Shown: positions 1 through 64,000 of the stretch, one piece after another
How positions within the stretch are numbered: the stretch's first letter is position 1
Layout of the letters: every line of letters starts with the position of its first letter
Source: an archaeon
Lineage (GTDB): Archaea > Micrarchaeota > Micrarchaeia > Anstonellales > Anstonellaceae
DNA: 64,000 nt
Reading direction: 5' to 3'
Assembly (NCBI GenBank): GCA_020056635.1
Contig: JAGVHI010000003.1
Location: forward strand, 28,638-92,637
The notes under the pieces: generated by a model
Databases searched by the model: none
Told to the model about the DNA's origin: nothing
What the model saw: the letters and a program-made list of their open reading frames with translations, nothing else
Position numbers and translations under genes: made by a program

Positions 1-812
1 GAAAGCTCATCAATGAAAAGCACCCCTTCATGCGCCTCGTGCACCGCCCCCGGGACTATGCGCGTGTAGGGCTGCGTGCCAAGCTCCTCGTGCCCGCCGT
101 ACGGGTCGTGGCGCACGTCCCCGAGCAGCTCGGTTTCGGATGCGCCGGTTGCCTGCACAAACGTGGAGCGCGTGATTGGCACAATCACCTTGCGGGGCTG
201 CGTGCGCTCGAAGCGCTGCAATTTCTGGAGCTCCTGCTGCGAGAGCACGCGCGCCTTGTCGCGCCCTGCGCGCTCGAACACCACCACCTGCTCCCTGCCG
301 TTCACCATGTGAGTGGTTTGCACACGGTCCTCCTGGACGACTGTGTCGAAATTCGCAATCAGGTCGTCAAAAGGGGATTCCTCCTTCCTGTACTTGTCAG
401 CCCCGCACTTTGGGCACGCAGCAGAATCGGCAAACGAGAATGCCCCGCACCTCCTGCACCTAAAGCCAAGCTTCTCAGCAACATGGAGCGGGATTTCGGA
501 TGCGGAAACCACCCTGCCAAGCGCCTTTGCAAGCCGCTCGTTTTTTATTTCGCTTGCAACCCGCACCTCGATTATTGGGCGCTCGGGGCGCTCGAAATTA
601 TGCAATACCGAAATTTCCTGCGTCGGCTTTGGGATAAGGGAGGCAACAGCCTGCGCAATCATGCTTTTCCCGGTCCCAGGCGGGCCCACAAGAAGGAGGT
701 GCCGTTTCTGCTTTGAGACTATTTTTGCTATCCGGATTGCCTCGTCCTGCCCGATTATCTGCTCAATCGGGCTTTTTGGGATCGGTATTTGGGATGTGTC
801 CCGGGCTGCCAT
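1..812 (-). CDS. lon: ATP-dependent Lon protease, archaeal LonB type (N-terminal AAA+ part; the C-terminus runs past the window start)
   Basis: Reverse-strand translation from ATG at 810-812 gives MAARDTSQIPIPKSPIEQIIGQDEAIRIAKIVSKQKRHLLLVGPPGTGKSM (Walker A), a CxxC...CxxC zinc ribbon, and ...HDPYGGHEELGTQPYTRIVPGAVHEAHEGVLFIDEL (the LonB signature). The frame stays open to position 1. The upstream ATG at 869-871 is in a different frame, so it is not the lon start. Confidence 0.75.
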   Translation of the reverse strand, partial: MAARDTSQIPIPKSPIEQIIGQDEAIRIAKIVSKQKRHLLLVGPPGTGKSMIAQAVASLIPKPTQEISVLHNFERPERPIIEVRVASEIKNERLAKALGRVVSASEIPLHVAEKLGFRCRRCGAFSFADSAACPKCGADKYRKEESPFDDLIANFDTVVQEDRVQTTHMVNGREQVVVFERAGRDKARVLSQQELQKLQRFERTQPRKVIVPITRSTFVQATGASETELLGDVRHDPYGGHEELGTQPYTRIVPGAVHEAHEGVLFIDEL

Positions 813-834
813 GTGCCCATTTCGCAACGAAGCA

Positions 835-842
835 TTATTAAA
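835..842 (+). promoter_or_regulatory. TATA-like box (ttattaaa) about 28 bp upstream of tRNA-Phe, inside the lon/tRNA divergent intergenic region
   Basis: AT-rich octamer at the distance expected for an archaeal box A upstream of the tRNA 5' end at 867. Confidence 0.35.
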
Positions 843-866
843 ATTGGCAAGCATATGCTTTCCTCG

Positions 867-1051
867 TGCCATAGTAGCTCAACCTGGGAGAGCAATCGGC
901 TGAAGACCGATGTGTTGCTGGTTCAAGCCCCTTTTTCTTTCTTGAGAAGAAAGAAAAAGGCCCTTGGGTTCAAAAAGAAAGAAAACGAGAGCAAAAACTC
1001 TCTGCTTCGAAATAAGGAATCCGATGGCTGCCAAAAAATCCGGCCTATGGC
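867..1051 (+). tRNA. tRNA-Phe (anticodon GAA) interrupted by an approximately 111-nt intron in the T-loop
   Basis: Exon 1 (867-924) carries the acceptor gccatag, D-arm tagctcaacctgggagagc, anticodon stem atcgg/ccgat, loop ctgaaga (U33, GAA), variable gtgtt, T-stem gctgg and T-loop ttca. Exon 2 (1036-1051) supplies aat, T-stem ccggc (which pairs gctgg with one G.U), acceptor ctatggc (a perfect 7/7 complement of gccatag) and discriminator a. An oligo-T tract follows at 1052-1058. Confidence 0.7.
925..1035 (+). other. Putative long tRNA intron in the T-loop between nt 57 and 58, with a 14-bp perfect palindrome at 929-959
   Basis: Removing it reconstitutes the canonical T-loop ttcaaat. It contains the hairpin cctttttctttctt-gag-aagaaagaaaaagg. 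It is homologous to the tRNA-Arg intron at 30221-30348. The exact junction is ambiguous by 1 nt because of the a-run. Confidence 0.5.
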
Positions 1052-1058
1052 ATTTTTT
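1052..1058 (+). terminator. Oligo-T tract (ttttttt) directly after the tRNA-Phe discriminator; archaeal-style terminator
   Basis: Seven consecutive T immediately 3' of the tRNA. Confidence 0.4.
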
Positions 1059-1061
1059 TAC

Positions 1062-1069
1062 ATTTATAA
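1062..1069 (+). promoter_or_regulatory. TATA box (tttataaa) about 30 bp upstream of tRNA-Gly
   Basis: Consensus-like archaeal TATA at the expected spacing from the tRNA start at 1096. Confidence 0.45.
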
Positions 1070-1095
1070 ATTGATTTATCGAATATACACATGCT

Positions 1096-1169
1096 GCGAC
1101 CGTAGTCTAGCCTGGTTAGGATCCGAGATTGCCAATCTCGAGAGCCGGGTTCAAATCCCGGCGGTCGCA
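1096..1169 (+). tRNA. tRNA-Gly (anticodon GCC), with no intron
   Basis: Acceptor gcgaccg/cggtcgc, anticodon stem cgaga/tctcg with loop ttgccaa, T-arm ccggg-ttcaaat-cccgg, discriminator a. No encoded CCA. Confidence 0.9.
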
Positions 1170-1258
1170 TTCCGAACCCAGGGGGCACCTGCGGTTCCCC
1201 CTAGGTTTGAGGTTCTTCCGTAACCCCCTCGCCAAGACAGTCTTTGCTTCATGCAGAT

Positions 1259-2413
1259 TCAGCCTTTTACAGCAATGCATGAAATTTCCACTTCAACCCC
1301 GAACGGCAGCTTCGCTGGCTGCACTACCTCTATCACCGGCAGGCTCGGCCCGAAAAAATCGGAGAGTGGGCCTTCAATTTTCCCGAGGTTGCCAAGATCC
1401 GAGAGGAAAACTGTCGCTGCAACCGCATCAGTTGGAGATGTTCCTGCAGCCGCAAAAACTTTCTTTAGGTTCCCGAGAACAGTAGCTGCCTGCTCTTCGA
1501 GCGTTCCTTCTTTGCAGATTTGCCCTGCAGTAAATACAGTGCCGTTGATTTCAACTGCATGCGAATAGGGGCCAACAGGGTCAGGCAGGCCTGGAGCGGA
1601 GATTATTCGCTTGCTCTGCGCAGCACCATGCTCTGCGATTAATGAAATTTCCACGCCAACCCCTTTTGGGAGCATTGCCATCTCCACAACTTCCCTTGCG
1701 GGTGGGCTTTGTGGGAAGAATGTCCCGTATACCTGATTCATTGCCCCAAAATCCCCAAAGTTGTCCAGATAGCCGTTGGCTTTTACTACATCAGCCATGC
1801 CCATGCCTGCGGATTTTAGCACTGCTTCAAGCTGCCTTAGGACTGCCTGCGCCTGCCCTTCGATTCCCTGCTCAGGCGAGGAAATCTGCCCGGAGAGATA
1901 GAGCCTGCTGCCTGCCATATATGCCTGCACATACGGGCCGATGGGAGCAGGAGCCTCTTGCGAGAGCACCACGTTTTTTGGCTCTGCCGAGGCGATGAGG
2001 GATACCTGCAGGTGCGCGTCTCCGGGCAATGCCGCCACCTGCACGCACTCGCGCGCCGGCTTATGATTGCCAAAAAAAGCAGCATATGCCTCATTGAAGG
2101 CGCCAAAATCGCCCATGCTTTTTAGGAAAACCCGGGCTTTTACTATGTCGGTTAGACTGAACCCTTTTGCTTGGAGCATCTCGAGTGAATGGGCGAGCGC
2201 TTCCTTTGTGCTCTCTGCAACTGTTCCCCGCGCTCCGAGTATGCCGGAAGTGAAAACAAGCTTGCTTGTGCCGCACAGGCCTGCGCCGAAAAGGCATTTG
2301 CTGGAATCCATTCTCAAGAGTCTCACCCCGCTTTCAGTTAGAACGCCAGTGTTTATAGGAGCGCCATTTGTAGCTGCCCCATTCGGGCTGCCGGATTCTG
2401 AGCGTCTTAGCAT
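1259..2413 (-). CDS. Protein made of three tandem RidA/YjgF/TdcF (endoribonuclease L-PSP) domains
   Basis: The 384-aa product divides into three ~128-aa units, each matching RidA (e.g. PAPIGPYVQAY...LYLSGQ... and PDPVGPYSHAVEINGTVFTAGQ...). Each unit ends with the ...E(I/V)(S/E)xIA pattern. Confidence 0.8.
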   Translation of the reverse strand: MLRRSESGSPNGAATNGAPINTGVLTESGVRLLRMDSSKCLFGAGLCGTSKLVFTSGILGARGTVAESTKEALAHSLEMLQAKGFSLTDIVKARVFLKSMGDFGAFNEAYAAFFGNHKPARECVQVAALPGDAHLQVSLIASAEPKNVVLSQEAPAPIGPYVQAYMAGSRLYLSGQISSPEQGIEGQAQAVLRQLEAVLKSAGMGMADVVKANGYLDNFGDFGAMNQVYGTFFPQSPPAREVVEMAMLPKGVGVEISLIAEHGAAQSKRIISAPGLPDPVGPYSHAVEINGTVFTAGQICKEGTLEEQAATVLGNLKKVFAAAGTSPTDAVAATVFLSDLGNLGKIEGPLSDFFGPSLPVIEVVQPAKLPFGVEVEISCIAVKG

Positions 2414-2490
2414 TGAATCACCCCAATAACAAGGGATGTATTTGGCTCAGAATGCATATAAATACTCGTTACCACATATAATCGACGCTC

Positions 2491-2898
2491 ATGAGATTCG
2501 CACTCACAATAAGCGGGCAGCCTTGCACTTTTGATATAGTAATCAGAACGCCGCCCCGTGCGCTTATAACTGGACCGCCAACTGAATTCCTGAGAACGAA
2601 GAGCGCGCTTGGTGGGCAGGATGAGAGGGTAATAAGCGGCACAGTCAGGAGGTTGCTTGGAAGCGCGTTTGCAGGGGAAAGGAAGCGCGGAGTGGAGATG
2701 CTTGGAACTGATGAGCAGGTGCTGGTGAGGGCTTATGAGGAATATCCGAATGCGAGGGAGCTTGTGCTGCAGAAAGGCGAGCGTTTGGTGTCCGAAAAGA
2801 GGGCAGCGGGCGATGCATTGCTAATTCTTGTAGCCCTCGGCTCCAAAGACCCGCGTGTGAAAGAGAAAGCAAATGAGCGATTGTGCGGGGGCTGCTGA
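2491..2898 (+). CDS. Hypothetical protein (weak call)
   Basis: 135-aa ORF in an otherwise empty gap. No recognisable motifs. Confidence 0.2.
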   Translation: MRFALTISGQPCTFDIVIRTPPRALITGPPTEFLRTKSALGGQDERVISGTVRRLLGSAFAGERKRGVEMLGTDEQVLVRAYEEYPNARELVLQKGERLVSEKRAAGDALLILVALGSKDPRVKEKANERLCGGC

Positions 2899-2970
2899 AT
2901 TGAGATTAGGTTATTAAATTTTGTAGCCATTCTAATGTAGCTGTGTTATACTGTTTGTGGGGGGGATTGC

Positions 2971-4365
2971 GTGGGTCGGGAAACGAATTTAATCCATGGA
3001 TTGCCAGAGCCGTTCAAAATAAAAGTAGTGGAGCCGTTGGTGGTCCCGTCTCCTGAGAGGAGGAAGGAAGCGATTAGGGAAGCGGGGTATAATACCTTCC
3101 TGCTGCGCTCGGATGATGTTTACATTGATTTGCTCACGGATTCAGGGACTGCCGCGATGTCGGACAACCAGTGGGCAGGAATGATGCTTGGGGACGAGGC
3201 ATACGCTGGCAGCAAGAATTTCTATACTCTGGAAAAATCAATCCAGGATGTGCTGGGGTTCCCGTACATAGTTCCGACCCATCAGGGAAGAGGCGCGGAG
3301 CACCTGATTTCAAGGGCATTGATAAAAAAGCCAGGGCTGCTGGTCCCAAGAAATATGTATTTCACCACTTCGAAGGAGCACGTGGAGCTTCAGGGCGCAA
3401 GCATGCCCGATGTCGTTATCGATGAGGCGCACGACCCGGAATCCATGCTGCCGTTCAAGGGGAACGTAGATATTGCAAAATTGAAGAAAGTGATTGAGCA
3501 GAACGGGGCTGAAAAAATCGCCTTTGTTTATGTGGAAATGAACGTGAACATGGCGGGCGGGCAGCCTGTCTCGATGGCAAACGCGCGCGAGGTCTCAAAG
3601 CTGTGCAAGGAGAAAGGAATAAAGCTCGTGTTCGATGCCACCCGCTCAAGCGAAAACGCTTTCTTCATCAAGGAGCGCGAGGAGGGGTATGCGAAAAAAA
3701 CGGTCGTGGAGATACTGAATGAGCTCATGGGCTATGCGGATGCGTGCATATACAGCGCGAAAAAGGACTGCCTTGTGAATATCGGGGGGTTCATCGGGAC
3801 CCGGGATATTGGGATATTCGAGGCCACACGGGAAATGGTAGTGACATATGAGGGGCTGCATACGTATGGGGGCATGGCTGGAAGGGATATGGAGGCCGTG
3901 GCGCGGGGCCTGAGGGAAGGGGCGCAATACGAGTATTTGAAATATCGGATTGGGCAGACCAATTATTTGGGCAAGATGCTTATGGATGCGGGAGTGCCGA
4001 TAGTCAAGCCAGTAGGGAGCCATGCGGTTTTCCTAAATGCGCTCAAATTCGTGCCGCACATTCCGAGGGAGCAGTGGCCTTCACAGGCGCTTGCGGCGGC
4101 AATCTATGAGGACTCGGCCGTGCGGAGCATGGAGCGCGGCGCGGTCTCGAAAGGGAGGGACAAGAACACAAAGGAGAACATTTTCCCGAAGCTCGAGCTC
4201 GTGCGGCTCACCATCCCAAGAAGGGTTTACACAAACACGCATATGGAATATGTGGCGGAATCCATAATCCACCTGCACGAGCACAAGGACGAGATAAAGG
4301 GGCTGAAAATGGTGTACGAGCCGCCTGCGCTTAGGTTCTTCCAGGCAAAGTTCGAGCAGGTCTGA
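2971..4365 (+). CDS. Beta-eliminating lyase, tryptophanase/tyrosine phenol-lyase family (PLP-dependent)
   Basis: 464 aa, N-terminus ...HGLPEPFKIKVVEP..., full length and typical spacing of Tnase/TPL. Possible GTG start. Confidence 0.85.
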   Translation: MGRETNLIHGLPEPFKIKVVEPLVVPSPERRKEAIREAGYNTFLLRSDDVYIDLLTDSGTAAMSDNQWAGMMLGDEAYAGSKNFYTLEKSIQDVLGFPYIVPTHQGRGAEHLISRALIKKPGLLVPRNMYFTTSKEHVELQGASMPDVVIDEAHDPESMLPFKGNVDIAKLKKVIEQNGAEKIAFVYVEMNVNMAGGQPVSMANAREVSKLCKEKGIKLVFDATRSSENAFFIKEREEGYAKKTVVEILNELMGYADACIYSAKKDCLVNIGGFIGTRDIGIFEATREMVVTYEGLHTYGGMAGRDMEAVARGLREGAQYEYLKYRIGQTNYLGKMLMDAGVPIVKPVGSHAVFLNALKFVPHIPREQWPSQALAAAIYEDSAVRSMERGAVSKGRDKNTKENIFPKLELVRLTIPRRVYTNTHMEYVAESIIHLHEHKDEIKGLKMVYEPPALRFFQAKFEQV

Positions 4366-4731
4366 TTGCTAGGCTAGGGAGCCAAGTCCGAAAGATTTCG
4401 GCTGGTTCAAAGAGGCGCAGCCGCACTCGCTTCTTTTCCACAACCATGCCACTGGTGCGGTGGGTTTCTCACAACTGACCACCTTATATACTTCCGAGTG
4501 CATAATTTGGTTATGGGAACAGAAGAAAAACAGATGGTAATCAGCGAGTGGGACAAGCACATTGAGAAGAATTCCCGCAAGTACGAGATTGCGTCTTTTA
4601 GCTCTGTGAAGGAGGAGGAGTACCGCAAGGGCTTTCGAAGGGATATAGTCAACTTCGTGAAGCTTACGCTAGAGGAGAAGCTCCAAATCCTAAAGTACAC
4701 AGGCCTGTGAGTTTTCCTTCTTTTTTCAGTT

Positions 4732-6324
4732 TTATTTTTTGCTGCGCCCTAAGTTGTAAATATCCAGCGCTAGGTCGTGTTTCGAATCCAGGGAGCGGCT
4801 AATTGCTGAAAGGGCCAGCTGTTTCATTTCAAGGAATTTCTCACGCCCCACCTCGACATTGCCGATTGAGTAGCGCTTGTTCTTGGTGTTGAAGCAGAAC
4901 ATGCAGTCTGTGAGGTTTTCGCAATTGTGGCAATAGAGACAGTCGGAGCAAGTGCGGCAGGAGTCCATCTCAAAGCAGCGCCTAAGCTTCACTGACCAGT
5001 AGCAGTTTATGCAGAACTCCGAATCGAGAAGCGAGGTGCAGCCAAACGCATGCTCCGTGCTGCGGGGCCAGAAGGTGTAACCGCAGTATTTTGAATAGAC
5101 CGCAGGGGAGGAGCGGTAGCAGTTTGTGGAGCTGCTCGAGGTTGCGACATCAATGAGGTTTGAGTGCGTGCCCTCCTGGTACTCGCTTGTGAAGAACGCG
5201 ATTGGGGAAATTTTTTCGTGGGAATTGGAAAGTGTTAGGGATGTGGCCTCGCCTTCGCCAATTTTTGCCTGCTCGCCTAATGCAATGGCCTCTTCGCGCT
5301 TGAGCAATCTTTCTTTAGGGATTTCGAAATAGGATGCATAATCGTAGCGCACGACTTTCTTTTTGCTGAATGCGGAGGGGATGTATTCGATTTTGCGCGT
5401 GTGGCGCATGAGCCATTCTGAGTACGCATCCATGTCACCGGAAGGCGGTTTTCCAAACAGGAGGGAATAGGTTTTGGCAAATGCGGTTTCCATGGGCCGT
5501 TTGTCAGTTGGCTCAGGCTTCTGGGTTTGCAATGTGATTTCCGGCTTCATTCCACTGCACTTTGCAGCGATATCTACAAGAGCAGGCAGCTTCTTCTTCT
5601 TTTTCAGCATGTGGGCCATTTCGGAGAGCAGTTTTTCCCTTATCTGCGCGTATTTTTCTGGAGGCAGCTCAAGGTTCCCGATTGCGTGGCGCCTGTTCTT
5701 GACGTTGAAGCAGAACATGCAGTCCTGGCAAGTGTCGAGGTTGTGGGAGTAGTAGCAGTCGGAGCAGTTCTGCGCCATCCAAAGCTCCAAGCACCGCTTG
5801 TCACGGAATGTCTCGAAGCAGTTTATGCAGTGCGCAGATTCCCCAATCGCGTTGCCGCCGAAGCACTCCTCATTCAATCGCCCGTGAGTGGAATATGCCA
5901 TGTACTTGCAGTCGTTGTAAAGCCCGGTCTGGTGCATGAAATAGGAATCGGAGATGTTAGAGCTTCGTTCGACCTGCCCGGAATTGCCAAGAATGATATT
6001 GCCTGCGTAATAGAAGCGGTCGGAGAGGGAGGAGAGGAGCGAATCGATGTCTTTTATCTCATTTAGCGAGAGAGGCTCAAATTTCTTGTTGAAATCAATC
6101 TCTTCCAGCCCGACCCATTTTGAATTTTCTGAATATTCGGAAATAGCGTACGCAATCTCGCTGCCGCAAACGCTTGATTTCCGGTATTTCATTGGCAGAT
6201 TGAACCGGGTGAGCCAGGGGATGTAATCCGAGAGCGGGCCGATGTCCTGCTTGAAAATGACCCGAGAGACGCTGCGCCATTTCTTTTCCAATACAGGGAG
6301 GCATTCGGAATCCATTGGGAGCAC
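4732..6324 (-). CDS. Cys-rich protein with an internally duplicated multi-CxxC module (function unknown)
   Basis: 530 aa. Two ~150-aa repeats each end in C-x2-C...C-x2-C-x2-C...CMFCFN(V/T)KN(R/K)R(H/Y)(A/S)IGN(L/V)E(L/V). Confidence 0.6.
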   Translation of the reverse strand: MLPMDSECLPVLEKKWRSVSRVIFKQDIGPLSDYIPWLTRFNLPMKYRKSSVCGSEIAYAISEYSENSKWVGLEEIDFNKKFEPLSLNEIKDIDSLLSSLSDRFYYAGNIILGNSGQVERSSNISDSYFMHQTGLYNDCKYMAYSTHGRLNEECFGGNAIGESAHCINCFETFRDKRCLELWMAQNCSDCYYSHNLDTCQDCMFCFNVKNRRHAIGNLELPPEKYAQIREKLLSEMAHMLKKKKKLPALVDIAAKCSGMKPEITLQTQKPEPTDKRPMETAFAKTYSLLFGKPPSGDMDAYSEWLMRHTRKIEYIPSAFSKKKVVRYDYASYFEIPKERLLKREEAIALGEQAKIGEGEATSLTLSNSHEKISPIAFFTSEYQEGTHSNLIDVATSSSSTNCYRSSPAVYSKYCGYTFWPRSTEHAFGCTSLLDSEFCINCYWSVKLRRCFEMDSCRTCSDCLYCHNCENLTDCMFCFNTKNKRYSIGNVEVGREKFLEMKQLALSAISRSLDSKHDLALDIYNLGRSKK

Positions 6325-6430
6325 CGCTAGGAATTGCAGGGCTATGGATAAAAAATTAGGTTGGACATACGTCCAATCTCAGCCCAAGGGGGCGCTGCCC
6401 CCTTAGTCCGAGACCGCCCAACCCCCCGAA

Positions 6431-7111
6431 TCAGAGCTTTTTCAAAAACTGCTCAAGCGCATAAGGGAATAATTTCGATTCTGCACGCCTTAATCTCTCC
6501 TGAAGGCTCCGCCTGCTCACCTTCGCAACTGATGCGAGCTTGGAGAGGGTCGCTCCCCTTGGCCATGAATAATAATTGTTTATCAGCGCAATCTTCACTG
6601 CCTCTGCCTGCTTGTCCGTCAATGCGGGAAGCAAATTGCGGCCCTTAAAATCGCCGATTTTCATCACTTTCACATCCCCGATTGCGGAAAGCTCGGAGAG
6701 CATTTTGCCAATCCTGCCCGGGTCCGGGGCAATTACATTGTGGATTTCGTATCCTGCCTTCGCAGTGATGTTCTGCCCGTAGGTAACGCCGTTTGTGAGA
6801 ACCGCATCATAAGTTGAGCTTACGCCCTTGAACCGGAGCAGAATGGATGCTGAAGTTTTCCTTTTTTCGAGTATATGGAGCTTTATGGTTGCCTTGTCAT
6901 TCTTGACATAGCGGAGATATTCCTCGAGCTCGGATGGGGAAGAGGCCCTGATGTCCCAAAGAAGCGAATAGTCTATGTTAGAGGGTCGCTTGGAAAGGTA
7001 AACCACTGGGGAGAGCTGTTCAAGTTCGATTCCGGGAAATTTTTCGCAGCCAAGGCTGGTCTGGCATTCGTGGTGGAAAACGCCGATTGTAGCAGCCTTT
7101 ATTCTTTCCAT
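6431..7111 (-). CDS. HTH_10 (bacterio-opsin activator type) transcriptional regulator
   Basis: C-terminal LTDKQAEAVKIALINNYYSWPRGATLSKLASVAKVSRRSLQERLRRAESKL. Confidence 0.7.
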   Translation of the reverse strand: MERIKAATIGVFHHECQTSLGCEKFPGIELEQLSPVVYLSKRPSNIDYSLLWDIRASSPSELEEYLRYVKNDKATIKLHILEKRKTSASILLRFKGVSSTYDAVLTNGVTYGQNITAKAGYEIHNVIAPDPGRIGKMLSELSAIGDVKVMKIGDFKGRNLLPALTDKQAEAVKIALINNYYSWPRGATLSKLASVAKVSRRSLQERLRRAESKLFPYALEQFLKKL

Positions 7112-7201
7112 GTTATTATGCCATTTGCCAAATATTTAAATCTATCACTAGCCCTTGGCGGGGCGAATGATTAAAATAGGGGGGCGAGATTAGGATGCAT
7201 T

Positions 7202-7957
7202 ATGGCATTTGAGATGATAGTTGTCGCGACATTGTGGGCAAGCGCGGTTTCGTTCGTTGGAATCTCTTTCATTTTCCTAAACGAGAGGTACCTGAGAGTT
7301 TCTATAACATTGCTTGCAAGGCTTGCTGCTGGAGCGCTCCTTGCGGCAGTTTTCTTATCGCTCCTGCCGTCCGCCCTTTTGGGCCTTGGGCCCCAGGCTG
7401 CGATGATTGCGGTGTTTGCAGGGGTGGTTGGGTTCTTCGTGACGGAAAAAAGCATTGGCTGGCACCACCACCACGATATCCATACGAGGGGGCTTGAGGC
7501 TCCGCTCGGCTGGCGCAATTACATAGGGGATGGGATACACAACCTTTGTGACGGGGTGGCAATAGGATCCGCGTTCTTGGTCAGCCAGCCTGCAGGGATG
7601 ATTGCGACGCTTGCAGTCATAATGCACGAGATTCCGCAGGAAATCGGGGATTTCGGGCTGATGCTGCGAAGCGGGTTTGACAAGCAGAAAGCAATCGTGT
7701 TCAACGCATTTTCTGCGCTTCTGCTCGTATCGGGCGGGGTGGGCTTCTTTGCAGCGTATTATTACCTGCTCCCGTTTGTGCAGAATTTGGAGTTCTACGG
7801 CATGGCGTTTGCGTGCGGCATGTTCCTCTACATTGCGATAACCGACCTGATTCCGGACGTGCACAAGGACACGCCCAAGGGATGGCTGCACACCCAGCTT
7901 GCGCTTGTGCTGCTTGGGATAATGCTGATTGCAAGCGTTGCGATTTTCGTGAAATAG
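7202..7957 (+). CDS. zupT: ZIP family zinc/iron permease (ZupT-like)
   Basis: Eight predicted TM segments, HNLCDGVAIG and HEIPQEIGDFG motifs, and a His-rich loop WHHHHDIH. Confidence 0.8.
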   Translation: MAFEMIVVATLWASAVSFVGISFIFLNERYLRVSITLLARLAAGALLAAVFLSLLPSALLGLGPQAAMIAVFAGVVGFFVTEKSIGWHHHHDIHTRGLEAPLGWRNYIGDGIHNLCDGVAIGSAFLVSQPAGMIATLAVIMHEIPQEIGDFGLMLRSGFDKQKAIVFNAFSALLLVSGGVGFFAAYYYLLPFVQNLEFYGMAFACGMFLYIAITDLIPDVHKDTPKGWLHTQLALVLLGIMLIASVAIFVK

Positions 7958-7958
7958 G

Positions 7959-9254
7959 CTAGATTGGGTTTCCAAGAAGGCAGGAATGCGATGCGCCTGT
8001 TATTTTCACCTTTGCCCAGTCGCCCATCTTAGCGTTTGCACCTGGCGGGAGCGCCACCTGCCGATAATCATTGTTCCTGCCTGTGAGCGTTTTCTGCTGC
8101 TCGGTGACAAGCACGGTGTATGTTTTGCCTATGAGGCGCGAGTTGTTTTCGCGGGAGATTTGGTGGCACAATTCGGCAGTGAGCTCGCTTCTCCTTTTCA
8201 CTACCTCGGATGGCAGCTGCTTCATCTTTTTTGCAGCGGTACCTGGGCGGGGGGTGAATTTGGAAATGTTCACAACATCGAAGCGGAATTCCTTAATGGC
8301 GGAGAGCGTTTGCTCAAAATCTTCGTCTGTTTCACCCGGGAAGCCGACAATTATGTCTGTGGCTAATACTCCGCTTAGGAACCTTTTTCGGAATTCGTTT
8401 GCAACCGTGCGGAATTGCTGCACAGCATAGCCACGTTTCATTGCGCGCAATACGGAATCGCTCCCTGACTGGATCGGCAGGTGGATGAATTTGTAGAGTT
8501 TGCGCGATTTGAAGCAGTCAAAAAATTCATTTTGAATTGGGATTACGTGCTGGGGGTTGATCATGCCCAATCTAACGCGGAAATCGCCAGGGAGATCGCA
8601 GACCTCATTGAGTAGGGTTACAATATCTGTTCCGATGTCACGGCCGTATGCGCCAGTGTCCTGCCCTGTTAGCTGTATCTCTTTTGCACCATGCTCGATT
8701 GCTATTTCAGCCTCGCGAACCACGCCCTTGAGAGTGTAGCTGCTAAGTTTCCCGCGAGCAAGCTTGGTTACGCAGAAAGTGCAGGCTGAAAGGCAGCCGT
8801 CCGCGATCGGGATGCGCGCGATTGGGCCTGTTGGATGGTCGCGAGGCAAGTTCTCCTTTGAGAGCGGGCTGCGGAATACGCCCCGCCCCCCGGCAGATGC
8901 GTTTGAGAAAGCGGCAGGCAGGTAAGCTATGGAGGATGTCCCCAGGATGGTTGCGTTGGGCGCGCTTTTCCAAACCGCCCTATGGTTTATCGCAAGGCAG
9001 CCTGCGAGAATGAGCCTCTTGCGCTTTTGGTGCAGGACCGAGAGCTTTTGCAGTATCTTCTGCTCGGTTGCGCTTTTCACCTGGCACGAGTTGAGTATCA
9101 CCACATCTGCAGCATCCTCGCTTTTCACTTCCAAATGCCCCTCGCTGTTCAGGATGCCCCGCATGATGTCAGAATCGGCAGCATTGAGTGTGCAGCCATA
9201 TGTGCGCAGGTAATATTTCAGGGGAATCACCGGGATTATGTGCCTTCCTTCCAC
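7959..9254 (-). CDS. Radical-SAM methylthiotransferase, MiaB/MtaB-like (tRNA t6A/i6A methylthiolation)
   Basis: N-terminal MTTase domain YGCTLNAADSD, radical SAM CxxxCxxC (CLSACTFC), and a TRAM-like C-terminus. The annotated start overlaps the ahcY stop by 19 nt, so the real start may be later. Confidence 0.8.
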   Translation of the reverse strand: MEGRHIIPVIPLKYYLRTYGCTLNAADSDIMRGILNSEGHLEVKSEDAADVVILNSCQVKSATEQKILQKLSVLHQKRKRLILAGCLAINHRAVWKSAPNATILGTSSIAYLPAAFSNASAGGRGVFRSPLSKENLPRDHPTGPIARIPIADGCLSACTFCVTKLARGKLSSYTLKGVVREAEIAIEHGAKEIQLTGQDTGAYGRDIGTDIVTLLNEVCDLPGDFRVRLGMINPQHVIPIQNEFFDCFKSRKLYKFIHLPIQSGSDSVLRAMKRGYAVQQFRTVANEFRKRFLSGVLATDIIVGFPGETDEDFEQTLSAIKEFRFDVVNISKFTPRPGTAAKKMKQLPSEVVKRRSELTAELCHQISRENNSRLIGKTYTVLVTEQQKTLTGRNNDYRQVALPPGANAKMGDWAKVKITGASHSCLLGNPI

Positions 9255-10537
9255 TCTTCGGCATATTTGACCTGCTCGGGTGTTGGCGGTTGCAGGTAGA
9301 CCCCTTGCGAATTAAGCAGCATGCGCGCAACCGAATCGTCCAATTCCTTCGGGACATTGTGAACTCCCGCAGGTAGTTTCTTCTTCTGCTTTGCAAGCTC
9401 GCAAACGCAGAGTGCCTGCACAGCAAATGAGCCGTCCATTATTTCAATCGGGTGGCCCTGCCCGCTTGGGCGGGAGAGATTCACAAGCCTGCCTTCCGAG
9501 AGAAGGTAAAGTTTCTTCCCATCCTTGAGTTCGTATTGCATCAAATTGTCCTTGAGCTCGCGCACGGATTTGCTTGCCGAGCGCAACTGCAGTTCGTTTA
9601 TCTCGTTGTTGAAGTGCCCGGCATTGCAGAGGATTGCGCCATCTTTCATTTTCGAGAAATGGGATTGCACAAGAATGTCCTTGTTGCCAGTAGCGGTGAT
9701 GAAGATGTCGCCTTCCTTCACCGCATGTTCCATATCCATCACGCGGAACCCATCGTAAAGCGCCTGCAGCCCGCGCTGGAGCCCGCTCTCGTGAGGCCCG
9801 AGCGTGCCGTCTATTTCAACCACTATGACATTTGCGCCAAGCCCTTTTAGCCGGGAGGCGATCCCCCTGCCGCACCAGCCGTAGCCTGCGATTACGGCAG
9901 TTTTGCCTGCAATCAGTTTATTTGTGCAGCGGGCTATCGCATCAACCGTGCTTTGCGCTGTCCCGAATTGGTTGTCAAGCAGGAATTTTGAGTGTGCATT
10001 GTTCACCGCGAAAACCGGGAACTTGAGCGCGCCTTCCCTGTGCATAGCCCAGAGCCGGACTATTCCGGTCGTGGTCTCCTCGCAGCCCCCGATTATACTT
10101 GGGAGCAAATCCTTGCGCTTTGTGTGCAAAAGATTGATCAGGTCGCAGCCGTCGTCGATTACTATTTGGGGCTTGGAATCAAGCACTGAATTGAGGCACC
10201 AGTAGTATTCCTCATTGGTTTGCCCTGCCCATGCGAACACATCGATTATGCCGTTTTTTGCAAGCACTGCTGCGACGCGGTCGTCTGTTGTGAGCGGATT
10301 GCAGGAAGCGGCCGATACTTTTGCGCCTGCCGCAGCAAGCGTTTCAAGCAGGATTCCTGTTTTCTTCTCCAGGTGGAGCGCAACTCCGATGCGCAATCCT
10401 GAAAGGGGCCTTGATTTCTCAAAATCCTTCCGTATTTTAGCAAGAACCGGCATATTGAGCCGCGCCCATTCAAGTTCCTTTTGCCCCTCAGCTGCAAGCG
10501 AGATATCCTTTACCTTGCCCATGGAATTCCCTCCCAA
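9236..10537 (-). CDS. ahcY: S-adenosyl-L-homocysteine hydrolase
   Basis: 433 aa with DDGCDL..., NAD-binding AGYGWCGRG, and full-length conservation. Confidence 0.9.
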   Translation of the reverse strand: MGGNSMGKVKDISLAAEGQKELEWARLNMPVLAKIRKDFEKSRPLSGLRIGVALHLEKKTGILLETLAAAGAKVSAASCNPLTTDDRVAAVLAKNGIIDVFAWAGQTNEEYYWCLNSVLDSKPQIVIDDGCDLINLLHTKRKDLLPSIIGGCEETTTGIVRLWAMHREGALKFPVFAVNNAHSKFLLDNQFGTAQSTVDAIARCTNKLIAGKTAVIAGYGWCGRGIASRLKGLGANVIVVEIDGTLGPHESGLQRGLQALYDGFRVMDMEHAVKEGDIFITATGNKDILVQSHFSKMKDGAILCNAGHFNNEINELQLRSASKSVRELKDNLMQYELKDGKKLYLLSEGRLVNLSRPSGQGHPIEIMDGSFAVQALCVCELAKQKKKLPAGVHNVPKELDDSVARMLLNSQGVYLQPPTPEQVKYAEEWKEGT

Positions 10538-10642
10538 AATAGATTACGCAAGGGGGATTTTTTAAGCATGTCAGGGGCTGAGGCAAATTCAATTAAAAAG
10601 AGTTAGGTGGTAATACTTCAAAGAACGTTTTATGGTGATTTG

Positions 10643-11293
10643 ATGAAACCCGTGACTAGAGTTATTGTGACTGCGGCGCTTATACTTGCAGTTGGTGCGC
10701 CAATTGGCATGTATGCCTGGCACAGAGCCAAGGACAACCAAGAGACCCGTGCGCTTGCAAAAAGCTGGGGAAATGATTTAACCGTCTCACCCATACCTGA
10801 CAAGGAGAGGGTAAAGCTCGCAAAAGTTATGAGAAAATACAAAATACGCGATACTGAATTGACGGTTGCGCAGACAGCCGATTTTATCTACCGCGTGACA
10901 CTTGAGGTGAACAGCAGGAGATTCCCGAAGGCGGATGGAAGCCCTATAGTATTCGATTATGACGTCACGCTCTGGGCGCTGGCAAATCACCTCCATCTGG
11001 ATAGGCGTGACCCTTGGACTGCTAGCCCGGATGTTGGTCAGAATGTGCTTGATATACTGACTGAGAAGTTTTACCTGCAGAACATCCCAAGGATAGATAG
11101 ATTGATTGAAACCGACCACGTGCGGGCAAGGAATCCATACATAGAGATTAACCTCGAGGACGCTAGGGTTAGGGGTCTTGAAGTAACAAAAGCAGTGATG
11201 GGTGCTGCGTGTAGTACGCTTATCACTAATCCTCAACTCACGGAGCAGATTCTAGTGATAGGGGATGCAATCCGCGCAAAACAGATAGGCTAG
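10643..11293 (+). CDS. Hypothetical membrane-anchored protein
   Basis: N-terminal TM segment followed by a ~190-aa soluble domain with no known motif. Confidence 0.4.
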   Translation: MKPVTRVIVTAALILAVGAPIGMYAWHRAKDNQETRALAKSWGNDLTVSPIPDKERVKLAKVMRKYKIRDTELTVAQTADFIYRVTLEVNSRRFPKADGSPIVFDYDVTLWALANHLHLDRRDPWTASPDVGQNVLDILTEKFYLQNIPRIDRLIETDHVRARNPYIEINLEDARVRGLEVTKAVMGAACSTLITNPQLTEQILVIGDAIRAKQIG

Positions 11294-11330
11294 AGATACG
11301 GTTTTATTTATCATAGGGCTAGCTTATCGT

Positions 11331-12296
11331 ATGGACGTTTTTGCAATCGGCACCCCAGTAGTGGACTATTTTGCAAGGGCGGATGAGAAGTACCTTGCAA
11401 AGCAAAAGCTCACGAGTGGGGCGACTAATTTTGTTTCAAGGAAGAAGCTGGATGCAATGCAAAAGGCGCTTGGGAAAAGCATATTCCATGTTGGGGCTGG
11501 GGATAATGCGCGCAATGTGTGCGAGGGGGTCTGCCGGCTTGGGGGAAGCGCTGTTTATGCCGGCATGATCGGCAAGGATGAGGAGGGAAAAGAGTTTGCG
11601 CACAGCCTGAAATCGAACTTCGTGCAGAACAGGCTTGCGCTTGGGGAGGGCAGGACCGGAAAAATTGTCTGCCTGATTACGGATGACGGGCAGAGGACTT
11701 TTGCAGCGGATTTGGGGAACGGGCTGAACTTTGCGGAATTCGGGGATGAGGAAGCAGTTGCGGACTCGGGTTTCTTTTACTTGACATCGATTACGCTTTC
11801 TGGAAAAACCAAGGTTGCGAAACTGGCAAGCGGATTGATGGGAATCGCAAAAAGGGAAGGGTGCAAAATCGCGCTCTCGCTTGAGAGCCCGCCCCTTGTG
11901 AAAAGGAACAGGAAAATGCTTCTTGGGGCTGCAAAAAAATGCGATTTGCTTTTCTTGAATGAAGAGGAGCTTGAGGCATTCTGCGGCGAGAGCGATGAGA
12001 GCAGGCAGTACCTGTTCCTGCAGAAGAACCTCCCGTATGCGGCTGTGTTTGTGAAGCGCGGGGAGAATGGCTCTGCTGTGTTGTGCGGGGGGGAGCTACT
12101 CACAATCCCGGCATACCATGCAAGCGTGCTGGATACTACCGGGGCGGGGGATTCGTATGCAGCAGGCGTGATTTACGGGCTTTCGCAGGGGCATAATTGC
12201 GAGAGGGCAGGGAAGCTTGGCGCCCATTTGGCATCGTTGGTGATTGGGAAATACGGGGCCGGGATGCCAAAGGAGATTTCTAGGCTTGTGGTCTGA
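11331..12296 (+). CDS. PfkB-family carbohydrate/nucleoside kinase (adenosine-kinase-like)
   Basis: VFAIGTPVVD N-terminus and the GAGDSYAAG anion-hole motif near the C-terminus. Confidence 0.75.
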   Translation: MDVFAIGTPVVDYFARADEKYLAKQKLTSGATNFVSRKKLDAMQKALGKSIFHVGAGDNARNVCEGVCRLGGSAVYAGMIGKDEEGKEFAHSLKSNFVQNRLALGEGRTGKIVCLITDDGQRTFAADLGNGLNFAEFGDEEAVADSGFFYLTSITLSGKTKVAKLASGLMGIAKREGCKIALSLESPPLVKRNRKMLLGAAKKCDLLFLNEEELEAFCGESDESRQYLFLQKNLPYAAVFVKRGENGSAVLCGGELLTIPAYHASVLDTTGAGDSYAAGVIYGLSQGHNCERAGKLGAHLASLVIGKYGAGMPKEISRLVV

Positions 12297-12797
12297 TTAT
12301 TCTTGGAAATAGGCTGTCGGACCGATGAACCGCACTACGGAGCCATTTTTCATGCTGATGTCCAAAATCAGGGTATTGAAGAATGTCTCGGTGTTGTATA
12401 TCGTCTGCCTGTCGGATTCAAGCATATGGATTTCAGCATCCCTGATTTCCGAGAGGTTCAAATCGGCGAGCGCGTTCTTTGCGTCCGTGGTGTCCCGATT
12501 GGCTATTTGAACTTGGATAAGCGCGGCGGCTGCTTTTTTGCCAACTGTTGGGCTGAGAGCAACTTGAACTCCCATTTGCTTGAGCTCCCTGACTATGATC
12601 GGGAGTGAGCTGGCGCGCGTGAGCCGGACCGGTATGGGCTTGCCCTTTATGATTGACTCTGCTAGTGCCTGCTCCCTCCTGAAAATATCGCGCCGCGGCT
12701 CTGACCAGCTCATGCACCCGAGGTTGAGCAGTGAGAATGTTGCAAGGGCAAGCGCAGCCGCGCCCACAGCAAATGGCCTAGCCTTCAACAAAACCAT
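12297..12797 (-). CDS. Hypothetical secreted or membrane-anchored protein
   Basis: 166 aa with an N-terminal hydrophobic segment. Confidence 0.35.
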   Translation of the reverse strand: MVLLKARPFAVGAAALALATFSLLNLGCMSWSEPRRDIFRREQALAESIIKGKPIPVRLTRASSLPIIVRELKQMGVQVALSPTVGKKAAAALIQVQIANRDTTDAKNALADLNLSEIRDAEIHMLESDRQTIYNTETFFNTLILDISMKNGSVVRFIGPTAYFQE

Positions 12798-12829
12798 GGA
12801 AAGATATGGGTAAAAGAGGTTTTTAATGT

Positions 12830-14098
12830 TTATGAGTAAGCAATCCGCTGCGCGGCCTTTTTTGCCTCTTCGAGAACCTTTTCCTCGTCAAATGCGAGCA
12901 CCTTGCGGTTGCGCATCACTATTTTGCCGTCAATAATGGAATCGGTCACGTTGCCTGCGTGCGCTGAATAGACTATGTTTGAGATGAGGGAATGGGCGGG
13001 TAGCATATTTGGCGCGTTCAAGTCGAGCAGGATTAGGTCCGCGAGCTTTCCCTCCTTTATTTCCCCAGCATCGATGCCCAATGCTTTTGCGCCGTTCCTG
13101 GTCGCAAAATCGAACGACTGCTGCGCGTTTATTGACTGCTCGTCCCAGCGCATGTTCTTCTGCAAAAGCGATGCGGTTTTCATCACTTCGAACATAGAGA
13201 GGGAGTTGTTGCTTGCTGCCCCGTCGGTTCCGAGAGCGACATTCACTCCTGATTCAAGCATTTCGGGAATCGGAGCCACCCCGCCTGAAGCAAGCTTCAT
13301 GTTTGAGACCGGGTTGTGCGAAACAGAGGCGCCGTGGTGCGCAAGCACCTTTATTTCCTGTTTTGTGAGCCAGACGCAGTGGGCGAGTATAACGTTGGGG
13401 GAGAGAAAACCTAGCGAGGCTAAGTAATCCACCGGGCGCATTTTGGTTTTTTGCAGCAGTTCAAAAACTTCCCTGCGTGTTTCTGAAAGGTGGATGTGGA
13501 GCTTTGCATTGTAGTTTTTCGCCTGCTCAAGCGAAGCGATCAGCAGCTCCTTTGAGCAGGTGTTGGGGGCGTGCGGCTGCACTGAGACAAAAACGCGGCC
13601 TTGCTTGGCTTTTGAATGCTTCTTTAGGAATGATTCTGAGAGTGCAAGCTCAGATTTGCGCTTGGCCGAATCGCCCAAATCGAGCACCGAGTAGCCCACC
13701 ATTGCGCGCATCCCTGAATCGGTTGCAGCCTTGTGCACTGAATCAGGGTGGAAGTACATGTCCGAAAAGCAGGTGGTGCCGGAGCGGATCATTTCGGCAG
13801 CTGCAAGCATTGTTCCCCAGTAAACGTCTGTTTCGGACATTTTTTTCTCTGCAGGCCAGATTTTGGTCTCAAGCCAGCGTTTCAGGGACATGTCATCTGC
13901 GAATCCCCGCAGCAGCGACATTGCGGAGTGCGCATGCGTGTTTATGAAACCGGGGAGCAGGAGCTTCCCCTTCGCGTCTATTTTCTCATCAGCCGGTTCA
14001 GCAAGCGAGGGGGCGATTTTGGAAATTTTATTGCCTTCGAGCAGAATGTCCGACTGCTTTCCTTCCGGAAGCGTTGCGCCTTTTATCAGGATTGACAT
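12830..14098 (-). CDS. mtaD: 5'-methylthioadenosine/S-adenosylhomocysteine deaminase (amidohydrolase, MtaD-like)
   Basis: HAHSAM, HLSE and GTDG motifs. Start set at internal Met MSILIKG; the 49-aa upstream extension in the ORF track is probably spurious. Confidence 0.8.
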   Translation of the reverse strand: MSILIKGATLPEGKQSDILLEGNKISKIAPSLAEPADEKIDAKGKLLLPGFINTHAHSAMSLLRGFADDMSLKRWLETKIWPAEKKMSETDVYWGTMLAAAEMIRSGTTCFSDMYFHPDSVHKAATDSGMRAMVGYSVLDLGDSAKRKSELALSESFLKKHSKAKQGRVFVSVQPHAPNTCSKELLIASLEQAKNYNAKLHIHLSETRREVFELLQKTKMRPVDYLASLGFLSPNVILAHCVWLTKQEIKVLAHHGASVSHNPVSNMKLASGGVAPIPEMLESGVNVALGTDGAASNNSLSMFEVMKTASLLQKNMRWDEQSINAQQSFDFATRNGAKALGIDAGEIKEGKLADLILLDLNAPNMLPAHSLISNIVYSAHAGNVTDSIIDGKIVMRNRKVLAFDEEKVLEEAKKAAQRIAYS

Positions 14099-14265
14099 AT
14101 GATTGGTTTTGTTACGCAGATTTTTAAAGAGCGCAAGCGCCAATAATGCAGATACCCCCAGCAGGGGGACGGAGGAGAGTAGGATGGAAAAAGGAAAGAA
14201 AAACGGGTTGGGCGTGGCAGGCAGCGTTAGTGTGAAGTCCGGCATTCCGGCAAGCTCCTTCTCCT

Positions 14266-14535
14266 GTGGCTATCATCGGCAGCCCTTCATTTGGCGCGAG
14301 TAAATTCCGCACCAGCATAGAAAAAAATCCCCTAGCGCAAGCGATTTCCCCTATCGGGGCAGGCGCAAAGGAGGCGCAAGCGCTCCAGAAAAGGGGGAGG
14401 CCAAGCGCTCTTAGCGGCGAAAAGTTAGAGCTTGCGCGCGAGCTGTACTTCTCCGAGCCATTGTCGTTTAGGGAGATTGCGGATGCAGTAGGGGTTTCGC
14501 ACATGAGCGTGTACCGGGCGCTCACCGGGAGATAG
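14266..14535 (+). CDS. Small HTH protein, resolvase/invertase-type HTH_7-like
   Basis: KRGRPSALSGEKLELARELYFSEPLSFREIADAVGVSHMSVYRAL resembles the C-terminal HTH of serine recombinases. No catalytic domain is present. Confidence 0.3.
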   Translation: MAIIGSPSFGASKFRTSIEKNPLAQAISPIGAGAKEAQALQKRGRPSALSGEKLELARELYFSEPLSFREIADAVGVSHMSVYRALTGR

Positions 14536-14565
14536 ATATATAACTGGGGCGAGTAAGCATTCCCG

Positions 14566-14925
14566 ATGATGCTCTCAAGGGAGCAGATGATACGGGCCTG
14601 CCTTCTTGTTTCAGTAGCCGGATTGCTCCTTCTTTTTTTCCTTTCAGCCCAGCAGAATTACATTGGCGTGGATGGGGCTGTGAAATTGCCTGCTGGCTCA
14701 ACCGTGGTCAGTTCGGGAATTGTAAAAAGCACGTCTGCAAGCGGCTCTCGCCCATACGTGGAGATTTGCCAGAATGCATGCGTGAAAGCGTTTGCGCAAG
14801 GGGATGGCGCAAGGGCTTCTGTGGCGCTTGTTTCGGCAGGGGATATTGTGAAGGTGGAGGGCAGGACCAGTATGTATGCTGGAACAATCCAGATAAACGC
14901 AAAAAAAATTGAGAAGGTAGGGTAG
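14566..14925 (+). CDS. Membrane-anchored OB-fold protein
   Basis: N-terminal TM segment plus a beta-rich ~90-aa domain. Confidence 0.4.
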   Translation: MMLSREQMIRACLLVSVAGLLLLFFLSAQQNYIGVDGAVKLPAGSTVVSSGIVKSTSASGSRPYVEICQNACVKAFAQGDGARASVALVSAGDIVKVEGRTSMYAGTIQINAKKIEKVG

Positions 14926-14973
14926 ATGCCAAAGCAGGGTTTGTTGCGAGAACTGCACTCGGGCGGGTGAATT

Positions 14974-16164
14974 ATGCAGCTTTTGCAAGTGCTGCTCGGA
15001 GCGTTTGTTGGGCTGCTATTAGGGGCATTTGCGGGGCTAGTGCCGGGAGTGCACTCAAATACCTTAAGCTCCATTCTGGCTCAAATGATGCCAGGCGCGG
15101 AGTGGGTGCCGTTTGCAATCATTGCGGCATTGGCTGCGCATACAGTGTTCGAGTTCGTGCCTGCCATTTTCCTTTTTGTGCCGGAGGAGGGGACTGTGGT
15201 GGCAACCCTTCCTGGGCAGCGGATGATGCTTGCTGGAAAGGGAATTGAGGCATTGCAGATAACTGCAATATCTTGCCTTGGGGCTGCAGGAATCGCGTTT
15301 GTTTTGCTCCCGTTTGCAGGCGCATTCTTCCCGCTTGCATACGGGTCGGTCAAGGGGCTCATGCTGCCCGTGCTTGTGGCGGCATGCGCGTTTCTGCTCT
15401 GGAGCGAGCGCGAAGGGAGGAAGATTGCAATTGCAACAGGGGTGTTTCTGCTCTCCGGAATGCTAGGGTTTGCGACGCTGCGGCTTGGGATTTCAGACCC
15501 GCTGTTTGCCACTTTTTCCGGGCTTTTTGCGGTATCCGGGCTGCTTATGGCGGGAGAGGGGAGGGAGGAGCGGACAAGGCAGAAGGAGTGCGGGAGGCTG
15601 AAGCTGGATTTTGCAAAATATGTGTTCATTGGGGCCATACTGGGATTGCTTGCGGATTTGCTGCCAGGCATAGCATCACCTGCGCAGATTGCGGTGTTTG
15701 CAACCGCGCTTGTACCAGTGCTCGGGAGCAGGGAGTTCCTTGCGCTTGTTTCCTCGATTGCATCATCGCACTCGGTGTTTGCGCTTTCTGCAGCTGCTAG
15801 CATCGGCAAAGCGAGGGTCGGGGCGGTTGCGATTGCGGAGCAGTATGCGAAAATAGATTCCGGGCTTGTTTGGGTTTATGGGGCATTGTTTGTCCTGGTG
15901 GTTGGCGTTTGCGCCGCGGTTGTGATTAGGTTTTCAGGAAAAATAGCGAACGTGGTATCAGGAAGCGGGATTGGGAGGCTGAATTATCCAATCATTGCCT
16001 ATTTGGCAGTCGCAGTGCTGCTGATTTGCGGCCCGAGCGGGCTGGCTGTTATGGGAACCGGGGCTGCGATAGGCTGCCTGCCCGTATTGCTTGGGGTGAG
16101 AAGAACGCATGTGATGGGCGCCATATTGGTGCCGAGCATGGTGCTTATTGTGGGTTTTGGCTAA
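14974..16164 (+). CDS. TctA/DUF112-family integral membrane protein (tripartite tricarboxylate transporter large-subunit-like)
   Basis: Polytopic, with a repeated G-rich LPG(V/I) motif. Confidence 0.5.
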   Translation: MQLLQVLLGAFVGLLLGAFAGLVPGVHSNTLSSILAQMMPGAEWVPFAIIAALAAHTVFEFVPAIFLFVPEEGTVVATLPGQRMMLAGKGIEALQITAISCLGAAGIAFVLLPFAGAFFPLAYGSVKGLMLPVLVAACAFLLWSEREGRKIAIATGVFLLSGMLGFATLRLGISDPLFATFSGLFAVSGLLMAGEGREERTRQKECGRLKLDFAKYVFIGAILGLLADLLPGIASPAQIAVFATALVPVLGSREFLALVSSIASSHSVFALSAAASIGKARVGAVAIAEQYAKIDSGLVWVYGALFVLVVGVCAAVVIRFSGKIANVVSGSGIGRLNYPIIAYLAVAVLLICGPSGLAVMGTGAAIGCLPVLLGVRRTHVMGAILVPSMVLIVGFG

Positions 16165-16207
16165 TCTGAGGCAAACGTTATAATTATTGTCAGCGAATAG
16201 GGAAAAT

Positions 16208-16792
16208 ATGAAGACGCAATGGGTTGCAGTGCTGCTTCTTGTAGTGGTAGTGGCGCTGGTGCTGACATTTGCCCCTTCCGCGAAAAAGGTGAGCGAGGAG
16301 GATGCAAAAAAGTTCGTGCTTGAGGACTTGAGGGAAAAGTACCCGCAAGCTGACGAGGCAAGCATCCTGTCAAGCGTGCTCCAGACCGGCAATGATTCGC
16401 AGCAGTATTATTACCTGAAAGCAAAGGTGGTGAAGAACGCGAAGACCCCGTGCCCGGAGAGGATACACCTGTATTACAATTTCCCGCTCCAGAATTTCGT
16501 CACGCAGCCCCCGGAATACATAACAAGGGGGTGCAAGGTGTGCATAAACGAGCCAGAGTGCCTGCTTGCGTTCGAGGAGGATGCGGTTATTGCCTCGCAC
16601 ACGTATGCGGGTGCAGAGCAGGTTGCGGATTACCTGAAAGCCTACCCGGATGCTCAGCCAGGCGTGAGCTCGCTTGAGGGGAAATGGGAGGTTGGATGGG
16701 ATTCACAGAATGCGGCATACTACTACAAAGTGCTTCTTTCCAAGTCCGGGAACAGCGTTGAGTCGGTTGAGAGAGTGGAGAAGGAGGGTTAA
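16208..16792 (+). CDS. Hypothetical secreted or membrane-anchored protein
   Basis: N-terminal signal/TM MKTQWVAVLLLVVVVALVL. Confidence 0.4.
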   Translation: MKTQWVAVLLLVVVVALVLTFAPSAKKVSEEDAKKFVLEDLREKYPQADEASILSSVLQTGNDSQQYYYLKAKVVKNAKTPCPERIHLYYNFPLQNFVTQPPEYITRGCKVCINEPECLLAFEEDAVIASHTYAGAEQVADYLKAYPDAQPGVSSLEGKWEVGWDSQNAAYYYKVLLSKSGNSVESVERVEKEG

Positions 16793-17241
16793 CTCTTTTT
16801 GAGCTTCTTTAGCGCACGCTCGAACGAGCCTATGTCGGCAAACGAGCGGTAAACAGATGCGAAGCGAACGTATGCCACCTTATCCAGGGTGCGCAGGTGC
16901 TTCATCACGATCTCGCCAATCTTCTTGCTTGGGATTTCAATTGAATCGCCGTGCCGGATTTCCATCTCGACCTTGTCCACGATGGACTGTATCTGCTCGC
17001 GGGTTATGGGGCGCTTCTCGCATGCCTTTAGCACCCCGTTCTCGATTTTGTGCCGCTCGAAGCGCTGGCGCGTGCCGTCCTTTTTTACCACCCAAAGCTC
17101 GGCAAGCTCCGCCCGCTCGTAAGTGGTGAAGCGCTTTTTGCATTTTAGGCATTCGCGCCTGCGCCGCACTGCAGAAAAGTCCTCAGCATCGCGCGAATCC
17201 ACGACCTTGTCCTCAAGCGATGAGCAGTACGGGCACTTCAT
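16789..17241 (-). CDS. nrdR: Transcriptional repressor NrdR (zinc-ribbon plus ATP-cone)
   Basis: MKCPYCSS...VVDSR...RRRRECLKCKKRFTTYE. Start taken at internal Met. Confidence 0.8.
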   Translation of the reverse strand: MKCPYCSSLEDKVVDSRDAEDFSAVRRRRECLKCKKRFTTYERAELAELWVVKKDGTRQRFERHKIENGVLKACEKRPITREQIQSIVDKVEMEIRHGDSIEIPSKKIGEIVMKHLRTLDKVAYVRFASVYRSFADIGSFERALKKLKKS

Positions 17242-17293
17242 GGAATCCACTTTAGGCAAAACCATATTAAAAGGCTAGGGGAAAGCCAGAACC

Positions 17294-18523
17294 ATGCTGA
17301 AGCTTTTCAACACACTTAGCAGGAAAAAAGAGGAATTTGCGCCAAGGGAGCCAGACAGGGTGTCCCTATACACATGCGGGCCGTCTGTTTACAATTACTC
17401 GCACATTGGGAATTTCCGCACCTATGTGTTTTGGGATGTGCTCAAACGGTACTTGAAGTATAAGAGGTACCGCGTGCGGCACGTGATGAACATCACAGAT
17501 GTGGAGGACAAGACAGTTCGCATGGCAAGGAAGGAGGGAAAAGAGCTGCAGGAGTTTGTGAAGCCGAAAATTGCAAGGTTCCTTTTGGATATGGCTGCGC
17601 TCAATATCCAAAGGCCGCAAGTGGTTGCGCCGGTTTCGAAAAACATCCCTGCAATCATTTCACTTATTTCAAAATTGGTTGCGAAAAAATACGCGTATGT
17701 TGCATCAGATGGAGTGTATTTCCGGGTTAGGAAATTTCGCGGCTATGGAAAATTAGGGGAGATAAGGAGAAATGCGATAAAGGAGGGGCGCAACAGGTTT
17801 GATGACTATGACAGGAGGTATGTTCGGGATTTCTGCCTATGGAAATTCAGCGATAAGGAACCGAACTGGAAGTCCCCTTGGGGCAGGGGGAGGCCGGGCT
17901 GGCATATTGAATGCTCCGCGATTGCAATGAAATATTTGGGGGAGCGGATGGATTTGCACTGCGGAGGGACTGATAATATTTTCCCGCACCATGAAAACGA
18001 GATTGCGCAGTCCGAGGCCGCAAGCGGGAAGATGCCGTTTGCGAAATACTGGCTGCATGCAAGGCACCTTACAATAAGGAAAAGGAAAATGTCCAAGAGG
18101 ACAGGGAATGTGGCATATGTGCATGAATTGATTCTGGAGGGGTATACGCCAAACTGCCTGCGGTTCTTTTTGCTCTCGCGCGGTTACCGCAGCAAGCTTG
18201 ATTACAATGAAAAGACGCTTGGGGAGGGAATGGGTTTCTGCAGGGCGTTTGGGAAGTGCGTGAAAAAGCTAAAGGAGATAAGGGGGAGCGGGAAGGGAAA
18301 TGGGATTGGAAAGGGCATGGTTTTGCGCATCCTTGCAATTGCAATTGGGAGATTCGAGCGTGCAATAGAATCTGACCTGAATACTAGGAGGGCGCTTCTT
18401 GCAGCGCTGGAAGTTGCAAACGAATGCGGGAGGCTCTCGCACAAAATGAGCTCAAAAGAGGCGGGGATTGCGCTTGGCGGGCTTAGGAAAATGGGGTTTG
18501 TGCTCGGGCTGAAATGGGATTAG
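17294..18523 (+). CDS. cysS: Cysteinyl-tRNA synthetase
   Basis: HIGH motif SHIGN, KMSKS motif KMSKRTGN, zinc-binding Cys. 409 aa is short, so the C-terminal domain is reduced. Confidence 0.9.
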   Translation: MLKLFNTLSRKKEEFAPREPDRVSLYTCGPSVYNYSHIGNFRTYVFWDVLKRYLKYKRYRVRHVMNITDVEDKTVRMARKEGKELQEFVKPKIARFLLDMAALNIQRPQVVAPVSKNIPAIISLISKLVAKKYAYVASDGVYFRVRKFRGYGKLGEIRRNAIKEGRNRFDDYDRRYVRDFCLWKFSDKEPNWKSPWGRGRPGWHIECSAIAMKYLGERMDLHCGGTDNIFPHHENEIAQSEAASGKMPFAKYWLHARHLTIRKRKMSKRTGNVAYVHELILEGYTPNCLRFFLLSRGYRSKLDYNEKTLGEGMGFCRAFGKCVKKLKEIRGSGKGNGIGKGMVLRILAIAIGRFERAIESDLNTRRALLAALEVANECGRLSHKMSSKEAGIALGGLRKMGFVLGLKWD

Positions 18524-18558
18524 GGGGATTTATTTGGCTGGGCTGTTAGCGCTTCGGA

Positions 18559-18888
18559 TTAGAGGGACTTCAAATCTGACATGTGGATGTGCTTGCCATT
18601 TGTTTCGAAGCGCTTTAGCTCTTTCTTTCCATCAAATAGGATTACGGTCGGGACAACAGTGACATTGAATGAATCCCAAATCGGGTTCTCATTCTCGTCT
18701 ATTTGAACTTCAAGTATTTGGTCGAATTTATGCCCCTCGCGCAAGTAAGTATCCCAAATGGGCTTGAACGCATGGCAGTCCGGGCACCAGCTTGCATGGA
18801 ACATTGCAAGCGTTTTCTTTCCAGGAACAAGTTGCGATTGCAGCCTGCCTAAGTCATCTGTTTGCGTTATTGCCATGCTCCGCCTCAT
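18559..18888 (-). CDS. Thioredoxin-fold protein
   Basis: WCPDC active-site motif. Confidence 0.6.
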   Translation of the reverse strand: MRRSMAITQTDDLGRLQSQLVPGKKTLAMFHASWCPDCHAFKPIWDTYLREGHKFDQILEVQIDENENPIWDSFNVTVVPTVILFDGKKELKRFETNGKHIHMSDLKSL

Positions 18889-20636
18889 GAATCGGTAACA
18901 TAGTAATACTCTCCCATTTCCTTCTGCTCCCGGTCAAGCACCGAACCCGCCTTATTAATTCTGGGCCTAAGCGTGCTCTTGTCCCTGCGAAGCGTGATTC
19001 CGAGAGCTGATAGGAACTTGTTCATCCCGTCGCGCTTTTTCATTGGGGCAGGAGCATGCCCATTTATTGATGCCTGCCCTTCGAACGGCATGATCCTGTT
19101 TGAGACAAGGTCTATCAGCACAACATCGTGGTCAACAACGAATGCCACTTTGTCAGTGTCTGCAATGACTGAGCGGAGCAGGTGCGCAAAGTGCAAGCGC
19201 TGCTCAATATCCAGGAATGCGGAGGGCTCATCGAAGAGGTAAATGTCAGCTTCTTGCGAAAGCGCGGTTGCGATTGAAACGCGCTGCAGTTCCCCCCCTG
19301 ACAGGTGCATCACGCTGCGCTCGAGCAATGAATGGAGCAATAGGCGGCGCTTGCATTCCTCGAGAACAAAAGAATTGAGGGGAAGCGAGTTGAAAAGGTC
19401 GAGCACGGTCATTTCGGTTTCAGCGCGTATGTACTGCGGCTTGTAGGAAACCTTTAGCTTTGGCAGCGGTGCGTCATTATCAGGGTGCTCGAGGCCTGCA
19501 AGCATCTTTATGAAAACCGTTTTGCCGACCGCGTTCCTCCCCACTATGCCAACAATTTCGCCAGCGTTCAATGAGCCCTCTTCGCAGGAGAGCGAGAAGG
19601 AATCAAACGACTTGCGCATTTCGGGGTAGGAGAGGATTGCTTTTCCCTTCCCTGCCTCAGCAGAATATTTCTCGAATTTTATCTCCTCTGTGCGGAAGCG
19701 CACATTCTCGGATTTGAGGTAGCCTTCCAAATACTCGCCTATCCCTGTGCGCGCGGATTTCACCCCTGAAACAACCCCGTATGCGTTCTCCTCCCCATAG
19801 AACACGTACACATAATCTGAAAGGTAATCAAAAAGCGCGAGGTCATGCTCCACTACGATTACTGGCTTTTGCTCGGAGAGGGATTGAATTAGGTTTGCCA
19901 TGGCAAGCCGCTGCTCAATGTCAAGGTAGGAGGCAGGTTCGTCGAAATAGTAAAGGTCCGCATCTTTTGAGTAGGCTGCCGCGATTGCGACACGCTGCAA
20001 TTCACCGCCCGAGAGGTGCCTTATTTCGCGCGATAGGATTGGGGAGATTGAGAGCTTTTCCACTGCAGTGTTCAGGCGAGCCTCGCTCATTTTTTCGGTT
20101 TTTTCGAACAGGTCGCTTACCGTACCCTTGAAAAGGTCAGTTATTTTCTCAATGTTCTGTGGCTTGTAGGAGATAGAGAGGCCGTTTTGCCCAAGCTTGG
20201 AAAAATATGCCTTTTGCTCTATGTTCATTTTTGCTTTCTGCTCCTCCCCGTCTATTGCCCCGAGGTTGGGCGCAAGCCTGCCTGAGAGTATTTTGATGGC
20301 AGTGGATTTGCCAATCCCGTTCTTTCCTATTAGGCCGACCACCCCGGTTTTTTGCGGGAGCGGCATGTTGTATAGGCGAAAGGAGTTTATGCCGTAGGAA
20401 TGGAAAGGCTCGGTGAGCTCCTGAGCCAAATTGATAATTGTGATTGCGTCTACAGGGCAGCGCTTGGGGCAGATGCCGCAGCCTGTGCAAAGCATTTCTG
20501 AAATGACAGGCCAGCCTTCGGAATCCACAGTGACCGTCTCGTCGCCCATGCGCACGCCCGGGCACACCTTGACGCAGATGTACCCGCATTTCTCGCGTAT
20601 GCACTTGCTGCGGTCGACTATTGCAATCCTGCTCAT
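18885..20636 (-). CDS. ABCE1 / RNase L inhibitor homologue (ribosome recycling factor)
   Basis: N-terminal double 4Fe-4S ferredoxin (CTGCGICPKRCP) followed by two ABC ATPase domains. Confidence 0.9.
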   Translation of the reverse strand: MSRIAIVDRSKCIREKCGYICVKVCPGVRMGDETVTVDSEGWPVISEMLCTGCGICPKRCPVDAITIINLAQELTEPFHSYGINSFRLYNMPLPQKTGVVGLIGKNGIGKSTAIKILSGRLAPNLGAIDGEEQKAKMNIEQKAYFSKLGQNGLSISYKPQNIEKITDLFKGTVSDLFEKTEKMSEARLNTAVEKLSISPILSREIRHLSGGELQRVAIAAAYSKDADLYYFDEPASYLDIEQRLAMANLIQSLSEQKPVIVVEHDLALFDYLSDYVYVFYGEENAYGVVSGVKSARTGIGEYLEGYLKSENVRFRTEEIKFEKYSAEAGKGKAILSYPEMRKSFDSFSLSCEEGSLNAGEIVGIVGRNAVGKTVFIKMLAGLEHPDNDAPLPKLKVSYKPQYIRAETEMTVLDLFNSLPLNSFVLEECKRRLLLHSLLERSVMHLSGGELQRVSIATALSQEADIYLFDEPSAFLDIEQRLHFAHLLRSVIADTDKVAFVVDHDVVLIDLVSNRIMPFEGQASINGHAPAPMKKRDGMNKFLSALGITLRRDKSTLRPRINKAGSVLDREQKEMGEYYYVTDS

Positions 20637-20773
20637 GGCTAAGTTCCTCTAAAGCTTATTTCGCAAACTAGGATAAAAAGGGTATTCCCAGTGGAAGTCT
20701 TACATTTTCTATACATTTTAGCCCACTCCTTTATAAACCACTTTTGGCTAAATATAAGCGGGAGGTGGAGACG

Positions 20774-21907
20774 ATGGCTGGAGCAGGTGCAACGGCAGTT
20801 ATATGCAACAAAGAACGGCAGCCGCCTTACCAGGGAAGCAGGCCGATTGACCGGAACATGAACGTGCTTACAGTATTGAATGGGCTCAAGCTTTCGCCAG
20901 ACAGGTATTCGCTTCTTGCGCTTGATTTTACCGGAGCGGCGCCCCTTTCAAAGGACGAGCTTTTGGGGATTGCTGCACTAATAAGCCAGCGGGATTCCTC
21001 AAATCCGAAAAAGCAGGAGATTGCGCAAAAGAAAATTGCCGAGCTTGAGGCAAGGCTCGACACTTACCAGAAGGTGAGGCAGGGTTTTGAAGCTGCTGGC
21101 ATTGGAGAGGAGGAGCAGGCTGTGAGAAAGGCAAGAAGGGATGAGGAATTCCTGCGCACCATTAAAAACTTCCTGGAGAGCCTTGCAAACGTGGTTGGAG
21201 ATAACAAAGGCCAGGTGAATTCCGAGAAGAAAACTATTGCAGAAAATAGGGACCTGATGCGAAAGCCTTGGGAGGATGCGGCAGGCAGCGGAAAAAGCCT
21301 GGCAAAAACAGTTGCAAGCATGGTTGGCTCTTCGCTCGTGTTCGGCGCGGGTGGCTTTGCGCTTGCCAAAACCGAAGTATTGAACTTCCTGACGAAAATA
21401 GTCCCCCAGTTCGTGAACTCGGTCTATGGCATAGTGGCGGGATTTGCAGCACTCGGGATTGCATTCGGCCCGCTCATTGTGGATTCCTATATCCAGGGCA
21501 TGCAGGCACGGATAAATAGGAAAGCAGGGAAGAGGATTAGGAAACAGGATGATATTGAGAGGGATTTCCTTGCAAAAAGGCTGCGTGTGCTGGAGATAAA
21601 GGTGATGCAGCTTTATGCGCAGTATCACTACCTTGAGGACTTAAATCTCATGGCGCCTTCAAAAAAGGTGGTTGATTGGGCAATCAATGGGAACTGGGTG
21701 GAGCTGAATAGGTATATCTCAAAGGCAATACGCAAGATCGAGCAGGGGATATTTGGGAGGATGCTTGATCGGATCTGGTGGAAGAGGAATGGCGAGGGAA
21801 TTGTGGATTTCATCAAGCAGACCAAGACAGATGTGTCTGCTATTGACGGCTCGACTGACACCACCATAGTTGCTGACAAAGCTAATCCGCCGCCCACAGG
21901 CGGATAG
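20774..21907 (+). CDS. Hypothetical protein with a central GxxxG-rich hydrophobic segment
   Basis: Start moved to the ATG 40 bp downstream of tttataaa at 20727. Coiled-coil N-terminus, then a hydrophobic Gly-rich patch, then a basic C-terminus. Confidence 0.5.
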   Translation: MAGAGATAVICNKERQPPYQGSRPIDRNMNVLTVLNGLKLSPDRYSLLALDFTGAAPLSKDELLGIAALISQRDSSNPKKQEIAQKKIAELEARLDTYQKVRQGFEAAGIGEEEQAVRKARRDEEFLRTIKNFLESLANVVGDNKGQVNSEKKTIAENRDLMRKPWEDAAGSGKSLAKTVASMVGSSLVFGAGGFALAKTEVLNFLTKIVPQFVNSVYGIVAGFAALGIAFGPLIVDSYIQGMQARINRKAGKRIRKQDDIERDFLAKRLRVLEIKVMQLYAQYHYLEDLNLMAPSKKVVDWAINGNWVELNRYISKAIRKIEQGIFGRMLDRIWWKRNGEGIVDFIKQTKTDVSAIDGSTDTTIVADKANPPPTGG

Positions 21908-21940
21908 CATTAATTAACCTCCTTTTCCCTTTTTCTATTC

Positions 21941-22981
21941 ATGAGAATACTCAAGCAAAGCAAGGAGGAGGGGCTCGTAAAGCTCGAGCCTGAGAACCTT
22001 GAGGACCTGTGGCACATCGAGCGGGTACTGGAAGAAGGGGACAGGATTAGGAGCAGGAGCTTTAGGAGGTTCAAAACTACAGAGGGGGAAGCGGGGGAGA
22101 AGAAGCCCATCAATGTTGAGATTGATGCTGAGAAAATCGAGTTTGCAAAATTTGCGAACAGACTGCGCGTCACAGGGCAGATTATTTCTGGGACGCCTGA
22201 GGAGTTTGTGCAGATTGGCTCGTACCATACGGTGGATATTGAGCCGGGATTTGCGTTCACGCTGGTGAAAAAAAGGTGGAAGAATTACCAGATTGAAAGG
22301 CTGCGGCAGGCAGTGGTTGAAACCAAGAGGCCCCGCGTTGCGCTTGTTGTGCTTGATGATGAGAAAGCAATTTTTGCAACGCTTAGGGGCTATGGGGTGG
22401 AGTTTGAATTTGAGCTTGAGGCAAAGGCATCAAAGCGGGATGAGAAGTATGAGGAGAAAATTAAGGAATACTTTGGCGAGATTTACAAGAAAGTTGCAAG
22501 CTATGAAGTGGGAACCATAATCATTGCAGGGCCTGGTTTTACAAAGGATAATTTGCGCGAGTTCATTGCGAAAAAGGATAAGGAATTGCTCAAGAAAATC
22601 GTGTTTGAAAGCTGTTCTTATGCAGAGAGGAGCGGAGTGTATGAATTGCTGAAAAAAGGGGTTGTGGGAATAGCAACAGAGGCGCAGCACTTTGAGCAGG
22701 AAGTGAAAGCCATTGAGGAGCTCATGATGCATATTGGGAAGGATGATGGAATGTGCGCATATGGGATTGGAGAAGTGAAGGATGTGGTAATGGCTTCTGC
22801 GGTTATTCGGATTTTTGTGCTTGATGAGGTGTTAAGGAGCAATAAGGAAGTGGAATCCGTGATCGAGCTTGCGGAAAAGAAGAAGGTGGAATTGCTTATT
22901 TTCTCGCATGAGGGCGAGCCTGGCAGGAAATTGAATGGGCTGGGTGGATTGGCTGCGATACTGAAGTTTCGGATAAGCTGA
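21941..22981 (+). CDS. pelA: Pelota/Dom34 (mRNA surveillance, ribosome rescue)
   Basis: MRILKQSKEEGLVKLEPENLEDLWH... with the eRF1-like domain architecture, 346 aa. Confidence 0.85.
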   Translation: MRILKQSKEEGLVKLEPENLEDLWHIERVLEEGDRIRSRSFRRFKTTEGEAGEKKPINVEIDAEKIEFAKFANRLRVTGQIISGTPEEFVQIGSYHTVDIEPGFAFTLVKKRWKNYQIERLRQAVVETKRPRVALVVLDDEKAIFATLRGYGVEFEFELEAKASKRDEKYEEKIKEYFGEIYKKVASYEVGTIIIAGPGFTKDNLREFIAKKDKELLKKIVFESCSYAERSGVYELLKKGVVGIATEAQHFEQEVKAIEELMMHIGKDDGMCAYGIGEVKDVVMASAVIRIFVLDEVLRSNKEVESVIELAEKKKVELLIFSHEGEPGRKLNGLGGLAAILKFRIS

Positions 22982-23059
22982 ATTTAGTTTTTTCCCGAAT
23001 CATTTGGGAGTATTTTTATACAGAGCGGGAGCTAGTTCCATGCGAGGGAGGGGATTGGA

Positions 23060-24487
23060 ATGAAGAGCGGAATTATTGCATTTGCGGTTCTGGCTGTTTT
23101 TGCGGGATTGGCTGTGGCAGGTTCGTTCACAGCCCCTATTTCAGATGTTACAATATATGGGAGCAATGCCGCTTATGTCATGAGGTATGGGAATGCGGAA
23201 TTGGGGCAGGGGAGTAATTACCTTGCGCTTGAGAATTTCTCAACTAGCGCGGATATAGGGACATTGGATGCATTCGGGAATGGGGTTTCGGTTGCGGAGT
23301 ACAAGCGGTATATTGAGGAAACTAGGGAGAATAGGAGCAGGTTTTTGACGGTTGAGGAGCTGCTGAACAAATCGGTTGGCAAAAGCGTCACAATAATTAC
23401 GGAGAGGGGGCAGGAAAGCGGAAAATTGGTGTGGTATGCAACCGGTTTTGTCGGGCTTGCGTCCAATTCAGGAGGGTCGCTTCTTGTGTACAGGATTGAG
23501 GATATCAGGCAGTTGATTGCGCCAGCAGCAGAATATGAAAAAAGCGAGGAGATAAAAAATGTGAAAAACGGGCTTGGAGTAACCCTTGATGCGGAAAAGG
23601 GGGGAGCGGCAAAAATCGGGCTGGGCTATGTTGATTACGGCGCAAGCTGGAGCGCGGGCTACCGCGTAAGGCTTTCATCGGATTCCCCAAGCGGAATTCT
23701 TGAGCTTTCTGGGTTTGCAAATGTGCAAAATAGCATGTATGAGGATTGGGAGAACGCGAGCCTGAGGGTGGTAGTGGGCTCGCCCTACATGACACGGAAC
23801 TACATGCCATATCGGAGCTATTACCTGAATAACATGAAAGCCCAGGATGCATATGAAATGGTTGGGGCTGCATCGCCTGCGCCAAGCGCGCCTGATGTGG
23901 GAACATCTGACCTGTCGAATTACTATGTTTATTCGCTGAACAGGAAAGTGACTTTGAAGAATGGGGAGAGCGCAAGCGTGCCGCTCCTGAATGCAAAAAT
24001 AGCCTATGTGAGGGAGAATGTTTGGGACACGGACATGGTTGCGCCGCAGCGGGTGCTCAAATTCAACAATACCGCATCGGCGCCGCTTGCGTCAGGTGTA
24101 GCAAGCGTGTATTTGGGAACTGAATTCCTGGGGCAGGCAAGCGCGGCTTTTGCGGGAAGGGGGAATCCGGTTGAATTTGCATATGCGTCAATGCCTGAGT
24201 TCACAGTGAAAAAGGAGCTTTCGCAGGAGACTTCGGTTGTTGGGAATGCGAGGATTACTGCATACTTGGGAAACCTCACGATAAAGAATGGGGGGAGCAA
24301 AGAGGAGGAGGTTGTGGTGCGCGAGCAGATGAATTACGGGGACAAGGTCGAGTTCGTAAGCTCGGATGCGCCATCATCCGTAAAGCCCGGCAATGTGATT
24401 GAGTGGAGGGTAAAGGTGCCAGCGGGAGTTGAGAAAAAAATCGCGTATGAGTACAGGACAATCTATTACCAGCAGAAGTATTACTAG
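23060..24487 (+). CDS. Secreted hypothetical protein (signal peptide)
   Basis: N-terminal signal MKSGIIAFAVLAVFAGLAVAG, 475 aa. A T-rich tract and a hairpin follow at 24490-24560. Confidence 0.5.
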   Translation: MKSGIIAFAVLAVFAGLAVAGSFTAPISDVTIYGSNAAYVMRYGNAELGQGSNYLALENFSTSADIGTLDAFGNGVSVAEYKRYIEETRENRSRFLTVEELLNKSVGKSVTIITERGQESGKLVWYATGFVGLASNSGGSLLVYRIEDIRQLIAPAAEYEKSEEIKNVKNGLGVTLDAEKGGAAKIGLGYVDYGASWSAGYRVRLSSDSPSGILELSGFANVQNSMYEDWENASLRVVVGSPYMTRNYMPYRSYYLNNMKAQDAYEMVGAASPAPSAPDVGTSDLSNYYVYSLNRKVTLKNGESASVPLLNAKIAYVRENVWDTDMVAPQRVLKFNNTASAPLASGVASVYLGTEFLGQASAAFAGRGNPVEFAYASMPEFTVKKELSQETSVVGNARITAYLGNLTIKNGGSKEEEVVVREQMNYGDKVEFVSSDAPSSVKPGNVIEWRVKVPAGVEKKIAYEYRTIYYQQKYY

Positions 24488-24583
24488 AGCGCCCTCTTTT
24501 TCTTTCTTTTTTCCCGTTCCCCATTTCAGCCCATCCCTTTCGGATGGGCGCTAGTTTAAATAAGAAGAGCGAGAGATTGCCAT

Positions 24584-25030
24584 ATGCGTTTCTTGCGAGG
24601 GCAGGTCACAAGCGAAACCATGATAATACTGGGCATGTCGCTCATAGTCATACTTATTGCCGCCGTGCTTGCAAACCAGTACCTCACAGACCTTAATGCG
24701 CAGAAGGCGAGCAATGAGGCGCGGCTTGCGGTCGGCGATCTGGCAAGTGCGGCAAACTCCGTGTGGCGGCAGGGGATTGGGGCAAAGAAAAGGGTTTTGG
24801 TTAAAATCCCGTCAGGGGTTAATTCAAGCAACAACGTCACTTTCATCGGCAGGCCGGCAAACGACAGCTCGTCGCCAATGAGAACAATAAACATCAGGTT
24901 CTCATACGGAGATGTTGCGGCAAGCACTGATGTTGATGTTAATGGGACCATGCCAGCCAACCCAGGGGGCTATTCGCTCTGGGTGATTTCGCGCGACACT
25001 TATGTTTACATTGGCAACAGCTCAAGCTAG
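24584..25030 (+). CDS. Archaeal type-IV-pilin-like protein (class III signal peptide)
   Basis: N-terminus MRFLRGQVTSETMIILGMSLIVILIAAV: basic residues, then G|Q, then Glu at +5, then a hydrophobic helix. Confidence 0.65.
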   Translation: MRFLRGQVTSETMIILGMSLIVILIAAVLANQYLTDLNAQKASNEARLAVGDLASAANSVWRQGIGAKKRVLVKIPSGVNSSNNVTFIGRPANDSSSPMRTINIRFSYGDVAASTDVDVNGTMPANPGGYSLWVISRDTYVYIGNSSS

Positions 25031-25040
25031 GTGGAGTTGA

Positions 25041-25430
25041 ATGAGTAAAGCCCAAGCATCGGCCGAGCTTGTAGTTGTGGTGAGCGCACTCATGCTCATC
25101 TTCCTGCTCATTTTCATGATAAAGTCTTCGTACGATGATTCCACCAAAGATTATATCGAGAGGCTTGAGGCTGAGAGGATTGCAAAACAATACACCGACC
25201 TTGTGAACTACGTGGCGCTTGGGGGGCATGGGACAGAGGTTGCCGTGGTGAACACAGAGGGGCCTTACTATACAATCACATTCAATGGCACCATAACAGT
25301 GAACAGTTCGAGAGCGGTGTCAGTGCAGGCCCCAATCACAAGGAGAATGCCGGTTGATGCTTCGATTACAGGGGCAGGCAGGGTGAGGATTTACAACCAG
25401 AACGGTGAGGTTTATGTAGTGGTGAGCTAG
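25041..25430 (+). CDS. Archaeal type-IV-pilin-like protein (class III signal peptide)
   Basis: MSKAQASAELVVVVSALMLIFLLIF. Confidence 0.6.
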   Translation: MSKAQASAELVVVVSALMLIFLLIFMIKSSYDDSTKDYIERLEAERIAKQYTDLVNYVALGGHGTEVAVVNTEGPYYTITFNGTITVNSSRAVSVQAPITRRMPVDASITGAGRVRIYNQNGEVYVVVS

Positions 25431-25431
25431 C

Positions 25432-25926
25432 ATGAGGGGGCAGGGAATAATATTCGATTTTGTGGTGTCGCTTTCGTTCTTCGTAGTGGGCGTGGTGATA
25501 ATGGTCGGGGCGCTTGATATGCTAGGCGAGAGGATGGAGAAGGAGAGGGATTATGCAAACGTGGCGCGGGCGGCCTACTTCGCATCCGAGAGCCTGCTCT
25601 CGCTTGGGAGCCCAGAAAACTGGAACACCAATGTACTTGCGCTAAACCAGATCCAGGTCGGGTTAGGGGCTGCGCCCGGTGAGCTGCATGGGGCAAAAAT
25701 ACGGAATTTCGCCGCCCTCAATGCAACGGATTATGACGGCCTGCGCTCGGCGCTTGGAGTCGGAAAATATGATCTTTATGTGAATATCACGCAACTGCAA
25801 GGCAATCAGAGCTATCTTGTGGGAAAGTTCTTTGACGAGTCGTATGGGGATTTTGATTATAGGGTGGAGAGGTATGCGCTTTTAGACGGCAACCTCACTA
25901 GGGTAGTGGTTGGAGTTTGGAAGTGA
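25432..25926 (+). CDS. Archaeal type-IV-pilin-like protein (class III signal peptide)
   Basis: MRGQGIIFDFVVSLSFFVVGVVIMVGAL. Confidence 0.55.
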   Translation: MRGQGIIFDFVVSLSFFVVGVVIMVGALDMLGERMEKERDYANVARAAYFASESLLSLGSPENWNTNVLALNQIQVGLGAAPGELHGAKIRNFAALNATDYDGLRSALGVGKYDLYVNITQLQGNQSYLVGKFFDESYGDFDYRVERYALLDGNLTRVVVGVWK

Positions 25927-25933
25927 TTTGCCA

Positions 25934-28900
25934 ATGAAAAAGAGCGGGTTTGTGATATCGTTCGAGGCGCTTACAGCGCTGCTCCTGGTATTCGCCACAC
26001 TGTCGCTCATGTATGCCGCGATGAGGGACGCCCCTGCCCCAAGGGAAATAGGCTCCGAGCACAACATCGAGGCGATTGCAAGCGACATCTCGGTCCTCTC
26101 CGGGCTAGTGTACGGGAAAAACCTGAGTACTGGGAGCGCGGACCAGGTGAGCTTCCTTCTCTACCGGCTCCAACCCGGGCTGTGCGCAAGAGTTTATCTT
26201 GTGGAGAATGGCACGGGAGGATATTTTGATTCTGTTTCGAGCGGGGATTGTAGGTTGCCTACTGAGGGGAGCAACCCCGCGCCGCCCATTGCGTATTGGA
26301 CGTTTGACGCAAAGCAGGTGAGGGGCGCCAATGCATCGAACTCCACCTATGCGCTTGATGCAAGCGGAGGAGGTTATGACTGCATTGTAGGAGGGCAAGC
26401 GAGCGATGTCGGGAGCAAGAGTGCGATGCCTGGCAAGCTTGAACGCGAGAGTTGCAGGCGCAAGGGGTGCTACTCCTTCGATGCGGTGGACGACCAGCTC
26501 TCATGCCAGAACTACAGCAGGCTTATGCATGTGACTGCGAGCGATTTCACAATCGGCGGGTGGATCTATCCGAATCCTACAGGCGTCGGCCCAAGCTATG
26601 TTATCCATTCCGGGGAAGGGAGCACTGAGGAGTTCGAGGTCAGGTATTATCCTGCCAGCAGCACCATATCCGCCCGGATTTATGCCCCGCGCAATGGGAC
26701 CGTGAATGCCACGTTGCACCCGCTGGGATGGCATCATTTTGCAGCAGTGGGCAGGGGCTCGAACCTGTCGCTTTATGTTGATGGGGAATACACAAACAGC
26801 ACTGGCATGACTGACAATGGCTTACCGTACATTTCGAAAATATATATGGGGGACGGGTTCAACGGGACCATTGATGAGCTTAAGATTTTCGACCGCGGGC
26901 TGACCGCGGCTCAAGTGCGCGAGGAGGCGGAATATAGGGTGTTTGGCAAGTATGGCTTTGACTATGATTTGCGTGCGCCCTTCTCACACGGCATGGCAGT
27001 GGATGAGAGCGGGAACTGGAATGATTTGAAAGTGAGGGGCAACGCGACGCAGAACATTTCTGAGATGGGCGGGCTGGCATTCAATTTCCCGGGCCCGATG
27101 GGCGGAAGCTCGCTTGAGAATACCACAATTGCGAACTTTACCCAGACAACAGTGATGATGCGGATCAAGCAGAGGTCATACGGCAATTCAACGAATTGGC
27201 CCGGGTTGGCAGCAAGAAGTGGCAGCTTCGCGTTCTATTCAAACACCACTGTAGGAGGCGGGCTTGTACTACTGGTGTGGAATGCAACAGGCGGCGTTAT
27301 ACGAATACCGTCATTGTTACCCCAGGTTCCGCTTGACGAGTGGCACCATGTCGCGTTCACGTATGCAGGTAAGAACGCAACAATCTATCTTGATGGAGTT
27401 GGAGCGAACAGCAGCGACGCGATATACCCATACAATTTAACGCTGTCTGGAACGCAAGGTCCGCTGCAGATTGGCACGACAAATTTCGGTGTGCATGATT
27501 TCAACGGGACAATGGATGATGTGAGGGTTTATTCAAGGGCGCTTGGTGCGAGTGAAATCGAGTCAGCATATAGGGGCTATGTTGAGCACCCTGCCATATA
27601 TGAGAGTAAATCGTTGTTTGGGGCAACATACGCGAAAATTGGCGGGCTCCTTGGAACGATAAACAGGACAGCCGCGTTCTATTCGTTTGACCTTAATGCG
27701 ACTGGCAACATCACAAATGACTCCTCCCCCAATGTCTTGAATGGGCTTGTAGGTGAGGGAATTGCCCAGAAGATGCCGTACCTAAACCGCTCCAATAATA
27801 GCCCAATTGGGAATGATTACCTGAGGCTGCAGAATTTGTCCGCGTTCTACGAGTTTGACGGGGTGAATGACACCATAGCGGTGCCGAGCAATAGCCTGCT
27901 GCAGAACCCTGCTGATTTGACCGTGGAGGCGTGGGTCAGGCCCAAAAACAACGTTCCAGCAAACCAGATTGTGGCATCGTACTTAAATTCTGCAGACAAT
28001 ACTGGATGGGAGCTTAGGCTTGTTGATTCTGGGGGAACACTAAATCAGGTGATAAGGAGGGGCGATGGGGGCGGAACCTCAATCCTCACTGGGAGCGAAG
28101 CAGTCTGGGTCAACAGGTGGAGCTACATCGCTGCGACATTTTCCAGGGCAGAGGGCTCAAAGCTGTATAGGAATGGGATGCTTGTTGGGGGCAATTCAAG
28201 CGATACTGGCCCATGGCCGAACCCAACATTGAGCAATTTCACAATAGGGGGAAACGCATCAGGTTGTGCAACTTGCTTCTTCAACGGGAGCATTGATGAG
28301 GTGAGGCTGTACAACAAGAGCCTGAGCGAAAAGCAGATTTATGAAAGGTACTATCTTCGCGCAAGCTATTCGTTTGATGCCAACAATTCAACCACAGGGT
28401 TCTTCGTGAACGACAGCTCGGTTTACAAGGGGCATTGCAGGCTGGTGAACGGCACTTGGAACAGCACCGGTGGCATTTTGGGCAGGTTCTATGAATTCAA
28501 CGGGAGTACGGGTTCTGGGTTGAACTGCAGCAATTCAAGCTCAAGCAGCATCGTCGCGCTGGGTAACAGGACTGTGATGATGTGGTTTAGGCTGCGGGAG
28601 CCAAGTACCGTATCAGATTATTCGTATATCCTATTTTCACGAGGCCAGATTACATGGGACACCCTTGCGATAAATTCAAGCAGGACTATATTGACGTATT
28701 CGCACTCTTCGCCAACTGGGGTAAGTGTCATAGGCGCTCCAGTAACTCCCCTCTTTAGGGAGGTTCCAAAAAACCAGTGGCTGCATGCTGCCGTATCGTA
28801 CAACAATGCCAGTAAGGAAACCCGAGTTTACTTGAACGGGGTTATGCTTGGGAAAATTGCAAATGACACAGTCACATCCAATGAAGATATCCTCTATGTT

Positions 28901-29059
28901 GGGAGGGACACAGGTGGAAGCTATATGATGAACGGCAGCATGGACGAGGTGAAGGTTTTCGGCAGGGCATTGTCAGATTCTGAAATATTCGATGAGTATA
29001 TGAGCGCTGCAAACCCCAATGAGAGGTTTGCGGTGCGAAGCGTGGTGTGGGGCAGATGA
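25934..29059 (+). CDS. Giant pilin-like adhesin with a class-III signal peptide and four LamG/concanavalin-A-like domains, rich in N-glycosylation sequons
   Basis: N-terminus MKKSGFVISFEALTALLLVF. Four repeats of the LamG_3 hallmark: DELKIFDRGLTAAQVREEAEY, DDVRVYSRALGASEIESAY, DEVRLYNKSLSEKQIYERYY, DEVKVFGRALSDSEIFDEY. More than 40 N-x-S/T sequons. Confidence 0.7.
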   Translation: MKKSGFVISFEALTALLLVFATLSLMYAAMRDAPAPREIGSEHNIEAIASDISVLSGLVYGKNLSTGSADQVSFLLYRLQPGLCARVYLVENGTGGYFDSVSSGDCRLPTEGSNPAPPIAYWTFDAKQVRGANASNSTYALDASGGGYDCIVGGQASDVGSKSAMPGKLERESCRRKGCYSFDAVDDQLSCQNYSRLMHVTASDFTIGGWIYPNPTGVGPSYVIHSGEGSTEEFEVRYYPASSTISARIYAPRNGTVNATLHPLGWHHFAAVGRGSNLSLYVDGEYTNSTGMTDNGLPYISKIYMGDGFNGTIDELKIFDRGLTAAQVREEAEYRVFGKYGFDYDLRAPFSHGMAVDESGNWNDLKVRGNATQNISEMGGLAFNFPGPMGGSSLENTTIANFTQTTVMMRIKQRSYGNSTNWPGLAARSGSFAFYSNTTVGGGLVLLVWNATGGVIRIPSLLPQVPLDEWHHVAFTYAGKNATIYLDGVGANSSDAIYPYNLTLSGTQGPLQIGTTNFGVHDFNGTMDDVRVYSRALGASEIESAYRGYVEHPAIYESKSLFGATYAKIGGLLGTINRTAAFYSFDLNATGNITNDSSPNVLNGLVGEGIAQKMPYLNRSNNSPIGNDYLRLQNLSAFYEFDGVNDTIAVPSNSLLQNPADLTVEAWVRPKNNVPANQIVASYLNSADNTGWELRLVDSGGTLNQVIRRGDGGGTSILTGSEAVWVNRWSYIAATFSRAEGSKLYRNGMLVGGNSSDTGPWPNPTLSNFTIGGNASGCATCFFNGSIDEVRLYNKSLSEKQIYERYYLRASYSFDANNSTTGFFVNDSSVYKGHCRLVNGTWNSTGGILGRFYEFNGSTGSGLNCSNSSSSSIVALGNRTVMMWFRLREPSTVSDYSYILFSRGQITWDTLAINSSRTILTYSHSSPTGVSVIGAPVTPLFREVPKNQWLHAAVSYNNASKETRVYLNGVMLGKIANDTVTSNEDILYVGRDTGGSYMMNGSMDEVKVFGRALSDSEIFDEYMSAANPNERFAVRSVVWGR

Positions 29060-30015
29060 TGGGTTCAAAAAAAGGCTACATATACACTATTTCGATCGTG
29101 CTGATAGGCACCATACTGTCGATATTTGTGTTCAACGCATACACGCAGCACTACAGTTCGCTTATTTCCCAGCGCATAGAGTCGAGCCTGCCGCGCGCGC
29201 AGCAGGAGTTTGATTTCGTCGCTGCACAGTCGCTTGACCTGGCAAAAAACAGGGTGAGGATTTCCGGCAATTCGACTTTTTACAATGTTACGGTAACAGA
29301 CGTGCTGCCGCACAGGGCTGACAATATGGACTTCATAAACTGGAGCGCATATGGCTACTATTTGAACGGCAGCTACTACGGCCAGTCGCACTCGAACCTG
29401 ACTGTTTCGAAATACTTCTCCAATTCCAATGACGGCATGAACACCACCTTTAGGCTGTCTGCCATGGGGCCTGGAGCGGCAGCCCCCTGGAACAATATAA
29501 TGGACTGGAGAAGGGGGAATGCGAACAGCTCGAATTTCACCTATACGAAAAGCCTGACCCAGAACATGAGCGTCTCTGTGCGGTGCCAGAATGCGTCAAC
29601 AATGAGCCCGGCCGTAGTTCCTGGCAGCGATTCAAGCAATCCGTTCTACATGAAATATTCAGATCCGAATAGGGCATATGCGCAGACTGCCATTGCATCT
29701 GGCGGCGCATCAGAGGATTTGGTGGTATTTTTCATCGAGTTCAACTCAAGCGCGCCCAGCATCAATTTCACATTGAGGTTCGTGAATGAAACGCCTGTGC
29801 TGGGTGTGGGCGGAGGGGCGCAGTGCGAGGTTAACGCAAGCGTAACTACGAATGGATTGAATGAGAATTACACTGTTAAATATGATTTCAATACGCTATT
29901 GAACTACACTGCGCGCGCAGGGGACGTGGCAAACGTCACAAAATCGGCAGTTATAGGCAGGTACATGCGCGACCCGGAGTATTATGCAGCCCCGATAGAT
30001 GATTCGCAGCCTTAG
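29056..30015 (+). CDS. Pilin-like secreted protein (class III signal peptide), with heavy N-glycosylation sequon load
   Basis: MMGSKKGYIYTISIVLIGTILSIFVF. The ATG overlaps the upstream TGA as ATGA (translational coupling). Many NxS/T sequons (NSTF, NVTV, NWSA, NGSY, NLTV, NMSV, NAST, NFTL, NETP, NASV, NYTV, NYTA, NVTK). Confidence 0.6.
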   Translation: MMGSKKGYIYTISIVLIGTILSIFVFNAYTQHYSSLISQRIESSLPRAQQEFDFVAAQSLDLAKNRVRISGNSTFYNVTVTDVLPHRADNMDFINWSAYGYYLNGSYYGQSHSNLTVSKYFSNSNDGMNTTFRLSAMGPGAAAPWNNIMDWRRGNANSSNFTYTKSLTQNMSVSVRCQNASTMSPAVVPGSDSSNPFYMKYSDPNRAYAQTAIASGGASEDLVVFFIEFNSSAPSINFTLRFVNETPVLGVGGGAQCEVNASVTTNGLNENYTVKYDFNTLLNYTARAGDVANVTKSAVIGRYMRDPEYYAAPIDDSQP

Positions 30016-30169
30016 CTGGAGCCTATTGCAGGGGCGCGGCTGGGACTAATCAAGGAATATAAAGCTATTATGGGATAAGAATGGCGCAACGCCCCTGGCC
30101 TATAACCGGGGCTAGTTAGGAATTGGAAAAATGAAAACGGGCCCGTAGCTCAGCTTGGATAGAGCGGCA

Positions 30170-30192
30170 AGAGGGGGCAGCCCCTCCCGCAT
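30170..30192 (+). other. Putative 23-nt non-canonical tRNA intron between nt 29 and 30 of tRNA-Arg
   Basis: Contains its own hairpin gagggg-gcag-cccctc. Its removal restores a 5-bp anticodon stem. Confidence 0.45.
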
Positions 30193-30220
30193 GCCTTCTA
30201 AGCTGTAGGTCATGGGTTCA

Positions 30221-30348
30221 GGCCCTTTTCTTTCCGTCCGGAAAGAAAAGCCCCTGGGGAAAAGAAAGAATTTTACTGCGGAAAATATCGCCTTTCGGCG
30301 TTTTTCCGCCCTGAAATATCTTCTCCCTATGGTTATAGGCCGCCCAAA
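30221..30348 (+). other. Putative 128-nt T-loop intron of tRNA-Arg, with an 11-bp perfect hairpin at 30225-30250
   Basis: Removal reconstitutes T-loop ttcaaat. Hairpin cttttctttcc-gtcc-ggaaagaaaag. Homologous to the tRNA-Phe intron at 925-1035. Confidence 0.5.
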
Positions 30349-30400
30349 AATCCCATCGGGCCCGTCCATTATAGAGGCTAGAAGCAGGGAGGTAGGGAAC

Positions 30401-30652
30401 ATGTCATCGGCGCAGGTAAGCGACATAATCGAGCTCATGGAAACAGTGATAAACGACACTTCGATACCGAAGAACATAAGGAAAAATGTCAGCGATGCGA
30501 GGGACAGGCTGAAAAGCGCTGACGAGCTTGCGACAAGCGTGAGCTCCGCAATCTATTCGATTGAGGAGATTTCGGAGGACATTAACATGCCGATGCACGC
30601 GCGGACGCAGATTTGGACAATACTCTCCGCGCTTGAATCGCTAAAGAAATAG
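30401..30652 (+). CDS. UPF0147-family small conserved archaeal protein
   Basis: MSSAQVSDIIELMETVINDTSIPKNIRKNV...PMHARTQIWTILSALESL matches the UPF0147 pattern. Confidence 0.7.
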   Translation: MSSAQVSDIIELMETVINDTSIPKNIRKNVSDARDRLKSADELATSVSSAIYSIEEISEDINMPMHARTQIWTILSALESLKK

Positions 30653-30670
30653 GGGCAGAAGTTGGGCTAA

Positions 30671-32122
30671 ATGCTTGCGGACGTAAAAAAATTGGAGGAT
30701 GCCGGAAAGCGCCTAGCGCCGGATGCAGTGGAGCTTCTTTTGTCAGTGGATAAGGAGGGGGTGGTGCGCGCCCTGCTTGAGAATCCGGTGCCCATAATTT
30801 CCGCGGACGCTGTGTTGGCGGCAATTGCGGAGGAAGGCAAGATACCCCAGCCAGTGGAAGTGAAGCGCGCATCTGGCTTTGCGCCAATCTCAAAGGAGCA
30901 CAGCCCCAGGCTTAGGGTGATTGAAAGGCAGGACATTTCAGGCAAGTCAAGATGCACTGGCACAATCGAAGATTTTGTGGAGCACTTCCAGGACAGGTTC
31001 AAGCGGGTCGGAAAGATGCTCAAGAACCGCATTTCCGCGAACCCGGTTGTCGAGACAGAACGGCTCAAGGAGAATCAGGGGAAAGGGGTGCGGCTAATCT
31101 GCATGGTTGCGGAGAGGAGGGATACGAAAAAGGGGGATTTGCTCCTGACTGTCGAGGATGGGAAGGGGACTGCGAAAGTGTTTGTCTCAAAGCGCGAGAA
31201 GTGCTTCCTTGCAGCAAAGGGGATTGCGGATGATGAGATAATTGCGGTGGATGGAAAGTATGCGGACCCGTTTCTGATTGCAAGCGAAATCACCTGGCCA
31301 GACCTGCCAGTGGTGCGCGAGCGGAAGCATGCAGAAGAGGATTTGGCGGTTGCGTACATTTCGGACCTGCACATAGGGAGCAGGCATTTTTTGGAGAAGG
31401 AGTTTGCGAATTTCCTTTCCTGGCTCAATGGGAAATGGGGGGATGCAACGCTTGCTGGGAAGGTGAAGTATGTCGAGATTGGTGGGGATATTGTTGACGG
31501 GATCGGGGTCTATCCATCGCAGGAGAAGGATTTGGTGATAAAGGACATCTACAAGCAGTACGAGATGTTCGACGAGTTGATTGTAAATCTGCCTGACTAT
31601 GTCGAGGTGATTGTTTCGCCAGGGAACCATGATGCGGTAAGGAGGGCGGACCCGCAGCCAATTATTCCCATGGAGCTCATGAAGGCGGATGTGAAAAAAG
31701 TCGGCAGCCCGTCACTAGTTGAGATAGAGGGGCTCAAGCACCTGATTTACCATGGGACCTCGCTTGACTCGGTGATTGCAGGGATTCCCGGACTGTCCTA
31801 CAACCGGCCGGAGGAAGCGATGCTTGCGCTGCTAAAGAGAAGGCACCTTTCCCCGCTTTACGGGGACAATTTGATTGTCCCGGAGAAGCAGGACGTTATG
31901 GTGATTGAAGAGGAGCCGGACGTGCTTCACATGGGGCACGTGCACAAGAACGGGCACCTGAATTACCGGGGCACTGTGGTGCTGAATTCAGGAACGTTCC
32001 AGGCAAGAACCGAGTACCAGGAGAGGATGGGGCACATACCCACTCCGGGAAAGGCGTATGTGATGGAGCTCAAAAGCGGAAACCTGAATATGGTGGATTT
32101 CGGGGAGCCGGGCCAGGGATAG
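30671..32122 (+). CDS. polB: DNA polymerase II (PolD) small subunit DP1, a calcineurin-like phosphoesterase/exonuclease
   Basis: Metallophosphatase motifs AYISDLHIGS, GDIVDG, GNHD. 483 aa, immediately upstream of DP2. Confidence 0.9.
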   Translation: MLADVKKLEDAGKRLAPDAVELLLSVDKEGVVRALLENPVPIISADAVLAAIAEEGKIPQPVEVKRASGFAPISKEHSPRLRVIERQDISGKSRCTGTIEDFVEHFQDRFKRVGKMLKNRISANPVVETERLKENQGKGVRLICMVAERRDTKKGDLLLTVEDGKGTAKVFVSKREKCFLAAKGIADDEIIAVDGKYADPFLIASEITWPDLPVVRERKHAEEDLAVAYISDLHIGSRHFLEKEFANFLSWLNGKWGDATLAGKVKYVEIGGDIVDGIGVYPSQEKDLVIKDIYKQYEMFDELIVNLPDYVEVIVSPGNHDAVRRADPQPIIPMELMKADVKKVGSPSLVEIEGLKHLIYHGTSLDSVIAGIPGLSYNRPEEAMLALLKRRHLSPLYGDNLIVPEKQDVMVIEEEPDVLHMGHVHKNGHLNYRGTVVLNSGTFQARTEYQERMGHIPTPGKAYVMELKSGNLNMVDFGEPGQG

Positions 32123-32124
32123 TT

Positions 32125-35100
32125 ATGTTCGAAGCGGAAGAGGAAGTGAAAAATTATTTCAAGTCCCTACAAGACGGGCTGCAGGAGGCATTGAACCTGG
32201 CAGGATCTGCACGTGCGCAGAATTTCGACCCTGAGCCGTTTGTGGAAATCACGCCTGCGACAGATGTTGCGGGAAGGGTTGAAGGGATAGTAGGGCCCAA
32301 GGGGATTGCAGAAGTGATACGCGCTGCAGAGAAGGGGGGAAGGAGCAGGGAACTGGTCGCATACGAGGTGCTAAAGAAAATCGTGAACGGGGAATTGATG
32401 AGCGGCACGCCCGAGCAGCTTATTGAGCAGGGAGTAAGGACCGGCGTGGGGATACTTACTGAAGGGGTGCTTGTCGCGCCAACCGAAGGGATTGCAAAAT
32501 TCAAAATAAAGCAGAACCAGGACGGAAGCAGCTATTTGGCTGTGTATTATGCAGGTCCGATCCGCTCTGCTGGCGGGTCAGTTTGCGCGCAAAGCGTGGT
32601 GCTTGCGGACGCGGCTCGGCAGCATTTCGGGATTGGGGAGTTTAGGCCGACTGAAACCGTGCTTGAGAGGTATGTTGAGGAAATCAACACGTACGATGCA
32701 CGGGTTGCGCGCGTGCAGTACAAGCCCACGGACGAGGAGATAAAGCACATAGTGAGGAGCTGCCCAGTCTGCATTGATGGGGACCCGACCGAGAAATTGG
32801 AAGTGTCTGTTAGAAGGGACGTGCCAGGAATCGAGACTAATAGGATTCGCTCCGGGATTGCGCTTGTGATTTGCGAGGGGATTGCGCAGAAGGCTGCCAA
32901 GGTGATGAAATACTCCAAAAAGGTCGGGGTGTCCTGGCCTTGGATTGAGAAATTGGTGAAGGTCGCAAGGAAGGAAGGGGCGGTTGAACTTAAGCCGAAT
33001 GGGAGTTATTTGGAGGATGTTGCTGCGGGGAGGCCGATTTTCGCCTACCCGCTTGCGCCCGGCGGGTTTAGGCTGCGGTACGGAAGGACTCGGGTTTCCG
33101 GGCTCATGGGAAAGGCGATACACCCTGCGACCATGGTGCTTCTTGACAAGTTCCCGGTGATTGGGACGCACATGAAAATAGAGAGGCCGGGAAAAGGGAC
33201 AGTGGTTGCGCCATGCGACACGATTGAGGGGCCGGTGGTGCTGCTAAATGATGGGAGCGTGGTGCGGGTCGCAAGCCTTGAGCAGGCAATGCAAATTGCG
33301 CACAAGGTGAAGGAAGTGCTGTTCTTGGGGGACATGCTGGTGCCAGTGGGCGATTTCATAAAATCCGGCCATTTCCTTGTGCCTGGCGCATGGTGCGATG
33401 AGTGGTGGGGCGCTCTTGCAAAGGAAAAGGGGATTGGGCAAAAAGCGGAGCTAAAAGCTGGGGAGGCGTTCGCGCTTTCCCGCAAGCACAATATTCCGCT
33501 GCACCCGAAATACACGTACCACTGGCACGATATCAGTTCGGCGCAGCTTGATTCGCTTGCAAAATGGCTGATGGGGGGCAAATTGAACTTTGAGCTGCTC
33601 TGGCTAAAGTCGTTTGAGGCGCAGGCCGCGCAGGAGAAAAGGACGCTTGAACTTCTGTGCATTGAGCATTCGGTTGTTGACGGAAAAGTGGTTATTGATT
33701 CGGAGAACGCGTTTGCTCTGCTCAAGACATTGGGGATATTGGTGGATGGGAAGCTTAATGCGGAGAAGTATGCGTCTGTTTTCAAGCCGGAAGCAGACGC
33801 GATGGAGAACGTGAATGCGCTTGCTGGCGTGGTTGTGAAGAAAAAGGCACCAGTGTACATTGGAGCTAGGATGGGAAGGCCGGAAAAGGCGAGGGAGCGG
33901 GAGATGAAGCCTGCGGTGCACGGGCTTTTCCCGCTTGGGACAGAGAAAAACAGGAACATACTAAAGCAGTACAAGGACGTGAAGGCCGAGGCAAAGAGGC
34001 AGATTTTCGTAGAGATTGCAAGGATGCGGTGCGCGCAGTGCGGGAAAATAACGCCGGCCGTGAAATGCACGTGCGGCGGCAGGGGGGAAATCGAGAAGGT
34101 GTGCACAAAATGCTCGCGCGTGTGCAAGGGCAAGGAATGCCCGTGCGGTGGGAAAGCGGAAGGGTTTGAAAAGCGGAATGTCGATTTGGTTGAGATGTTC
34201 GATTCGGCGAGGAAGCATTGCGGCGAGGGGGCGCCATTCGAGCTTCGCGGGGTCAAGGGGCTTGTAAGCGAGAACAAGATACCGGAGCCGCTTGAAAAGG
34301 CGATGCTTCGCGCAAAGCACAATGTGAGCGTGTTTAGGGACGGGACGTGCCGGTTCGATGCGACAAACGTGCCAATAACTTACTTCACACCTGCAGAGAT
34401 ACAGACCAGCGTGCAGAAGCTGCGCAAGCTCGGCTATTCCAAGGATATAGAGGGTGCGGAGCTCAAGAGCGAGGGGCAGGTGTGCAGGCTGCTCCCGCAG
34501 GACGTGCTGCTCTCCGAGAACGGCATTGAATACATGAAGAACATTTCGAAATTCGTGGATGATTTGCTCGTCTGCCTGTATGGTATGAGGCCGTATTACA
34601 ATATGGAATCAAAGGAGGATTTGGTCGGGGCGCTTGTTGTCGGGATTTCGCCGCACACCTCCGCAGGGATGCTTGAGAGGATAATAGGATTCACAAAAGC
34701 GCACGTGGGGTATGCGCACCCGTACCTGATTGCAGCAAGGAGGAGGAACTGCGACGGGGATGAGGACTGCATGCTGCTCCTAATGGATGCGCTCTTGAAT
34801 TTCTCGCGTGCGTACCTGCCGACTAGCAGGGGCGGGACTATGGACGCGCCGCTTGTGCTCACCATCAATGTGGAGCCGGCTGAGGTGGATGATGAGGTGC
34901 ATGCGATGGAAATCTGCTGGGAATATCCCCTTTCGTTCTATGAGGCTGCGGAAAAGTTCGCGTCCGCAAGCGATGCGGGCCTCAAGCTTGTGAAGGACGT
35001 GCTAGGGACGCCTGCGCAATACGGGGATTTTGGCTATACGCATGCAACAAGCTCGATAAATGCAGGGCCGCTGTCCAGCACTTATGTTACATTGGAAACA

Positions 35101-35496
35101 ATGGAAGAGAAGGTGAACGCGCAGTTTGCGCTGCAGAAAAAGCTGCGGTGCGTAGATTTGCAGGATGCGGCATCCCGGGTGATATTGAACCACTTTCTGC
35201 CGGACATGTACGGGAACCTGCGCTCGTTTTCGAGGCAAACCTTCAGGTGCGTGGAATGCAATTCGATTTACCGGAGGCCGCCCCTGATTGGGAAATGCAG
35301 CGCGTGCGGCGGGAAGCTGCTGCTCACCATAAACAAGGGGAACATTGAGAAATACCTGGACCTCGCGTCCAGGATGGCAAGGGAATATGGGCTGCCGGAT
35401 TACATGAAGCAGAGGTTTGAGCTCATCAGGCAGGATATCAGGTCCATATTTGTGGATGAGAAGAGCAAGCAGGTCGGATTGTCTGATTTCATCTGA
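32125..35496 (+). CDS. polC: DNA polymerase II (PolD) large subunit DP2, with no intein
   Basis: 1123 aa. Central Zn-finger cluster CAQCGKITPAVKCTCGG...CTKCSRVCKGKECPCGG and C-terminal CVECNSIYRRPPLIGKCSACGGKL. Confidence 0.95.
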   Translation: MFEAEEEVKNYFKSLQDGLQEALNLAGSARAQNFDPEPFVEITPATDVAGRVEGIVGPKGIAEVIRAAEKGGRSRELVAYEVLKKIVNGELMSGTPEQLIEQGVRTGVGILTEGVLVAPTEGIAKFKIKQNQDGSSYLAVYYAGPIRSAGGSVCAQSVVLADAARQHFGIGEFRPTETVLERYVEEINTYDARVARVQYKPTDEEIKHIVRSCPVCIDGDPTEKLEVSVRRDVPGIETNRIRSGIALVICEGIAQKAAKVMKYSKKVGVSWPWIEKLVKVARKEGAVELKPNGSYLEDVAAGRPIFAYPLAPGGFRLRYGRTRVSGLMGKAIHPATMVLLDKFPVIGTHMKIERPGKGTVVAPCDTIEGPVVLLNDGSVVRVASLEQAMQIAHKVKEVLFLGDMLVPVGDFIKSGHFLVPGAWCDEWWGALAKEKGIGQKAELKAGEAFALSRKHNIPLHPKYTYHWHDISSAQLDSLAKWLMGGKLNFELLWLKSFEAQAAQEKRTLELLCIEHSVVDGKVVIDSENAFALLKTLGILVDGKLNAEKYASVFKPEADAMENVNALAGVVVKKKAPVYIGARMGRPEKAREREMKPAVHGLFPLGTEKNRNILKQYKDVKAEAKRQIFVEIARMRCAQCGKITPAVKCTCGGRGEIEKVCTKCSRVCKGKECPCGGKAEGFEKRNVDLVEMFDSARKHCGEGAPFELRGVKGLVSENKIPEPLEKAMLRAKHNVSVFRDGTCRFDATNVPITYFTPAEIQTSVQKLRKLGYSKDIEGAELKSEGQVCRLLPQDVLLSENGIEYMKNISKFVDDLLVCLYGMRPYYNMESKEDLVGALVVGISPHTSAGMLERIIGFTKAHVGYAHPYLIAARRRNCDGDEDCMLLLMDALLNFSRAYLPTSRGGTMDAPLVLTINVEPAEVDDEVHAMEICWEYPLSFYEAAEKFASASDAGLKLVKDVLGTPAQYGDFGYTHATSSINAGPLSSTYVTLETMEEKVNAQFALQKKLRCVDLQDAASRVILNHFLPDMYGNLRSFSRQTFRCVECNSIYRRPPLIGKCSACGGKLLLTINKGNIEKYLDLASRMAREYGLPDYMKQRFELIRQDIRSIFVDEKSKQVGLSDFI

Positions 35497-36334
35497 TTGG
35501 GCCCACCTCGACTCTTGTGACGGGGCGCACGCCAAAATCAAGCGCAACCGCCTCGAACCCTATTCCCAGGAATTCGCTTGCATGCCCCAGGTTGACTGCT
35601 ATGTCAAGGCAGCCTGTGGAGGATGGGAGGATTATTGGGATGCCCTTGCCTGCGCCTTCGAAAGTCAGCCGTATTTCAGCCCGCCCATCGTAGAGCACAT
35701 GCGAGTTTTCTATGAGCAGGTGAGAGGTAAATCCGATGGGATTGGAGACATTATCGTTTGGGATTGTTGTTCGCAGGTTCCCATAGGAATCGATATCCGC
35801 AAGGAAGCCGCATGATGGTGGCGTGCCATCGTTCGGCTGAAGGGAAATCCGGGCAAGGCGCTCGTTTGGAATCTGCGGGCCGAATTCCAATATGCCCACT
35901 CCGGAAAAAAGATGCGCGGCTGCAGGCGCAAACACGTCGCGCCCCTCGAAAGTGCAGGAGTTTGCGTGCTCAAGTAGAGTGAGAGCATTGTTTTCTATGC
36001 AGACTGCGCAATCCACCCCTTCCTGCTGGAACGCAAGCGAGAGAAGGCCGTTGTCGGGCCCGATTAGGAGCTTGCCTTCTTTTGTCCGGACTATCAGGCG
36101 CGCCCGTGGAGTGCCGACGCCCGGGTCCACTACAGCGACGAATATGTCGCCTTCCCGCGAGCCGTTTGAGCCCACAGCCCGTGAAAGCTTCCATGCGCCG
36201 GAGAGTATGTTCCCGAGCTTTACGTCATGCGTTATATCGTCCGTGCGGAAATGGGCGCGCTCGCATATGCGACGTATTGAGGAGCGCAGCAGATATTTTG
36301 CCTCATCAAGCCCGAAATCAGTGAGAAGCGAGAT
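35489..36334 (-). CDS. SAM hydroxide adenosyltransferase-like protein (DUF62; fluorinase/chlorinase/SalL family), with no canonical start codon in the conserved N-terminal frame
   Basis: ISLLTDFGLDEAKYLL...DITHDV...VAVVDPGVGT. The ORF is open from 36424, but the only ATG/GTG/TTG start is the GTG at 36175, which is internal to the domain. Confidence 0.65.
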   Translation of the reverse strand: MSLLTDFGLDEAKYLLRSSIRRICERAHFRTDDITHDVKLGNILSGAWKLSRAVGSNGSREGDIFVAVVDPGVGTPRARLIVRTKEGKLLIGPDNGLLSLAFQQEGVDCAVCIENNALTLLEHANSCTFEGRDVFAPAAAHLFSGVGILEFGPQIPNERLARISLQPNDGTPPSCGFLADIDSYGNLRTTIPNDNVSNPIGFTSHLLIENSHVLYDGRAEIRLTFEGAGKGIPIILPSSTGCLDIAVNLGHASEFLGIGFEAVALDFGVRPVTRVEVGPIR

Positions 36335-36552
36335 GAGCGGCTCGCGCCCGTGGAACGGATTTTGAGCCCTGCCGCATTTGAGAACACCCTTTTCGAGTAG
36401 TTGATGTTTTTGTTTCCACTTCGCTCACCCCCATTGATTTTGTGCGATTGATGCTGTGCCTTGCGGTATTTATGGGTTGGTGACAAGGAAATTCCGATAG
36501 GAATCGGGAGGGCGGGCGATTATTATTTAAACCGCCCCTGCGTTAGGGCAGC

Positions 36553-37527
36553 ATGCGAGTGCTCTCTCTCGGAACTGGAAAAATCGATTACGACCTCCCA
36601 AAGAGGCTTTCTTGTACGTGGGTGAATTTTGAGGAGAGCGAAGGCGGGCCGCTTGCAAAGCTCGGGGTGCCGCAGGAGGTGTATAGGCGCAACTGCGCAA
36701 GGCAGTACCCACGGTACATTGAGTTTGAGAATTTTACCTCAGTCATACTTTTTGAAACCGCAACAGAGAGGAAATCAGGCCTGCACATATATGTGTTTTC
36801 TGACAGGATTGTGACTGTCAATGCACGGCACGTGATGGAGGATTTTCGACAGAACTTTTTTTTGGAGAAGAGGAGGGGCCCGGCTAGCGTGGGTGACTGC
36901 ATGCTTGCGCTCGTCTCATTCATTTTTGCGGCAAACAGCAAGGTGCTCATGAAATATGAGGAGGAAACGAGCAGGATTGAGGAGGCGATTTCAGGCGGCG
37001 GGAGGCTTGACATACACCATATATTCTCGCTTAAGCGCTCGATAAACTCGCTTTCGAAAAGGCTTTGGAGGGGCAGGGAAATCGTGTTTGACATGATGTA
37101 CGACAGGATGAAGTTCCTCGAGCTTTCAAAGGACGAAAAAATAAGGATGGATGAGATTTTCAACTCACTTCTCTTTGACATACACTCCTCGGAGCTGTTG
37201 CGCGAGATACTTACGGATTCGGTTGACGTATACCATACTATACTCTCGAACAGGATAAACGACACGATTAGGAGGCTTACTGTGGTGACAGTGGTGCTCA
37301 CTATAATTGCGACCATTTCCATGGTGCCGAACACGATTGCAACAATATTCGGAATACCGTACTTCCCGCTCAAGGCGGATGATGTGATTTTCCAGGTGTT
37401 CGGGCTGAGCATAATGCCTTGGGAGCTCATATTGCTGTTGATATTCTTCTTCTCCGTGGTTCCGGCAGCCTGGCTGTTTTTGTGGTGGCAGGGATTCAAG
37501 AAGGAAAGCGACCAGGCTCAAAAGTAA
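36553..37527 (+). CDS. CorA-like divalent-cation transporter family protein with an atypical GIP in place of the GMN signature
   Basis: Cytoplasmic ~260-aa domain plus two C-terminal TM helices, with IFGIPYF in the loop position that normally holds YGMNF. Confidence 0.45.
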   Translation: MRVLSLGTGKIDYDLPKRLSCTWVNFEESEGGPLAKLGVPQEVYRRNCARQYPRYIEFENFTSVILFETATERKSGLHIYVFSDRIVTVNARHVMEDFRQNFFLEKRRGPASVGDCMLALVSFIFAANSKVLMKYEEETSRIEEAISGGGRLDIHHIFSLKRSINSLSKRLWRGREIVFDMMYDRMKFLELSKDEKIRMDEIFNSLLFDIHSSELLREILTDSVDVYHTILSNRINDTIRRLTVVTVVLTIIATISMVPNTIATIFGIPYFPLKADDVIFQVFGLSIMPWELILLLIFFFSVVPAAWLFLWWQGFKKESDQAQK

Positions 37528-37546
37528 TTTAACCATTCGAGCGCAA

Positions 37547-38092
37547 ATGGGTGTTGGCGAGCAAATGGAGATAATCAGGATACCTTCCGAGCGGCTAGCC
37601 GTGCTCTTCGGCAAGGCAGGGGACACGCAAAAGCTATTGGAAGGCGCGTGCAAGGTGCTGCTTTCGGTTGACGAGGATGGGGCGGTGCAGATAGAGGGCG
37701 AGCCCGTGGACGAATATTTCTCAAAAGACGTGATAAGGGCGATTGGGAGGGGGTTTGAGCCCAATATTGCCCTGCTCCTGCTAAACGAGGAGTACGCCCT
37801 TAGGATTGTGAACCTTCGCGAGATGGGAAATGAGAACTGGATGCTGCGGCAGAAGGGGCGAGTAATCGGCGAGAAGGGAAGGACCAGGAAGATTATAGAG
37901 GAGATGAGCGAATCGCACATTTCAGTGTATGGGTACACCATTTCCGTGATTGCAAATCTTGGGACCATTGATATTGCGATGGAAGCAGTCTCGATGCTGC
38001 TGCAGGGGCACACGCACCCTGCAGTATATGCATATTTGGAAAAGCAGAAGCGGGAGATGAAGAAGAAGCGGGTGCTTGATTTTGTAGGATAG
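37547..38092 (+). CDS. KH-domain RNA-binding protein (archaeal Dim2/Pno1-like)
   Basis: Two KH-like modules, IPSERLAVLFGKAGDTQKLLE and RQKGRVIGEKGRTRKIIEE. Confidence 0.65.
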   Translation: MGVGEQMEIIRIPSERLAVLFGKAGDTQKLLEGACKVLLSVDEDGAVQIEGEPVDEYFSKDVIRAIGRGFEPNIALLLLNEEYALRIVNLREMGNENWMLRQKGRVIGEKGRTRKIIEEMSESHISVYGYTISVIANLGTIDIAMEAVSMLLQGHTHPAVYAYLEKQKREMKKKRVLDFVG

Positions 38093-38155
38093 CCATCTTT
38101 TACCCCGTATACAAACAAATAAATAGCCTGGAATGGATAATATGACCGAATAGCT

Positions 38156-39148
38156 ATGGCGATTATGCAGGCTGCGGGCAATACCAAAATGCACAACAGG
38201 CTAATTAGGCCTGGCATGCTTCTTATTCCAGCAGCAGTTGCGCTTGGGGTTCTAATGCGTTTTGCGCCAGGGCTTGCCTCGCCTACGCCGCAGGAAGTGT
38301 TTAGCGCATGGAAAAGCGGGCAGCATGGCACAAAAAGCGGACTTGTTTTGCCTGCAATGGAAAATGTGAATCATGCCCAATTGGCGCAGCGCGAAATTAT
38401 GAAACTAAAGCCTATGGTTGAAACACAGGGGGTTATTGCACGTGGCAGGGAAGCAAAACCGTTGCGACCCGGGCAAAGCGCGATTGCAAGGAACAGGAAT
38501 GAGGAGCCATCTCCGCCTTTGCCTTTTGACAGCCTTGTGACCAGTATGCAGGATTATTTGGTTTATTTCCAGCCGGATGTAGTGATACCCATACTCCACA
38601 ACGGAAGTTACGTATATATCCATGCGGAACGGTTTGCGGATGATGCAAATTCGGCAATCAGGTACAGCACGGTTGTGATGCAGCGGGATTCCACAAGCCC
38701 GTCTGAGCAGCTGACGCTGCAGGAGTGCATCCAGGTGCTCGGGAATGTCGGGGGCATACTTGTGATACCGAACCGGAACATGTCTTATGCTGACACGAGC
38801 TTTGCGAATGAGGTGCGAAGGGTAGGGACACTTATTTCGTGGCACGTGCCAGACAATGCAGGGGAGCCGCCGCAGGTTCCAATCAACCCGAACCTCACCC
38901 TTAGTTCGTACCCGAACCCGTTCAACAATTCAACAACTTTCAAATTCGAGCTTGCGCAGGAGGCTGCAGTGAAGCTTACTGTGCATGATTTGCTCGGGAG
39001 AACGGTTGCAAAAATCGTGGATGGCAGGATGGCGCCCGGGGAGCACGAGGTGCCGTGGGACGCACGGGAGTTCGCGACCGGAACTTACATTGCGGTATTG
39101 AATTTAGGCGGGCAGAGGGCGGTCTGGAGAATCAAGCTTGTGAAGTGA
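38156..39148 (+). CDS. Secreted protein with a Por-secretion-system (T9SS-type) C-terminal sorting domain
   Basis: N-terminal signal/TM. The C-terminal ~80 aa (LSSYPNPFNNSTTFKFELAQEAAVKLTVHDLLGRTVAKIVDGRMAPGEHEVPWDAREFATGTYIAVLNLGGQRAVWRIKLVK) matches the TIGR04183 CTD pattern. Confidence 0.55.
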   Translation: MAIMQAAGNTKMHNRLIRPGMLLIPAAVALGVLMRFAPGLASPTPQEVFSAWKSGQHGTKSGLVLPAMENVNHAQLAQREIMKLKPMVETQGVIARGREAKPLRPGQSAIARNRNEEPSPPLPFDSLVTSMQDYLVYFQPDVVIPILHNGSYVYIHAERFADDANSAIRYSTVVMQRDSTSPSEQLTLQECIQVLGNVGGILVIPNRNMSYADTSFANEVRRVGTLISWHVPDNAGEPPQVPINPNLTLSSYPNPFNNSTTFKFELAQEAAVKLTVHDLLGRTVAKIVDGRMAPGEHEVPWDAREFATGTYIAVLNLGGQRAVWRIKLVK

Positions 39149-39160
39149 GGTGGGGTTGGA

Positions 39161-41728
39161 ATGGAAAATAAGGCCTTTGCGGCAATAGCCATGATATCTT
39201 TGCTCGGAATGATTGCTGCGCAGGATGCGGGATTGCAGGCGGGGACAAGCGCGGTTGAAGGCTCATATGCAAAATGGATTGGTAATGTACGCAGTGCCGA
39301 GGCTGTACATGCGTCAGAGAATGAAGTGATGCAAGAGATAGTACGGCAGGAGGCCGCTCCTGCTGTCGGGAGCTGGGAAACGTATTTTGTCGTTGCGATT
39401 GCAAAGGGAAACATAGGCGTATGGATAGAGGGGGGCGGCGATGGAAAGGTTGCGCCTGTTTCGAATCTGGTTGAGCGGCCGGAGCTCACCGAAGAAGAGG
39501 AGCAGGAGCTTTTCAGCCTCATAATAGAGCATGGCGGCGAGCCTGCAGGCAAATTCGAAGCGCTTCCTGCAGTCTATTATGCAAGGTTCAAACGCAGCAG
39601 GGATGCGCAGACGCTTTCGCAAGAGCCCATGGTGCATGGAGTGTACCCGATCCATTCCTATCGGCCGCTCCTTTACCAGAGCAGGGCTGCGGTGGGCGCG
39701 GATTTGGCAAATGCCCAGTTCAATTCAGGGGGAGGGGTGAAAGTCGCAGTAATTGACACCGGAGTTGATTACTCAAACCCGAACTTTCGGGACCCCATGT
39801 ACATAGGAGGGGGAGGCAGGGCGGATGAAGGGGCATACTTCGGCGGTGAGCCTTATGGGGACGTTTGGCAGGATTTCCTTTTCATGAACCCGTGGGAGAG
39901 GGTGCGGGACATTCCGTTTAGGATTCCGGAGGGGTATTCGGAGCCGCTTTTTGCAAACATGATTTTCGTGGACTATTTTTCCTACCCGAATGCAAGCACG
40001 CAGGGAGGGGCGCAAAACATTACAGGCCCTGATTTTGACCTTTACCTGTACCGGCCCAGTGAATATGAGCATAACCTCGACAGCCTTGAGCTGCTTGCGT
40101 CTTCGGAGCGCGGGGGCTGGAGGAATTTCACTGAGGAGATGTATGTGCCGCAAATCGACCCCGGGCAGTACATTCTAAGGATAGAGCGAAAAAGCGATAC
40201 TGCTGGGTATTATAGGAGGTTTGATACTGGCCTAAATTCGATTGTGAACGAGCCAGCCCGCATTTCGGTTGCAATAGGAAGCAAGCCCAGGTTCATCATC
40301 GGGAGTGTGTATGCGAATACCAGCGAAAGGCCGAATGGGGCGATAGAGTCGAATGCTGGCTATCGGCTCGGGAGGTTCTCGTACAGAGGGGTTGAATACA
40401 ACTTCACGCTTAGCGACACAGTGGCAGGGGACGGGCAGTTTTACTATGGTTATGATGCGCTCTCGGCAGATATGAATGGCGATGGGAATTACTCGGATTT
40501 CCAGTTTCGGGTGAACCGGAGCAATTATGTGAATGGGCTGGGGGAGAGTTTCAGGTCTGACAACCTTAGGGGGTTTGAAACTGCGGATGCATACCGCCCC
40601 GGGGGCGTTAACCTGATTGCAAACAGCAGGCTTTTCCCTGCGGAGAATTTCACGCTTGGGATAATACTCTCGTCCGAAATCGACCAGACTTACCAGGGCG
40701 GGAACACTCCGGCAGATTCTGTCCTTTTCAATGGGAACAAGGTGCTTTTCTCCCAAACGCTGCTTGATTTCTCTTACCGCTATCCGCCAACGTTTACGCT
40801 AAAGGAGCCAGCTGACATAAGCGGGCACGGGACGCACGTTGCAGGGATACTTGCATCAGAAGGGAACCTTATGGGAATAGCACCAAAAGTGCGGGTTTAT
40901 AATGCAAAGGTATTCGGCGGGTACGCGCAGGGGCAGGGAAACGACATAGCGCTGCCTGTTTGCTTCCGGCATGTGCAAAACCAGCCAGACAGCAAGATGT
41001 ACTGCCATGGGGTGCCGCTTGCGTTTGAGGATAATGTGATTGCGGCAATGGAGGGCGCGAGGGCGAGCGGCGCAAGGGTGGTGAGCCTGAGCATAGGGAA
41101 CCGGACTGCGAATTGCAGCGATAGCCTGCTTGTAGAGCTCATAGGCAACTTTTCCAACATCTACAATATCATAGTAGTTGCTGCTGCAGGGAACGATGGG
41201 AGCTTGGCAGGCACTATACACACTCCCGGATGCGCGCAGGATGCGATTACAGTAGGGGCAACAGGCAGGGACGGGCAGGTTGCAGGCTATAGCTCAAGGG
41301 GGCCGACAGACTATGGGGCAGTGAAGCCCGATTTGGTCGCGCCAGGGGGGGACCGCGGCCTGATGCAGCCTTATGTGATTGATGGGGTCACTTACGGAAT
41401 CATGAACCCGAACGGGATTGCGGCAACCAAAAGCAGGGAAGGGATGATTTCGCTTGCGTATTTCGCGAACTATAGCAATAGCATGAACCAGCGCATGACA
41501 GGAACAAGCATGTCTGTGCCGCATGTGAGCGGCACGGTTGCGATGATGCTGCACGAGAACCCAAGCCTTACGCCTGCGCAGATAAAGCAGATGCTCATGT
41601 CTGCTGCGACCAATTTGAGCGCCGACCCAAACGCACAGGGGGCAGGGATGCTAAACGCGTATGAGGCGGTGAGGGCGGCGCATGAGATGGGAAGGACTGG
41701 CAATCCAGTTTACGAGGAGCACAGCTGA
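39161..41728 (+). CDS. Secreted subtilisin-like serine protease (peptidase S8) with a large insertion
   Basis: Signal peptide. Catalytic triad motifs VAVIDTGVD (Asp), HGTHVAGILAS (His), GTSMSVPHVSG (Ser). Confidence 0.85.
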   Translation: MENKAFAAIAMISLLGMIAAQDAGLQAGTSAVEGSYAKWIGNVRSAEAVHASENEVMQEIVRQEAAPAVGSWETYFVVAIAKGNIGVWIEGGGDGKVAPVSNLVERPELTEEEEQELFSLIIEHGGEPAGKFEALPAVYYARFKRSRDAQTLSQEPMVHGVYPIHSYRPLLYQSRAAVGADLANAQFNSGGGVKVAVIDTGVDYSNPNFRDPMYIGGGGRADEGAYFGGEPYGDVWQDFLFMNPWERVRDIPFRIPEGYSEPLFANMIFVDYFSYPNASTQGGAQNITGPDFDLYLYRPSEYEHNLDSLELLASSERGGWRNFTEEMYVPQIDPGQYILRIERKSDTAGYYRRFDTGLNSIVNEPARISVAIGSKPRFIIGSVYANTSERPNGAIESNAGYRLGRFSYRGVEYNFTLSDTVAGDGQFYYGYDALSADMNGDGNYSDFQFRVNRSNYVNGLGESFRSDNLRGFETADAYRPGGVNLIANSRLFPAENFTLGIILSSEIDQTYQGGNTPADSVLFNGNKVLFSQTLLDFSYRYPPTFTLKEPADISGHGTHVAGILASEGNLMGIAPKVRVYNAKVFGGYAQGQGNDIALPVCFRHVQNQPDSKMYCHGVPLAFEDNVIAAMEGARASGARVVSLSIGNRTANCSDSLLVELIGNFSNIYNIIVVAAAGNDGSLAGTIHTPGCAQDAITVGATGRDGQVAGYSSRGPTDYGAVKPDLVAPGGDRGLMQPYVIDGVTYGIMNPNGIAATKSREGMISLAYFANYSNSMNQRMTGTSMSVPHVSGTVAMMLHENPSLTPAQIKQMLMSAATNLSADPNAQGAGMLNAYEAVRAAHEMGRTGNPVYEEHS

Positions 41729-41785
41729 AAGCCAAGTGCGGGCACTTCGCAACTGTTAATAAGTTTCGGCAGCGCAAGCAAGAAC

Positions 41786-42028
41786 ATGGAAACGGAAACG
41801 CTTGGGATAATTGGGATGGCGTTCGTCGGGCTTGCAATCGCGTTTGAGACTTACCAGAATTTCAGGGAAAAAAAGAAGCCGGATTTGAGGTTTGCGGCAT
41901 TCTACTTCTTTGGAAGCGCATTCCTTTCCTATTACGCGTATGGGATGGGCGAGTGGATTTTTTTTGCGCTAAACGCGTTCACCGCGCTGCTTGCGCTTGT
42001 GAATGTTTACCAGCATGTGAGGAATTAG
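41786..42028 (+). CDS. Small two-TM membrane protein (hypothetical)
   Basis: 80 aa with two hydrophobic helices. Confidence 0.3.
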   Translation: METETLGIIGMAFVGLAIAFETYQNFREKKKPDLRFAAFYFFGSAFLSYYAYGMGEWIFFALNAFTALLALVNVYQHVRN

Positions 42029-42300
42029 GCAAAAATCCGTTGGCGTGGGGGCGCGCACCATGGCTTGCGAGCGGCAAGGCTTGGGAATGAGCATCAGCCT
42101 GCGAGTGGCACCGCGCCCGTGAAGGCAGGCTCTTGCTTTATATTTTTTCTGCGGATAATTGGTTCGACCAGTCACATGAGGTGGCAAACCCCTCTGAGGG
42201 GCATGCCAGCCGTGTGAGAATTGGCGGGCGTAGCCTCACCAGCAACTGAAATTGCTGGCATGGCCACCTCGTGTGTGAACAGCTTGCAGGGTTGTTTCTT

Positions 42301-43938
42301 ATGGCTAGCGAAACCGACAAAATATTCTCCGAGTTCAAGGAGCACTCAGTTGCGGAGTTTTTCAAGAAGAACAGGCAGATGCTTGGCTTCTCTGGAAAAG
42401 TGCGCTCGCTCACCACCATTGTGCACGAGTATGTGACTAACTCCCTTGATGCGTGCGAGGAGGCAGGGATGCTGCCAGACATAACTGTCGAGATAAAGGA
42501 GCTGGACAAGGAGAAGTATTGGGTGCGGTGCAGCGACAACGGGCCTGGAATACCGCAGAAGCACCTGGGGAAAGCCCTGGGCATGATGCTTGCAGGAACC
42601 AAGTTCCACAGGTACGTGCAGCAGAGGGGGCAGCAGGGGATTGGCGCATCCGGAAACACGATGTTTTCGCAGGTGACTACAGGAAAGCCGGTGAAATTCG
42701 AATCGTATTATGACAAGAAAAAAGTGGCAGGCGAGCTTGCAGTTGATTTCAAGCAGAACCGGCCAGTGATAACGAACGAAACGGTTGAGGAAACGGACGG
42801 GAGCAGGCACGGGTTGGTAGTGGAAGGCGAGTTTGCAGAAGTGAAGTATGACAGGAGCTCGTTCTCGGTGTTTGAATACATAAAGAGGACCGCGCTTGTG
42901 AACCCGCACGCGATGATTGCCCTTGTGGAGCCGACCGGGGAGAGGCTGACGTTCCCGCGCTCAATCGAAACTATCCCACCGCGGCCTAGGCAGATTAGGC
43001 CGCACCCGCTTGGGATTGGCACGAACGATTTGATGGAGTTTGCGCGCGCTGAGCGGGAGAGCAGGAAAACAAGCAGCTTCCTGCAGGCAACTTTTTCGCG
43101 GATGTCCGCTGCGAAAACGGACGAGCTTGCACAAATGTGCCCTGAGGTGGATTTTGAGAAGAGCCCGAAGAACCTCACATGGGATGATTGCGAGAAAATC
43201 ACGAAAGCGATACATTCAGATCAGGTGAAGTGGATTGCGCCAGAAACTGATGCGATTGTGCCAATAGGCCAGCCGCAGATTGAGAAATCTCTCCAGAGCA
43301 TACTTGCGCCCCAGTTCATGGCTGTGACTGAGCGCAAGCCAAAAATATACCGCGGAGGGGTGCCGTTCGTGGTGGAGGCTGCGCTTGCCTGGGGCGGAAA
43401 TGCGGGGAAGAAAGCAGTGTCGGGGTATAACTCGGATATAATGAGGTTTGCGAACAGGGCTCCGCTGCTTTTTGATGCGGGCGGGTGCGCGATTACTGAG
43501 GCGGTAAAGAGCGTTGAATGGAAAAGGTATGGGATAAAGGATTTTGAGAATGAGCAGATTACCGTGCTTGTGAACATGTCATCAGTGCATGTCCCTTATA
43601 CAGGGGCCGGGAAGCAGGCGATTGCGACAGAAGATGAGATTATGGATGAGGTCAAGAACGCGGTTATGGAGGCTGCGAGGGATTTGCAGCGGTATTTGCA
43701 CGGAGTGACCCGGGACAGGGTGCGGGTAGAGAGGAAAAAAGCGATTATGAGGTATGTGACGCAGCTTGCCGCGGATTTGGCAGAGCTGTCTGGCGGCAAG
43801 ATAAAAGCAGAGGAGCTGGAAAAGAAATTGCTGCACCTGATTGAGAACAAGTATTCGAATGCGATTGAGGAAGATGATTCAGGGGATGGGAATATAGAGG
43901 AGGAAATCTCTTCGCAGGAAGAGGAAGTGAACGAATAA
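42301..43938 (+). CDS. top6B: DNA topoisomerase VI subunit B
   Basis: GHKL/Bergerat ATPase N-terminus (EFFKKNRQMLGFSG...TIVHEYVTNSLDA), transducer domain, acidic C-terminal tail. Confidence 0.9.
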   Translation: MASETDKIFSEFKEHSVAEFFKKNRQMLGFSGKVRSLTTIVHEYVTNSLDACEEAGMLPDITVEIKELDKEKYWVRCSDNGPGIPQKHLGKALGMMLAGTKFHRYVQQRGQQGIGASGNTMFSQVTTGKPVKFESYYDKKKVAGELAVDFKQNRPVITNETVEETDGSRHGLVVEGEFAEVKYDRSSFSVFEYIKRTALVNPHAMIALVEPTGERLTFPRSIETIPPRPRQIRPHPLGIGTNDLMEFARAERESRKTSSFLQATFSRMSAAKTDELAQMCPEVDFEKSPKNLTWDDCEKITKAIHSDQVKWIAPETDAIVPIGQPQIEKSLQSILAPQFMAVTERKPKIYRGGVPFVVEAALAWGGNAGKKAVSGYNSDIMRFANRAPLLFDAGGCAITEAVKSVEWKRYGIKDFENEQITVLVNMSSVHVPYTGAGKQAIATEDEIMDEVKNAVMEAARDLQRYLHGVTRDRVRVERKKAIMRYVTQLAADLAELSGGKIKAEELEKKLLHLIENKYSNAIEEDDSGDGNIEEEISSQEEEVNE

Positions 43939-43974
43939 TAATGGCTGGCGGAGAAGGAATGGCGGGCGATAGCG

Positions 43975-45108
43975 ATGGCTGAGGGAAAAAGGGGAAAAGT
44001 TGGTTCAATGGCTGGTGAAGAAAAGGTAGTCAAAAAGCTTGAGGATTTCGGGCTGAGCATGATAAGCGAGGTCCAAAAAGAGATTTCCCCCACTTTCAAG
44101 ACAACTGCCAGGACAAAGAGCAATGTGTTCTTTGACGAGGGGCTAGGCTACATCAGGCTGGGGGACAAGATTGAGGAGCGCACTTTCATCAATGTGGGGC
44201 AGGCGCGAAAGTTCATGCAAACCATTGCGATTGCGAACAAGTGCAAGAAATTCCTCAAAGAGAGGTCGCACACAAGCATAAGGGGCCTTTATTACCAGCT
44301 CAAATTCTCCTTAGGGGATACATTGGATGAGGACATGTTCGCCGAGCAGTCTGAGAGCAACCCATTGGTGGAGGATTTGGAAGTTGCGCTTAATGTGAAG
44401 AGGGAGGACTTGAATTTGAATACGGATAGGAAGGGAGTGGTTGCAGGCGGGCTTGTGCTAAATGACAAGTTCGGCGGGGATGAGACCACGATTGACTGCA
44501 GTAAGCAGGGCAGGTCAGGCTGGATGATTCCCTCGGATGTTGATAACGGGATGGATTTTGTGAACGTTGATGCGGATTACGTGCTTGTAGTGGAAAAGGA
44601 TGCGATGTGGCAGAGGCTGAACGAGGACAAGTTCTGGAAAAAGGAGAATTGCATACTTATTACTCCAAAGGGGCAGTCGTCTAGAGGCTGCAGGCGGCTG
44701 ATTCGGAAACTTGCGGACAGGAAATTGCCTGTTTATTGCTTCACAGACTGCGATGCATGGGGCTGGTACATTTACTGGGCGATTAAAACAGGGAGCATAA
44801 ACCTTGCATACCTTGCGAATGATATTGCGATTCCTGAGGCGAAATTCGTGGGAGTGACAATGAGGGACATAAAGGACTATGAGTTCCTTGGGAAATTGAC
44901 AATCAATGCAAAGGATGTGGACATTAAGCGCGCTGAGGAGATGCTCGCGTATGACTGGATTTCGCGCAATAAGGACTGGGTGGAGGAATTGAAAACGGTG
45001 CTTAAGACAAAGAAGAAGATTGAGCAGGATGCGCTGCAGGGGCCGAGGCTGTCGTTCGTTGGGGACTACCTGCGCGAGAAGATTGCAAAAAAGAAGTTCC
45101 TTTCCTAA
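43975..45108 (+). CDS. top6A: DNA topoisomerase VI subunit A (Spo11-like)
   Basis: Winged-helix 5Y-CAP plus Toprim domain (DADYVLVVEKDAMWQRL, ITPKGQSSRGCRRL). Confidence 0.9.
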   Translation: MAEGKRGKVGSMAGEEKVVKKLEDFGLSMISEVQKEISPTFKTTARTKSNVFFDEGLGYIRLGDKIEERTFINVGQARKFMQTIAIANKCKKFLKERSHTSIRGLYYQLKFSLGDTLDEDMFAEQSESNPLVEDLEVALNVKREDLNLNTDRKGVVAGGLVLNDKFGGDETTIDCSKQGRSGWMIPSDVDNGMDFVNVDADYVLVVEKDAMWQRLNEDKFWKKENCILITPKGQSSRGCRRLIRKLADRKLPVYCFTDCDAWGWYIYWAIKTGSINLAYLANDIAIPEAKFVGVTMRDIKDYEFLGKLTINAKDVDIKRAEEMLAYDWISRNKDWVEELKTVLKTKKKIEQDALQGPRLSFVGDYLREKIAKKKFLS

Positions 45109-45154
45109 AGCCGCTTAGGCTTGCCTTTTTATTCTATGTTGAAGTACTACTTTC

Positions 45155-46453
45155 ATGGAGCTGCATTCATCGCTTGCGCTTGTCTCGTCTGCAAACGAGC
45201 TTCTTGATTCGATTGCGCACTATGATGAGGAGAACCTGCTTAGGCTGCAGGAGATGAGGGGGCTGATGCTCCAGTCCGGCTTTGATGCCCCGTTTGCAGG
45301 AGTGCTTGCAAAAACCGCAACAGAAATGGAGGAGCTCTCCCCTGCCGAAGCCGAGGACTTGAAAAAGCAGGTGGGGAACATACGCTACATTGCAAGCCTG
45401 AAAAAATCCACCCTGAACCGGGTAAGGATTGCAATTGCGGCGCACAGGCTCGCAAAGCACTTGGGCGACAACCACAAGTGCCCGATTTCAGGCGACTTTA
45501 TCCGCAGGCTTGCGGATGCTGGCGATTTTGCCATACTCGCATACCGGGAGATGATGGACACGCTTGAGGGGTACGGGACAGCGGCAACCCAGGCGATTGC
45601 AACAGTGGAATACGAGCATGAGGGGGAGACGAAGACCGCAAGCATGAGGCTCCCTGCGCGAGGAAATGCCGAGCTTGCGGCAAAGGGCGCATTTGGGGAT
45701 GGCGCAAGGATTGTTGCGGTGAAAATCCAGAAAGGCAAGAGCAGCATAATAAAGGGTAAGGGGGCGCGGATTGCGATACTCACGCATTTTGTCACGAGTG
45801 CGGCAGCAGAGGTGCGAAACGAGCTTGATGCAAAGGAGAGGCAGAGCCCCGAGGTCTCAAAATACAATTCGATACTTGCGCAGAACCGTCTGATTAGGGA
45901 TGCGAGGCTGGATTTGGCAGAAGGGTTTGAGAATGTGAAAAAAACGCTTGAGCGCGAAGAGCTGATGGAAAGGAAAAAAGAGGGGGGCTGGAAGCTTACG
46001 CCCGATCTTGAGAAGGAGATAAACAAAAGGCGGAAGTATGCGCACGAGGAGGTTCTTCTTAGGAGCAAGGGCGGGATGTGGGAGTGCTTCTTTGTGAATT
46101 ACATGAAATCAAACGCCGGCATGAGGGAAGCCGAAAAAGGGATCCCTGGGCTTGCTGCAAGGCCTGGACCGGAGCAGCTTGCGCCTTTTGCAAAAGTGGA
46201 TATTGGAATTCCAAATTCAGCTGAGCTGGTGCAGAAGAAAATAGAGGCGGAAGGAAAGGCCGCAGGCATGGATGTCTCTGCTTTCGGGGCAGGTTTTGCA
46301 GTCGCGTTTGGCAAGGCAGCGCCCCAGAGGATTGCAAAATTGCTTGGAATGGCAGAGCAAGAAGTTGAAAAGGCAGGAAGCAGGGTTGCATCCCTTTCCA
46401 AAGGCAGGGGAGGGGAGTTCCTCTCAAAGCTCGGCAAAAAGAAGGTGCGATGA
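45155..46453 (+). CDS. Hypothetical protein
   Basis: 432 aa, helical/coiled-coil composition, no recognisable motif. Confidence 0.4.
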   Translation: MELHSSLALVSSANELLDSIAHYDEENLLRLQEMRGLMLQSGFDAPFAGVLAKTATEMEELSPAEAEDLKKQVGNIRYIASLKKSTLNRVRIAIAAHRLAKHLGDNHKCPISGDFIRRLADAGDFAILAYREMMDTLEGYGTAATQAIATVEYEHEGETKTASMRLPARGNAELAAKGAFGDGARIVAVKIQKGKSSIIKGKGARIAILTHFVTSAAAEVRNELDAKERQSPEVSKYNSILAQNRLIRDARLDLAEGFENVKKTLEREELMERKKEGGWKLTPDLEKEINKRRKYAHEEVLLRSKGGMWECFFVNYMKSNAGMREAEKGIPGLAARPGPEQLAPFAKVDIGIPNSAELVQKKIEAEGKAAGMDVSAFGAGFAVAFGKAAPQRIAKLLGMAEQEVEKAGSRVASLSKGRGGEFLSKLGKKKVR

Positions 46454-46480
46454 CCGGTTTTATGGGGAAGTCGGTGCACA

Positions 46481-46876
46481 TTGGGAGTGAGTGCAATGCT
46501 GGTTGTGAAGGGGAAGCGGGAGGCTATTTTCTCATTGAATGCCCCTCGCGAGACGGATGTGCTCCTGCTTGTGAAGCCATCCCGCGCAGTGTTTGCCCAT
46601 CTTCTTTCGAACACGTCCGTTAGGGTTATCAGATGCCCCCCAGGGGTGTATGCAACAATTCCAAGAAAGGTCATTGAAGCGCTCTCGGATGGCGGGGTTG
46701 AAGTGAAGGAGTTGGCACGGGGCAGGGGGCGCCCAAGAAAGTTGAGCGCCGTTAAGCTTGAGGTTGCGAAGGGGCTTGCGCAAAAAGTCGGGGCAAAAGC
46801 CGCGCTCTTGCGAAGCGGGATTGCAAAAAGCACGTATTACTACAGGCTTAGGCGAGAGAGGATGGGGTTGGTTTGA
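46481..46876 (+). CDS. Hypothetical protein with a C-terminal basic HTH-like segment
   Basis: RGRGRPRKLSAVKLEVAKGLAQKVG...KSTYYYRLRRER. Confidence 0.35.
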   Translation: MGVSAMLVVKGKREAIFSLNAPRETDVLLLVKPSRAVFAHLLSNTSVRVIRCPPGVYATIPRKVIEALSDGGVEVKELARGRGRPRKLSAVKLEVAKGLAQKVGAKAALLRSGIAKSTYYYRLRRERMGLV

Positions 46877-47646
46877 TGCTCTGCGATGCGCACTGCCATC
46901 TTGAATCCCAAGAGCAGCCATACCCAGAGGGGCTGCTGATTACAGCAGGCTATTCAGTTGAGAGCAGCCTGAGGAATTTCAAAATTGCTTGCGGGAATAT
47001 GGGGGTGTTCTGCTGCGTAGGAATTTCGCCGCAGGAGGCACAGAAATTGGGAAGCATTGGGGCGGTTGAAGCCGCAAGCAAGGAAATATGGGAATTGCTT
47101 GAAAAAAAAGACCCGAAAATAGTTGCGGTCGGGGAGGTCGGGCTGGATTTCCACTGGGGCAGGGGCGAGGGGCAGAAGGGGCTCCAGAGGGAGTGCTTTT
47201 CAAAAATGCTCGGGCTTGCAAAAAAATTCGGCCTGCCTGCGGTGATACATTGCAGGGAAGCGGAAGGGGACGCGCTATATGAGCTGGAAAAAGCGGGCGT
47301 TCGGTTCATGATGCACTGCTTTTCAGGGAAAGCAGAGGATGCAAAAAAGGTCGAGGAGCTTGGGGGCATTATTTCCATTCCGCCCCAAAAAAGCAAGGAG
47401 AGAAAGAAAGCGATTAAATTAGTTGGTGCGGATAGGCTAGTGGCAGAGAGCGATTCGCCTGCAATCGGGAAAAGCCCGGCTGCGGCGCTTGAAGCGGCTG
47501 GAATGATAGCGGAATACAGGGGGATGGAACTGCAGGAAGCGGAGAGGCTGGTATTGGAGAATACGAAAAGGTTTTTTGGAATAGGAGGCGGGATGACCAG
47601 TTATTTGAGGGAGGTCAGATCGCCTGGAGGGGGTTTTGATGCTTGA
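46873..47646 (+). CDS. tatD: TatD-family metal-dependent hydrolase/DNase
   Basis: LCDAHCHL N-terminal motif, conserved His/Glu/Asp spacing, 257 aa. Confidence 0.8.
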   Translation: MMLCDAHCHLESQEQPYPEGLLITAGYSVESSLRNFKIACGNMGVFCCVGISPQEAQKLGSIGAVEAASKEIWELLEKKDPKIVAVGEVGLDFHWGRGEGQKGLQRECFSKMLGLAKKFGLPAVIHCREAEGDALYELEKAGVRFMMHCFSGKAEDAKKVEELGGIISIPPQKSKERKKAIKLVGADRLVAESDSPAIGKSPAAALEAAGMIAEYRGMELQEAERLVLENTKRFFGIGGGMTSYLREVRSPGGGFDA

Positions 47647-48094
47647 GAAGCTCAGGGCAATGCTTGGGAGCAAAAAGGACGAAAAGAACATAGCGCTGTT
47701 CATCGACGGGCCAAATGTGATTAGGAGGGATGTGAACGTTGATTTGGTTGGAGTGAGGAAATCGGTAGCCAAGTATGGGAAGATAAAGGTTGCAAAGGTT
47801 TTCTTAAACCAGTTTGCCTCGGACAAGCTTATTGAGGCAATGACAAACCAGGGGTTTGAGCCAGTAATAACCACGGGCGATGTGGATGTGCCGATGTCGG
47901 TTGCAGCGATGGAGCAGGTGTTCAACCCTGCGGTGCACACAATTGCGCTCATGACAAGGGACATTGACTTCCTGCCTGTGCTTGTAAAGGCAAAGGAACT
48001 TGGCAGGGAGACAATCGTGATAGGGGCTGAGCCTGGCTTCTCTGTGGCGCTCAAGAACACTGCAGATGTTGTGATTATCGCGGAGGCGAAGTGA
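47636..48094 (+). CDS. NYN-domain (LabA-like/DUF88) putative ribonuclease
   Basis: IALFIDGPNV, DVDVPM, ALMTRDIDFLP. Confidence 0.7.
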   Translation: MMLEKLRAMLGSKKDEKNIALFIDGPNVIRRDVNVDLVGVRKSVAKYGKIKVAKVFLNQFASDKLIEAMTNQGFEPVITTGDVDVPMSVAAMEQVFNPAVHTIALMTRDIDFLPVLVKAKELGRETIVIGAEPGFSVALKNTADVVIIAEAK

Positions 48095-48097
48095 GCC

Positions 48098-49102
48098 ATG
48101 AGGCAGGTCCTTGCGCTTGCACTATCGCTGCTTGTCCTGTTTTCAGGCTGCATAGGAGGACCGGTTGAGCAGAAAAAAACCGGCCTTGCACTCGCCCTTT
48201 CCGAATCGCCAGAGGATGCGGAGGTCGTTGCTTATTTTGACGCGAAAAAGCTGCTCGCAAGCGAAGCGGCAGTTGAGAAGATCGGGCTTGGGAAGGACGG
48301 CGTGAAGCTTGCAAGGCTGTTTGTGAATGACGCATTCGTTGCCCTGCTCCCGGATAATAGGTTTGCGTATTCGTTCGGGGTCGAGGGAGGGGACATCACG
48401 CTTTTTGGCTCCTCTTTTCTGCCCCAAGTGATAAGGATGATTGACAACCGCACAGACACCAATTTCACTGCAAGCGACTACCAGGGGCGCAAGCTGTACT
48501 CAAACGGGAAGCTCGCATATTTTGTGGCAGGCGGAAGGGTGTATATAGGCGAGGAATCGGCAGTGAAAAAAGTGGCTGGAGTGAAGGCTGGAAAAACGAA
48601 TGCGGAGAGTAAGTTTGCAGCCGTTGCAAAACGCGTGCCTGCCGATTCGGACTTCTCAGCTGTAATGGAGGGGGAGGGAGACGGGCTGTCTGGAATGTTT
48701 GAGGGCCTGGGGGTGGCAGGATATGTTGACGGCAACGTGTCAGATACATTCGTAATTATCAAGGCCAAGGACGTGCAGGCTGCAGAGCTCATTGCGCTCG
48801 GGCTTGAAGAGGCGCTAACAAGTGGGCAGCAGGAAGGGGCAAGCGTAAAGTCGGTTGAAACAGACAGTGAAATGGTATTTGTAAGGTTTGCGGTTGAGAT
48901 TTCGAAATTCGACCCTTCATCCATTGGAATCGGGGGGAAAATGCAAACAGATGATAGTGATGCGCCGTCAGTTGAGGGGGTTATTGTGGTTGGGGAAGAT
49001 GGCACAAATGCCTCGGAATGGGAATTTCCAGAGGGCAATGAAAGCGAGTATGATGTCCCGCCTGAATATTGGGAAGATGAACTGCCGCCTGTGCCCGAAT
49101 GA
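48098..49102 (+). CDS. Putative lipoprotein/secreted protein
   Basis: Signal peptide with a lipobox-like LFSGC. Acidic C-terminus. Confidence 0.45.
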   Translation: MRQVLALALSLLVLFSGCIGGPVEQKKTGLALALSESPEDAEVVAYFDAKKLLASEAAVEKIGLGKDGVKLARLFVNDAFVALLPDNRFAYSFGVEGGDITLFGSSFLPQVIRMIDNRTDTNFTASDYQGRKLYSNGKLAYFVAGGRVYIGEESAVKKVAGVKAGKTNAESKFAAVAKRVPADSDFSAVMEGEGDGLSGMFEGLGVAGYVDGNVSDTFVIIKAKDVQAAELIALGLEEALTSGQQEGASVKSVETDSEMVFVRFAVEISKFDPSSIGIGGKMQTDDSDAPSVEGVIVVGEDGTNASEWEFPEGNESEYDVPPEYWEDELPPVPE

Positions 49103-49198
49103 ATAGGGTTATAAAATCTCTTCAGGCATATAGAAGAGGTTTTTTGATTTCGGAGTGCGAATATTTTTTCATTTGTACCCGAAAGGGGTGATTTTTTA

Positions 49199-49423
49199 AT
49201 GGGAGAGAAAAGGCCATTTGACATACTGAACAGCTCGCTCAACAACACAATAGTTGTCGGGCTCAAAGGCGGGCGCGAGATGCGCGGGCTCATGGTGTCC
49301 TACGACGTTCATATGAACCTCGTGCTTGAGAAGGCGGAGCAGCTCGAAAATGGGGAAGTGAAAAGGAGCATCGGAACGGTATTGCTCCGCGGGGACTCGG
49401 TAGTCTACATATCCCCTTCCTGA
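49199..49423 (+). CDS. Sm-like archaeal protein (LSm/SmAP)
   Basis: 74 aa, Sm1/Sm2 motifs (VGLKGGREMRGLMVSYDVHMNLVL...IGTVLLRGDSVVYI). Confidence 0.8.
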   Translation: MGEKRPFDILNSSLNNTIVVGLKGGREMRGLMVSYDVHMNLVLEKAEQLENGEVKRSIGTVLLRGDSVVYISPS

Positions 49424-49482
49424 ACCGGACCGCATGGCAATTCTTTAAATAGCGCAAGCCAGAATTAGCCTTGGTGATTTTG

Positions 49483-51231
49483 ATGAGGCCAGTCTTGCTT
49501 GCTGTTTTTGCGCTGTTGACGCTTTTCGGCCCGGTTTTTGCACAAGCAGGCGCGGAATATGGCGCCATTGTGGGTGGAATTGCCGGGATGAATACAGTTG
49601 CTGCTGTTGGGGCCATAACCGGCTCCGCTTCAGGCGGCGCAATAGAGGTTGCCGTGCCTGCGGAAGGGGAGCAGGCTGTTGAGGTTGGATTTGCAGAGGA
49701 AATCAAGCCTGCTTTGGTAAATTGCGTAGTGAGCTCCGAATTCTCAAGGGGGATTAGCTACTATGTGCGCATGCTCTCCGAAACCAAGGACAAGGGGGAG
49801 CAGGCGAAAATAATGGAGAAGATTTCGCAGCTCAAGCAAAAGGCGCTGTCCGAGAAGGCGGAATGCACAACGAGCGCAGTTTCGCCTGTTGCAATTGGCG
49901 TAACACCTGTGCAGAAGCCTGTTGCTAAGCCGCTGCCTTCAACAGCACCCACGGCCGAGCCTGTTGCATGCACAACAGAATATTCTCCTGTGTGCGGAGC
50001 GGACGGGAGAACCTACTCGAACAAGTGTTTTGCATCGGTTGCTGGAATCGAAGTTGCTTACTCGGGGAAGTGCGAGGAGGAGAAGCCGCCCGAAATTCCA
50101 GGGGATGATTACTCGGACGTTCAGCCCACCGGAGGGGTGTACGGCTATTACGCGGCTTGGTATGGGAAGGTGAACCAGGTAAGCAAGGATGGCAAGAGCT
50201 GGATGAGCGACCCGGACGGGGTAACCGGGGCGGATGCACATCCGCTTGCGTACTGCCAGAAATGGTTCCCGGATGCAAAAGGGGTGGATGATATCGGGAG
50301 GCATTTTGTTCCGGGGTTCAAGAACAGGGGGAATTTGGGCAGTTTTGACGCTGAAACAGTAGTGTATGAGTGCACCGAGAGCGAGGGGGTGAATATAGTC
50401 ACCCCGCTTGTGGTGTGGGGCAACGGCTTTCCGACATGGAGAAGCTTGGACGGCCAGACCAACCCATGCGACCTTGAGAAGCAGATGAAGGTGCAGGGCA
50501 AGCCTTGGTACGGGCCTTCTTGCGAGGAGGCAGGGGCGGGAAGCGCAGGGCCTTCGTGGGTGGCTGTCGCAGAGCCTGTTGAAGTTGTGGCAAAGCCTGC
50601 TCTGCCGAGCAAAGCATATGAGGTGTCACAATACTACCGGGAAAAAATGACTGATATCGTGGAATCGGAGGATGACGCACAGGCGCAGGTTGCAGAATTG
50701 AAAACGCTGCAAAAGGAGATAGATGCGATGATTGAAAAGCTGCTCTCAAGGCAGGGGAGCATTGATGCTGGGGACATGGGGCAGGTGGTCGATGCGATTG
50801 AGGTGACCCCAGGCTCGGTGAAAGCGGATAATGTGGAAGTTTTGGGGCCAAAGGTGATTTCCGCAACGCTCGGGGATGCAAAGCCTGTTGAGGTGGAAAC
50901 CAGCGCGAATGCGGTCACTGTGACGGACGCTGGCGTTTCCGCTGGGGCAAGCGCAGTCACGCTCACACGCGACAGCGTGAAAATCGGGGGCAGGAGCCTC
51001 AAGGTCACCCCGTCAGAGGCTGCAAAGAAAGTGATTGCAACCGTGACTAAGATGAGGATTGAGAAGCAGGATGAGAGACCAGTGTACAAAATAGATGCGG
51101 AAAAGAAAGTGAGGGTGCTTGGGATATTCCCGACCAAAATGGAGCAGAAAGTCACAGTTGACGGGGAGAGCGGGCAGGTCGTTTCCACAGAGAAACCATG
51201 GTGGGGCGATCTTGCGACAGACGATGGATAG
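49483..51231 (+). CDS. Secreted protein containing a Kazal-type protease-inhibitor-like domain
   Basis: Signal peptide, then CTTEYSPVCGADGRTYSNKCFASVAGIEVAYSGKC, which matches the Kazal Cys pattern C-x6-C-x7-Y-x3-C-x?-C. Confidence 0.55.
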   Translation: MRPVLLAVFALLTLFGPVFAQAGAEYGAIVGGIAGMNTVAAVGAITGSASGGAIEVAVPAEGEQAVEVGFAEEIKPALVNCVVSSEFSRGISYYVRMLSETKDKGEQAKIMEKISQLKQKALSEKAECTTSAVSPVAIGVTPVQKPVAKPLPSTAPTAEPVACTTEYSPVCGADGRTYSNKCFASVAGIEVAYSGKCEEEKPPEIPGDDYSDVQPTGGVYGYYAAWYGKVNQVSKDGKSWMSDPDGVTGADAHPLAYCQKWFPDAKGVDDIGRHFVPGFKNRGNLGSFDAETVVYECTESEGVNIVTPLVVWGNGFPTWRSLDGQTNPCDLEKQMKVQGKPWYGPSCEEAGAGSAGPSWVAVAEPVEVVAKPALPSKAYEVSQYYREKMTDIVESEDDAQAQVAELKTLQKEIDAMIEKLLSRQGSIDAGDMGQVVDAIEVTPGSVKADNVEVLGPKVISATLGDAKPVEVETSANAVTVTDAGVSAGASAVTLTRDSVKIGGRSLKVTPSEAAKKVIATVTKMRIEKQDERPVYKIDAEKKVRVLGIFPTKMEQKVTVDGESGQVVSTEKPWWGDLATDDG

Positions 51232-51287
51232 GCTGCCCCTGTTTCCTTTTTATTCTTTCAAGGAGTAGCATTGGTGCTGCATTTTAT

Positions 51288-51359
51288 GGGCTAGTGGCGC
51301 AACGGTAGCGCGCCTGCATGGCATGCAGGAGGCTGGGGGCTCGAATCCCCCCTAGTCCA
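51288..51359 (+). tRNA. tRNA-Ala (anticodon GGC)
   Basis: Acceptor gggctag/ctagtcc with the G3:U70 Ala identity pair. Anticodon stem cctgc/gcagg, loop atggcat. T-arm ggggg-ctcgaat-ccccc. Confidence 0.9.
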
Positions 51360-51441
51360 TTTCAATCACAACAAGAACGATAAAGGATGAGGCGCTTTTG
51401 CGAAAAAGAAGTTATTTATACTGAACAGACAATAGTTTGTT

Positions 51442-53277
51442 ATGTCATCCTTGGCTCTGGCAGAAGAAGGGAAGAGGTATACGCCCTTGCCTTTGACTGA
51501 CGTTAGTTGGACATTGGAGAAGATAGACGAGCGGCTTGGATACCAGTGCCCATTCCGTCTGGCTGAGAGAATAATGAGTTCTGAAAAACCGGGGGAAAAA
51601 TTCGCCTGGATAAAATCGTCCCTTGATACCTTGCGCGGCGTTTTGGGCAAGGAGAACACAGATGCTGCGTTCTACGCCTTTGGCAATCAGTTAATTGCAA
51701 ATTTTTTTGATAGGGAGCCGATGCAGGTCATTGATAGCTTCGCGCGCATAGCGCAAAGTACCGACCAGGTTGCAGCGAACTATGCGCTTCGCGCCCTTGT
51801 GCGGCAGCCGATTGCAGAAATTTATGTCAACGAATCCCCAAGGTGTGTAGAGGATATGTTCGGGCGCGTAGTGCAGGAGGCAGGCGGTAACGCGCGATTT
51901 GTTTTTGAGCTGCTTGGATTGACGACCACTGCAGGCATGTCCGCCTCTGATCTAGATAGGACAGTGGACGCGCTTTTGAGTCTGACCAAATATCCAGAGG
52001 AAGTGACACGGAATATCGAAGCCGTGTTTGTTGTAAGCAGGGAAAACGCGGAATGCCTTGCGAAAAATCCGGCAGGGGTTGCCACCCTGTTTGACAGGCT
52101 GGTTGAAGATGCAAAAAATAGGGAAGATTGGGTAGTGCGCGCAAAAAGCATTGTATATATTTTTCGATATCCTAGAGTAATGACCGTTGCCATTCAAAAA
52201 CCAGAAGACTTTGTCCAAGCAGTAGGTTCCTGCCCTAGCGAAGATCTTTTTCTAGTTGGAAGACTGGCGGGAGGGGGGATTCTCGACCGTGCCATAATTG
52301 CAAGATTCGCAACAATCGCAAACCTCACACTTCCAAATGCCCGAGATGCTCTTGACTCTTCATTATCCGTTTTTTTTGGAAATCAGCTGCTTGCCCATGA
52401 TTGCTTTGAGAGATTCACTGAAACCCTTCTGATGATTGCAACTGAGCTTGATGGAGAGGCGATAAATAAAACACTTTTTTCGCTTGCCTCCAGATTGATG
52501 GACGCTGAGAACCATTCGTTCTTTGATGATTTCGAGCGCGTGGTCATTTCAGAAGAGATTGGAATGCGCAGGTTCACAGAAAAATATGGTGTCCGGCCGA
52601 TGAGGATAATGGGCTTTTTTGATGGAAAAGCAGGAATACATGACCCAGATTATTATGATGCCACTATGGAACAGAATATGAAGAGTGGTATAATGGAGAT
52701 TGCAGAAAGGCAGGGGCTGAACCCAAATTTTCTTGCAGCAGCTCTCTTCCAAGAGGGTTTTATAAATAAAATGGATCAGACAAAGTTCCAATTTTACATA
52801 AAAGATGTTGATTCATTCAGCGAAGTAGAGATGGATTCTTTTTATGTGGAGATAGACGAACTTAAGAGGGGCGGCTATATTCCACATGGGTTTGGCGATT
52901 CAGGAGAGTTCGAAATCGGATCTGAAGTGACAAATGAAAATGGTTTTAGAAGCCGGCGGGTTAAGTTTAAGACCCAGCACGACGCATTTGAGGCGTTTGG
53001 AGCGATGCTTGCTGCGCGCAGGGACAGGTTCCTCTTGCAGGCAAAGAAAATGGGCTATCAGCCGGATAAGCTGTCACCGGAGGTTGTGTGGGCTGGCACT
53101 TATCTTTATTACAACGCAGCCAACCCACAGAAAAAAGTTGAGGATATTGGAGTTGGCAACCTTCTTGATAAATATACACCAACGAAACAGAGCATAGCTG
53201 ATTTCCGCTACAATTACATGCGGGTAGTGAGCACAGCCGATTATTTACGGGCTGGCGGCACGTTCGGGAATCCATGA
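51442..53277 (+). CDS. Large hypothetical protein (611 aa) in a relatively AT-richer segment downstream of tRNA-Ala
   Basis: Long uninterrupted ORF. Helical-repeat-like N-terminal half. No motif recognised. Confidence 0.5.
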   Translation: MSSLALAEEGKRYTPLPLTDVSWTLEKIDERLGYQCPFRLAERIMSSEKPGEKFAWIKSSLDTLRGVLGKENTDAAFYAFGNQLIANFFDREPMQVIDSFARIAQSTDQVAANYALRALVRQPIAEIYVNESPRCVEDMFGRVVQEAGGNARFVFELLGLTTTAGMSASDLDRTVDALLSLTKYPEEVTRNIEAVFVVSRENAECLAKNPAGVATLFDRLVEDAKNREDWVVRAKSIVYIFRYPRVMTVAIQKPEDFVQAVGSCPSEDLFLVGRLAGGGILDRAIIARFATIANLTLPNARDALDSSLSVFFGNQLLAHDCFERFTETLLMIATELDGEAINKTLFSLASRLMDAENHSFFDDFERVVISEEIGMRRFTEKYGVRPMRIMGFFDGKAGIHDPDYYDATMEQNMKSGIMEIAERQGLNPNFLAAALFQEGFINKMDQTKFQFYIKDVDSFSEVEMDSFYVEIDELKRGGYIPHGFGDSGEFEIGSEVTNENGFRSRRVKFKTQHDAFEAFGAMLAARRDRFLLQAKKMGYQPDKLSPEVVWAGTYLYYNAANPQKKVEDIGVGNLLDKYTPTKQSIADFRYNYMRVVSTADYLRAGGTFGNP

Positions 53278-53391
53278 TGACATTGCCTTAATTTAGCACA
53301 CATATAATTCCGTTGTGTAAAAATCGACAAATTAAAATCGGAAAGAAAAGAGAAAGGAAAAAAGAAGAAAAAGAAAAAAGAAAGAAAATTC

Positions 53392-53415
53392 ATGTTCGGG
53401 TTGGAAACCCGAACA
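53392..53415 (-). terminator. Perfect hairpin (gttcgggtt-ggaa-acccgaac) followed on the minus strand by a pyrimidine/T-rich tract, downstream of the 53455-54138 gene
   Basis: 9-bp stem. The adjacent 53320-53390 region is an A/G-rich low-complexity tract on plus, hence T/C-rich on minus. Confidence 0.35.
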
Positions 53416-53454
53416 GCTCGCAACGGAGTTGCGGGAAAAAAAAGAAAGTTCAAC

Positions 53455-54138
53455 TTAGAGAATGTTGAACTTATCCTTGTTCTTGTCCGCGACTTTTGCA
53501 ACTGTGTCTTTCAGCCCGAGGCCGATTGCGATTGCCCCGCCCAGGCCGAGCATGAGGCCAAGCGCAGCAAGCACGATTGCAAACGACTGCTCAAGCAGCA
53601 CCGTGCTCGCCCTTGGGAGCAGCATCGGCAGCGCTATCACAAGCGCGTTGTATGCGATGAAGACCTCAACCACTATTGCAATGAGGTTCACAAAGGGCAC
53701 GCCCTTTGCAAGCTTCATGCGGTCTGTGATGTAGTCTCCGATCATCAGCCCTGCAACCAGCACCACAGCACCTGATGTGAGCGAGGGCAGGTAGTTGGTT
53801 GCCATGCTTGCAAGTGACATCAGGAATGGGAATTTCATCACCCCTGCGCCGAACCCGAAGAACAGCACCATAACCCAGAGCCACATCAGCGTAGTGATTA
53901 CCTGAGTGAATGTGAAGCCCAGAAGCGAGTCGTGCAGGTGGTGCTTCTTTAGCTCAGCTTCAAGACTTAGGTGCTTGAGGAATTTGCGTATTCCGCTGTT
54001 TATCAGCCAGGCGACCACGTGCCCGACTATGAGCGCAATCACCACTATTGCAAACGCGGCAACCCCTTCAAGTATGTTTCCGAGGAAGCCCGTGGCAAAC
54101 GTCGTTAGTTCATTCGTAAACGCCGCCATTTCAACCAT
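53455..54138 (-). CDS. Membrane protein with conserved TM-helix repeats (MscS N-terminal-like, PF05552-type)
   Basis: Repeated ...L.LG.GGAIAIGLGLKD... style segments across 5-6 TM helices. Confidence 0.45.
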   Translation of the reverse strand: MVEMAAFTNELTTFATGFLGNILEGVAAFAIVVIALIVGHVVAWLINSGIRKFLKHLSLEAELKKHHLHDSLLGFTFTQVITTLMWLWVMVLFFGFGAGVMKFPFLMSLASMATNYLPSLTSGAVVLVAGLMIGDYITDRMKLAKGVPFVNLIAIVVEVFIAYNALVIALPMLLPRASTVLLEQSFAIVLAALGLMLGLGGAIAIGLGLKDTVAKVADKNKDKFNIL

Positions 54139-54243
54139 TAAACCACCCTGAGTATCCTCCTCGGGACTTGTTTATAAACGTTTCGAGGTGGGAATGGAAA
54201 AACAAGGGGAAAAAATTAGGGAAGAGGGAAATGCTAGGATGGG

Positions 54244-55293
54244 TTACTTGTCCGGGTACATGACAATTTTGCCTGAATTGCCGGATTTCATTATTTCAAA
54301 TGCTTCCGCGAATTTGCTCATCGGGAACTTGTGCGTGACTAGCTTGCCCATGTCCACTTTCCCTTCCGCAAGCAGTTTGGCTGCGGTTTCCCAGGTGCCC
54401 CAAATCCGCCTTCCGTTTATGCCGAACACACGGGCCTGCTTGAAAACAATACCGTTAGTGATGTCGATTGGCACTTTGTCCTTGGCTACCCCGAGCAAGC
54501 CGGCACGGCCCCCTGGGCGCAGGATTTTGAACCCCTGTTCGTAGATTGGGGCTGCACCAGACATTTCAAGGAATACGTCCACGCCCTGATTGTTGGTTGC
54601 AGCCATTATTTCCTTCACAGGGTCCTTTTGCTTGGAATTGATAACTGTGGTTGCGCCCATGGATTTGGCGAGGTTGAGCCTGTAATCCGAAATGTCCATT
54701 GCGAAAATCTGCGTTGCGCCCGAAGCCTTGCAAATCGCTGCTGCGCACGCGCCAATCGGCCCGCACCCGAATATTGCAACTGACTGCCCTTTCACATCCC
54801 CGCCCTCGAATACTGTGTGGACTGCATTGCCCATGGGCTCCTGCGCAGACATGTGCTCTATTGCAAGGGATTTGGGGTTCACCCATGCGGTGTTGGCAGG
54901 CATTGTAAGGTATTCCGCAAAACAGCCAGTGCAATCAATTCCCCGCAGCTTCACGTCCTTGCAAATGTGCTCGTTGCCCATTTTGCACAGGTAGCAGTGG
55001 CCGCAGTAAATGTGAGTTTCGCCTGAAACTATATCGCCCACTTTCACGTGAGTCTGGGTGTTCGGGCCTATTTCCATGACCTCGCCTGCGAACTCATGCC
55101 CGAATATCATTGGGGTCTTAATCCGCGATTGCGCCCAGTTGTCCCATTCGTAAATATGCACATCAGTGCCGCAAATGGAAACTGCCTTGTTTTTCACGAG
55201 CAATTCGCCTGGCCCGGGTTGTGGGATATCCACTTCGATTATTTCCGCGCCTGGTGCGGGCCTTGTCTTTGCAAGTGCCTTCATTTTTGCCAT
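54244..55293 (-). CDS. tdh: L-threonine 3-dehydrogenase (Zn-dependent MDR family)
   Basis: MKALAKTRPAPGAEIIEVDIPQPGPGELLVKNKAVSICGTDVHIY... with conserved zinc ligands GHEFAGEV. Confidence 0.85.
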   Translation of the reverse strand: MAKMKALAKTRPAPGAEIIEVDIPQPGPGELLVKNKAVSICGTDVHIYEWDNWAQSRIKTPMIFGHEFAGEVMEIGPNTQTHVKVGDIVSGETHIYCGHCYLCKMGNEHICKDVKLRGIDCTGCFAEYLTMPANTAWVNPKSLAIEHMSAQEPMGNAVHTVFEGGDVKGQSVAIFGCGPIGACAAAICKASGATQIFAMDISDYRLNLAKSMGATTVINSKQKDPVKEIMAATNNQGVDVFLEMSGAAPIYEQGFKILRPGGRAGLLGVAKDKVPIDITNGIVFKQARVFGINGRRIWGTWETAAKLLAEGKVDMGKLVTHKFPMSKFAEAFEIMKSGNSGKIVMYPDK

Positions 55294-55431
55294 ATTGTAT
55301 CATCTCCAATAGCGTTAGGTAGGGGAATTGGGGGGAAAATTTGTTTAAAGCATTATGTACGTTCTTCGTCGATTGTGCCCGCTTGTGGCTATATATTATT
55401 TGCGGCGCAAATCGGCTCCAAGGTGAGAAAT

Positions 55432-56616
55432 ATGGTTGCACTTGACTCGATACTGGCTGCGGAAGTGAATTCATTGAGGGAAAAGGATTTGCTCTGGAAC
55501 ATAAAGCAGCTGCAAGGGCCTTCTGTGCCTAGGTCAAAGGTGGATGGGAAGGATGTAGTGATGCTCTGCTCGAACAATTACTTGGGGCTATCAGACCACC
55601 CTGCGCTGAAAGAAGCTGCGATTGAAGCTGTGAAAAAGTACGGGGCTGGGAGCGGGTCAGTGCGCGCGATTGCAGGAACAATGGATTTGCACATCCGGCT
55701 TGAGGAAGTAATTGCGAAATTCAAGAAAACCGAGGACTGTATTTATTACCAGTCGGGCTTTACCGCAAACTCAGGGGCGATTCCGCAGCTTGGGGTGGAA
55801 GGGGATTTGCTGATTTCGGATGAGCTTAACCATGGAAGCATAATAGATGGGGTAAGGTTAACCAAGGCTGGAAGGGCGATTTTCAAGCACAAGAACATGG
55901 ACGATTTGAAACGGGTGCTTGAGGAGAACAAGGGGAAAGCGAAGAAAACTTGGGTCATTACTGATGGAGTTTTCTCGATGGATGGGGATATTGCGCCGCT
56001 TGGGGAGATTTCAAAATTGGCGCAGGAGTATGGCGCGTACGTTTATGTGGATGATGCGCACGGGGATGGCGTGCTTGGGGACCATGGGAGGGGAATTACA
56101 GACCATTTCCACCTGCACGGGAAAATAGAAGCGGATATGGGGACATTTTCCAAGGGATTTGGAGTGGCGGGCGGGTACATTGCGGGGAGCAAAACACTCA
56201 AGGAATTCCTGCTGAACAAATCAAGGACATATTTGCTCACTGGCTCGCATCCGCCTGCCACTGTTGCTGCGTGCATTGCTGCTATTGAGCTGCTTGAGAA
56301 GGATGATACGCTGGTGAAGAAAGTATGGGAGAACACCAAGTACTTCAAGGGGGAATTGAAGGAAAAGGGGTTCAATACAGGCGAGAGCGAAACGCCCATT
56401 ACCCCGATAATGCTTGGGGAGAGCGCGGTTGCGAAAAAATTCTCGCAAGAATTGTTTGCAGAGGGAGTATTCGCATTGCCCATTGTGTTCCCGATGGTCG
56501 CGCAGGGGAAAGCAAGGATTAGGACAATGATGACTGCAGCGCACACAAAGGAGGACTTGGACTTTGCACTTGGGAAAATAGAGAAAGTGGGGCAGAAGCT
56601 AGGGGTTGTGAAGTAA
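55432..56616 (+). CDS. kbl: 2-amino-3-ketobutyrate CoA ligase (glycine C-acetyltransferase)
   Basis: AONS/Kbl family, PLP Lys region GTFSKGFG. The start is set at the ATG 55432; the track's 55048 start overlaps tdh on the other strand. Confidence 0.85.
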   Translation: MVALDSILAAEVNSLREKDLLWNIKQLQGPSVPRSKVDGKDVVMLCSNNYLGLSDHPALKEAAIEAVKKYGAGSGSVRAIAGTMDLHIRLEEVIAKFKKTEDCIYYQSGFTANSGAIPQLGVEGDLLISDELNHGSIIDGVRLTKAGRAIFKHKNMDDLKRVLEENKGKAKKTWVITDGVFSMDGDIAPLGEISKLAQEYGAYVYVDDAHGDGVLGDHGRGITDHFHLHGKIEADMGTFSKGFGVAGGYIAGSKTLKEFLLNKSRTYLLTGSHPPATVAACIAAIELLEKDDTLVKKVWENTKYFKGELKEKGFNTGESETPITPIMLGESAVAKKFSQELFAEGVFALPIVFPMVAQGKARIRTMMTAAHTKEDLDFALGKIEKVGQKLGVVK

Positions 56617-56623
56617 GCCCCTG

Positions 56624-57490
56624 CTACTTCTTTTTCAGCTCAAAGAGCTGCAGGGCAATGCCAAAAACGATTATCAGAAGACCAGCCACTGATGAGAGAA
56701 GAATGGCCTCGCCAAGAAGAAAGTGGATATAGACCAGAGACATGAAAGGCGTCAGGAACATTATATTTGACATTTTTGCGGTATCGCCATGCTTGAGTGC
56801 CAGAGCCCATAATACCGAGGCTGCGGCGCTTGTGAAAAAGCCTAGCCAGACAAGTCCAGCCAGCTCTTGGAAGGATAATTGCGGAACTTGAGAAAACAAT
56901 ATGGTCGCAAGCGCAACTAAGATGAAAGTAAAAAGGAAATAGAACATGGTGGAAGTGACACGCTCGTAGTTGTATTTTTTCACCAAGACCATGTATAGGC
57001 CTGCTGAGAGCGCCCCGCCCAGAGCCAAAAGCGCCCCCACTGGATTTGATATGTGGAAACTGAACACGGCGCCTTTTGTCAAAACAATGTAAATGCCTGC
57101 GAAGCCAAGCAGGATTGCAAATAGTTTCCTGATGCCCAATTTCTCGCCTAGTATAGGCGCTGCGAATACTACAACCCATAGCAGCCACGTGTAATTCACT
57201 ATAGAAACCTCCTGTGCAGGTGAAATCGCAAGGGCGGCAAAAAGACATCCGTAATATATCAGCTGCCCTATGAAACCAAGCCATGCGAAGCGCCAATAAT
57301 CAATTACTGTATATTTTTTGATCAGGTTCAGCTTGTTTTGCCATAACGCTACCAAAAACAGGCTAATTGTCGCTATCATTGATGTGAAAAAAAGAACCTG
57401 CAAGCTGGAAAGGTTTTGCACTAGCAGTTTTGCCACTGCCGCGCTTGAGCCCCAAAGCAGCACGGCCAAGACCGCGTATATGTACGGCAT
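56624..57490 (-). CDS. EamA/DMT-superfamily transporter
   Basis: Ten TM segments in two EamA repeats. Confidence 0.7.
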   Translation of the reverse strand: MPYIYAVLAVLLWGSSAAVAKLLVQNLSSLQVLFFTSMIATISLFLVALWQNKLNLIKKYTVIDYWRFAWLGFIGQLIYYGCLFAALAISPAQEVSIVNYTWLLWVVVFAAPILGEKLGIRKLFAILLGFAGIYIVLTKGAVFSFHISNPVGALLALGGALSAGLYMVLVKKYNYERVTSTMFYFLFTFILVALATILFSQVPQLSFQELAGLVWLGFFTSAAASVLWALALKHGDTAKMSNIMFLTPFMSLVYIHFLLGEAILLSSVAGLLIIVFGIALQLFELKKK

Positions 57491-57515
57491 TTTTCCTTCA
57501 CCCATTTGATCGCCC

Positions 57516-58142
57516 TTATTTCTTTTTCAGCTCCATCATTTCAGAGAGCACTTCGTACGCCCGGGTGCTGTCGCTGTTCCTTAACAAAAGCAAGGTGTCG
57601 TTGTGGCACGATATTATTTCCAGCATGTTGATGCCCTCGGCCCAGAGCGCATCGAGCATTGTCGCAACTGAGCCCGGGATATTCTCGATTTCTTTTGGGG
57701 AGTATACTGTTATCAGCACAAGGTTATCTATAACATGGAGGTTTTTTTTCTTGAGTGCGGGAACGTATGACGAATCCACCACGCTCATCACACCGCTCCT
57801 GCTGTTGGAGACTGCAATTACCGGCACGCGTATTGCTGACTGGCTCCTTACCACCGCAACCTTGCTCCTTACCTCTATGCTGCTTTGCTTCAGTAGAGCC
57901 TCCACCCGAGCCTCATAATCTTCAGGGACCCGATGCTGCATTTTTCCTGCCCTGATTATTGCAGCTTTCACCGCGTCCGTCTTGCCCCCTGCACCTATTG
58001 ATTTTGAAATTTTGTGCGCAAGCTCAGAGTAATTGCACAGCCCGCCCCTCACCATAGAGAGGAGTATCGGTCTGCGCTTCAGGTAGAGCCTCACAAGGTT
58101 TGCAATCGAGCCTGTGTTTTTCATTTGTTCCACTTGGGACAT
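57516..58142 (-). CDS. Putative regulatory protein with ACT-like C-terminal domains
   Basis: The C-terminal half resembles aspartate-kinase ACT pairs (VATMLDALWAEGINMLEIIS...). The N-terminus is possibly winged-helix. Confidence 0.4.
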   Translation of the reverse strand: MSQVEQMKNTGSIANLVRLYLKRRPILLSMVRGGLCNYSELAHKISKSIGAGGKTDAVKAAIIRAGKMQHRVPEDYEARVEALLKQSSIEVRSKVAVVRSQSAIRVPVIAVSNSRSGVMSVVDSSYVPALKKKNLHVIDNLVLITVYSPKEIENIPGSVATMLDALWAEGINMLEIISCHNDTLLLLRNSDSTRAYEVLSEMMELKKK

Positions 58143-58296
58143 TTTGTCCTGAATTGTAATTTGGAGGACAGAGCTTATAAATCGCTCGTTCGGCGCAACT
58201 TATGCTGCAGGCGGCGGAAAAAACGGCATGCATCCGCATCAGGCTGGAGGATTTGTCCATCGCCGCCTGCATTTCCAAATAAAAGAGGTGGAGGAT

Positions 58297-58473
58297 ATGG
58301 GCGGGAACGTTGTGAATTGCATAGAATGCGATACAGGGAACGACATAGGGGAAGGCGGGGAGATTGGGCAGGTGATAAGCTGCTCGTGCTGCGGCACACT
58401 TCTGGAGATAATGTCGATTGCTCCGCTCTTGGTACAAAAGGCCCCGCAGATTTTGGAGGATTTTGGCGAGTGA
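58297..58473 (+). CDS. lysW: Amino-group carrier protein LysW/ArgW
   Basis: Zinc-ribbon CIEC...CSCCG and C-terminal ...ILEDFGE, which corresponds to the LysW EDWGE tail. Confidence 0.75.
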   Translation: MGGNVVNCIECDTGNDIGEGGEIGQVISCSCCGTLLEIMSIAPLLVQKAPQILEDFGE

Positions 58474-58509
58474 ATTTTGCGGGCAAGATAGAGGGATTGG
58501 GCGATTTCT

Positions 58510-59367
58510 ATGAAAATTGGTTTTGCATATACTATGCTAACCCCCGAGAATATGACAATTGTGAAAGCTGCAAAAAGCGATGGAGTGGAACTTGCGATGC
58601 TCAATGATGAGAAGGAGAGCTTGTCGCTGGGGGGTCTGCCGGAAGGGTTTGAGGAGGCGGGGTGCCTGCTTGACCGCTCAAGCGGGTTTTCGCGCTCGCT
58701 TTGCATATCGCACCTGTTCGAGCTGCATGGGGTTCCAGTGGTAAATTCGCACTTTGCGCAGAAAATATGCGGGGATAAGGTGGCGTGCAGCGCAGTGCTT
58801 GCGAAATCAGGGGTGCCTACGCCGAAAGTGCTGGTTGCGTTCTCAGCACAGGCTGCGCTTTCCGCTGTTGAGGAGATGGGTTACCCTTGTGTGATAAAGC
58901 CGCCGGTCGGGAGCTGGGGCAGGATGGTGTGCAAAATCACGGACAAGCATGCGGCTGAGGCAGTGGTTTCGCTTAAGAGCACGCTTGGTGGGTATGCTGA
59001 CAAGGTGTATTACATCCAGGAATTCGTGGACAAGCCGGGCAGGGATATCAGAGTGTTCCTGATAGGGGACGAGATTGTGTTTTCGATTTGCAGGACTGCA
59101 AAAGAGGGGGCGTTCCTGACGAACCTGAGCGCAGGGGGGACCGCTAGCGGGTTTGCGCTTACGGAAGAGATGGAAGAGGCAGTGCACAAGGTTGGCGGGA
59201 TTATGGGAAGCGGCATATATGGGATTGACTTGATTGAGGGAAAGGATGGCGGGTTCTATGTGCTTGAGGTGAACCATGCGCCAGAGTTCTCCAAATCAGC
59301 TGGGGCAGGGATTGGGAAGGTTGCGGAAAAAATTGTGCAGTTTGCAGTATCGTGCATGAAAAAGTAG
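58510..59367 (+). CDS. lysX: RimK-type ATP-grasp ligase LysX/ArgX (amino-acid--LysW ligase)
   Basis: ATP-grasp fold of ~285 aa, immediately downstream of lysW. Confidence 0.75.
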   Translation: MKIGFAYTMLTPENMTIVKAAKSDGVELAMLNDEKESLSLGGLPEGFEEAGCLLDRSSGFSRSLCISHLFELHGVPVVNSHFAQKICGDKVACSAVLAKSGVPTPKVLVAFSAQAALSAVEEMGYPCVIKPPVGSWGRMVCKITDKHAAEAVVSLKSTLGGYADKVYYIQEFVDKPGRDIRVFLIGDEIVFSICRTAKEGAFLTNLSAGGTASGFALTEEMEEAVHKVGGIMGSGIYGIDLIEGKDGGFYVLEVNHAPEFSKSAGAGIGKVAEKIVQFAVSCMKK

Positions 59368-59373
59368 GGGATT

Positions 59374-60288
59374 GTGATGGATTTTCTCAAAATGGGCGAC
59401 ATAAGCCCGAAAGATCTGCAGGACATACTCTGGGTTTCGCTTAGGATTAAGCAGGAGTTGAAAGGCGGAACGCATGAAGAGATGCTGAAGGGGAAAACGC
59501 TTCTGATGCTCTTTTCGAAAAATAGCACAAGGACGAGAGTTTCATTCGAGACCGGGATGACGCAGCTTGGGGGGCACGCAGTATTCCTGGATATGGAAAA
59601 ATCGCAGGGTTCCAGGGGCGAGAGTTTCTTTGATATGGGCGGGTCTGTGGGCGGGATGGCGGACTTGGTCATGGCAAGATTGCACTCGCACCAGGATATT
59701 GAGAAACTCGCAGAGGGTTCGGCTGCGCCTGTGATAAACGGGCTTACAGACTTGGAGCATCCATGCCAGGCGCTTTCGGACATGCTCACGCTCTGGGAGC
59801 TTGGGAAACTCAAAAAGGGGGGCAAGCTTGCGTTTGTCGGGGACTGCAGGAACAATGTGGCGAATTCCCTCATGCTTGCGTGCGCAATGTCCGGCTTGGA
59901 GGTTTCCATGGTAGGACCGGAGGGATATGCGCCAAAAAGCGAATATGTTGAGATGGCACAGGGGTTTGGGTGCAAGGTAGAGCATTGCGCTGATGTGGAA
60001 AAAGGGTTAGAGGGCGTGGATGCAGTTTATACTGACACCTGGGTTTCAATGGGTGATGAAATTGAAGCGAAGAAGAGGGTTGAAGTGTTATCTCCATACC
60101 AGGTGGATGAGAAGCTGATGTATTATGCAAAGCAGGATGCGGTATTCATGCACTGCCTTCCTGCGCATAGGGGGCAGGAGGTCACAAATGAGGTGATTGA
60201 TGGGAAGCAGAGCGTGGTATTCTTGCAGGCTGAGAACAGGATGCATGCGCAAAAAGGGCTTATGTGCTGGCTTCTCGGAAAGGCGTGA
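59374..60288 (+). CDS. argF: Ornithine carbamoyltransferase
   Basis: STRTR, HPCQ, SMG and FMHCLP motifs. Confidence 0.85.
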   Translation: MMDFLKMGDISPKDLQDILWVSLRIKQELKGGTHEEMLKGKTLLMLFSKNSTRTRVSFETGMTQLGGHAVFLDMEKSQGSRGESFFDMGGSVGGMADLVMARLHSHQDIEKLAEGSAAPVINGLTDLEHPCQALSDMLTLWELGKLKKGGKLAFVGDCRNNVANSLMLACAMSGLEVSMVGPEGYAPKSEYVEMAQGFGCKVEHCADVEKGLEGVDAVYTDTWVSMGDEIEAKKRVEVLSPYQVDEKLMYYAKQDAVFMHCLPAHRGQEVTNEVIDGKQSVVFLQAENRMHAQKGLMCWLLGKA

Positions 60289-60326
60289 TACGAATAGTTA
60301 TATTTCTATTTCGGGAAGCTATCCCT

Positions 60327-61397
60327 ATGGACATTGAGAGAAAAGTAGAGCTTGTGAAAAGGGCGCCAACCCAGGAAGTGATTACTGAGAAGGAGCTGCG
60401 GGAAGTGTTTGAGAACTACTCGCACCCGAAGCACTACATAGGGTTTGAGATTTCAGGAATGGTGCATTTGGGAAGCGGGCTTTGCACTGGGTTGAAAATA
60501 AAAGATTTGCTTGAGGCGGGAGTTAAGCCCACAATATTCCTTGCGGATTACCATGCGTGGATAAATGGGAAATTGGGCGGGGATCTGGAGAAAATCCAGA
60601 AAGTTGCGAAGGGGTATTTCAAGAGCGCGTTCTTGTCGCTCGGGCTTGAGGAGGGGAAAGTGGAGTTCGTGCTTGCATCCGAAATTTACGACAAGGAGTA
60701 TTGGAAGGATGTGCTCAAGATTTCGAAGGAGACTACGATTGCAAGGATGCTTAGGTGCACTACTATCATGGGGAGAACGCAGAAGGACGCGACGGATTCG
60801 GCTGCGATATTGTACCCTGCGATGCAGGCTGCAGATATTTGGAAACTGGATGTGCAGATTGCGCATGCGGGAATGGACCAGAGGAAAGTGCACATGCTTT
60901 CAAGGGAAGTGAGCGAAAAGCTCGGGAAGAGGAAAGTGGTCGCGGTGCATGGGAAGCTGCTTTCGGGGTTGTCTGGGCCAGGCAGGATGGATGCAGGGGC
61001 GGTGCAGGGGGAAGAAGAGAAGGACGCGGCTATGATTGCGGGCAAGATGAGCAAATCAAAGCCAGATTCGGCAATATTCATCCATGATTCGGAAGAGGAA
61101 ATAACGCGCAAGGTTGCAAAGGCGTACTGCCCGGAGAAAGCAGTTGAGGGGAACCCGGTAATCGAGATGATGGAGTATTTTGTGATGCGGGAGAAGGGAA
61201 GCGTGCTGAAAATCAGCAGGCCTGCAAAGTTCGGGGGGGACGTGGAGTTCGCATCAGCGCAAGAGGCGAAAATGGAGTATCTGCAGGGGAAATTGCACCC
61301 AATGGATTTGAAAGCGGCTGTTGCACGTGAACTGGGCGCGGTGCTAAAGCCGAGCAGGGACTATTTTGAAAAGAGGAAGGAAATGCTGGTGTTTTAG
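60327..61397 (+). CDS. tyrS: Tyrosyl-tRNA synthetase (archaeal type)
   Basis: HIGH-like HLGSG, GMDQRKVHML, KMSKS. Confidence 0.8.
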   Translation: MDIERKVELVKRAPTQEVITEKELREVFENYSHPKHYIGFEISGMVHLGSGLCTGLKIKDLLEAGVKPTIFLADYHAWINGKLGGDLEKIQKVAKGYFKSAFLSLGLEEGKVEFVLASEIYDKEYWKDVLKISKETTIARMLRCTTIMGRTQKDATDSAAILYPAMQAADIWKLDVQIAHAGMDQRKVHMLSREVSEKLGKRKVVAVHGKLLSGLSGPGRMDAGAVQGEEEKDAAMIAGKMSKSKPDSAIFIHDSEEEITRKVAKAYCPEKAVEGNPVIEMMEYFVMREKGSVLKISRPAKFGGDVEFASAQEAKMEYLQGKLHPMDLKAAVARELGAVLKPSRDYFEKRKEMLVF

Positions 61398-62111
61398 ATG
61401 GCATCGCGCGCGCTAAAGGACCATATGGAAGGGCACAGCGGGAGCAATGCGCTTGTGCGCCAGGTGATACTTGGCGGGCAGGACGGCGTTGTGAACATTT
61501 TGGGGTTGGTGCTCGGGGTTGCAAGTGCCACCAAAGACTCGAGGATTGTGATAATTGCGGGTGTTGCAACCGCGTTTGCAGAGAGTTTTTCCATGGCGGC
61601 GGTCGCGTATACCTCTGCGCGCGCAATGCATGATTTTTACGATTCCGAGCTGCAGCGGGAGAAGCAGGAGATTGAGGAAGTGCCGCATTTTGAGCGCGAG
61701 GAGATACGCGAGATTTACTCGAAAAAGGGGTTTAGGGGAAAGCTGCTTGACCGGATTGTGAGAACAATCACTTCGAACAAAAAGATTTGGCTCAAGGTGA
61801 TGATGGAAGAGGAGCTCAATTTGAGCATGCGCGAGTTCGAGAGCCCTAAAAAAGAGGCAGCAGTGGTAGGGCTTTCCGCGTTTGCTGGTTCGCTGATCCC
61901 GATTGCCCCGTTTTTCGTGCTGCCTGTATTCGAAGCCATGATCGTGTCCGCGCTTGCGTGCTCCGGAATATTGTTCGTGGGGGGCGCGATTAAAGCAAGG
62001 CTGACCATAGGAAGCTGGTGGAGAAGCGGGCTTGAAATAATGGGGGTCGGCATGGTGGCAGGCATGCTCGGATATGTGGTTGGGACGCTTCTTGGGGCTG
62101 CAAGCTTCTGA
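61398..62111 (+). CDS. VIT1/CCC1-family iron/manganese transporter
   Basis: VILGGQDGVVNILGLVLGVASA plus the C-terminal TM bundle. Confidence 0.75.
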   Translation: MASRALKDHMEGHSGSNALVRQVILGGQDGVVNILGLVLGVASATKDSRIVIIAGVATAFAESFSMAAVAYTSARAMHDFYDSELQREKQEIEEVPHFEREEIREIYSKKGFRGKLLDRIVRTITSNKKIWLKVMMEEELNLSMREFESPKKEAAVVGLSAFAGSLIPIAPFFVLPVFEAMIVSALACSGILFVGGAIKARLTIGSWWRSGLEIMGVGMVAGMLGYVVGTLLGAASF

Positions 62112-62165
62112 AAAATAGTCTTATTTTTTAAGTTCGGGGGGCAATTTTTCCATTGGGCGAGAGAG

Positions 62166-63293
62166 ATGAGGGACATATGCGATTTTGCGCTTGGGAAGAT
62201 GCCTGCAGAGGCGCTGTTTGCATTCAATACAAACGTCGATGCCATTGCAAAGCTTGAGAGCCTCCCAGGGCTTAGGCTGCCAGGGCTAATGGAGAGCATT
62301 GAGAAGTGCGAGCAGAAGGAGATACTTGTAGGGGGGGCGCAAGCAGAGGCGCTTTCAAGGCACCAGTGGCAGCATTCGATAGGCGGGCAGGCAGGAAGGT
62401 GTGCGCAGGTGGCGGCGTACCTTGGGGTGAAATCCTACCTTAACATACCTGTCTCGTGCCATGAGCAGAACCGCTTTTTCCACCCAAACGTGCACTGCGC
62501 GCACAATGGGGCGTTCATCCCTGCGGGAAGAGTAAGGGAATCCGGCAAGCCCCCTGTGCACTACATAATAGAATACGAGAGGGGGATGAAAATCGCCGGG
62601 CAGAAGCTGCACTGCCAGAACAGGTTTATAGCGTCGTATTATGGGAATGGCGGGCCTATGGATGCGCAAGTGGGGTTTGTGAAGCTGATGGAAGGGCAGG
62701 TGCGGTATGTGAACCGGGCCGTGCTAGGCGGGGCGCATCTTCTGCAGGAGAACAGGGCGCACAGGCTTGAAGAGGCAAGGGCGCTTATTGAAAGCTGGAA
62801 AAAGAGGAACCCGGAGCTAAAAGTGCATTTTGAGTGCGGGGATTTCCAGTCCGAGAAGGTTGCAAAGCTGTTCCTGCGCAGGGTTGCACCAGTGTGCGAT
62901 TCGATTGGGATAAACAGGGTCGAGTGCAGGCAATTGTCTGGAAGGGAGGGGAACGCTTTCGAAGCGGCGGCATCGCTTTTGCCTCACGTGCCGCTCGCTG
63001 TGTTGCATGAGCCCCAGTTTGCAGCCAGCTTCTCAGGGAAGGATGTTGCATGGGAATCGCTTGCATTCGGGAATTTGGTTGCCGCGTTCTACCTTGAGCA
63101 CGGCAGGCTTGCGAACATGGGAGAGCTCTATGCGTATGAGCCAAAAAAGAGGGCAACCGACAGGTTCACATTCGAATACCGGAATGCGAAAATAGACTGC
63201 GCAAGCGAGTTTGTGCCAACCTATGCAATCCTGCCCAAGCTCACTGTTGGCGGCGGGGATGCGTTTGCAGCCGGGTTTGCGCTCACTTATTGA
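62166..63293 (+). CDS. ADP-dependent sugar kinase family protein (ADP-GK/ADP-PFK-like, short form)
   Basis: GGQAG motif near the N-terminus and GGGDAF near the C-terminus. Confidence 0.5.
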   Translation: MRDICDFALGKMPAEALFAFNTNVDAIAKLESLPGLRLPGLMESIEKCEQKEILVGGAQAEALSRHQWQHSIGGQAGRCAQVAAYLGVKSYLNIPVSCHEQNRFFHPNVHCAHNGAFIPAGRVRESGKPPVHYIIEYERGMKIAGQKLHCQNRFIASYYGNGGPMDAQVGFVKLMEGQVRYVNRAVLGGAHLLQENRAHRLEEARALIESWKKRNPELKVHFECGDFQSEKVAKLFLRRVAPVCDSIGINRVECRQLSGREGNAFEAAASLLPHVPLAVLHEPQFAASFSGKDVAWESLAFGNLVAAFYLEHGRLANMGELYAYEPKKRATDRFTFEYRNAKIDCASEFVPTYAILPKLTVGGGDAFAAGFALTY

Positions 63294-63296
63294 ATT

Positions 63297-63593
63297 TCAA
63301 CTTTCGTTCAGCGCATCCAGATCCGCAAGCATTGAATCGAACTCCGAGTCCTCAATAGATGTGTTTATGTCATCTTCGCTCAGGTCCGGTGATTCAGCCT
63401 CGAGTGCATCCAGGTCCGAAAGGGATGAATCGAGCCCTGCATCCTCGCCCGGGGTTGCGACGTCATTGCCGCTAAGGGCTGGCTGCTCTGTGCCCGGAGG
63501 CGGAGGCTGCTGGGCTGGTGGCTGCTGCGAGCAGCCGAATAAAAGAAAAGAAAGCAGGAGTACTGAAACGAATATTGCGATTTTGCTATTCAT
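63297..63593 (-). CDS. Acidic secreted lipoprotein-like protein
   Basis: Signal peptide with a LFGCS lipobox, Pro/Gln-rich linker, Asp/Glu-rich tail. Confidence 0.4.
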   Translation of the reverse strand: MNSKIAIFVSVLLLSFLLFGCSQQPPAQQPPPPGTEQPALSGNDVATPGEDAGLDSSLSDLDALEAESPDLSEDDINTSIEDSEFDSMLADLDALNES

Positions 63594-63606
63594 GTTGCAA
63601 CACCCC

Positions 63607-64000
63607 CTAGCTTGCATCTGTGGATGGGTTCTTTAGCGCCTTGTAGTTTGCGCGCGCATCGGAAACAAATTCGCCCCATGAGTTCTTTATTTCCTGCACG
63701 ACTTCGCGCTTGCCCTTTATGTCAGGCGCATTTGCGAACCTTTCCTTGGCATCCTCAAGCCATGCGATGAAATCGGCGGCCTTCTCCTGGCTTATGATCC
63801 CCTTGTCCGCGAACTTCTTTGCCTTTTCCCCAAGGTTTGAAATCCGCTCCTTTATCATTTCATAAACTTTTCCCTTGAGCTGGCTCGTACATTGCGTAGC
63901 TTCGGTGCCTGTGCATTCCTTTATCTCATCGCGCACCTGCTTTGCGGCATTAAGGCCAACCACGCGCTTTAGGCACGCCTCGCGCTTGTCTTCGCCGAGG
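63607..64000 (-). CDS. Hypothetical protein (N-terminus beyond the window end)
   Basis: The ORF stays open to the window edge. Lys/Glu-rich helical. Confidence 0.3.
   Translation of the reverse strand, partial: LGEDKREACLKRVVGLNAAKQVRDEIKECTGTEATQCTSQLKGKVYEMIKERISNLGEKAKKFADKGIISQEKAADFIAWLEDAKERFANAPDIKGKREVVQEIKNSWGEFVSDARANYKALKNPSTDAS

Follow-up and report, generated by a model that had tools for sequence, protein, structure and literature searches.

A Micrarchaeota tRNA-Phe(GAA) gene probably interrupted by a 111-nt T-loop intron with a relaxed splicing motif

Our analysis indicates that a 64,000-nt stretch of archaeal DNA (hereafter, the window) carries, at positions 868–1052 of the plus strand, a functional tRNA-Phe(GAA) gene whose T-loop is interrupted by a 111-nt intron that would be removed via the archaeal splicing endonuclease pathway. 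We put the probability of this reading, which is built on sequence comparisons and structure prediction, at about 85%. By sequence, the host is a Micrarchaeota (DPANN) archaeon; among the matches listed from genome and metagenome collections, the best relatives of a Lon-like protein encoded next to the tRNA are Micrarchaeota/Micrarchaeia bins (56–64% identity), and the best matches of DP1, the small subunit of DNA polymerase D, are likewise Micrarchaeota.

The gene extends from G1 at 868 to the discriminator A73 at 1052, where exon 2 ends without an encoded CCA. Exon 1 (868–924, plus strand; tRNA nucleotides 1–56), delimited from a partial Rfam match, a gapped scan and ARAGORN on the joined exons, contains the 5' strand of the acceptor stem, the D-arm, the anticodon arm, the variable loop, the 5' strand of the T-stem and U54 U55 C56. 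Exon 2 (1036–1052, plus strand; nucleotides 57–73), placed from the sequence and from ARAGORN and folding of the joined exons, supplies T-loop AAAU, the 3' strands of the T-stem and acceptor stem, and A73. Written out by structural element, the 5' part (868–924/925) reads GCCAUAG UA GCUC AACCUGGGA GAGC A AUCGG CUGAAGA CCGAU GUGUU GCUGG UUC(A), and the 3' part (A)AAU CCGGC CUAUGGC A. The acceptor strands GCCATAG (868–874) and CTATGGC (1045–1051) form 7/7 pairs, the D-arm is TAGCTCAACCTGGGAGAGC, the anticodon GAA (902–904) lies in the loop CTGAAGA (900–906), and the T-stem GCTGG (917–921)/CCGGC (1040–1044) includes one G-U pair. When the exons were joined, ARAGORN called tRNA-Phe(GAA) and the minimum free energy (MFE) fold was exactly the cloverleaf. 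A strict gapped-cloverleaf scan, permitting a gap before the 3' strand of the T-stem, was run over both strands of the 64 kb and returned tRNA-Phe and two intact tRNAs only. Because the joined exons fold and are called as a tRNA, and because so strict a scan returned so few loci, we regard tRNA-Phe as real and not as a chance assembly of tRNA-like parts.

A preceding sequence-only reading of this DNA had proposed a tRNA-Phe(GAA) split by a T-loop intron of about 111 nt, and the proposal is borne out by the validity of the joined exons, by identical exons in one relative (L082), by the motif at the junction and by conservation of the arrangement in another relative (L161). The acceptor pairing, T-stem, anticodon loop and D-arm that it described are all present at the positions given above, but its coordinates for the gene (867–1051) were one nucleotide too low. 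It had also reconstructed the T-loop as TTCA + AAT; the mature sequence is right, but the splicing motif favors a different register, TTC + AAAT, with the intron between positions 56 and 57.

The expectation that intron-naive annotation would miss this gene proved correct. Neither ARAGORN nor Rfam at its gathering threshold reported the interrupted tRNA-Phe in a search of the whole window, where both found only tRNA-Gly(GCC) (1096–1169) and tRNA-Ala(GGC) (51288–51359), and ARAGORN with introns allowed at low stringency yielded only noise. At a relaxed threshold, the Rfam tRNA model matched 868–938 at 25.4 bits (vs. a gathering score of 29); the matched part is the uninterrupted 5' portion, about three quarters of a tRNA. 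No second tRNA-Phe was found in the 64-kb window by ARAGORN, Rfam or the gapped-cloverleaf scans.

The surroundings of the locus agree with the sequence-only description. Divergent from tRNA-Phe and 55 nt away, a lon-like gene begins on the minus strand at 812 and encodes a 472-aa Lon-like AAA+ ATPase (beginning MAARDTSQ...) with no protease domain among its precomputed Pfam hits. The head-to-head placement about 55 bp away that the sequence-only reading had described thus stands, although its name for the gene, lon, was too specific. The AT-rich box noted between the two genes is at 834–845 (ATTATTAAAATT), where we read it from the sequence as a TATA-like element with a putative promoter role; its center is about 28 nt away from the 5' end of tRNA-Phe (868) on one side and, on the other, from the minus-strand start codon of the lon-like gene (812). 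Its block AAGCATTAWTAAAATTGGCA is kept in the orthologous spacer of L161, and the two spacers match overall at 41/53 positions. Directly 3' of tRNA-Phe is a T7 run (1053–1059, plus strand), likely an archaeal terminator. The intact tRNA-Gly(GCC) follows on the plus strand at 1096–1169 (called by ARAGORN; 60.8 bits with Rfam), preceded by TTTATAAATT at 1063–1072, in agreement with the claim of a tRNA-Gly at 1096 behind its own box. The order tRNA-Phe, then tRNA-Gly(GCC), is kept in relatives.

We compared the locus with those of relatives (fetched loci carry L-numbers; L161 and L166 are from Logan run SRR22387954, and L082 is from a metagenome relative). In L082, the tRNA-Phe exons are identical to the joined exons of the window, including the T-loop UUCAAAU, and there is no T-loop insert; this tRNA-Phe is also divergent from a lon-like gene (protein 60% identical), and its only intron, of 26 nt, occupies the canonical position 37/38. 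Two loci of Ca. Fermentimicrarchaeum (L013 and L067) have an intact, very similar tRNA-Phe directly before tRNA-Gly(GCC). The closest relative found was L161, whose Lon-like protein is 80% identical in the protein search and whose gene order (lon-like gene, divergent tRNA-Phe, tRNA-Gly(GCC)) is that of the window. Its tRNA-Phe contains an intron next to the anticodon as well as a T-loop intron of 128 nt that is homologous to that of the window and shares its 56/57 site. Between the window and L161, the acceptor pair U5-A68 is replaced by C5-G68, a compensatory change that spans the intron. Such a change suggests selection on the assembled tRNA, as is not predicted for a pseudogene.

Archaeal splicing endonucleases recognize the bulge-helix-bulge, in which a 4-bp helix (H) separates two 3-nt bulges, and cut each strand after the second bulge nucleotide (PMC3239211, PMC3488258, PMC6379350). 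An A-run at the junction means that joining 924 to 1036, 925 to 1037 or 926 to 1038 yields the same mature T-loop. Only the register with cuts between 924 and 925 and between 1035 and 1036 (position 56/57) fits the motif, in that H (4 bp) is followed by a bulge of 3 nt and by a helix of 4 bp within the intron (h'). In this register, the intron occupies 925–1035 (111 nt, plus strand). H pairs U51 G52 G53 U54 (919–922) with GCCA (1030–1033), h' pairs AGCC (926–929) with GGCU (1026–1029), and both are complete (4/4; all on the plus strand). Between them lies the 5' bulge U55 C56/A (923–925; the slash marks the cut predicted from motif geometry). The 3' splice-site triplet AA/A (1034–1036) belongs to an unpaired A-run and is followed by no exon-side helix (h), for which we counted 0/4 pairs in this gene and 1/4 in a tRNA-Arg of the window described below. 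Since no exon-side helix closes the 3' site, the motif is the relaxed HBh' and not the strict hBHBh'. We therefore model the Phe junction as a relaxed HBh' bulge-helix-bulge with cuts placed between positions 56 and 57.

Three homologous introns at the same T-loop site (in L161 tRNA-Phe and in two tRNA-Arg genes) also have 4/4 pairs in H, and in h' they have 4/4, 4/4 with a 1-nt bulge, and 3/4. The intron base facing exon nucleotide 51 is A where the exon has U51 (both Phe genes) and C where it has G51 (both Arg genes), and all four introns share their 3' end, H followed by AA/AAAU in the same register. BHB-like combinations of 4 + 4 bp are frequent in these low-complexity sequences (20–50 per precursor), so the HBh' motif alone is weak evidence; it gains weight because it coincides with the tRNA-restoring junction and because it covaries across copies. 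Folding gave divergent results. The unconstrained MFE fold of the window Arg precursor contains HBh' exactly, while the MFE fold of the Phe precursor lacks even the anticodon stem and is 5.3 kcal/mol more stable than the cloverleaf combined with HBh'; formation of H requires three T-stem pairs to be opened. A splicing endonuclease homolog was not found in the 64-kb window in a search with an approximate Methanocaldococcus sequence, a weak test.

A competing helix in the precursor is also conserved. Here, U54 U55 C56 A R G pairs with C Y U G G G, extending the first hairpin of the intron in a way that would bury the 5' cut. In the window Phe gene, the pairing is UUCAAG:CUUGGG (922–927, U54 U55 C56 A A G, with CUUGGG at 963–968, plus strand), and in the three homologs it is UUCAGG:CCUGGG, a compensatory change. 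The consensus fold of an alignment of three introns and the MFE fold of L166 tRNA-Arg both prefer the extended hairpin, such that MFE folding is split between HBh' for the window Arg and the extended hairpin for its L166 counterpart. The splicing endonuclease is not known to cleave within an uninterrupted helix. Because the enzyme would spare such a helix, we read the competing pairing (model 2) as an alternative precursor fold or a feature of the intron's own structure and not as the recognition structure.

Within the intron, hairpin 1 (930–960, plus strand) consists of pyrimidine run Y1 (930–943), loop GAG and purine run R1 (947–960), forming 14 bp; it includes a T5 run (932–936) and is conserved in the homologous introns with compensatory changes. 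A second purine run, R2 (AAAAAGAAAGAAAA, 972–985, plus strand), is the mirror image of R1. Two short strings in the intron resemble parts of a T-arm: GGGTTCAAA at 966–974 and AATCCG at 1019–1024. No intron, small-RNA or riboswitch family overlapped the insert when Rfam was run over the whole window, either at the gathering threshold or with E-values up to 10. Introns of euryarchaeal tRNA-Trp encode C/D box small RNAs, and we looked for the same here. Inspection by eye found the C box (RUGAUGA) in none of the four T-loop introns and the D box CUGA in the window Arg intron only (it is not kept in L161), and no Rfam snoRNA match overlapped the introns; we therefore rejected an intron-encoded C/D box RNA.

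The window contains a second tRNA gene with the same kind of T-loop intron, as the sequence-only reading had proposed. This tRNA-Arg(UCU), at 30139–30364 on the plus strand, was missed by gapped-cloverleaf scans until an intact anticodon arm was no longer required, and it is called as tRNA-Arg(TCT) by ARAGORN once both of its introns are removed. Intron 1 (30170–30192, plus strand; 23 nt) lies at position 29/30 and is likewise of HBh' type, for which the motif scan gave H GCGG:CCGC and h' GAGG:CCUC (the latter can be extended by eye to GAGGGG:CCCCUC). Intron 2 (30220–30347, plus strand; 128 nt) lies at T-loop position 56/57, is a paralog of the Phe intron, and has H GGGU:GCCC, bulge UC/A, h' GGCC:GGCC and 3' site AA/A. 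The orthologous tRNA-Arg of SRR22387954 (L166, 320–537), upstream of UPF0147-DP1-DP2, has the same layout.

The four 56/57 introns are homologous, with alignment z-scores of 8–46 against mononucleotide shuffles; for the Phe/Arg pair of the window, z is 5.7 against dinucleotide-preserving shuffles. BLAST and nhmmer searches with the intron across the window and all fetched loci gave convincing copies only in window tRNA-Arg and L161 tRNA-Phe; the L166 Arg intron was recognized by eye and pairwise alignment instead, and a weak match to an L084 intron was backed by inspection. Weak matches in L082 and L152 proved to be coding or low-complexity sequence, and purine/pyrimidine tracts at 24496–24511 and 53340–53390 of the window are ordinary intergenic tracts, not intron copies. 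The window Arg intron is identical to the L161 Phe intron at 101/125 positions and is less close to the orthologous L166 Arg intron (89/112, with more gaps), while the window Phe intron differs from the other copies in having a different and shorter 3' half. These similarities cut across gene orthology, a pattern suggesting that intron sequence has been converted or transferred from one T-loop to the other.

Intron content varies widely among the few relatives. For tRNA-Phe, we found no intron in L013 and L067, an intron at 37/38 only in L082, L004 and L005, introns at 37/38 and 59/60 in L084 and at 37/38 and 56/57 in L161, and one at 56/57 only in the window. For tRNA-Arg(UCU), L168 has none, L167 has one at 59/60, and the window and L166 have introns at 29/30 and 56/57. 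Other T-loop introns among these loci occur in L084, L163, L165, L167 and the tRNA-Val of L161. The 59/60 introns (scored in L084 Phe and L167 Arg; L163 by eye) affect the same genes, loop and clade as those of the window but are of a different kind: the T-stem serves as exon-side helix and H is UUCA:UGAA, making them hBH type, unlike the HBh' of the window, and they measure 24–63 nt and do not contain the sequence module that characterizes the 56/57 family.

That module is a core common to the four 56/57 introns, in which a pyrimidine run is followed by a short loop, R1 (the purine run complementary to the pyrimidine run), a G/C-rich spacer and R2 (the second purine run). The same core occurs in two introns of about 50 nt at other positions of an L084 tRNA (1538–1724). 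In 6/6 copies R2 is R1 mirrored, that is, reversed and not complemented, even though the copies differ in their order of A and G. R1 and reversed R2 share a longest common substring of 9–12 nt, always longer than the one that R1 shares with R2 read directly, and each copy gave P = 0.004–0.034 in this comparison against shuffled R2. A fold-back purine-motif triplex, or H-DNA in the gene itself, would require such mirror symmetry; the structure predicted for the long introns instead pairs R2 with a pyrimidine tract farther downstream. It is conceivable, though we think it rather unlikely, that the introns are copies of a mobile element specialized for T-loop position 56/57 and rendered harmless through splicing, with the mirror core forming an intramolecular triple helix or H-DNA that serves either the movement of the element from one tRNA gene to another or a function of the intron RNA once it is excised and probably circular.

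Several other explanations of the locus deserve consideration. If the 111-nt insert (e.g., a mobile-element remnant in the T-arm) had inactivated tRNA-Phe, the locus would be a pseudogene and a working copy would exist elsewhere. The 3' parts of tRNAs are known integration sites (PMC4033280), T-arm-like strings (GGGTTCAAA and AATCCG) lie inside the intron, and our search for a second tRNA-Phe spans 64 kb of the genome. We nonetheless find inactivation highly improbable: the exons are intact and identical to L082 tRNA-Phe; the interrupted gene is kept in L161, at the divergence indicated by an 80% identical neighboring protein and with a compensatory acceptor change across the insert; the ends of the insert are tailored to each host tRNA, as the covariation with nucleotide 51 indicates; the same arrangement recurs in tRNA-Arg of the window and of the SRR22387954 relative; and the locus sits at the syntenic Phe-Gly(GCC) position. 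A split-tRNA-like arrangement, with one transcript ending at an oligo-T run, another starting from an internal promoter and the two joined in trans via H and h', also appears very unlikely to us, given that both parts share one strand and follow each other in order at a distance of only 111–128 nt, so that read-through would produce the same substrate. Trans-spliced tRNAs with relaxed motifs do exist in other archaea (PMC4033280), and T5–T6 runs occur in 4/4 introns, but these runs fall within predicted stems. Similarly, a conserved GAAATA block is found 22–33 nt upstream of the 3' exon in window Phe, window Arg and L161 Phe (replaced by GAATATAA in that region of the L166 intron), but it matches an archaeal TATA box poorly, and the internal promoter is without other support.

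Two further alternatives concern how the intron leaves the transcript. Splicing might use another register (57/58 or 58/59) or another structure such as model 2, either of which would leave the mature sequence unchanged. The A-run indeed gives the same product for three joins, and the pairing of model 2 is kept among the homologs through a compensatory change, but joins at 57/58, 58/59 and 59/60 leave at most 2/4 pairs in H when counted by hand and are absent from the motif scan, and in model 2 the 5' site falls within a continuous helix; we thus judge this route to have a very small chance of being correct. Self-splicing as a group I or group II intron is hardly credible, although bacterial tRNA genes can carry group I introns (PMC4033280). 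The insert is, at 111 nt, far too short, no Rfam intron family matched it even at E-values up to 10, and the host is an archaeon. The known group I introns of tRNA genes are located in the anticodon loop.

Returning to the favored reading, a functional tRNA-Phe spliced by the archaeal endonuclease, the route from gene to mature tRNA could run as follows. Transcription would proceed from the AT-rich box (834–845) through to the T7 run (1053–1059), endpoints proposed from the sequence. In the precursor, U51–U54 would leave the 3' strand of the T-stem and pair with the GCCA near the intron's 3' end, forming the 4-bp H; the 3-nt bulge U55 C56/A and the intron helix AGCC:GGCU (h') would follow, and the 3' cut AA/A would fall directly 3' of H in the unpaired A-run, giving a relaxed HBh' overall. 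Both sites would be cut by a broad-specificity archaeal endonuclease of the epsilon2 (as in Micrarchaeum ARMAN-2) or (alpha-beta)2 type, after which C56 would be ligated to A57 and the T-arm would refold as GCUGG-UUCAAAU-CCGGC. Oligo-T runs can stop archaeal RNA polymerase, and those carried by the introns (T5 at 932–936 in the window and T6 in L161) might terminate some transcripts. The 111-nt Phe intron would, on this account, be one copy of a family of long structured introns (111–128 nt) at the 56/57 site of tRNA-Phe and tRNA-Arg(UCU), copies of which may have moved or been converted between the two genes in this lineage.

These data have practical and evolutionary implications. Neither ARAGORN nor Rfam at its curated threshold detects tRNA-Phe or tRNA-Arg(UCU), so an automatic annotation of this reduced DPANN genome would list tRNAs as absent in error. 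As a long intron of relaxed HBh' type at T-loop position 56/57, the case is well supported and, together with its relatives, reveals fast intron turnover in two tRNA genes (none, 37/38, 59/60, 56/57 and combinations). How archaeal tRNA introns spread is called unresolved in reviews (PMC4090602, PMC4033280), and the four related introns form a compact data set on this question because they combine exon-matched covariation with similarities that do not follow orthology.

The closest known system is Ca. Micrarchaeum ARMAN-2, in which 56% of tRNA genes are disrupted, at non-canonical positions and with relaxed motifs (Fujishima et al. 2011, PMC3239211), and T-loop introns with relaxed motifs have accordingly been known in Micrarchaeota since 2011 (PMC3239211). 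One ARMAN-2 T-loop holds two introns, at 53/54 and 59/60, and in vitro the broad-specificity epsilon2 endonuclease of this organism cleaved one T-loop intron, of 13 nt and hBH type (PMC3239211; see also Hirata et al. 2012, PMC3488258, and PMC6379350). The present case resembles ARMAN-2 in its phylum, in having T-loop introns with relaxed motifs and several introns in one gene (as in window tRNA-Arg), in containing genes that standard tRNA finders miss, and in the broad-specificity endonuclease that we presume. It differs in the site and form of the introns: those of ARMAN-2 lie at 53/54 and 59/60, and the one tested is 13 nt long and of hBH type, whereas those described here lie at 56/57, are of HBh' type and measure 111–128 nt, with an intact 5' bulge, no exon-side helix and a conserved internal structure. 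The in vitro tests of epsilon2 are described for the hBH form of the relaxed motif, not for HBh' (PMC3239211, PMC3488258, PMC6379350).

A second parallel is found in Thermoproteales, where, as far as the work is summarized in later papers, introns have transposed among tRNA genes (Fujishima et al. 2010, cited in PMC4090602 and PMC3239211). Going by those summaries, the likeness extends to similar introns in different tRNAs, junctions adapted to each host and fast turnover of presence and absence; the Thermoproteales belong to another phylum, and here the copies share a single position (56/57) in two tRNAs and have similarities that cross orthology. Relative to the described ARMAN-2 cases, what goes further in our data is the 111–128 nt length, the 56/57 site with HBh', and a Phe/Arg intron family that does not follow orthology.

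The neighbour of the intron-bearing tRNA-Phe(GAA) gene, called lon in the sequence-only reading, encodes a Lon-like AAA+ ATPase of 472 aa (window 2–812, minus strand, running past the window edge). A protease domain is absent from its Pfam hits, and source annotations name the protein either Lon protease or ATP-binding protein. Within its ATPase region lies a CxxC...CxxC insertion (RCRRCGAFSFADSAACPKCG). The spacer between the two divergent genes contains a single AT-rich box, ATTATTAAAATT (window 834–845), situated ~28 nt from the start codon of the Lon-like gene (812, minus strand) and ~28 nt from the 5' end of tRNA-Phe (868), almost exactly at the midpoint. This box, which is kept in L161 (the tRNA-Phe locus of the closest relative found), may be a bidirectional TATA element serving both genes. 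The tRNA-Phe/tRNA-Gly pair is immediately followed by an oppositely oriented gene (window 1259–2413, minus strand), whose 384-aa product contains three RidA/L-PSP (endoribonuclease L-PSP) domains in tandem.

A homologue of the Phe intron occupies the same T-loop position (56/57) in a tRNA-Arg(UCU) gene at window 30139–30364 (plus strand), where it spans 128 nt (30220–30347). This gene, detected by neither ARAGORN nor Rfam, carries a further intron of 23 nt at anticodon stem position 29/30 (30170–30192), for which a relaxed HBh' splicing motif with the central helix H = GCGG:CCGC is predicted. Genes for UPF0147, DP1 and DP2 follow downstream, the latter two being the subunits of DNA polymerase D. 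The gap between DP1 and DP2 is only 2 nt in the window, versus 309 nt at the relative's tRNA-Arg locus (L166 2372–2680), where the spacer contains direct repeats (GGATTTCCAAAAAATGGATGGAAAAA...). The relative also has a tRNA-Val(GAC) with a 64-nt T-loop insert (L161 5471–5605, minus strand), located downstream of its lon-like gene; no simple register of this insert fits a junction motif. A weak match to sR52, a family of archaeal C/D box small RNAs, at window 59439–59508 (plus strand; 24.4 bits versus a gathering score of 50) is probably due to chance.

Oligo-T runs (T5–T6) occur within predicted stems of the long introns (at window 932–936, in the 30220–30347 intron and in the L161 intron). 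Since such runs can act as terminators in archaea, synthesis of the full-length precursor may be inefficient or dependent on prior formation of RNA structure.

Common to the introns is a module ordered as a pyrimidine run, a loop, a purine run (R1), a G/C spacer and a second purine run (R2), with copies at window 930–985 and 30225–30270, in L161 and L166, and in a tRNA gene at 1538–1724 (plus strand) of L084, a contig from a more distant Micrarchaeota relative. The latter gene lies directly upstream of the L084 tRNA-Phe and has two introns of ~50 nt each, one in the D-loop, both built on this hairpin-plus-mirror module; in this more distant lineage, the module thus sits at tRNA positions outside the T-loop. 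In each of the six copies R2 mirrors R1 (it is the reverse of R1, not its complement), even though the order of A and G varies from copy to copy. This is the symmetry that a fold-back triplex or H-DNA would require.

Follow-up and report, generated by a model that had tools for sequence, protein, structure and literature searches.

The window, by which we mean the whole 64,000-nt stretch of DNA analysed here, is assigned to Micrarchaeota, the lineage of ARMAN-2, and carries two interrupted tRNA genes: a tRNA-Phe(GAA) gene with one intron and a tRNA-Arg(UCU) gene with two (Table 1). Neither gene is called by ARAGORN or Rfam in the genomic, unspliced sequence, and the Rfam tRNA score of the unspliced tRNA-Phe (25.4 bits) lies under the gathering score. 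After in-silico removal of its T-loop intron, the first gene is recognized by ARAGORN as a 74-nt tRNA-Phe(gaa), and removal of both introns from the second gives a 75-nt tRNA-Arg(tct). The sequence itself is as that annotation described it: its Phe insertion at 925-1035 is exactly the intron defined by the BHB motif, and its Arg insertion, placed at 30221-30348, is our 30220-30347 after a one-A slippage.

Table 1. Coordinates of the tRNA genes, introns, core modules and associated tracts in the window.
Feature	Position	Strand	Details
tRNA-Phe(GAA) gene	868-1052	+	exon 1 868-924, exon 2 1036-1052; then a T7 run
tRNA-Phe T-loop intron	925-1035	+	111 nt, position 56/57
Phe core module	925-985	+	prefix AAGCC 925-929; strand 1 (pyrimidine) 930-943; loop GAG 944-946; strand 2 (purine) 947-960; centre CCCTTGGG 961-968; linker TTC 969-971
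Phe core strand 3	972-985	+	purine, mirror of strand 2
Second, small Phe-intron hairpin	987-1002	+	GAGAG / CTCTC; MFE fold; variable part of the intron
tRNA-Arg(UCU) gene	30139-30364	+	two introns
Arg intron 1	30170-30192	+	23 nt, position 29/30; ordinary BHB intron without core module
Arg T-loop intron	30220-30347	+	128 nt, position 56/57
Arg core module	30220-30270	+	prefix AGGCC 30220-30224; strand 1 30225-30235; loop GTCC 30236-30239; strand 2 30240-30250; centre CCCCTGGGG 30251-30259; strand 3 30260-30270
Second Arg-intron hairpin	30278-30309	+	GCGGAAAA ... TTTTCCGC; MFE fold
Polypurine tract	53341-53395		between convergent ORFs; not a family member; no pyrimidine partner

Both T-loop introns show the relaxed HBh' form of the motif, with a 4-bp helix H, UCA and AAA bulges and a 4-bp helix h'; the outer helix h of a full BHB is absent from the 56/57 motifs. 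In a strict 4-3-4 search, the Phe intron has H = TGGT (919-922)/GCCA (1030-1033) and h' = AGCC (926-929)/GGCT (1026-1029), with the bulges TCA (923-925) and AAA (1034-1036), and the Arg intron has H = GGGT (30214-30217)/GCCC (30342-30345) and h' = GGCC (30221-30224)/GGCC (30338-30341), with the bulges TCA (30218-30220) and AAA (30346-30348). Going from Phe to Arg, compensatory changes turn U-A into G-C in H and A-U into G-C in h'. The 56/57 motif recurs in a tRNA-Ala (L013), and the same splice motif is found with 8/8 Watson-Crick pairs in a 5S rRNA (L028). For Arg, it is the MFE structure of the whole pre-tRNA and also of the mini-substrate, and in the Phe and L013 mini-substrates the T-stem together with h' is favoured over H. 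The first intron of tRNA-Arg, as read from the sequence, has H = GCGG/CCGC, bulges CAA and AUG, and h' = GAGGGG/CCCCUC; the MFE of its mini-substrate reproduces the inner helix h' only, not H, and its L039 orthologue keeps H and has h' replaced by GGAA/UUCC.

The two T-loop insertions, each with a homologous module, are very probably spliced introns. In the mechanism that we propose, the last four bases of the 5'-half of the T-arm (UGGU or GGGU) would pair with the intron 3' end (GCCA or GCCC) as the 4-bp central helix, and the first intron bases (AGCC or GGCC) would form the inner helix with GGCU or GGCC near the intron 3' end. A protein splicing endonuclease would then remove the intron at T-loop position 56/57, cutting after UC in the 3-nt 5' bulge UCA and after AA in the 3' bulge AAA, and exon ligation would restore UUCAAAU. 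Any KGGUUC T-arm would offer the same docking site, which suffices to account for related introns at one site in tRNA-Phe, tRNA-Arg and tRNA-Ala. The epsilon2 endonuclease of ARMAN-2 cuts relaxed motifs at non-canonical sites (PMC3239211, PMC5829648, PMC12397907), and 56% of its tRNA genes are disrupted (PMC3239211, PMC5829648).

Beyond the window, the strict 4-3-4 search recovers the motif in part of the family; the remainder are mostly copies at 37/38 and 53/54, which need a looser geometry, and the 37/38 cases L019 and L041 were settled partly by hand. A 23S rRNA intron (L036) has two candidate boundary motifs, neither of them a clean 3-nt-bulge form. When run in intron mode on every excision that could be made, ARAGORN proved too permissive, because its built-in intron model absorbed the remainder; the filtered output gives rough positions only.

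Neither T-loop intron contains an ORF, and both are too short for a protein, as the first-pass annotation had held with regard to a homing endonuclease. Self-splicing group I or II introns and homing-endonuclease introns were rejected, with no ORF and no Rfam intron family at the gathering score or at E ≤ 1. Rfam 15 holds no curated family at the core, and over the introns it returns only sub-threshold tRNA and chance miRNA-hairpin matches. Three other readings were rejected: split tRNA halves, since the two halves lie side by side and point the same way; a C/D box sRNA, since the window introns contain no boxes; and a CRISPR repeat, since there is no array.

As had been proposed, homologous introns occupy one and the same position in both tRNAs, and they have a collinear core of about 55 nt in common. 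Their alignment beats chance, with a local score of 37 compared to 17.9 ± 2.8 for dinucleotide shuffles and none of 2000 shuffles reaching 37. Because other low-complexity tracts of the window also align with the introns at scores of 18-32, the raw score alone is weak evidence. The module order common to both introns is stronger evidence than the score, and the collinear core pattern occurs at exactly these two sites in the 64 kb and in none of 100 shuffles. The core hairpin is present in the MFE fold of each intron, with 14 bp in Phe and 11 bp in Arg. Further downstream, the small second hairpin of the Phe intron is not conserved among other family members, and that of the Arg intron has a counterpart with a compensatory change in the L039 orthologue (GCGAAAAA ... 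TTTTTCGC). The purine motif ggaaagaaaag that had been linked to the introns does lie inside the polypurine tract of Table 1, but the tract has neither hairpin partner nor centre motif and does not belong to the family. On the minus strand, the same tract reads as a T-rich, terminator-like sequence after a minus-strand ORF.

The first-pass annotation had envisaged a small family that targets one tRNA position. It is not small: about 50 copies were found, in MAGs that nearly all carry a DPANN label, for the most part Micrarchaeota. A genome-scan pattern that fixed part of strands 2 and 3 gave core matches at 36 loci in species-representative genomes, again MAGs almost all labelled DPANN, and further copies were found in metagenome contigs; a freer regular expression together with a looser pattern for metagenomes contributed no more than about 15 elements, and about 12 of the 121 matches returned by the loose metagenome pattern are true elements, the rest being mostly chance matches in coding sequence. 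The idea of T-loop specificity does not survive, as copies lie at five or more tRNA positions (D-loop, about 26-30, 37/38, 53/54 and 56/57), in 5S and 23S rRNA and outside genes. The broader claim of a family spread among RNA genes is borne out by the presence of the core in tRNA, 5S and 23S rRNA, including introns of Phe, Arg, Ala, Tyr, Cys, His and other tRNAs. Copies that lie within tRNA and rRNA genes always have the sense orientation. Extragenic copies lie just past genes, abutting stop codons and tRNA 3' ends; one (L005) exactly fills the gap between convergent ORFs (distances -2 and 0), and another (L002) runs antisense to the tRNA next to it. An origin from a virus or plasmid was rejected, with 0 matches in viral contigs. 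A limited search of the open-access literature, including that on DPANN rRNA introns, returned no description of the core motif.

Within the family, the two window introns are not nearest to one another. The nearest relative of the Phe core is a tRNA-Tyr 37/38 intron in another MAG (L030; 98% identity over 57 nt), and the cores nearest to that of Arg are L041 and L009 (88% identity), so that for both the closest relatives are in other genomes and at other positions. The Phe and Arg cores are 75% identical to each other, with Arg ranking 26th of 49 against Phe; of the suggested spread between tRNA genes, spread of the family is supported and direct exchange between Phe and Arg is not. In related genomes, the orthologues of tRNA-Arg(UCU) in L039, L040 and L041 lie upstream of UPF0147-DP1-DP2 and are also canonical after in-silico splicing (ARAGORN). 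Among the orthologues, the core sits at 56/57 in the window and L039, at 37/38 in L041 and in the D-loop in L032, and L040 has a 56/57 T-loop intron without core. Beside tRNA-Phe synteny is not kept, and an orthologue search via the neighbouring RidA gene gave none.

The label "MITE-like" fails on two counts. No terminal inverted repeats are present, with the 5' end (AAGCC + CTTTTTCTTTC) mirror-related to the 3' end (AAAAAGAAAG) and not its reverse complement, and no fixed-length target-site duplication is found; duplications of 16-23 nt flank 3 of 50 elements, and two of these are tRNA 3' ends. An unsystematic look brought up neither a transposase nor a reverse transcriptase. Mobility is accordingly argued from distribution, which suggests that the module probably spreads between sites and genomes. 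The window introns would then be related through one copy each of a module of about 55 nt that is widespread in Micrarchaeota and neighbouring DPANN, and that may survive where it is harmless, either as an intron if a splice motif forms around it or just past gene ends.

A close parallel lies in the transposed tRNA introns of Thermoproteales (Fujishima et al. 2010), which, according to summaries of that work, vary between related species, encode no protein and spread by an unexplained mechanism (PMC4090602, PMC3239211). As in that case, similar introns occur in tRNAs of different specificity and their position or presence varies among orthologues. Unlike these crenarchaeal introns, the present ones belong to Micrarchaeota/DPANN and share a discrete module with three-strand covariation, and they extend from tRNA genes to rRNA introns, to sites outside genes and to many genomes, whereas the Thermoproteales case, as far as those sources go, concerns the tRNA set of one order. 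ARMAN-2 (Ca. Micrarchaeum acidiphilum), from the same phylum, likewise has T-loop introns, reported at 53/54 and 59/60 with strict or relaxed BHB motifs and with in-vitro cleavage (PMC3239211, PMC12397907); the available text of these two papers gives positions and motifs but no conserved intron core, and mentions neither 56/57 nor the module. Like REP and MITE-like repeats (PMC3184786), the module is a short, dispersed, non-coding sequence that forms a hairpin and often lies after genes or between convergent ones; unlike them, it occurs as a spliceable intron within essential RNA genes and has a mirror symmetry which such repeats lack. The rRNA inserts also recall the 16S and 23S BHB introns of Thermoproteales in their splice motifs and their patchy presence among relatives. 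The latter are in many cases long and may code for LAGLIDADG homing endonucleases, whereas the inserts found here are about 80-110 nt, non-coding and share their core with tRNA introns, and one of them is in 5S rRNA.

The hairpin that led the first-pass annotation to call the introns palindrome-containing is real, but that term understates the structure, as the hairpin belongs to a larger, mirror-symmetric module of three segments. The first segment, of pyrimidines, pairs with the second, of purines; the third, again of purines, repeats the second in mirror order. In the Phe core, strands 2 and 3 have a mirror score of 12 versus a direct score of 10; across the family, the mirror is perfect in 39 of 43 unique elements and the direct repeat in 14. 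The core hairpin is nearly perfect, with only 5 internal mismatches in 490 pairs (3 C.A and 2 U.G), and its apical loop ranges from 0 to 60 nt, as one would expect of a real hairpin. The prefix and the centre covary in 40 of 44 elements; the Arg prefix AGG, for example, accompanies the centre CCT, a pairing also seen in 11 other elements. The mirror rule does not extend into the linker of the TTC subtype.

The three segments change together over at least 8 variants, and the positions of G vary between variants while the three-strand rule holds. Within single elements, strands 2 and 3 reach a mirror identity of 0.989 versus 0.902 ± 0.011 for permuted partners (maximum 0.938, 2000 permutations), a test that overstates independence, since the elements are related by descent and represent about 8-10 independent variant patterns; most of them, moreover, come from the scan whose pattern fixed part of both strands. 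The triples U-A·A or C-G·G occupy 204 of 228 levels. At levels with G, the strands agree in register in 28 of 39 cases (72%) versus at most 2 of 40 (≤5%) when strand 3 is slid, as counted by an anchored script without realignment, because realigning low-complexity tracts would shift G positions. In the orthologous L039 intron the whole pattern is flipped, with all three strands changed coordinately, and the rule is kept. Because template copying cannot produce mirror repeats, the symmetry must be kept by selection. Such joint change of three strands is how a purine-type triple helix shows itself in covariation.

In the single-stranded fold that we propose, presumably of RNA, the pyrimidine and purine strands would form a hairpin of 10-14 bp followed by a short C/G-rich turn, after which the second purine strand would run back along the hairpin in purine-type (reverse-Hoogsteen) geometry, placing A opposite A-U and G opposite G-C, and a helix of 3 bp, formed by the prefix (ARG) with the turn (CYU), would close the base. 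The arrangement resembles H-DNA and purine triplexes in its homopurine-homopyrimidine mirror tract and in a third purine strand antiparallel to the duplex's own purine strand (PMC11667243), and purine-type triplexes generally in its A·A-U(T) and G·G-C triples and the tight turn that joins strands. It differs from the MALAT1/PAN ENE, as natural RNA triplexes of such length are of the U·A-U type (PMC13541005), and from H-DNA, which needs no pyrimidine partner on the same strand. Chances appear evenly balanced that a triple-stranded fold is what selection maintains. To our knowledge, long all-RNA purine-motif triple helices are not established, and they are thought to be weak; nor do we know of a triplex motif that occurs as a dispersed element inside archaeal introns. 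The covariation fits sense RNA, antisense RNA and single-stranded DNA alike, and the 5 non-Watson-Crick pairs do not decide.

It is conceivable, though unlikely, that the triplex forms in DNA, where the mirror repeat (H-motif) and inverted repeat would give H-DNA or a single-stranded DNA triplex acting on the chromosome, for example as a bidirectional T-rich terminator or polymerase block at gene ends, or as a site prone to breaks and recombination that promotes its own spread, with the copies in introns as tolerated by-products. Mirror symmetry defines H-DNA, and purine-motif triplexes are stable in DNA (PMC11667243, PMC12214015). The extragenic copies at stop codons and tRNA 3' ends, among them the one filling a convergent-ORF gap, agree with such a role, as do a hairpin almost without G.U pairs and a strand 1 whose T4-T5 tract resembles the terminator-like tracts of the window, with two T-tracts on the opposite strand. 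H-DNA, however, needs the mirror repeat only, whereas folding of a single strand is indicated by the same-strand partner (strand 1), by an apical loop that varies and by the pairs between prefix and centre. Moreover, the T5 tract (T9 in L036) lies in sense inside tRNA and 23S rRNA genes that need read-through, and the module is always in sense inside RNA genes.

We consider it quite improbable that the antisense transcript is the functional molecule, although its order of pyrimidine, turn, pyrimidine, loop and purine would give a MALAT1/PAN-like U·A-U / C+·G-C triplex, the strand order of the known pyrimidine-motif RNA triplexes (PMC13541005), which are far better established than the purine motif. 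The covariation is equally compatible with that strand, and the L002 copy is antisense to its tRNA. Such a transcript, however, would meet two T5 tracts ahead of the purine strand and tend to terminate first, and in the tRNA and rRNA genes, where all copies are sense, sense RNA is certainly made; no antisense promoters were seen. There is similarly little likelihood that the core is a protein-binding platform without triplex, its three segments read by one Sm-like, Alba or DPANN-specific RNA-binding protein. Strong conservation of the core over genomes and contexts would suit it, and proteins typically bind U-rich and A-rich single strands; yet a symmetric reader favours direct repeats in single strands or inverted repeats in duplex DNA, neither of them a mirror, and variants that differ in sequence and keep the relation are a better fit to nucleic-acid pairing rules. 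Least credible is the already disfavoured reading of the likeness as decaying non-functional mobile DNA or plain low complexity, shaped by T-loop splice constraints and AG/CT-rich composition with incidental mirror symmetry: the scores of other window tracts and the 0.90 mirror identity of permuted partners, expected in part from A/G-poor information, speak for it, but the absence of the collinear pattern from all shuffles, the near-identical 57-nt core in an unrelated host gene of another MAG, the in-register G agreement, the coordinated change in L039 and the near-perfect hairpin over 43 sequence versions speak against it.

Taken together, the analysis slightly favours the full reading of spliced introns, a spreading module and a triple-stranded fold. 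More tentatively, the core may be a previously undescribed, self-folding purine-type triplex of about 55 nt that has spread horizontally in DPANN and is kept as an intron or a gene-end unit. As to its role, our best guess is that a compact, self-contained fold would keep a selfish insert from disturbing the folding of host RNA.

Because of the introns that carry the module, standard annotation of DPANN genomes misses essential tRNA genes and a 5S rRNA gene. For the gain of protein-spliced introns in archaea, and by extension in eukaryotic tRNAs, the unexplained intron "transposition" of Thermoproteales is the only precedent. The core module offers a recognisable and datable marker over genomes, host genes and positions, by which gain, loss and movement become countable. 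Its three-way covariation over many variants is rare evidence for a long natural purine-type triple helix and, if the reading is true and the fold forms in RNA, the module would be the first natural all-RNA triplex of the A·A-U / G·G-C type and of such length to be backed by covariation. If it is true, the family would also serve as a model for the gain of protein-spliced introns.

Across the unspliced 64 kb, ARAGORN and Rfam call only two tRNA genes, tRNA-Gly and tRNA-Ala. At two further loci, in silico removal of one insert from the first and of two from the second yields canonical tRNA-Phe(GAA) and tRNA-Arg(UCU), respectively, so that the window contains four tRNA genes, two of them interrupted. 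The sequence at both interrupted loci matches its description in the first-pass annotation. Archaeal PolD, Topo VI and ABCE1 are encoded in the window, and the named relatives of its DP2 are all Ca. Micrarchaeota or Micrarchaeia; the window originates from a Micrarchaeota genome. Intein/LAGLIDADG Pfam domains, absent from the window DP2, occur in several Micrarchaeota DP2 homologues (P0017, P0049, P0070 and P0072), which are longer by ~450 aa. The majority of long ORFs at 20-52 kb lie on the plus strand.

Coordinates of the features discussed; L numbers are loci in other genomes or metagenome contigs
Feature	Locus	Position	Description
tRNA-Phe(GAA) region	window	868-1052	interrupted
T-loop intron, tRNA-Phe	window	925-1035	tRNA position 56/57
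tRNA-Gly	window	1095-1170	
Gene-end tracts	window	24483-24515 and 53341-53395 (minus strand)	gene ends followed by tracts such as CTCTTTTTCTTTCTTTTTTCCC
tRNA-Arg(UCU) region	window	30139-30364	interrupted
Second intron, tRNA-Arg	window	30170-30192	23 nt, tRNA position 29/30
T-loop intron, tRNA-Arg	window	30220-30347	tRNA position 56/57
tRNA-Ala	window	51287-51360	
GC skew	window	1-64000	positive in each 4-kb bin (0.06-0.26); cumulative skew climbs without a turn
T-loop intron, tRNA-Arg(UCU)	L040	2861-2929	69 nt, A-rich, zero trace of core
5S rRNA gene	L028	2400-2620	interrupted by 96-nt intron with module
Element beside tRNA gene	L026	7365-7586 (minus strand)	between complete tRNA gene and 22-23-nt duplicate of tRNA 3' end
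Element beside tRNA gene	L002	700-941	same arrangement; element antisense to its tRNA
GTGATGA ... CTGA	L003, L035 (one genome)	~2280-2326, ~95-140	just downstream of element
Element in tandem repeat	L025	~5480-5700	repeat unit ~110 nt; apical loop holds 36-nt hairpin insert
Element near glmS-like gene	L023, also L162	597-760 (L023)	46-nt apical insert; upstream of gene start (MCGIIGY...); flanked by several AAGACC repeats

In the splice motif established for archaeal and yeast pre-tRNAs, a 4-bp helix has a 3-nt bulge on the 3' side of each of its strands, and each bulge is cut between its second and third bases. Under this rule both T-loop inserts fit one cut-site scheme. The exon strand of the central helix H (positions 51-54) is UGGU in tRNA-Phe and GGGU in tRNA-Arg, the intron strand is GCCA and GCCC, and the inner helix h' is AGCC/GGCU and GGCC/GGCC, respectively, with the 5' bulge UC↓A and the 3' bulge AA↓A in both; the differences in H and in h' are compensatory. 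A strict motif search returns exactly these helices and bulges, and the Phe intron so defined is precisely the interval delimited in the first-pass annotation. The Arg T-loop motif is the minimum-energy fold of the entire precursor and of the mini-substrate. The Phe mini-substrate favours the T-stem plus h', and the motif is therefore of the relaxed HBh' type without the outer helix. Positions 29/30 and 56/57 are known non-canonical tRNA intron sites (PMC4090602), relaxed motifs at non-canonical sites are cut by the Micrarchaeum epsilon2 endonuclease (PMC3239211, PMC12397907), and DPANN endonucleases with extra loops accompany many disrupted tRNA genes (PMC5829648). The second tRNA-Arg intron is unrelated to the T-loop intron and has, as read from its sequence, an apparently clean bulge-helix-bulge (H GCGG/CCGC, h' GAGGGG/CCCCUC); its mini-substrate fold reproduces h' and not H, and the orthologue in L039 keeps H and has h' replaced by GGAA/UUCC.

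The proposal that the two T-loop insertions are related is upheld. In a MAFFT alignment they match over their first ~60 nt and once more at the 3' end, and their local alignment score of 37 is reached by none of 2,000 dinucleotide shuffles (17.9 ± 2.8). The score alone is not strong evidence, because other low-complexity tracts in the window reach 18-32. Better evidence of the kinship is the shared succession of a prefix, a pyrimidine arm, a purine arm, CCCYTGGG and a second purine tract, a pattern found in the window at these two introns only and never in shuffled sequence; a resemblance no better than low-complexity chance is disfavoured. The purine motif that the first-pass annotation had noted in a low-complexity tract is present at 53341-53395, where the other core parts are absent, ruling this tract out as a family member. 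The Phe core shares 98% identity with the core of L030, a tRNA-Tyr intron at 37/38 from another MAG. With the Arg core it shares 75%, which puts the latter 26th of 49, and the Arg core is itself closest to L041 and L009. The window introns therefore belong to one family, without either having been recently copied from the other. Their common position is explained most simply by a common docking site, the T-arm KGGU for the intron end GCCM.

The ~55-nt core has a pyrimidine arm (here strand 1) followed by two purine tracts, strand 2 and then strand 3. The hairpin of strands 1 and 2 is nearly perfect, with 5 internal mismatches in 490 pairs over all unique versions, and its apical loop measures 0-60 nt, with extra hairpins possible inside. 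Prefix A-A-G co-occurs with centre C-T-T, and A-G-G with C-C-T, in 40 of 44 elements, independently of the other subtypes and in register with the hairpin past two unpaired C's, which suggests a 3-bp closing helix. Strand 3 is a mirror of strand 2, neither a direct nor an inverted repeat: perfect mirrors occur in 39 of 43 elements and perfect direct repeats in 14, and mirror identity is 0.989 within an element against 0.902 ± 0.011 for permuted partners. Anchored at the hairpin base, 204 of 228 levels are U-A·A or C-G·G. At strand-2 G levels all three strands agree in 28/39, and sliding strand 3 by one or two positions leaves agreement at ≤2/40. The G spacings vary (3-4, 3-5, 5-4, 4-5, 6-4, 4-1-3, 3-1-3-5, 2-3-3, flipped in L039), and the three-strand rule is kept in every variant. 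Rfam 15 has no match to the module.

A scan of one-genome-per-species archaeal and bacterial assemblies for the core pattern gave 36 loci. The assemblies are mostly labelled Micrarchaeota MAGs, some Aenigmatarchaeota, Nanoarchaeia or Iainarchaeum, and a few just "uncultured archaeon"; a single contig of low coverage bears the label Thermoplasmatales, and viral contigs gave 0 matches. A less constrained regular expression, together with a more permissive scan of metagenomes, enlarged the set to 50 elements (43 unique), more than the small family first envisaged. Nor is the T-loop the sole target, as had been supposed. In tRNA genes, elements occupy the D-loop (L010, L032), about 26-30 (L006, L104), 37/38 (L009, L018-L020, L029-L031, L041, L131), 53/54 (L007/L034) and 56/57 (two in the window, L013, L039); others lie immediately after tRNA 3' ends (L015, L026, L132), or immediately downstream of a stop codon or in the gap separating convergent ORFs (L005, L008, L014, L033). 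Two are in rRNA genes: L036 within an LSU rRNA gene of archaeal type, the Rfam match extending across the element, and L028, with an 8/8 Watson-Crick splice motif, in what we take to be a 5S rRNA gene by its likeness to the conserved 5S segment CCCAU(N)CCGAAC(N)CAGAAGUGAA. Rfam makes no call for this 5S gene at gathering score, and annotation may thus miss 5S genes in these genomes. Elements within RNA genes always share the orientation of the gene, and those outside genes occur in both (e.g. L002). The flank duplicates of L026 and L002 resemble att sites, as if an integrated element had left a very short remnant between them. The motifs in L003 and L035 resemble C and D boxes from a putative small guide RNA, with no Rfam match there at gathering score.

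The gene order tRNA-Arg / UPF0147 / DP1 / DP2 is preserved in relatives, and the orthologues, whose comparison the first-pass annotation had called for, vary in the presence and position of the core. L039 (DP2 77% identical to that of the window) has both tRNA-Arg(UCU) introns in the same places; all three core strands of its T-loop intron are flipped (CTTTCTTTTT / AAAAAGAAAG / AAAGAAAAA), and compensatory changes affect its second hairpin as well as h' of intron 1. L040 (61%) has a coreless T-loop intron at the corresponding site; either an intron already there acquired the core in the window lineage, or the core decayed in L040. In L041 (60%) the T-loop intron is absent and the core lies at 37/38, and L032, a closely similar tRNA-Arg(UCU), carries the core in its D-loop. 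All orthologous genes yield canonical tRNAs after in silico splicing and are therefore not the pseudogenes they might have been.

Since template copying cannot produce a mirror repeat, this one must be maintained by selection, and the only structural reason established for such a homopurine repeat is a triple helix (PMC11667243, PMC12214015). In purine-type reverse-Hoogsteen triplexes the third strand is antiparallel, with A opposite A and G opposite G (PMC13541005). Strand 3 would lie antiparallel to strand 2, which is this geometry. With its pyrimidine partner on the same strand, the module is likelier to be a folded single strand than duplex H-DNA. We favour sense RNA, as it is certainly present as part of pre-tRNA or pre-rRNA; the main weakness of this reading is that long all-RNA purine-motif helices are, to our knowledge, not established. 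The folding molecule could possibly be single-stranded DNA or antisense RNA, the latter in a triplex of the better-known U·A-U type.

Taken together, the element is most likely a structured, horizontally spreading mini-element kept only where harmless. Its spread is suggested by distribution: host genes and positions are many, orthologues differ in occupancy, and different genomes share near-identical cores. Within RNA genes it would be harmless where its first bases (RGCC) and 3' tail form a splice motif with the local exon; outside them, it would be retained just past gene ends. No enzyme, terminal inverted repeats or regular target duplication were found for the elements, and the MITE-like nature first suggested is abandoned on the latter two counts. 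The gene-end tracts resemble strand 1, so archaeal oligo-T terminators and the pyrimidine arm look alike. A role as a DNA-level terminator is a rival reading, against which stand the T5-T9 tracts running sense inside essential RNA genes. For the mini-element, our best guess is that the fold insulates the insert from host-RNA folding or stabilises the RNA. A limited literature search found no description of the module in searchable papers. Related introns at one tRNA position are the Micrarchaeota counterpart of intron transposition in Thermoproteales, and we tentatively entertain, while leaning slightly the other way, that the module may represent a novel class of element, a long and naturally occurring purine-type triple helix travelling as an intron.

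Follow-up and report, generated by a model that had tools for sequence, protein, structure and literature searches.

Homotrimeric RidA proteins form their pockets where two chains meet, where one chain supplies Asn together with the essential Arg and its neighbour supplies Tyr17, Gly31, Asn56/57, Pro and Glu (SsRidA structure, PMC12218379 Fig. 5). The window analyzed here (the whole 64-kb stretch of DNA) contains a single Rid-family gene, at positions 1259-2413, in which three RidA domains follow one another on one polypeptide. With three subunits on one chain the pockets are no longer equivalent, and the locus raises the question of whether its product folds like the homotrimer, and of how many of its pockets keep the residues of an imine deaminase.

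Gene model and start codon

The gene was found as an uninterrupted open reading frame on the minus strand (1259-2413), encoding 384 amino acids and closed by a stop codon at 1259-1261. Three close relatives were used for comparison: two proteins from Candidatus Micrarchaeota MAGs (P0002 and P0003, 63% and 57% identity, respectively) and one from Candidatus Burarchaeum (P0121; class Micrarchaeia, DPANN; 48% identity), which together with the window protein form a clade of four members. Existing annotations disagree on the start codon over positions 2309-2413 of the minus strand: the NCBI call for the same contig (P0390) gives 384 aa from Met1, and the JGI call for the same gene (P0001) 350 aa from Met35. 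Met1, and hence the long form, was favoured, since the four clade members all align from this residue, with an invariant Arg31 upstream of Met35, since in P0002 the residue equivalent to Met35 is not a Met, and since the ATG at 2413 is preceded, at a distance of 3 nt, by a Shine-Dalgarno-like GGGGTGAT (2417-2424, minus strand; recognized by eye, putative function). A strand-like segment, R-(L/I/F)-(L/V), located upstream of Met35, was also common to all four clade members. The motif GGGGTGA precedes both candidate ATGs, that of Met1 as well as that of Met35.

The divergent intergenic region upstream of the gene spans 77 bp (2414-2490) and includes a TATA-like TTTATAT (2456-2462, minus strand), 43 nt upstream of the ATG, which was likewise matched by eye and has a putative function. 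A scan of this region for sigma-70 promoters and terminators performed no better than on shuffled sequence, the sigma-70 model not being applicable to archaea. The first 27 residues of the protein (2333-2413, minus strand) constitute a low-complexity extension that was present in the four clade members and is probably disordered. Residues 1-40 had low confidence in the AlphaFold2 model (pLDDT 39-56), leaving the first strand of the first domain uncertain. The maximum 10-residue hydropathy of the extension (0.99) indicates that it is not signal-like, and no signal peptide was detected by hydropathy at the N-terminus of the protein.

Three RidA domains on one chain

The preliminary description of this DNA had proposed three complete RidA domains on one 384-aa chain, the first of them without the PxxIGPYS-type start, and both points were confirmed. 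Against the Pfam model PF01042 (Endoribonuclease L-PSP / RidA; gathering cut-off 27.3 bits), the whole protein gave three matching stretches with 239 bits in all. When scanned alone, domain 1 (D1; residues 28-144, positions 1982-2332), domain 2 (D2; residues 145-263, positions 1625-1981) and domain 3 (D3; residues 264-384, positions 1262-1624), all on the minus strand, scored 71.8 bits (E 6e-20), 99.1 bits (E 2e-28) and 77.8 bits (E 9e-22), respectively, values well clear of chance, so that each of the three is assigned by PF01042 to the Rid (YjgF/YER057c/UK114) family. At the level of the RidA subfamily (NCBIfam TIGR00004, 'Rid family detoxifying hydrolase'; cut-off 106.25 bits), the whole protein passed the cut-off with 255.9 bits; among its domains D2, the most canonical, was the only one above it (111.0 bits), D1 and D3 remaining below (73.6 and 82.3 bits, respectively). 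The linkers between domains are of few residues each. The start-loop motif was recognized in D2 (APAPIGPYVQA) and in D3 (LPDPVGPYSHA), and the aligned position in D1 is occupied by SKCLFGAGLCGT.

It could be argued that an error of assembly or a frameshift merged three adjacent RidA genes here, or that the open reading frame is spurious, which in a metagenome contig is an a priori possibility. Given that the frame is uninterrupted, that the linkers are so short, and that three MAGs independent of one another (P0002, P0003 and P0121; 46-63% identity) and hundreds of other proteins show the same architecture, the probability of such an artefact is considered negligible.

Proteins of this architecture were named '3x-RidA' by Niehaus et al. 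2015 (BMC Genomics 16:382; PMC4433059), with EF_0115 of Enterococcus faecalis as an example, and were presumed to be covalent trimers; in the literature searched, the term was found only in that work. Both the architecture and its reading as a covalent trimer were thus already published in 2015, and the architecture is widespread, the window gene being a further, archaeal (DPANN) case. The window protein falls within the definition of the class (three tandem RidA-subfamily domains on one polypeptide of ~380-400 aa). It differs from the class, which in 2015 was named and not characterized, in belonging to a small Micrarchaeota/Burarchaeum clade, in that its domains show no in-register relationship to those of other 3x-RidAs, and in the non-canonical pocket formed between D3 and D1.

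Predicted fold and structural relatives

The AlphaFold2 model, obtained from a 66-sequence alignment, consisted of one compact body (mean pLDDT 90.3, pTM 0.89), and a pTM of 0.89 in a three-domain chain implies a confident arrangement of the domains with respect to one another. In Foldseek comparisons with the PDB, single RidA subunits each covered one third of the model, one per domain (TMt 0.84-0.89, rmsd 1.3-2.8 Å, 36-47% identity). Each domain shares its fold with homotrimeric RidAs, represented by E. coli TdcF/RidA, S. enterica RidA, P. horikoshii RidA (PH0854, 2DYY) and S. sanguinis RidA (8V8R). The only solved single chains superposing on the whole model were chorismatases of the FkbO/Hyg5/XanB2 type (5AG3 and 5A3K, 333 aa), which aligned along all three domains in order over 346-356 columns (TMq 0.51-0.56, TMt 0.58-0.64, rmsd 4.6-5.5 Å, 13-15% identity). 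Chorismatases are reported (Juneja et al. 2014; Hubrich et al. 2015) to be monomers with pseudo-threefold symmetry composed of YjgF-like domains. No solved 3x-RidA chain was found by sequence, all phmmer and profile matches in the PDB being ≤165 aa long, and no chorismatase appeared among the best 60 of 68 matches of the sequence-profile search of the PDB.

The covalent pseudo-trimer suggested in the preliminary description was therefore recovered in silico: the domains are predicted to pack in this way on the basis of the pTM of the model, the whole-chain match to chorismatases, and the inter-domain co-decay of pocket halves presented below.

Pocket residues of the window protein

Residue positions are given in TdcF numbering for canonical RidA. 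Arg105 is essential, Tyr17 and Glu120 being merely contributory (PMC4433059, PMC12218379). The side of the pocket that carries Asn88 and Arg105 was intact in D1 (N107 and R121, together with C123 for Cys107) and in D2 (N226 and R240), and had lost both residues in D3 (E347 and I361). The opposite side, which carries Tyr17, Gly31, Asn56, Pro114 and Glu120, was kept in full in D3 (Y283, G297, N315, P370 and E376), showed a single replacement, Asn56 by Gln, in D2 (Y161, G175, Q194, P249 and E255), and in D1 had lost three of the five residues (G45 for Tyr17, H75 for Asn56 and Q136 for Glu120, with G57 and P130 retained). If the Arg side of each domain is joined to the Tyr/Glu side of the next one, the resulting D1→D2, D2→D3 and D3→D1 pockets contain six, seven and two of the seven invariant residues, respectively. 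The catalytic Arg, which the preliminary description had looked to in each interface, is hence found in D1 (R121) and D2 (R240), and is replaced by Ile in D3 (I361). A sequencing error does not account for this loss, since Val occupies the same position in P0002 and P0121.

In comparison with canonical RidA, the invariant pocket residues are maintained in two of the three pockets of the window protein, which differs in being one chain instead of three and in having one pocket without Arg105, Asn88, Tyr17, Asn56 and Glu120; as a single chain, its pockets could diverge, and did. A plain covalent copy of the homotrimer, with three equivalent and active pockets, would agree with the three full-length domains and the compact model, yet the replacement of Arg105 and Asn88 by I361 and E347 in D3, and of Tyr17, Asn56 and Glu120 by Gly, His and Gln in D1, renders it very improbable, given that the change of Arg to Ala almost abolishes the activity of plant and Salmonella RidA (PMC4433059).

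Pairing of pocket faces across the family

The co-variation of pocket residues was analyzed in a set of 100 complete three-domain proteins, each representing a cluster at 50% identity. In statistics that ignore kinship, the loss of Arg105 in a domain (Dn) was associated with the loss of Glu120 and/or the aromatic residue at position 17 in the following domain (Dn+1; OR 7.4, p = 2e-8, n=100), and with that of Glu120 alone in Dn+1 (OR 8.0, p = 3e-10, n=100). No significant association was detected between Arg loss in Dn and Tyr/Glu loss in the preceding (Dn-1) or in the same domain (OR 0.7-1.2, n=100), and the opposite geometry, in which the Arg of Dn would face the Tyr/Glu side of Dn-1, was rejected (OR 0.7, not significant). 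As Arg loss tracks Tyr/Glu loss in Dn+1, each pocket is taken to consist of the Arg face of Dn and the Tyr/Glu face of Dn+1, and the pockets appear to decay as units of these two faces. The pairing rule thus recovers the interface geometry from sequences alone.

When this rule is applied to the window protein, the defects on the Arg side of D3 (Arg105 and Asn88) and on the Tyr/Glu side of D1 (Tyr17, Asn56 and Glu120) would line one and the same pocket, a dead one, which leaves two that are canonical. The non-equivalent active sites anticipated from the divergence of the domains were in this way substantiated, co-variation placing both sets of losses together. Judged by its residues, the D3→D1 pocket would be dead as a deaminase, the essential Arg and most of the partner residues being lost.

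Incomplete pockets were frequent in the sample: none of the pockets was complete in 16 proteins, one in 32, two in 42 and all three in 10, so that at least one was incomplete in 90 of the 100 representatives. The pattern of the window protein (1,1,0) was common to 16 of them. To judge from these counts, asymmetry would be the norm among 3x-RidAs. The natural single-site and two-site variants could be of use for establishing the number of RidA sites required by a cell, and the natural pocket variants for establishing the role of the contributory Tyr17 and Glu120.

Proposed function

The reading that we favour, with a probability of roughly 0.7, is that of a cytoplasmic single-chain RidA pseudo-trimer with two canonical deaminase pockets and a dead one (D3→D1). 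The chain would adopt the fold of a canonical RidA homotrimer, with every pocket at an interface being formed by the Asn88/Arg105 face of Dn and the Tyr17/Gly31/Asn56/Pro114/Glu120 face of Dn+1. In the D1→D2 and D2→D3 pockets, 2-iminopropanoate/2-aminoacrylate and similar imines would be hydrolysed, with release of ammonia and the keto acid, and this hydrolysis would protect PLP enzymes. As for canonical RidA, hydrolysis of 2-iminopropanoate/2-iminobutanoate is expected. We infer the enzymatic activity, the substrates and a link to the neighbouring lyase, the likely role being detoxification of 2-aminoacrylate and other imines beside PLP enzymes.

Diverse activities are on record for members of the Rid family (PMC4433059). 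The protein might not be an imine deaminase at all, its pseudo-trimeric YjgF scaffold serving instead a different reaction, as it does in chorismatases, or a function that is not enzymatic. Some family members have been reported as chaperone/holdase, as RNase or in translation inhibition, and the whole-chain structural likeness to 5AG3/5A3K and the scores of D1 and D3 under the TIGR00004 cut-off would be in line with such a change. This alternative was considered improbable, since identity to the chorismatases, which act on chorismate, is just 13-15%, and the window protein, unlike them, keeps the RidA imine-deaminase residues, including Arg105, in two pockets with six and seven of the seven invariant residues, while D2 lies above the RidA-subfamily cut-off. 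In addition, no chorismatase family was matched at E≤1 in the NCBIfam search, which does not place the protein among these enzymes, and the only match outside the RidA/RutC group, to the 2-amino-5-chloromuconate deaminase CnbZ, was marginal (E 0.11; 12 bits vs a cut-off of 220).

The third pocket in the Micrarchaeota/Burarchaeum clade

The D2→D3 pocket, made up of the D2 Arg side and the D3 Tyr side, was invariant in the four-member clade, as were the two motifs that build it, PPARExVEM in D2 and PxPVGPYSHAV in D3. The D1→D2 pocket was canonical in three of the four proteins; in P0121 both of its faces had decayed (R to L in D1, Y to V in D2), as predicted by the pairing rule. The D3→D1 pocket was non-canonical in all four. 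Within D1, the two cysteines of a C40-x6-C47-G-T motif were invariant throughout the clade, and a pocket that carries invariant cysteines may not be functionless.

These residues raise a further alternative, in which the D3→D1 pocket was remodelled into a ligand-, metal- or redox-sensing site and the protein would be a deaminase with two sites that has, in addition, a second or regulatory function. C40 and C47 stand where D1 would have its PxxIGPY loop, and neither varies among the four proteins, whose overall identity is just 46-62%, and the segment that replaces the Arg side in D3, LP(V/A)(I/V)E(V/F)V, is conserved in the clade together with the PAKLPFGV that follows it. On the other hand, conservation among four sequences only is inseparable from shared ancestry, the segment has no known motif or family match, and decay is so common across 3x-RidAs (90 of 100) that relaxed selection would fit it. 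Remodelling is for these reasons given a modest chance and regarded as unlikely. The more specific proposal, that the third pocket of the clade was rebuilt around C40/C47 into a new binding or redox-sensing site, remains doubtful; if true, one chain would carry two deaminase sites and, next to them, a site for regulation or for a second catalysis, something that a homotrimer cannot evolve.

Distribution and origin of the triple fusion

The window gene extends the 3x-RidA class to DPANN archaea (Micrarchaeota/Burarchaeum), and similar fusions in related archaea, a search for which the preliminary description had suggested, were found in P0002, P0003 and P0121. Well over 200 three-domain relatives were retrieved from bacteria, archaea and diplonemid eukaryotes. 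In the first homologue search, exactly three domains were present in 120 of 120 proteins among the matches listed. When 1.84 billion cluster representatives were searched exhaustively, the best 149 of them comprised 121 proteins with three domains, 18 with two, one with six and 9 with one. Three-domain members occurred in Acidobacteriota, Acidimicrobiia and other bacteria, in Micrarchaeota and in diplonemid eukaryotes. A scan of GTDB genomes with the window protein recovered only single-domain Clostridia RidA genes (matches of ~360 nt) and no close 3x relative.

Each positional domain group of the clade was monophyletic in the observed tree, which indicates that the triplication predates the clade. 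In a first NJ tree, the three domains of the clade grouped with the single-domain TdcF, and not with the position-matched bacterial domains; as support for an independent triplication the domain NJ tree was discarded, because with broader sampling its bootstrap support was poor (13/200). In a register test, of 193 other 3x proteins only 29 paired best with the window protein in register, in contrast to comparisons inside the clade, where in-register pairing clearly prevailed (0.67 vs 0.37/0.34 and 0.50 vs 0.32/0.26). D2 and D3 were up to 51% and 48% identical, respectively, to single-domain RidAs, and ≤34% to other 3x proteins in register. The clade likely arose by a separate triplication, as far as can be judged from domain sequences.

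Some members of the wider family showed features of their own. P0158, an 803-aa protein from a Logan assembly, comprises six tandem Rid-family domains, none of which keeps Arg105, and may consist of two covalently joined pseudo-trimers, of a Rid type that is not a deaminase. Diplonemid 3x-RidAs were detected in EukProt transcriptomes from Lacrimia lanifica (P0122) and Flectonema neradi (P0141); the former keeps three pockets and, with 43% identity, was the top-scoring three-domain match outside the clade among the best 149 representatives. By a crude hydropathy measure, 84 of 212 three-domain proteins from the two homologue searches (~40%) start with a hydrophobic leader that resembles a signal sequence, and several have lipobox-like motifs; the clade of the window protein lacks such a leader. 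Many bacterial 3x-RidAs may thus be exported, a setting in which covalent linkage of the trimer might be beneficial.

Genomic neighbourhood

A PLP-dependent beta-eliminating lyase of the tyrosine phenol-lyase/tryptophanase family is encoded near the 3x-RidA gene, on the plus strand (2971-4365). It scored 709.5 bits against TIGR02618, just under the equivalog cut-off of 720.7, and 635.4 bits against the tryptophanase subfamily NF009709 (cut-off 285). Tryptophanase is listed among the enzymes that produce 2-aminoacrylate, and clustering of RidA with tryptophanase was reported earlier (PMC4433059). The neighbouring lyase is a candidate source of the 2-aminoacrylate substrate, adjacency of the two genes being suggestive of such a link. 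A conserved synteny with the lyase was considered and rejected, as P0002, P0003 and P0121 have other neighbours and the orthologues of the window TPL (83% identity) are not located beside a 3x-RidA gene. P0003 adjoins gcvT/H/P, and P0121 has SHMT and folate C1 genes two genes away. SHMT is presented as the primary target of 2-aminoacrylate in Salmonella (PMC7065518). No PLP enzyme was found near P0002, and no single neighbour was conserved across the four clade members. PLP enzymes therefore occur near three of the four members (the window protein, with its TPL, P0003 and P0121), which would fit an ordinary RidA role.

Other features of the surroundings were recorded. Between the 3x-RidA gene and the lyase lies an open reading frame of 135 aa (2491-2898, plus strand), co-directional with the lyase and divergent from the 3x-RidA gene; it had no Pfam or NCBIfam match, and may encode a small regulator or a protein that acts with the lyase, or may not represent a gene. 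A cysteine-rich open reading frame of 530 aa (4732-6324, minus strand) was likewise without Pfam or NCBIfam match. A tRNA-Gly(GCC) gene (1095-1170, plus strand) is convergent with the 3x-RidA gene, its end being 88 nt from the stop codon, and a second tRNA, Ala(GGC), was located at 51287-51360. Further along were a regulator of the HTH_10 (bacterio-opsin-activator) type (6431-7111, minus strand), a weak ZupT/ZIP-like transporter (7202-7957, plus strand) and an archaeal-type MiaB-like-B (t6A methylthiotransferase; 7959-9254, minus strand), three neighbours that fit an archaeal genome. GC skew was positive in every 2-kb bin from 2001 to 64000, the cumulative skew climbing steadily to 5.2, and may reflect a strand bias of genes or of replication.
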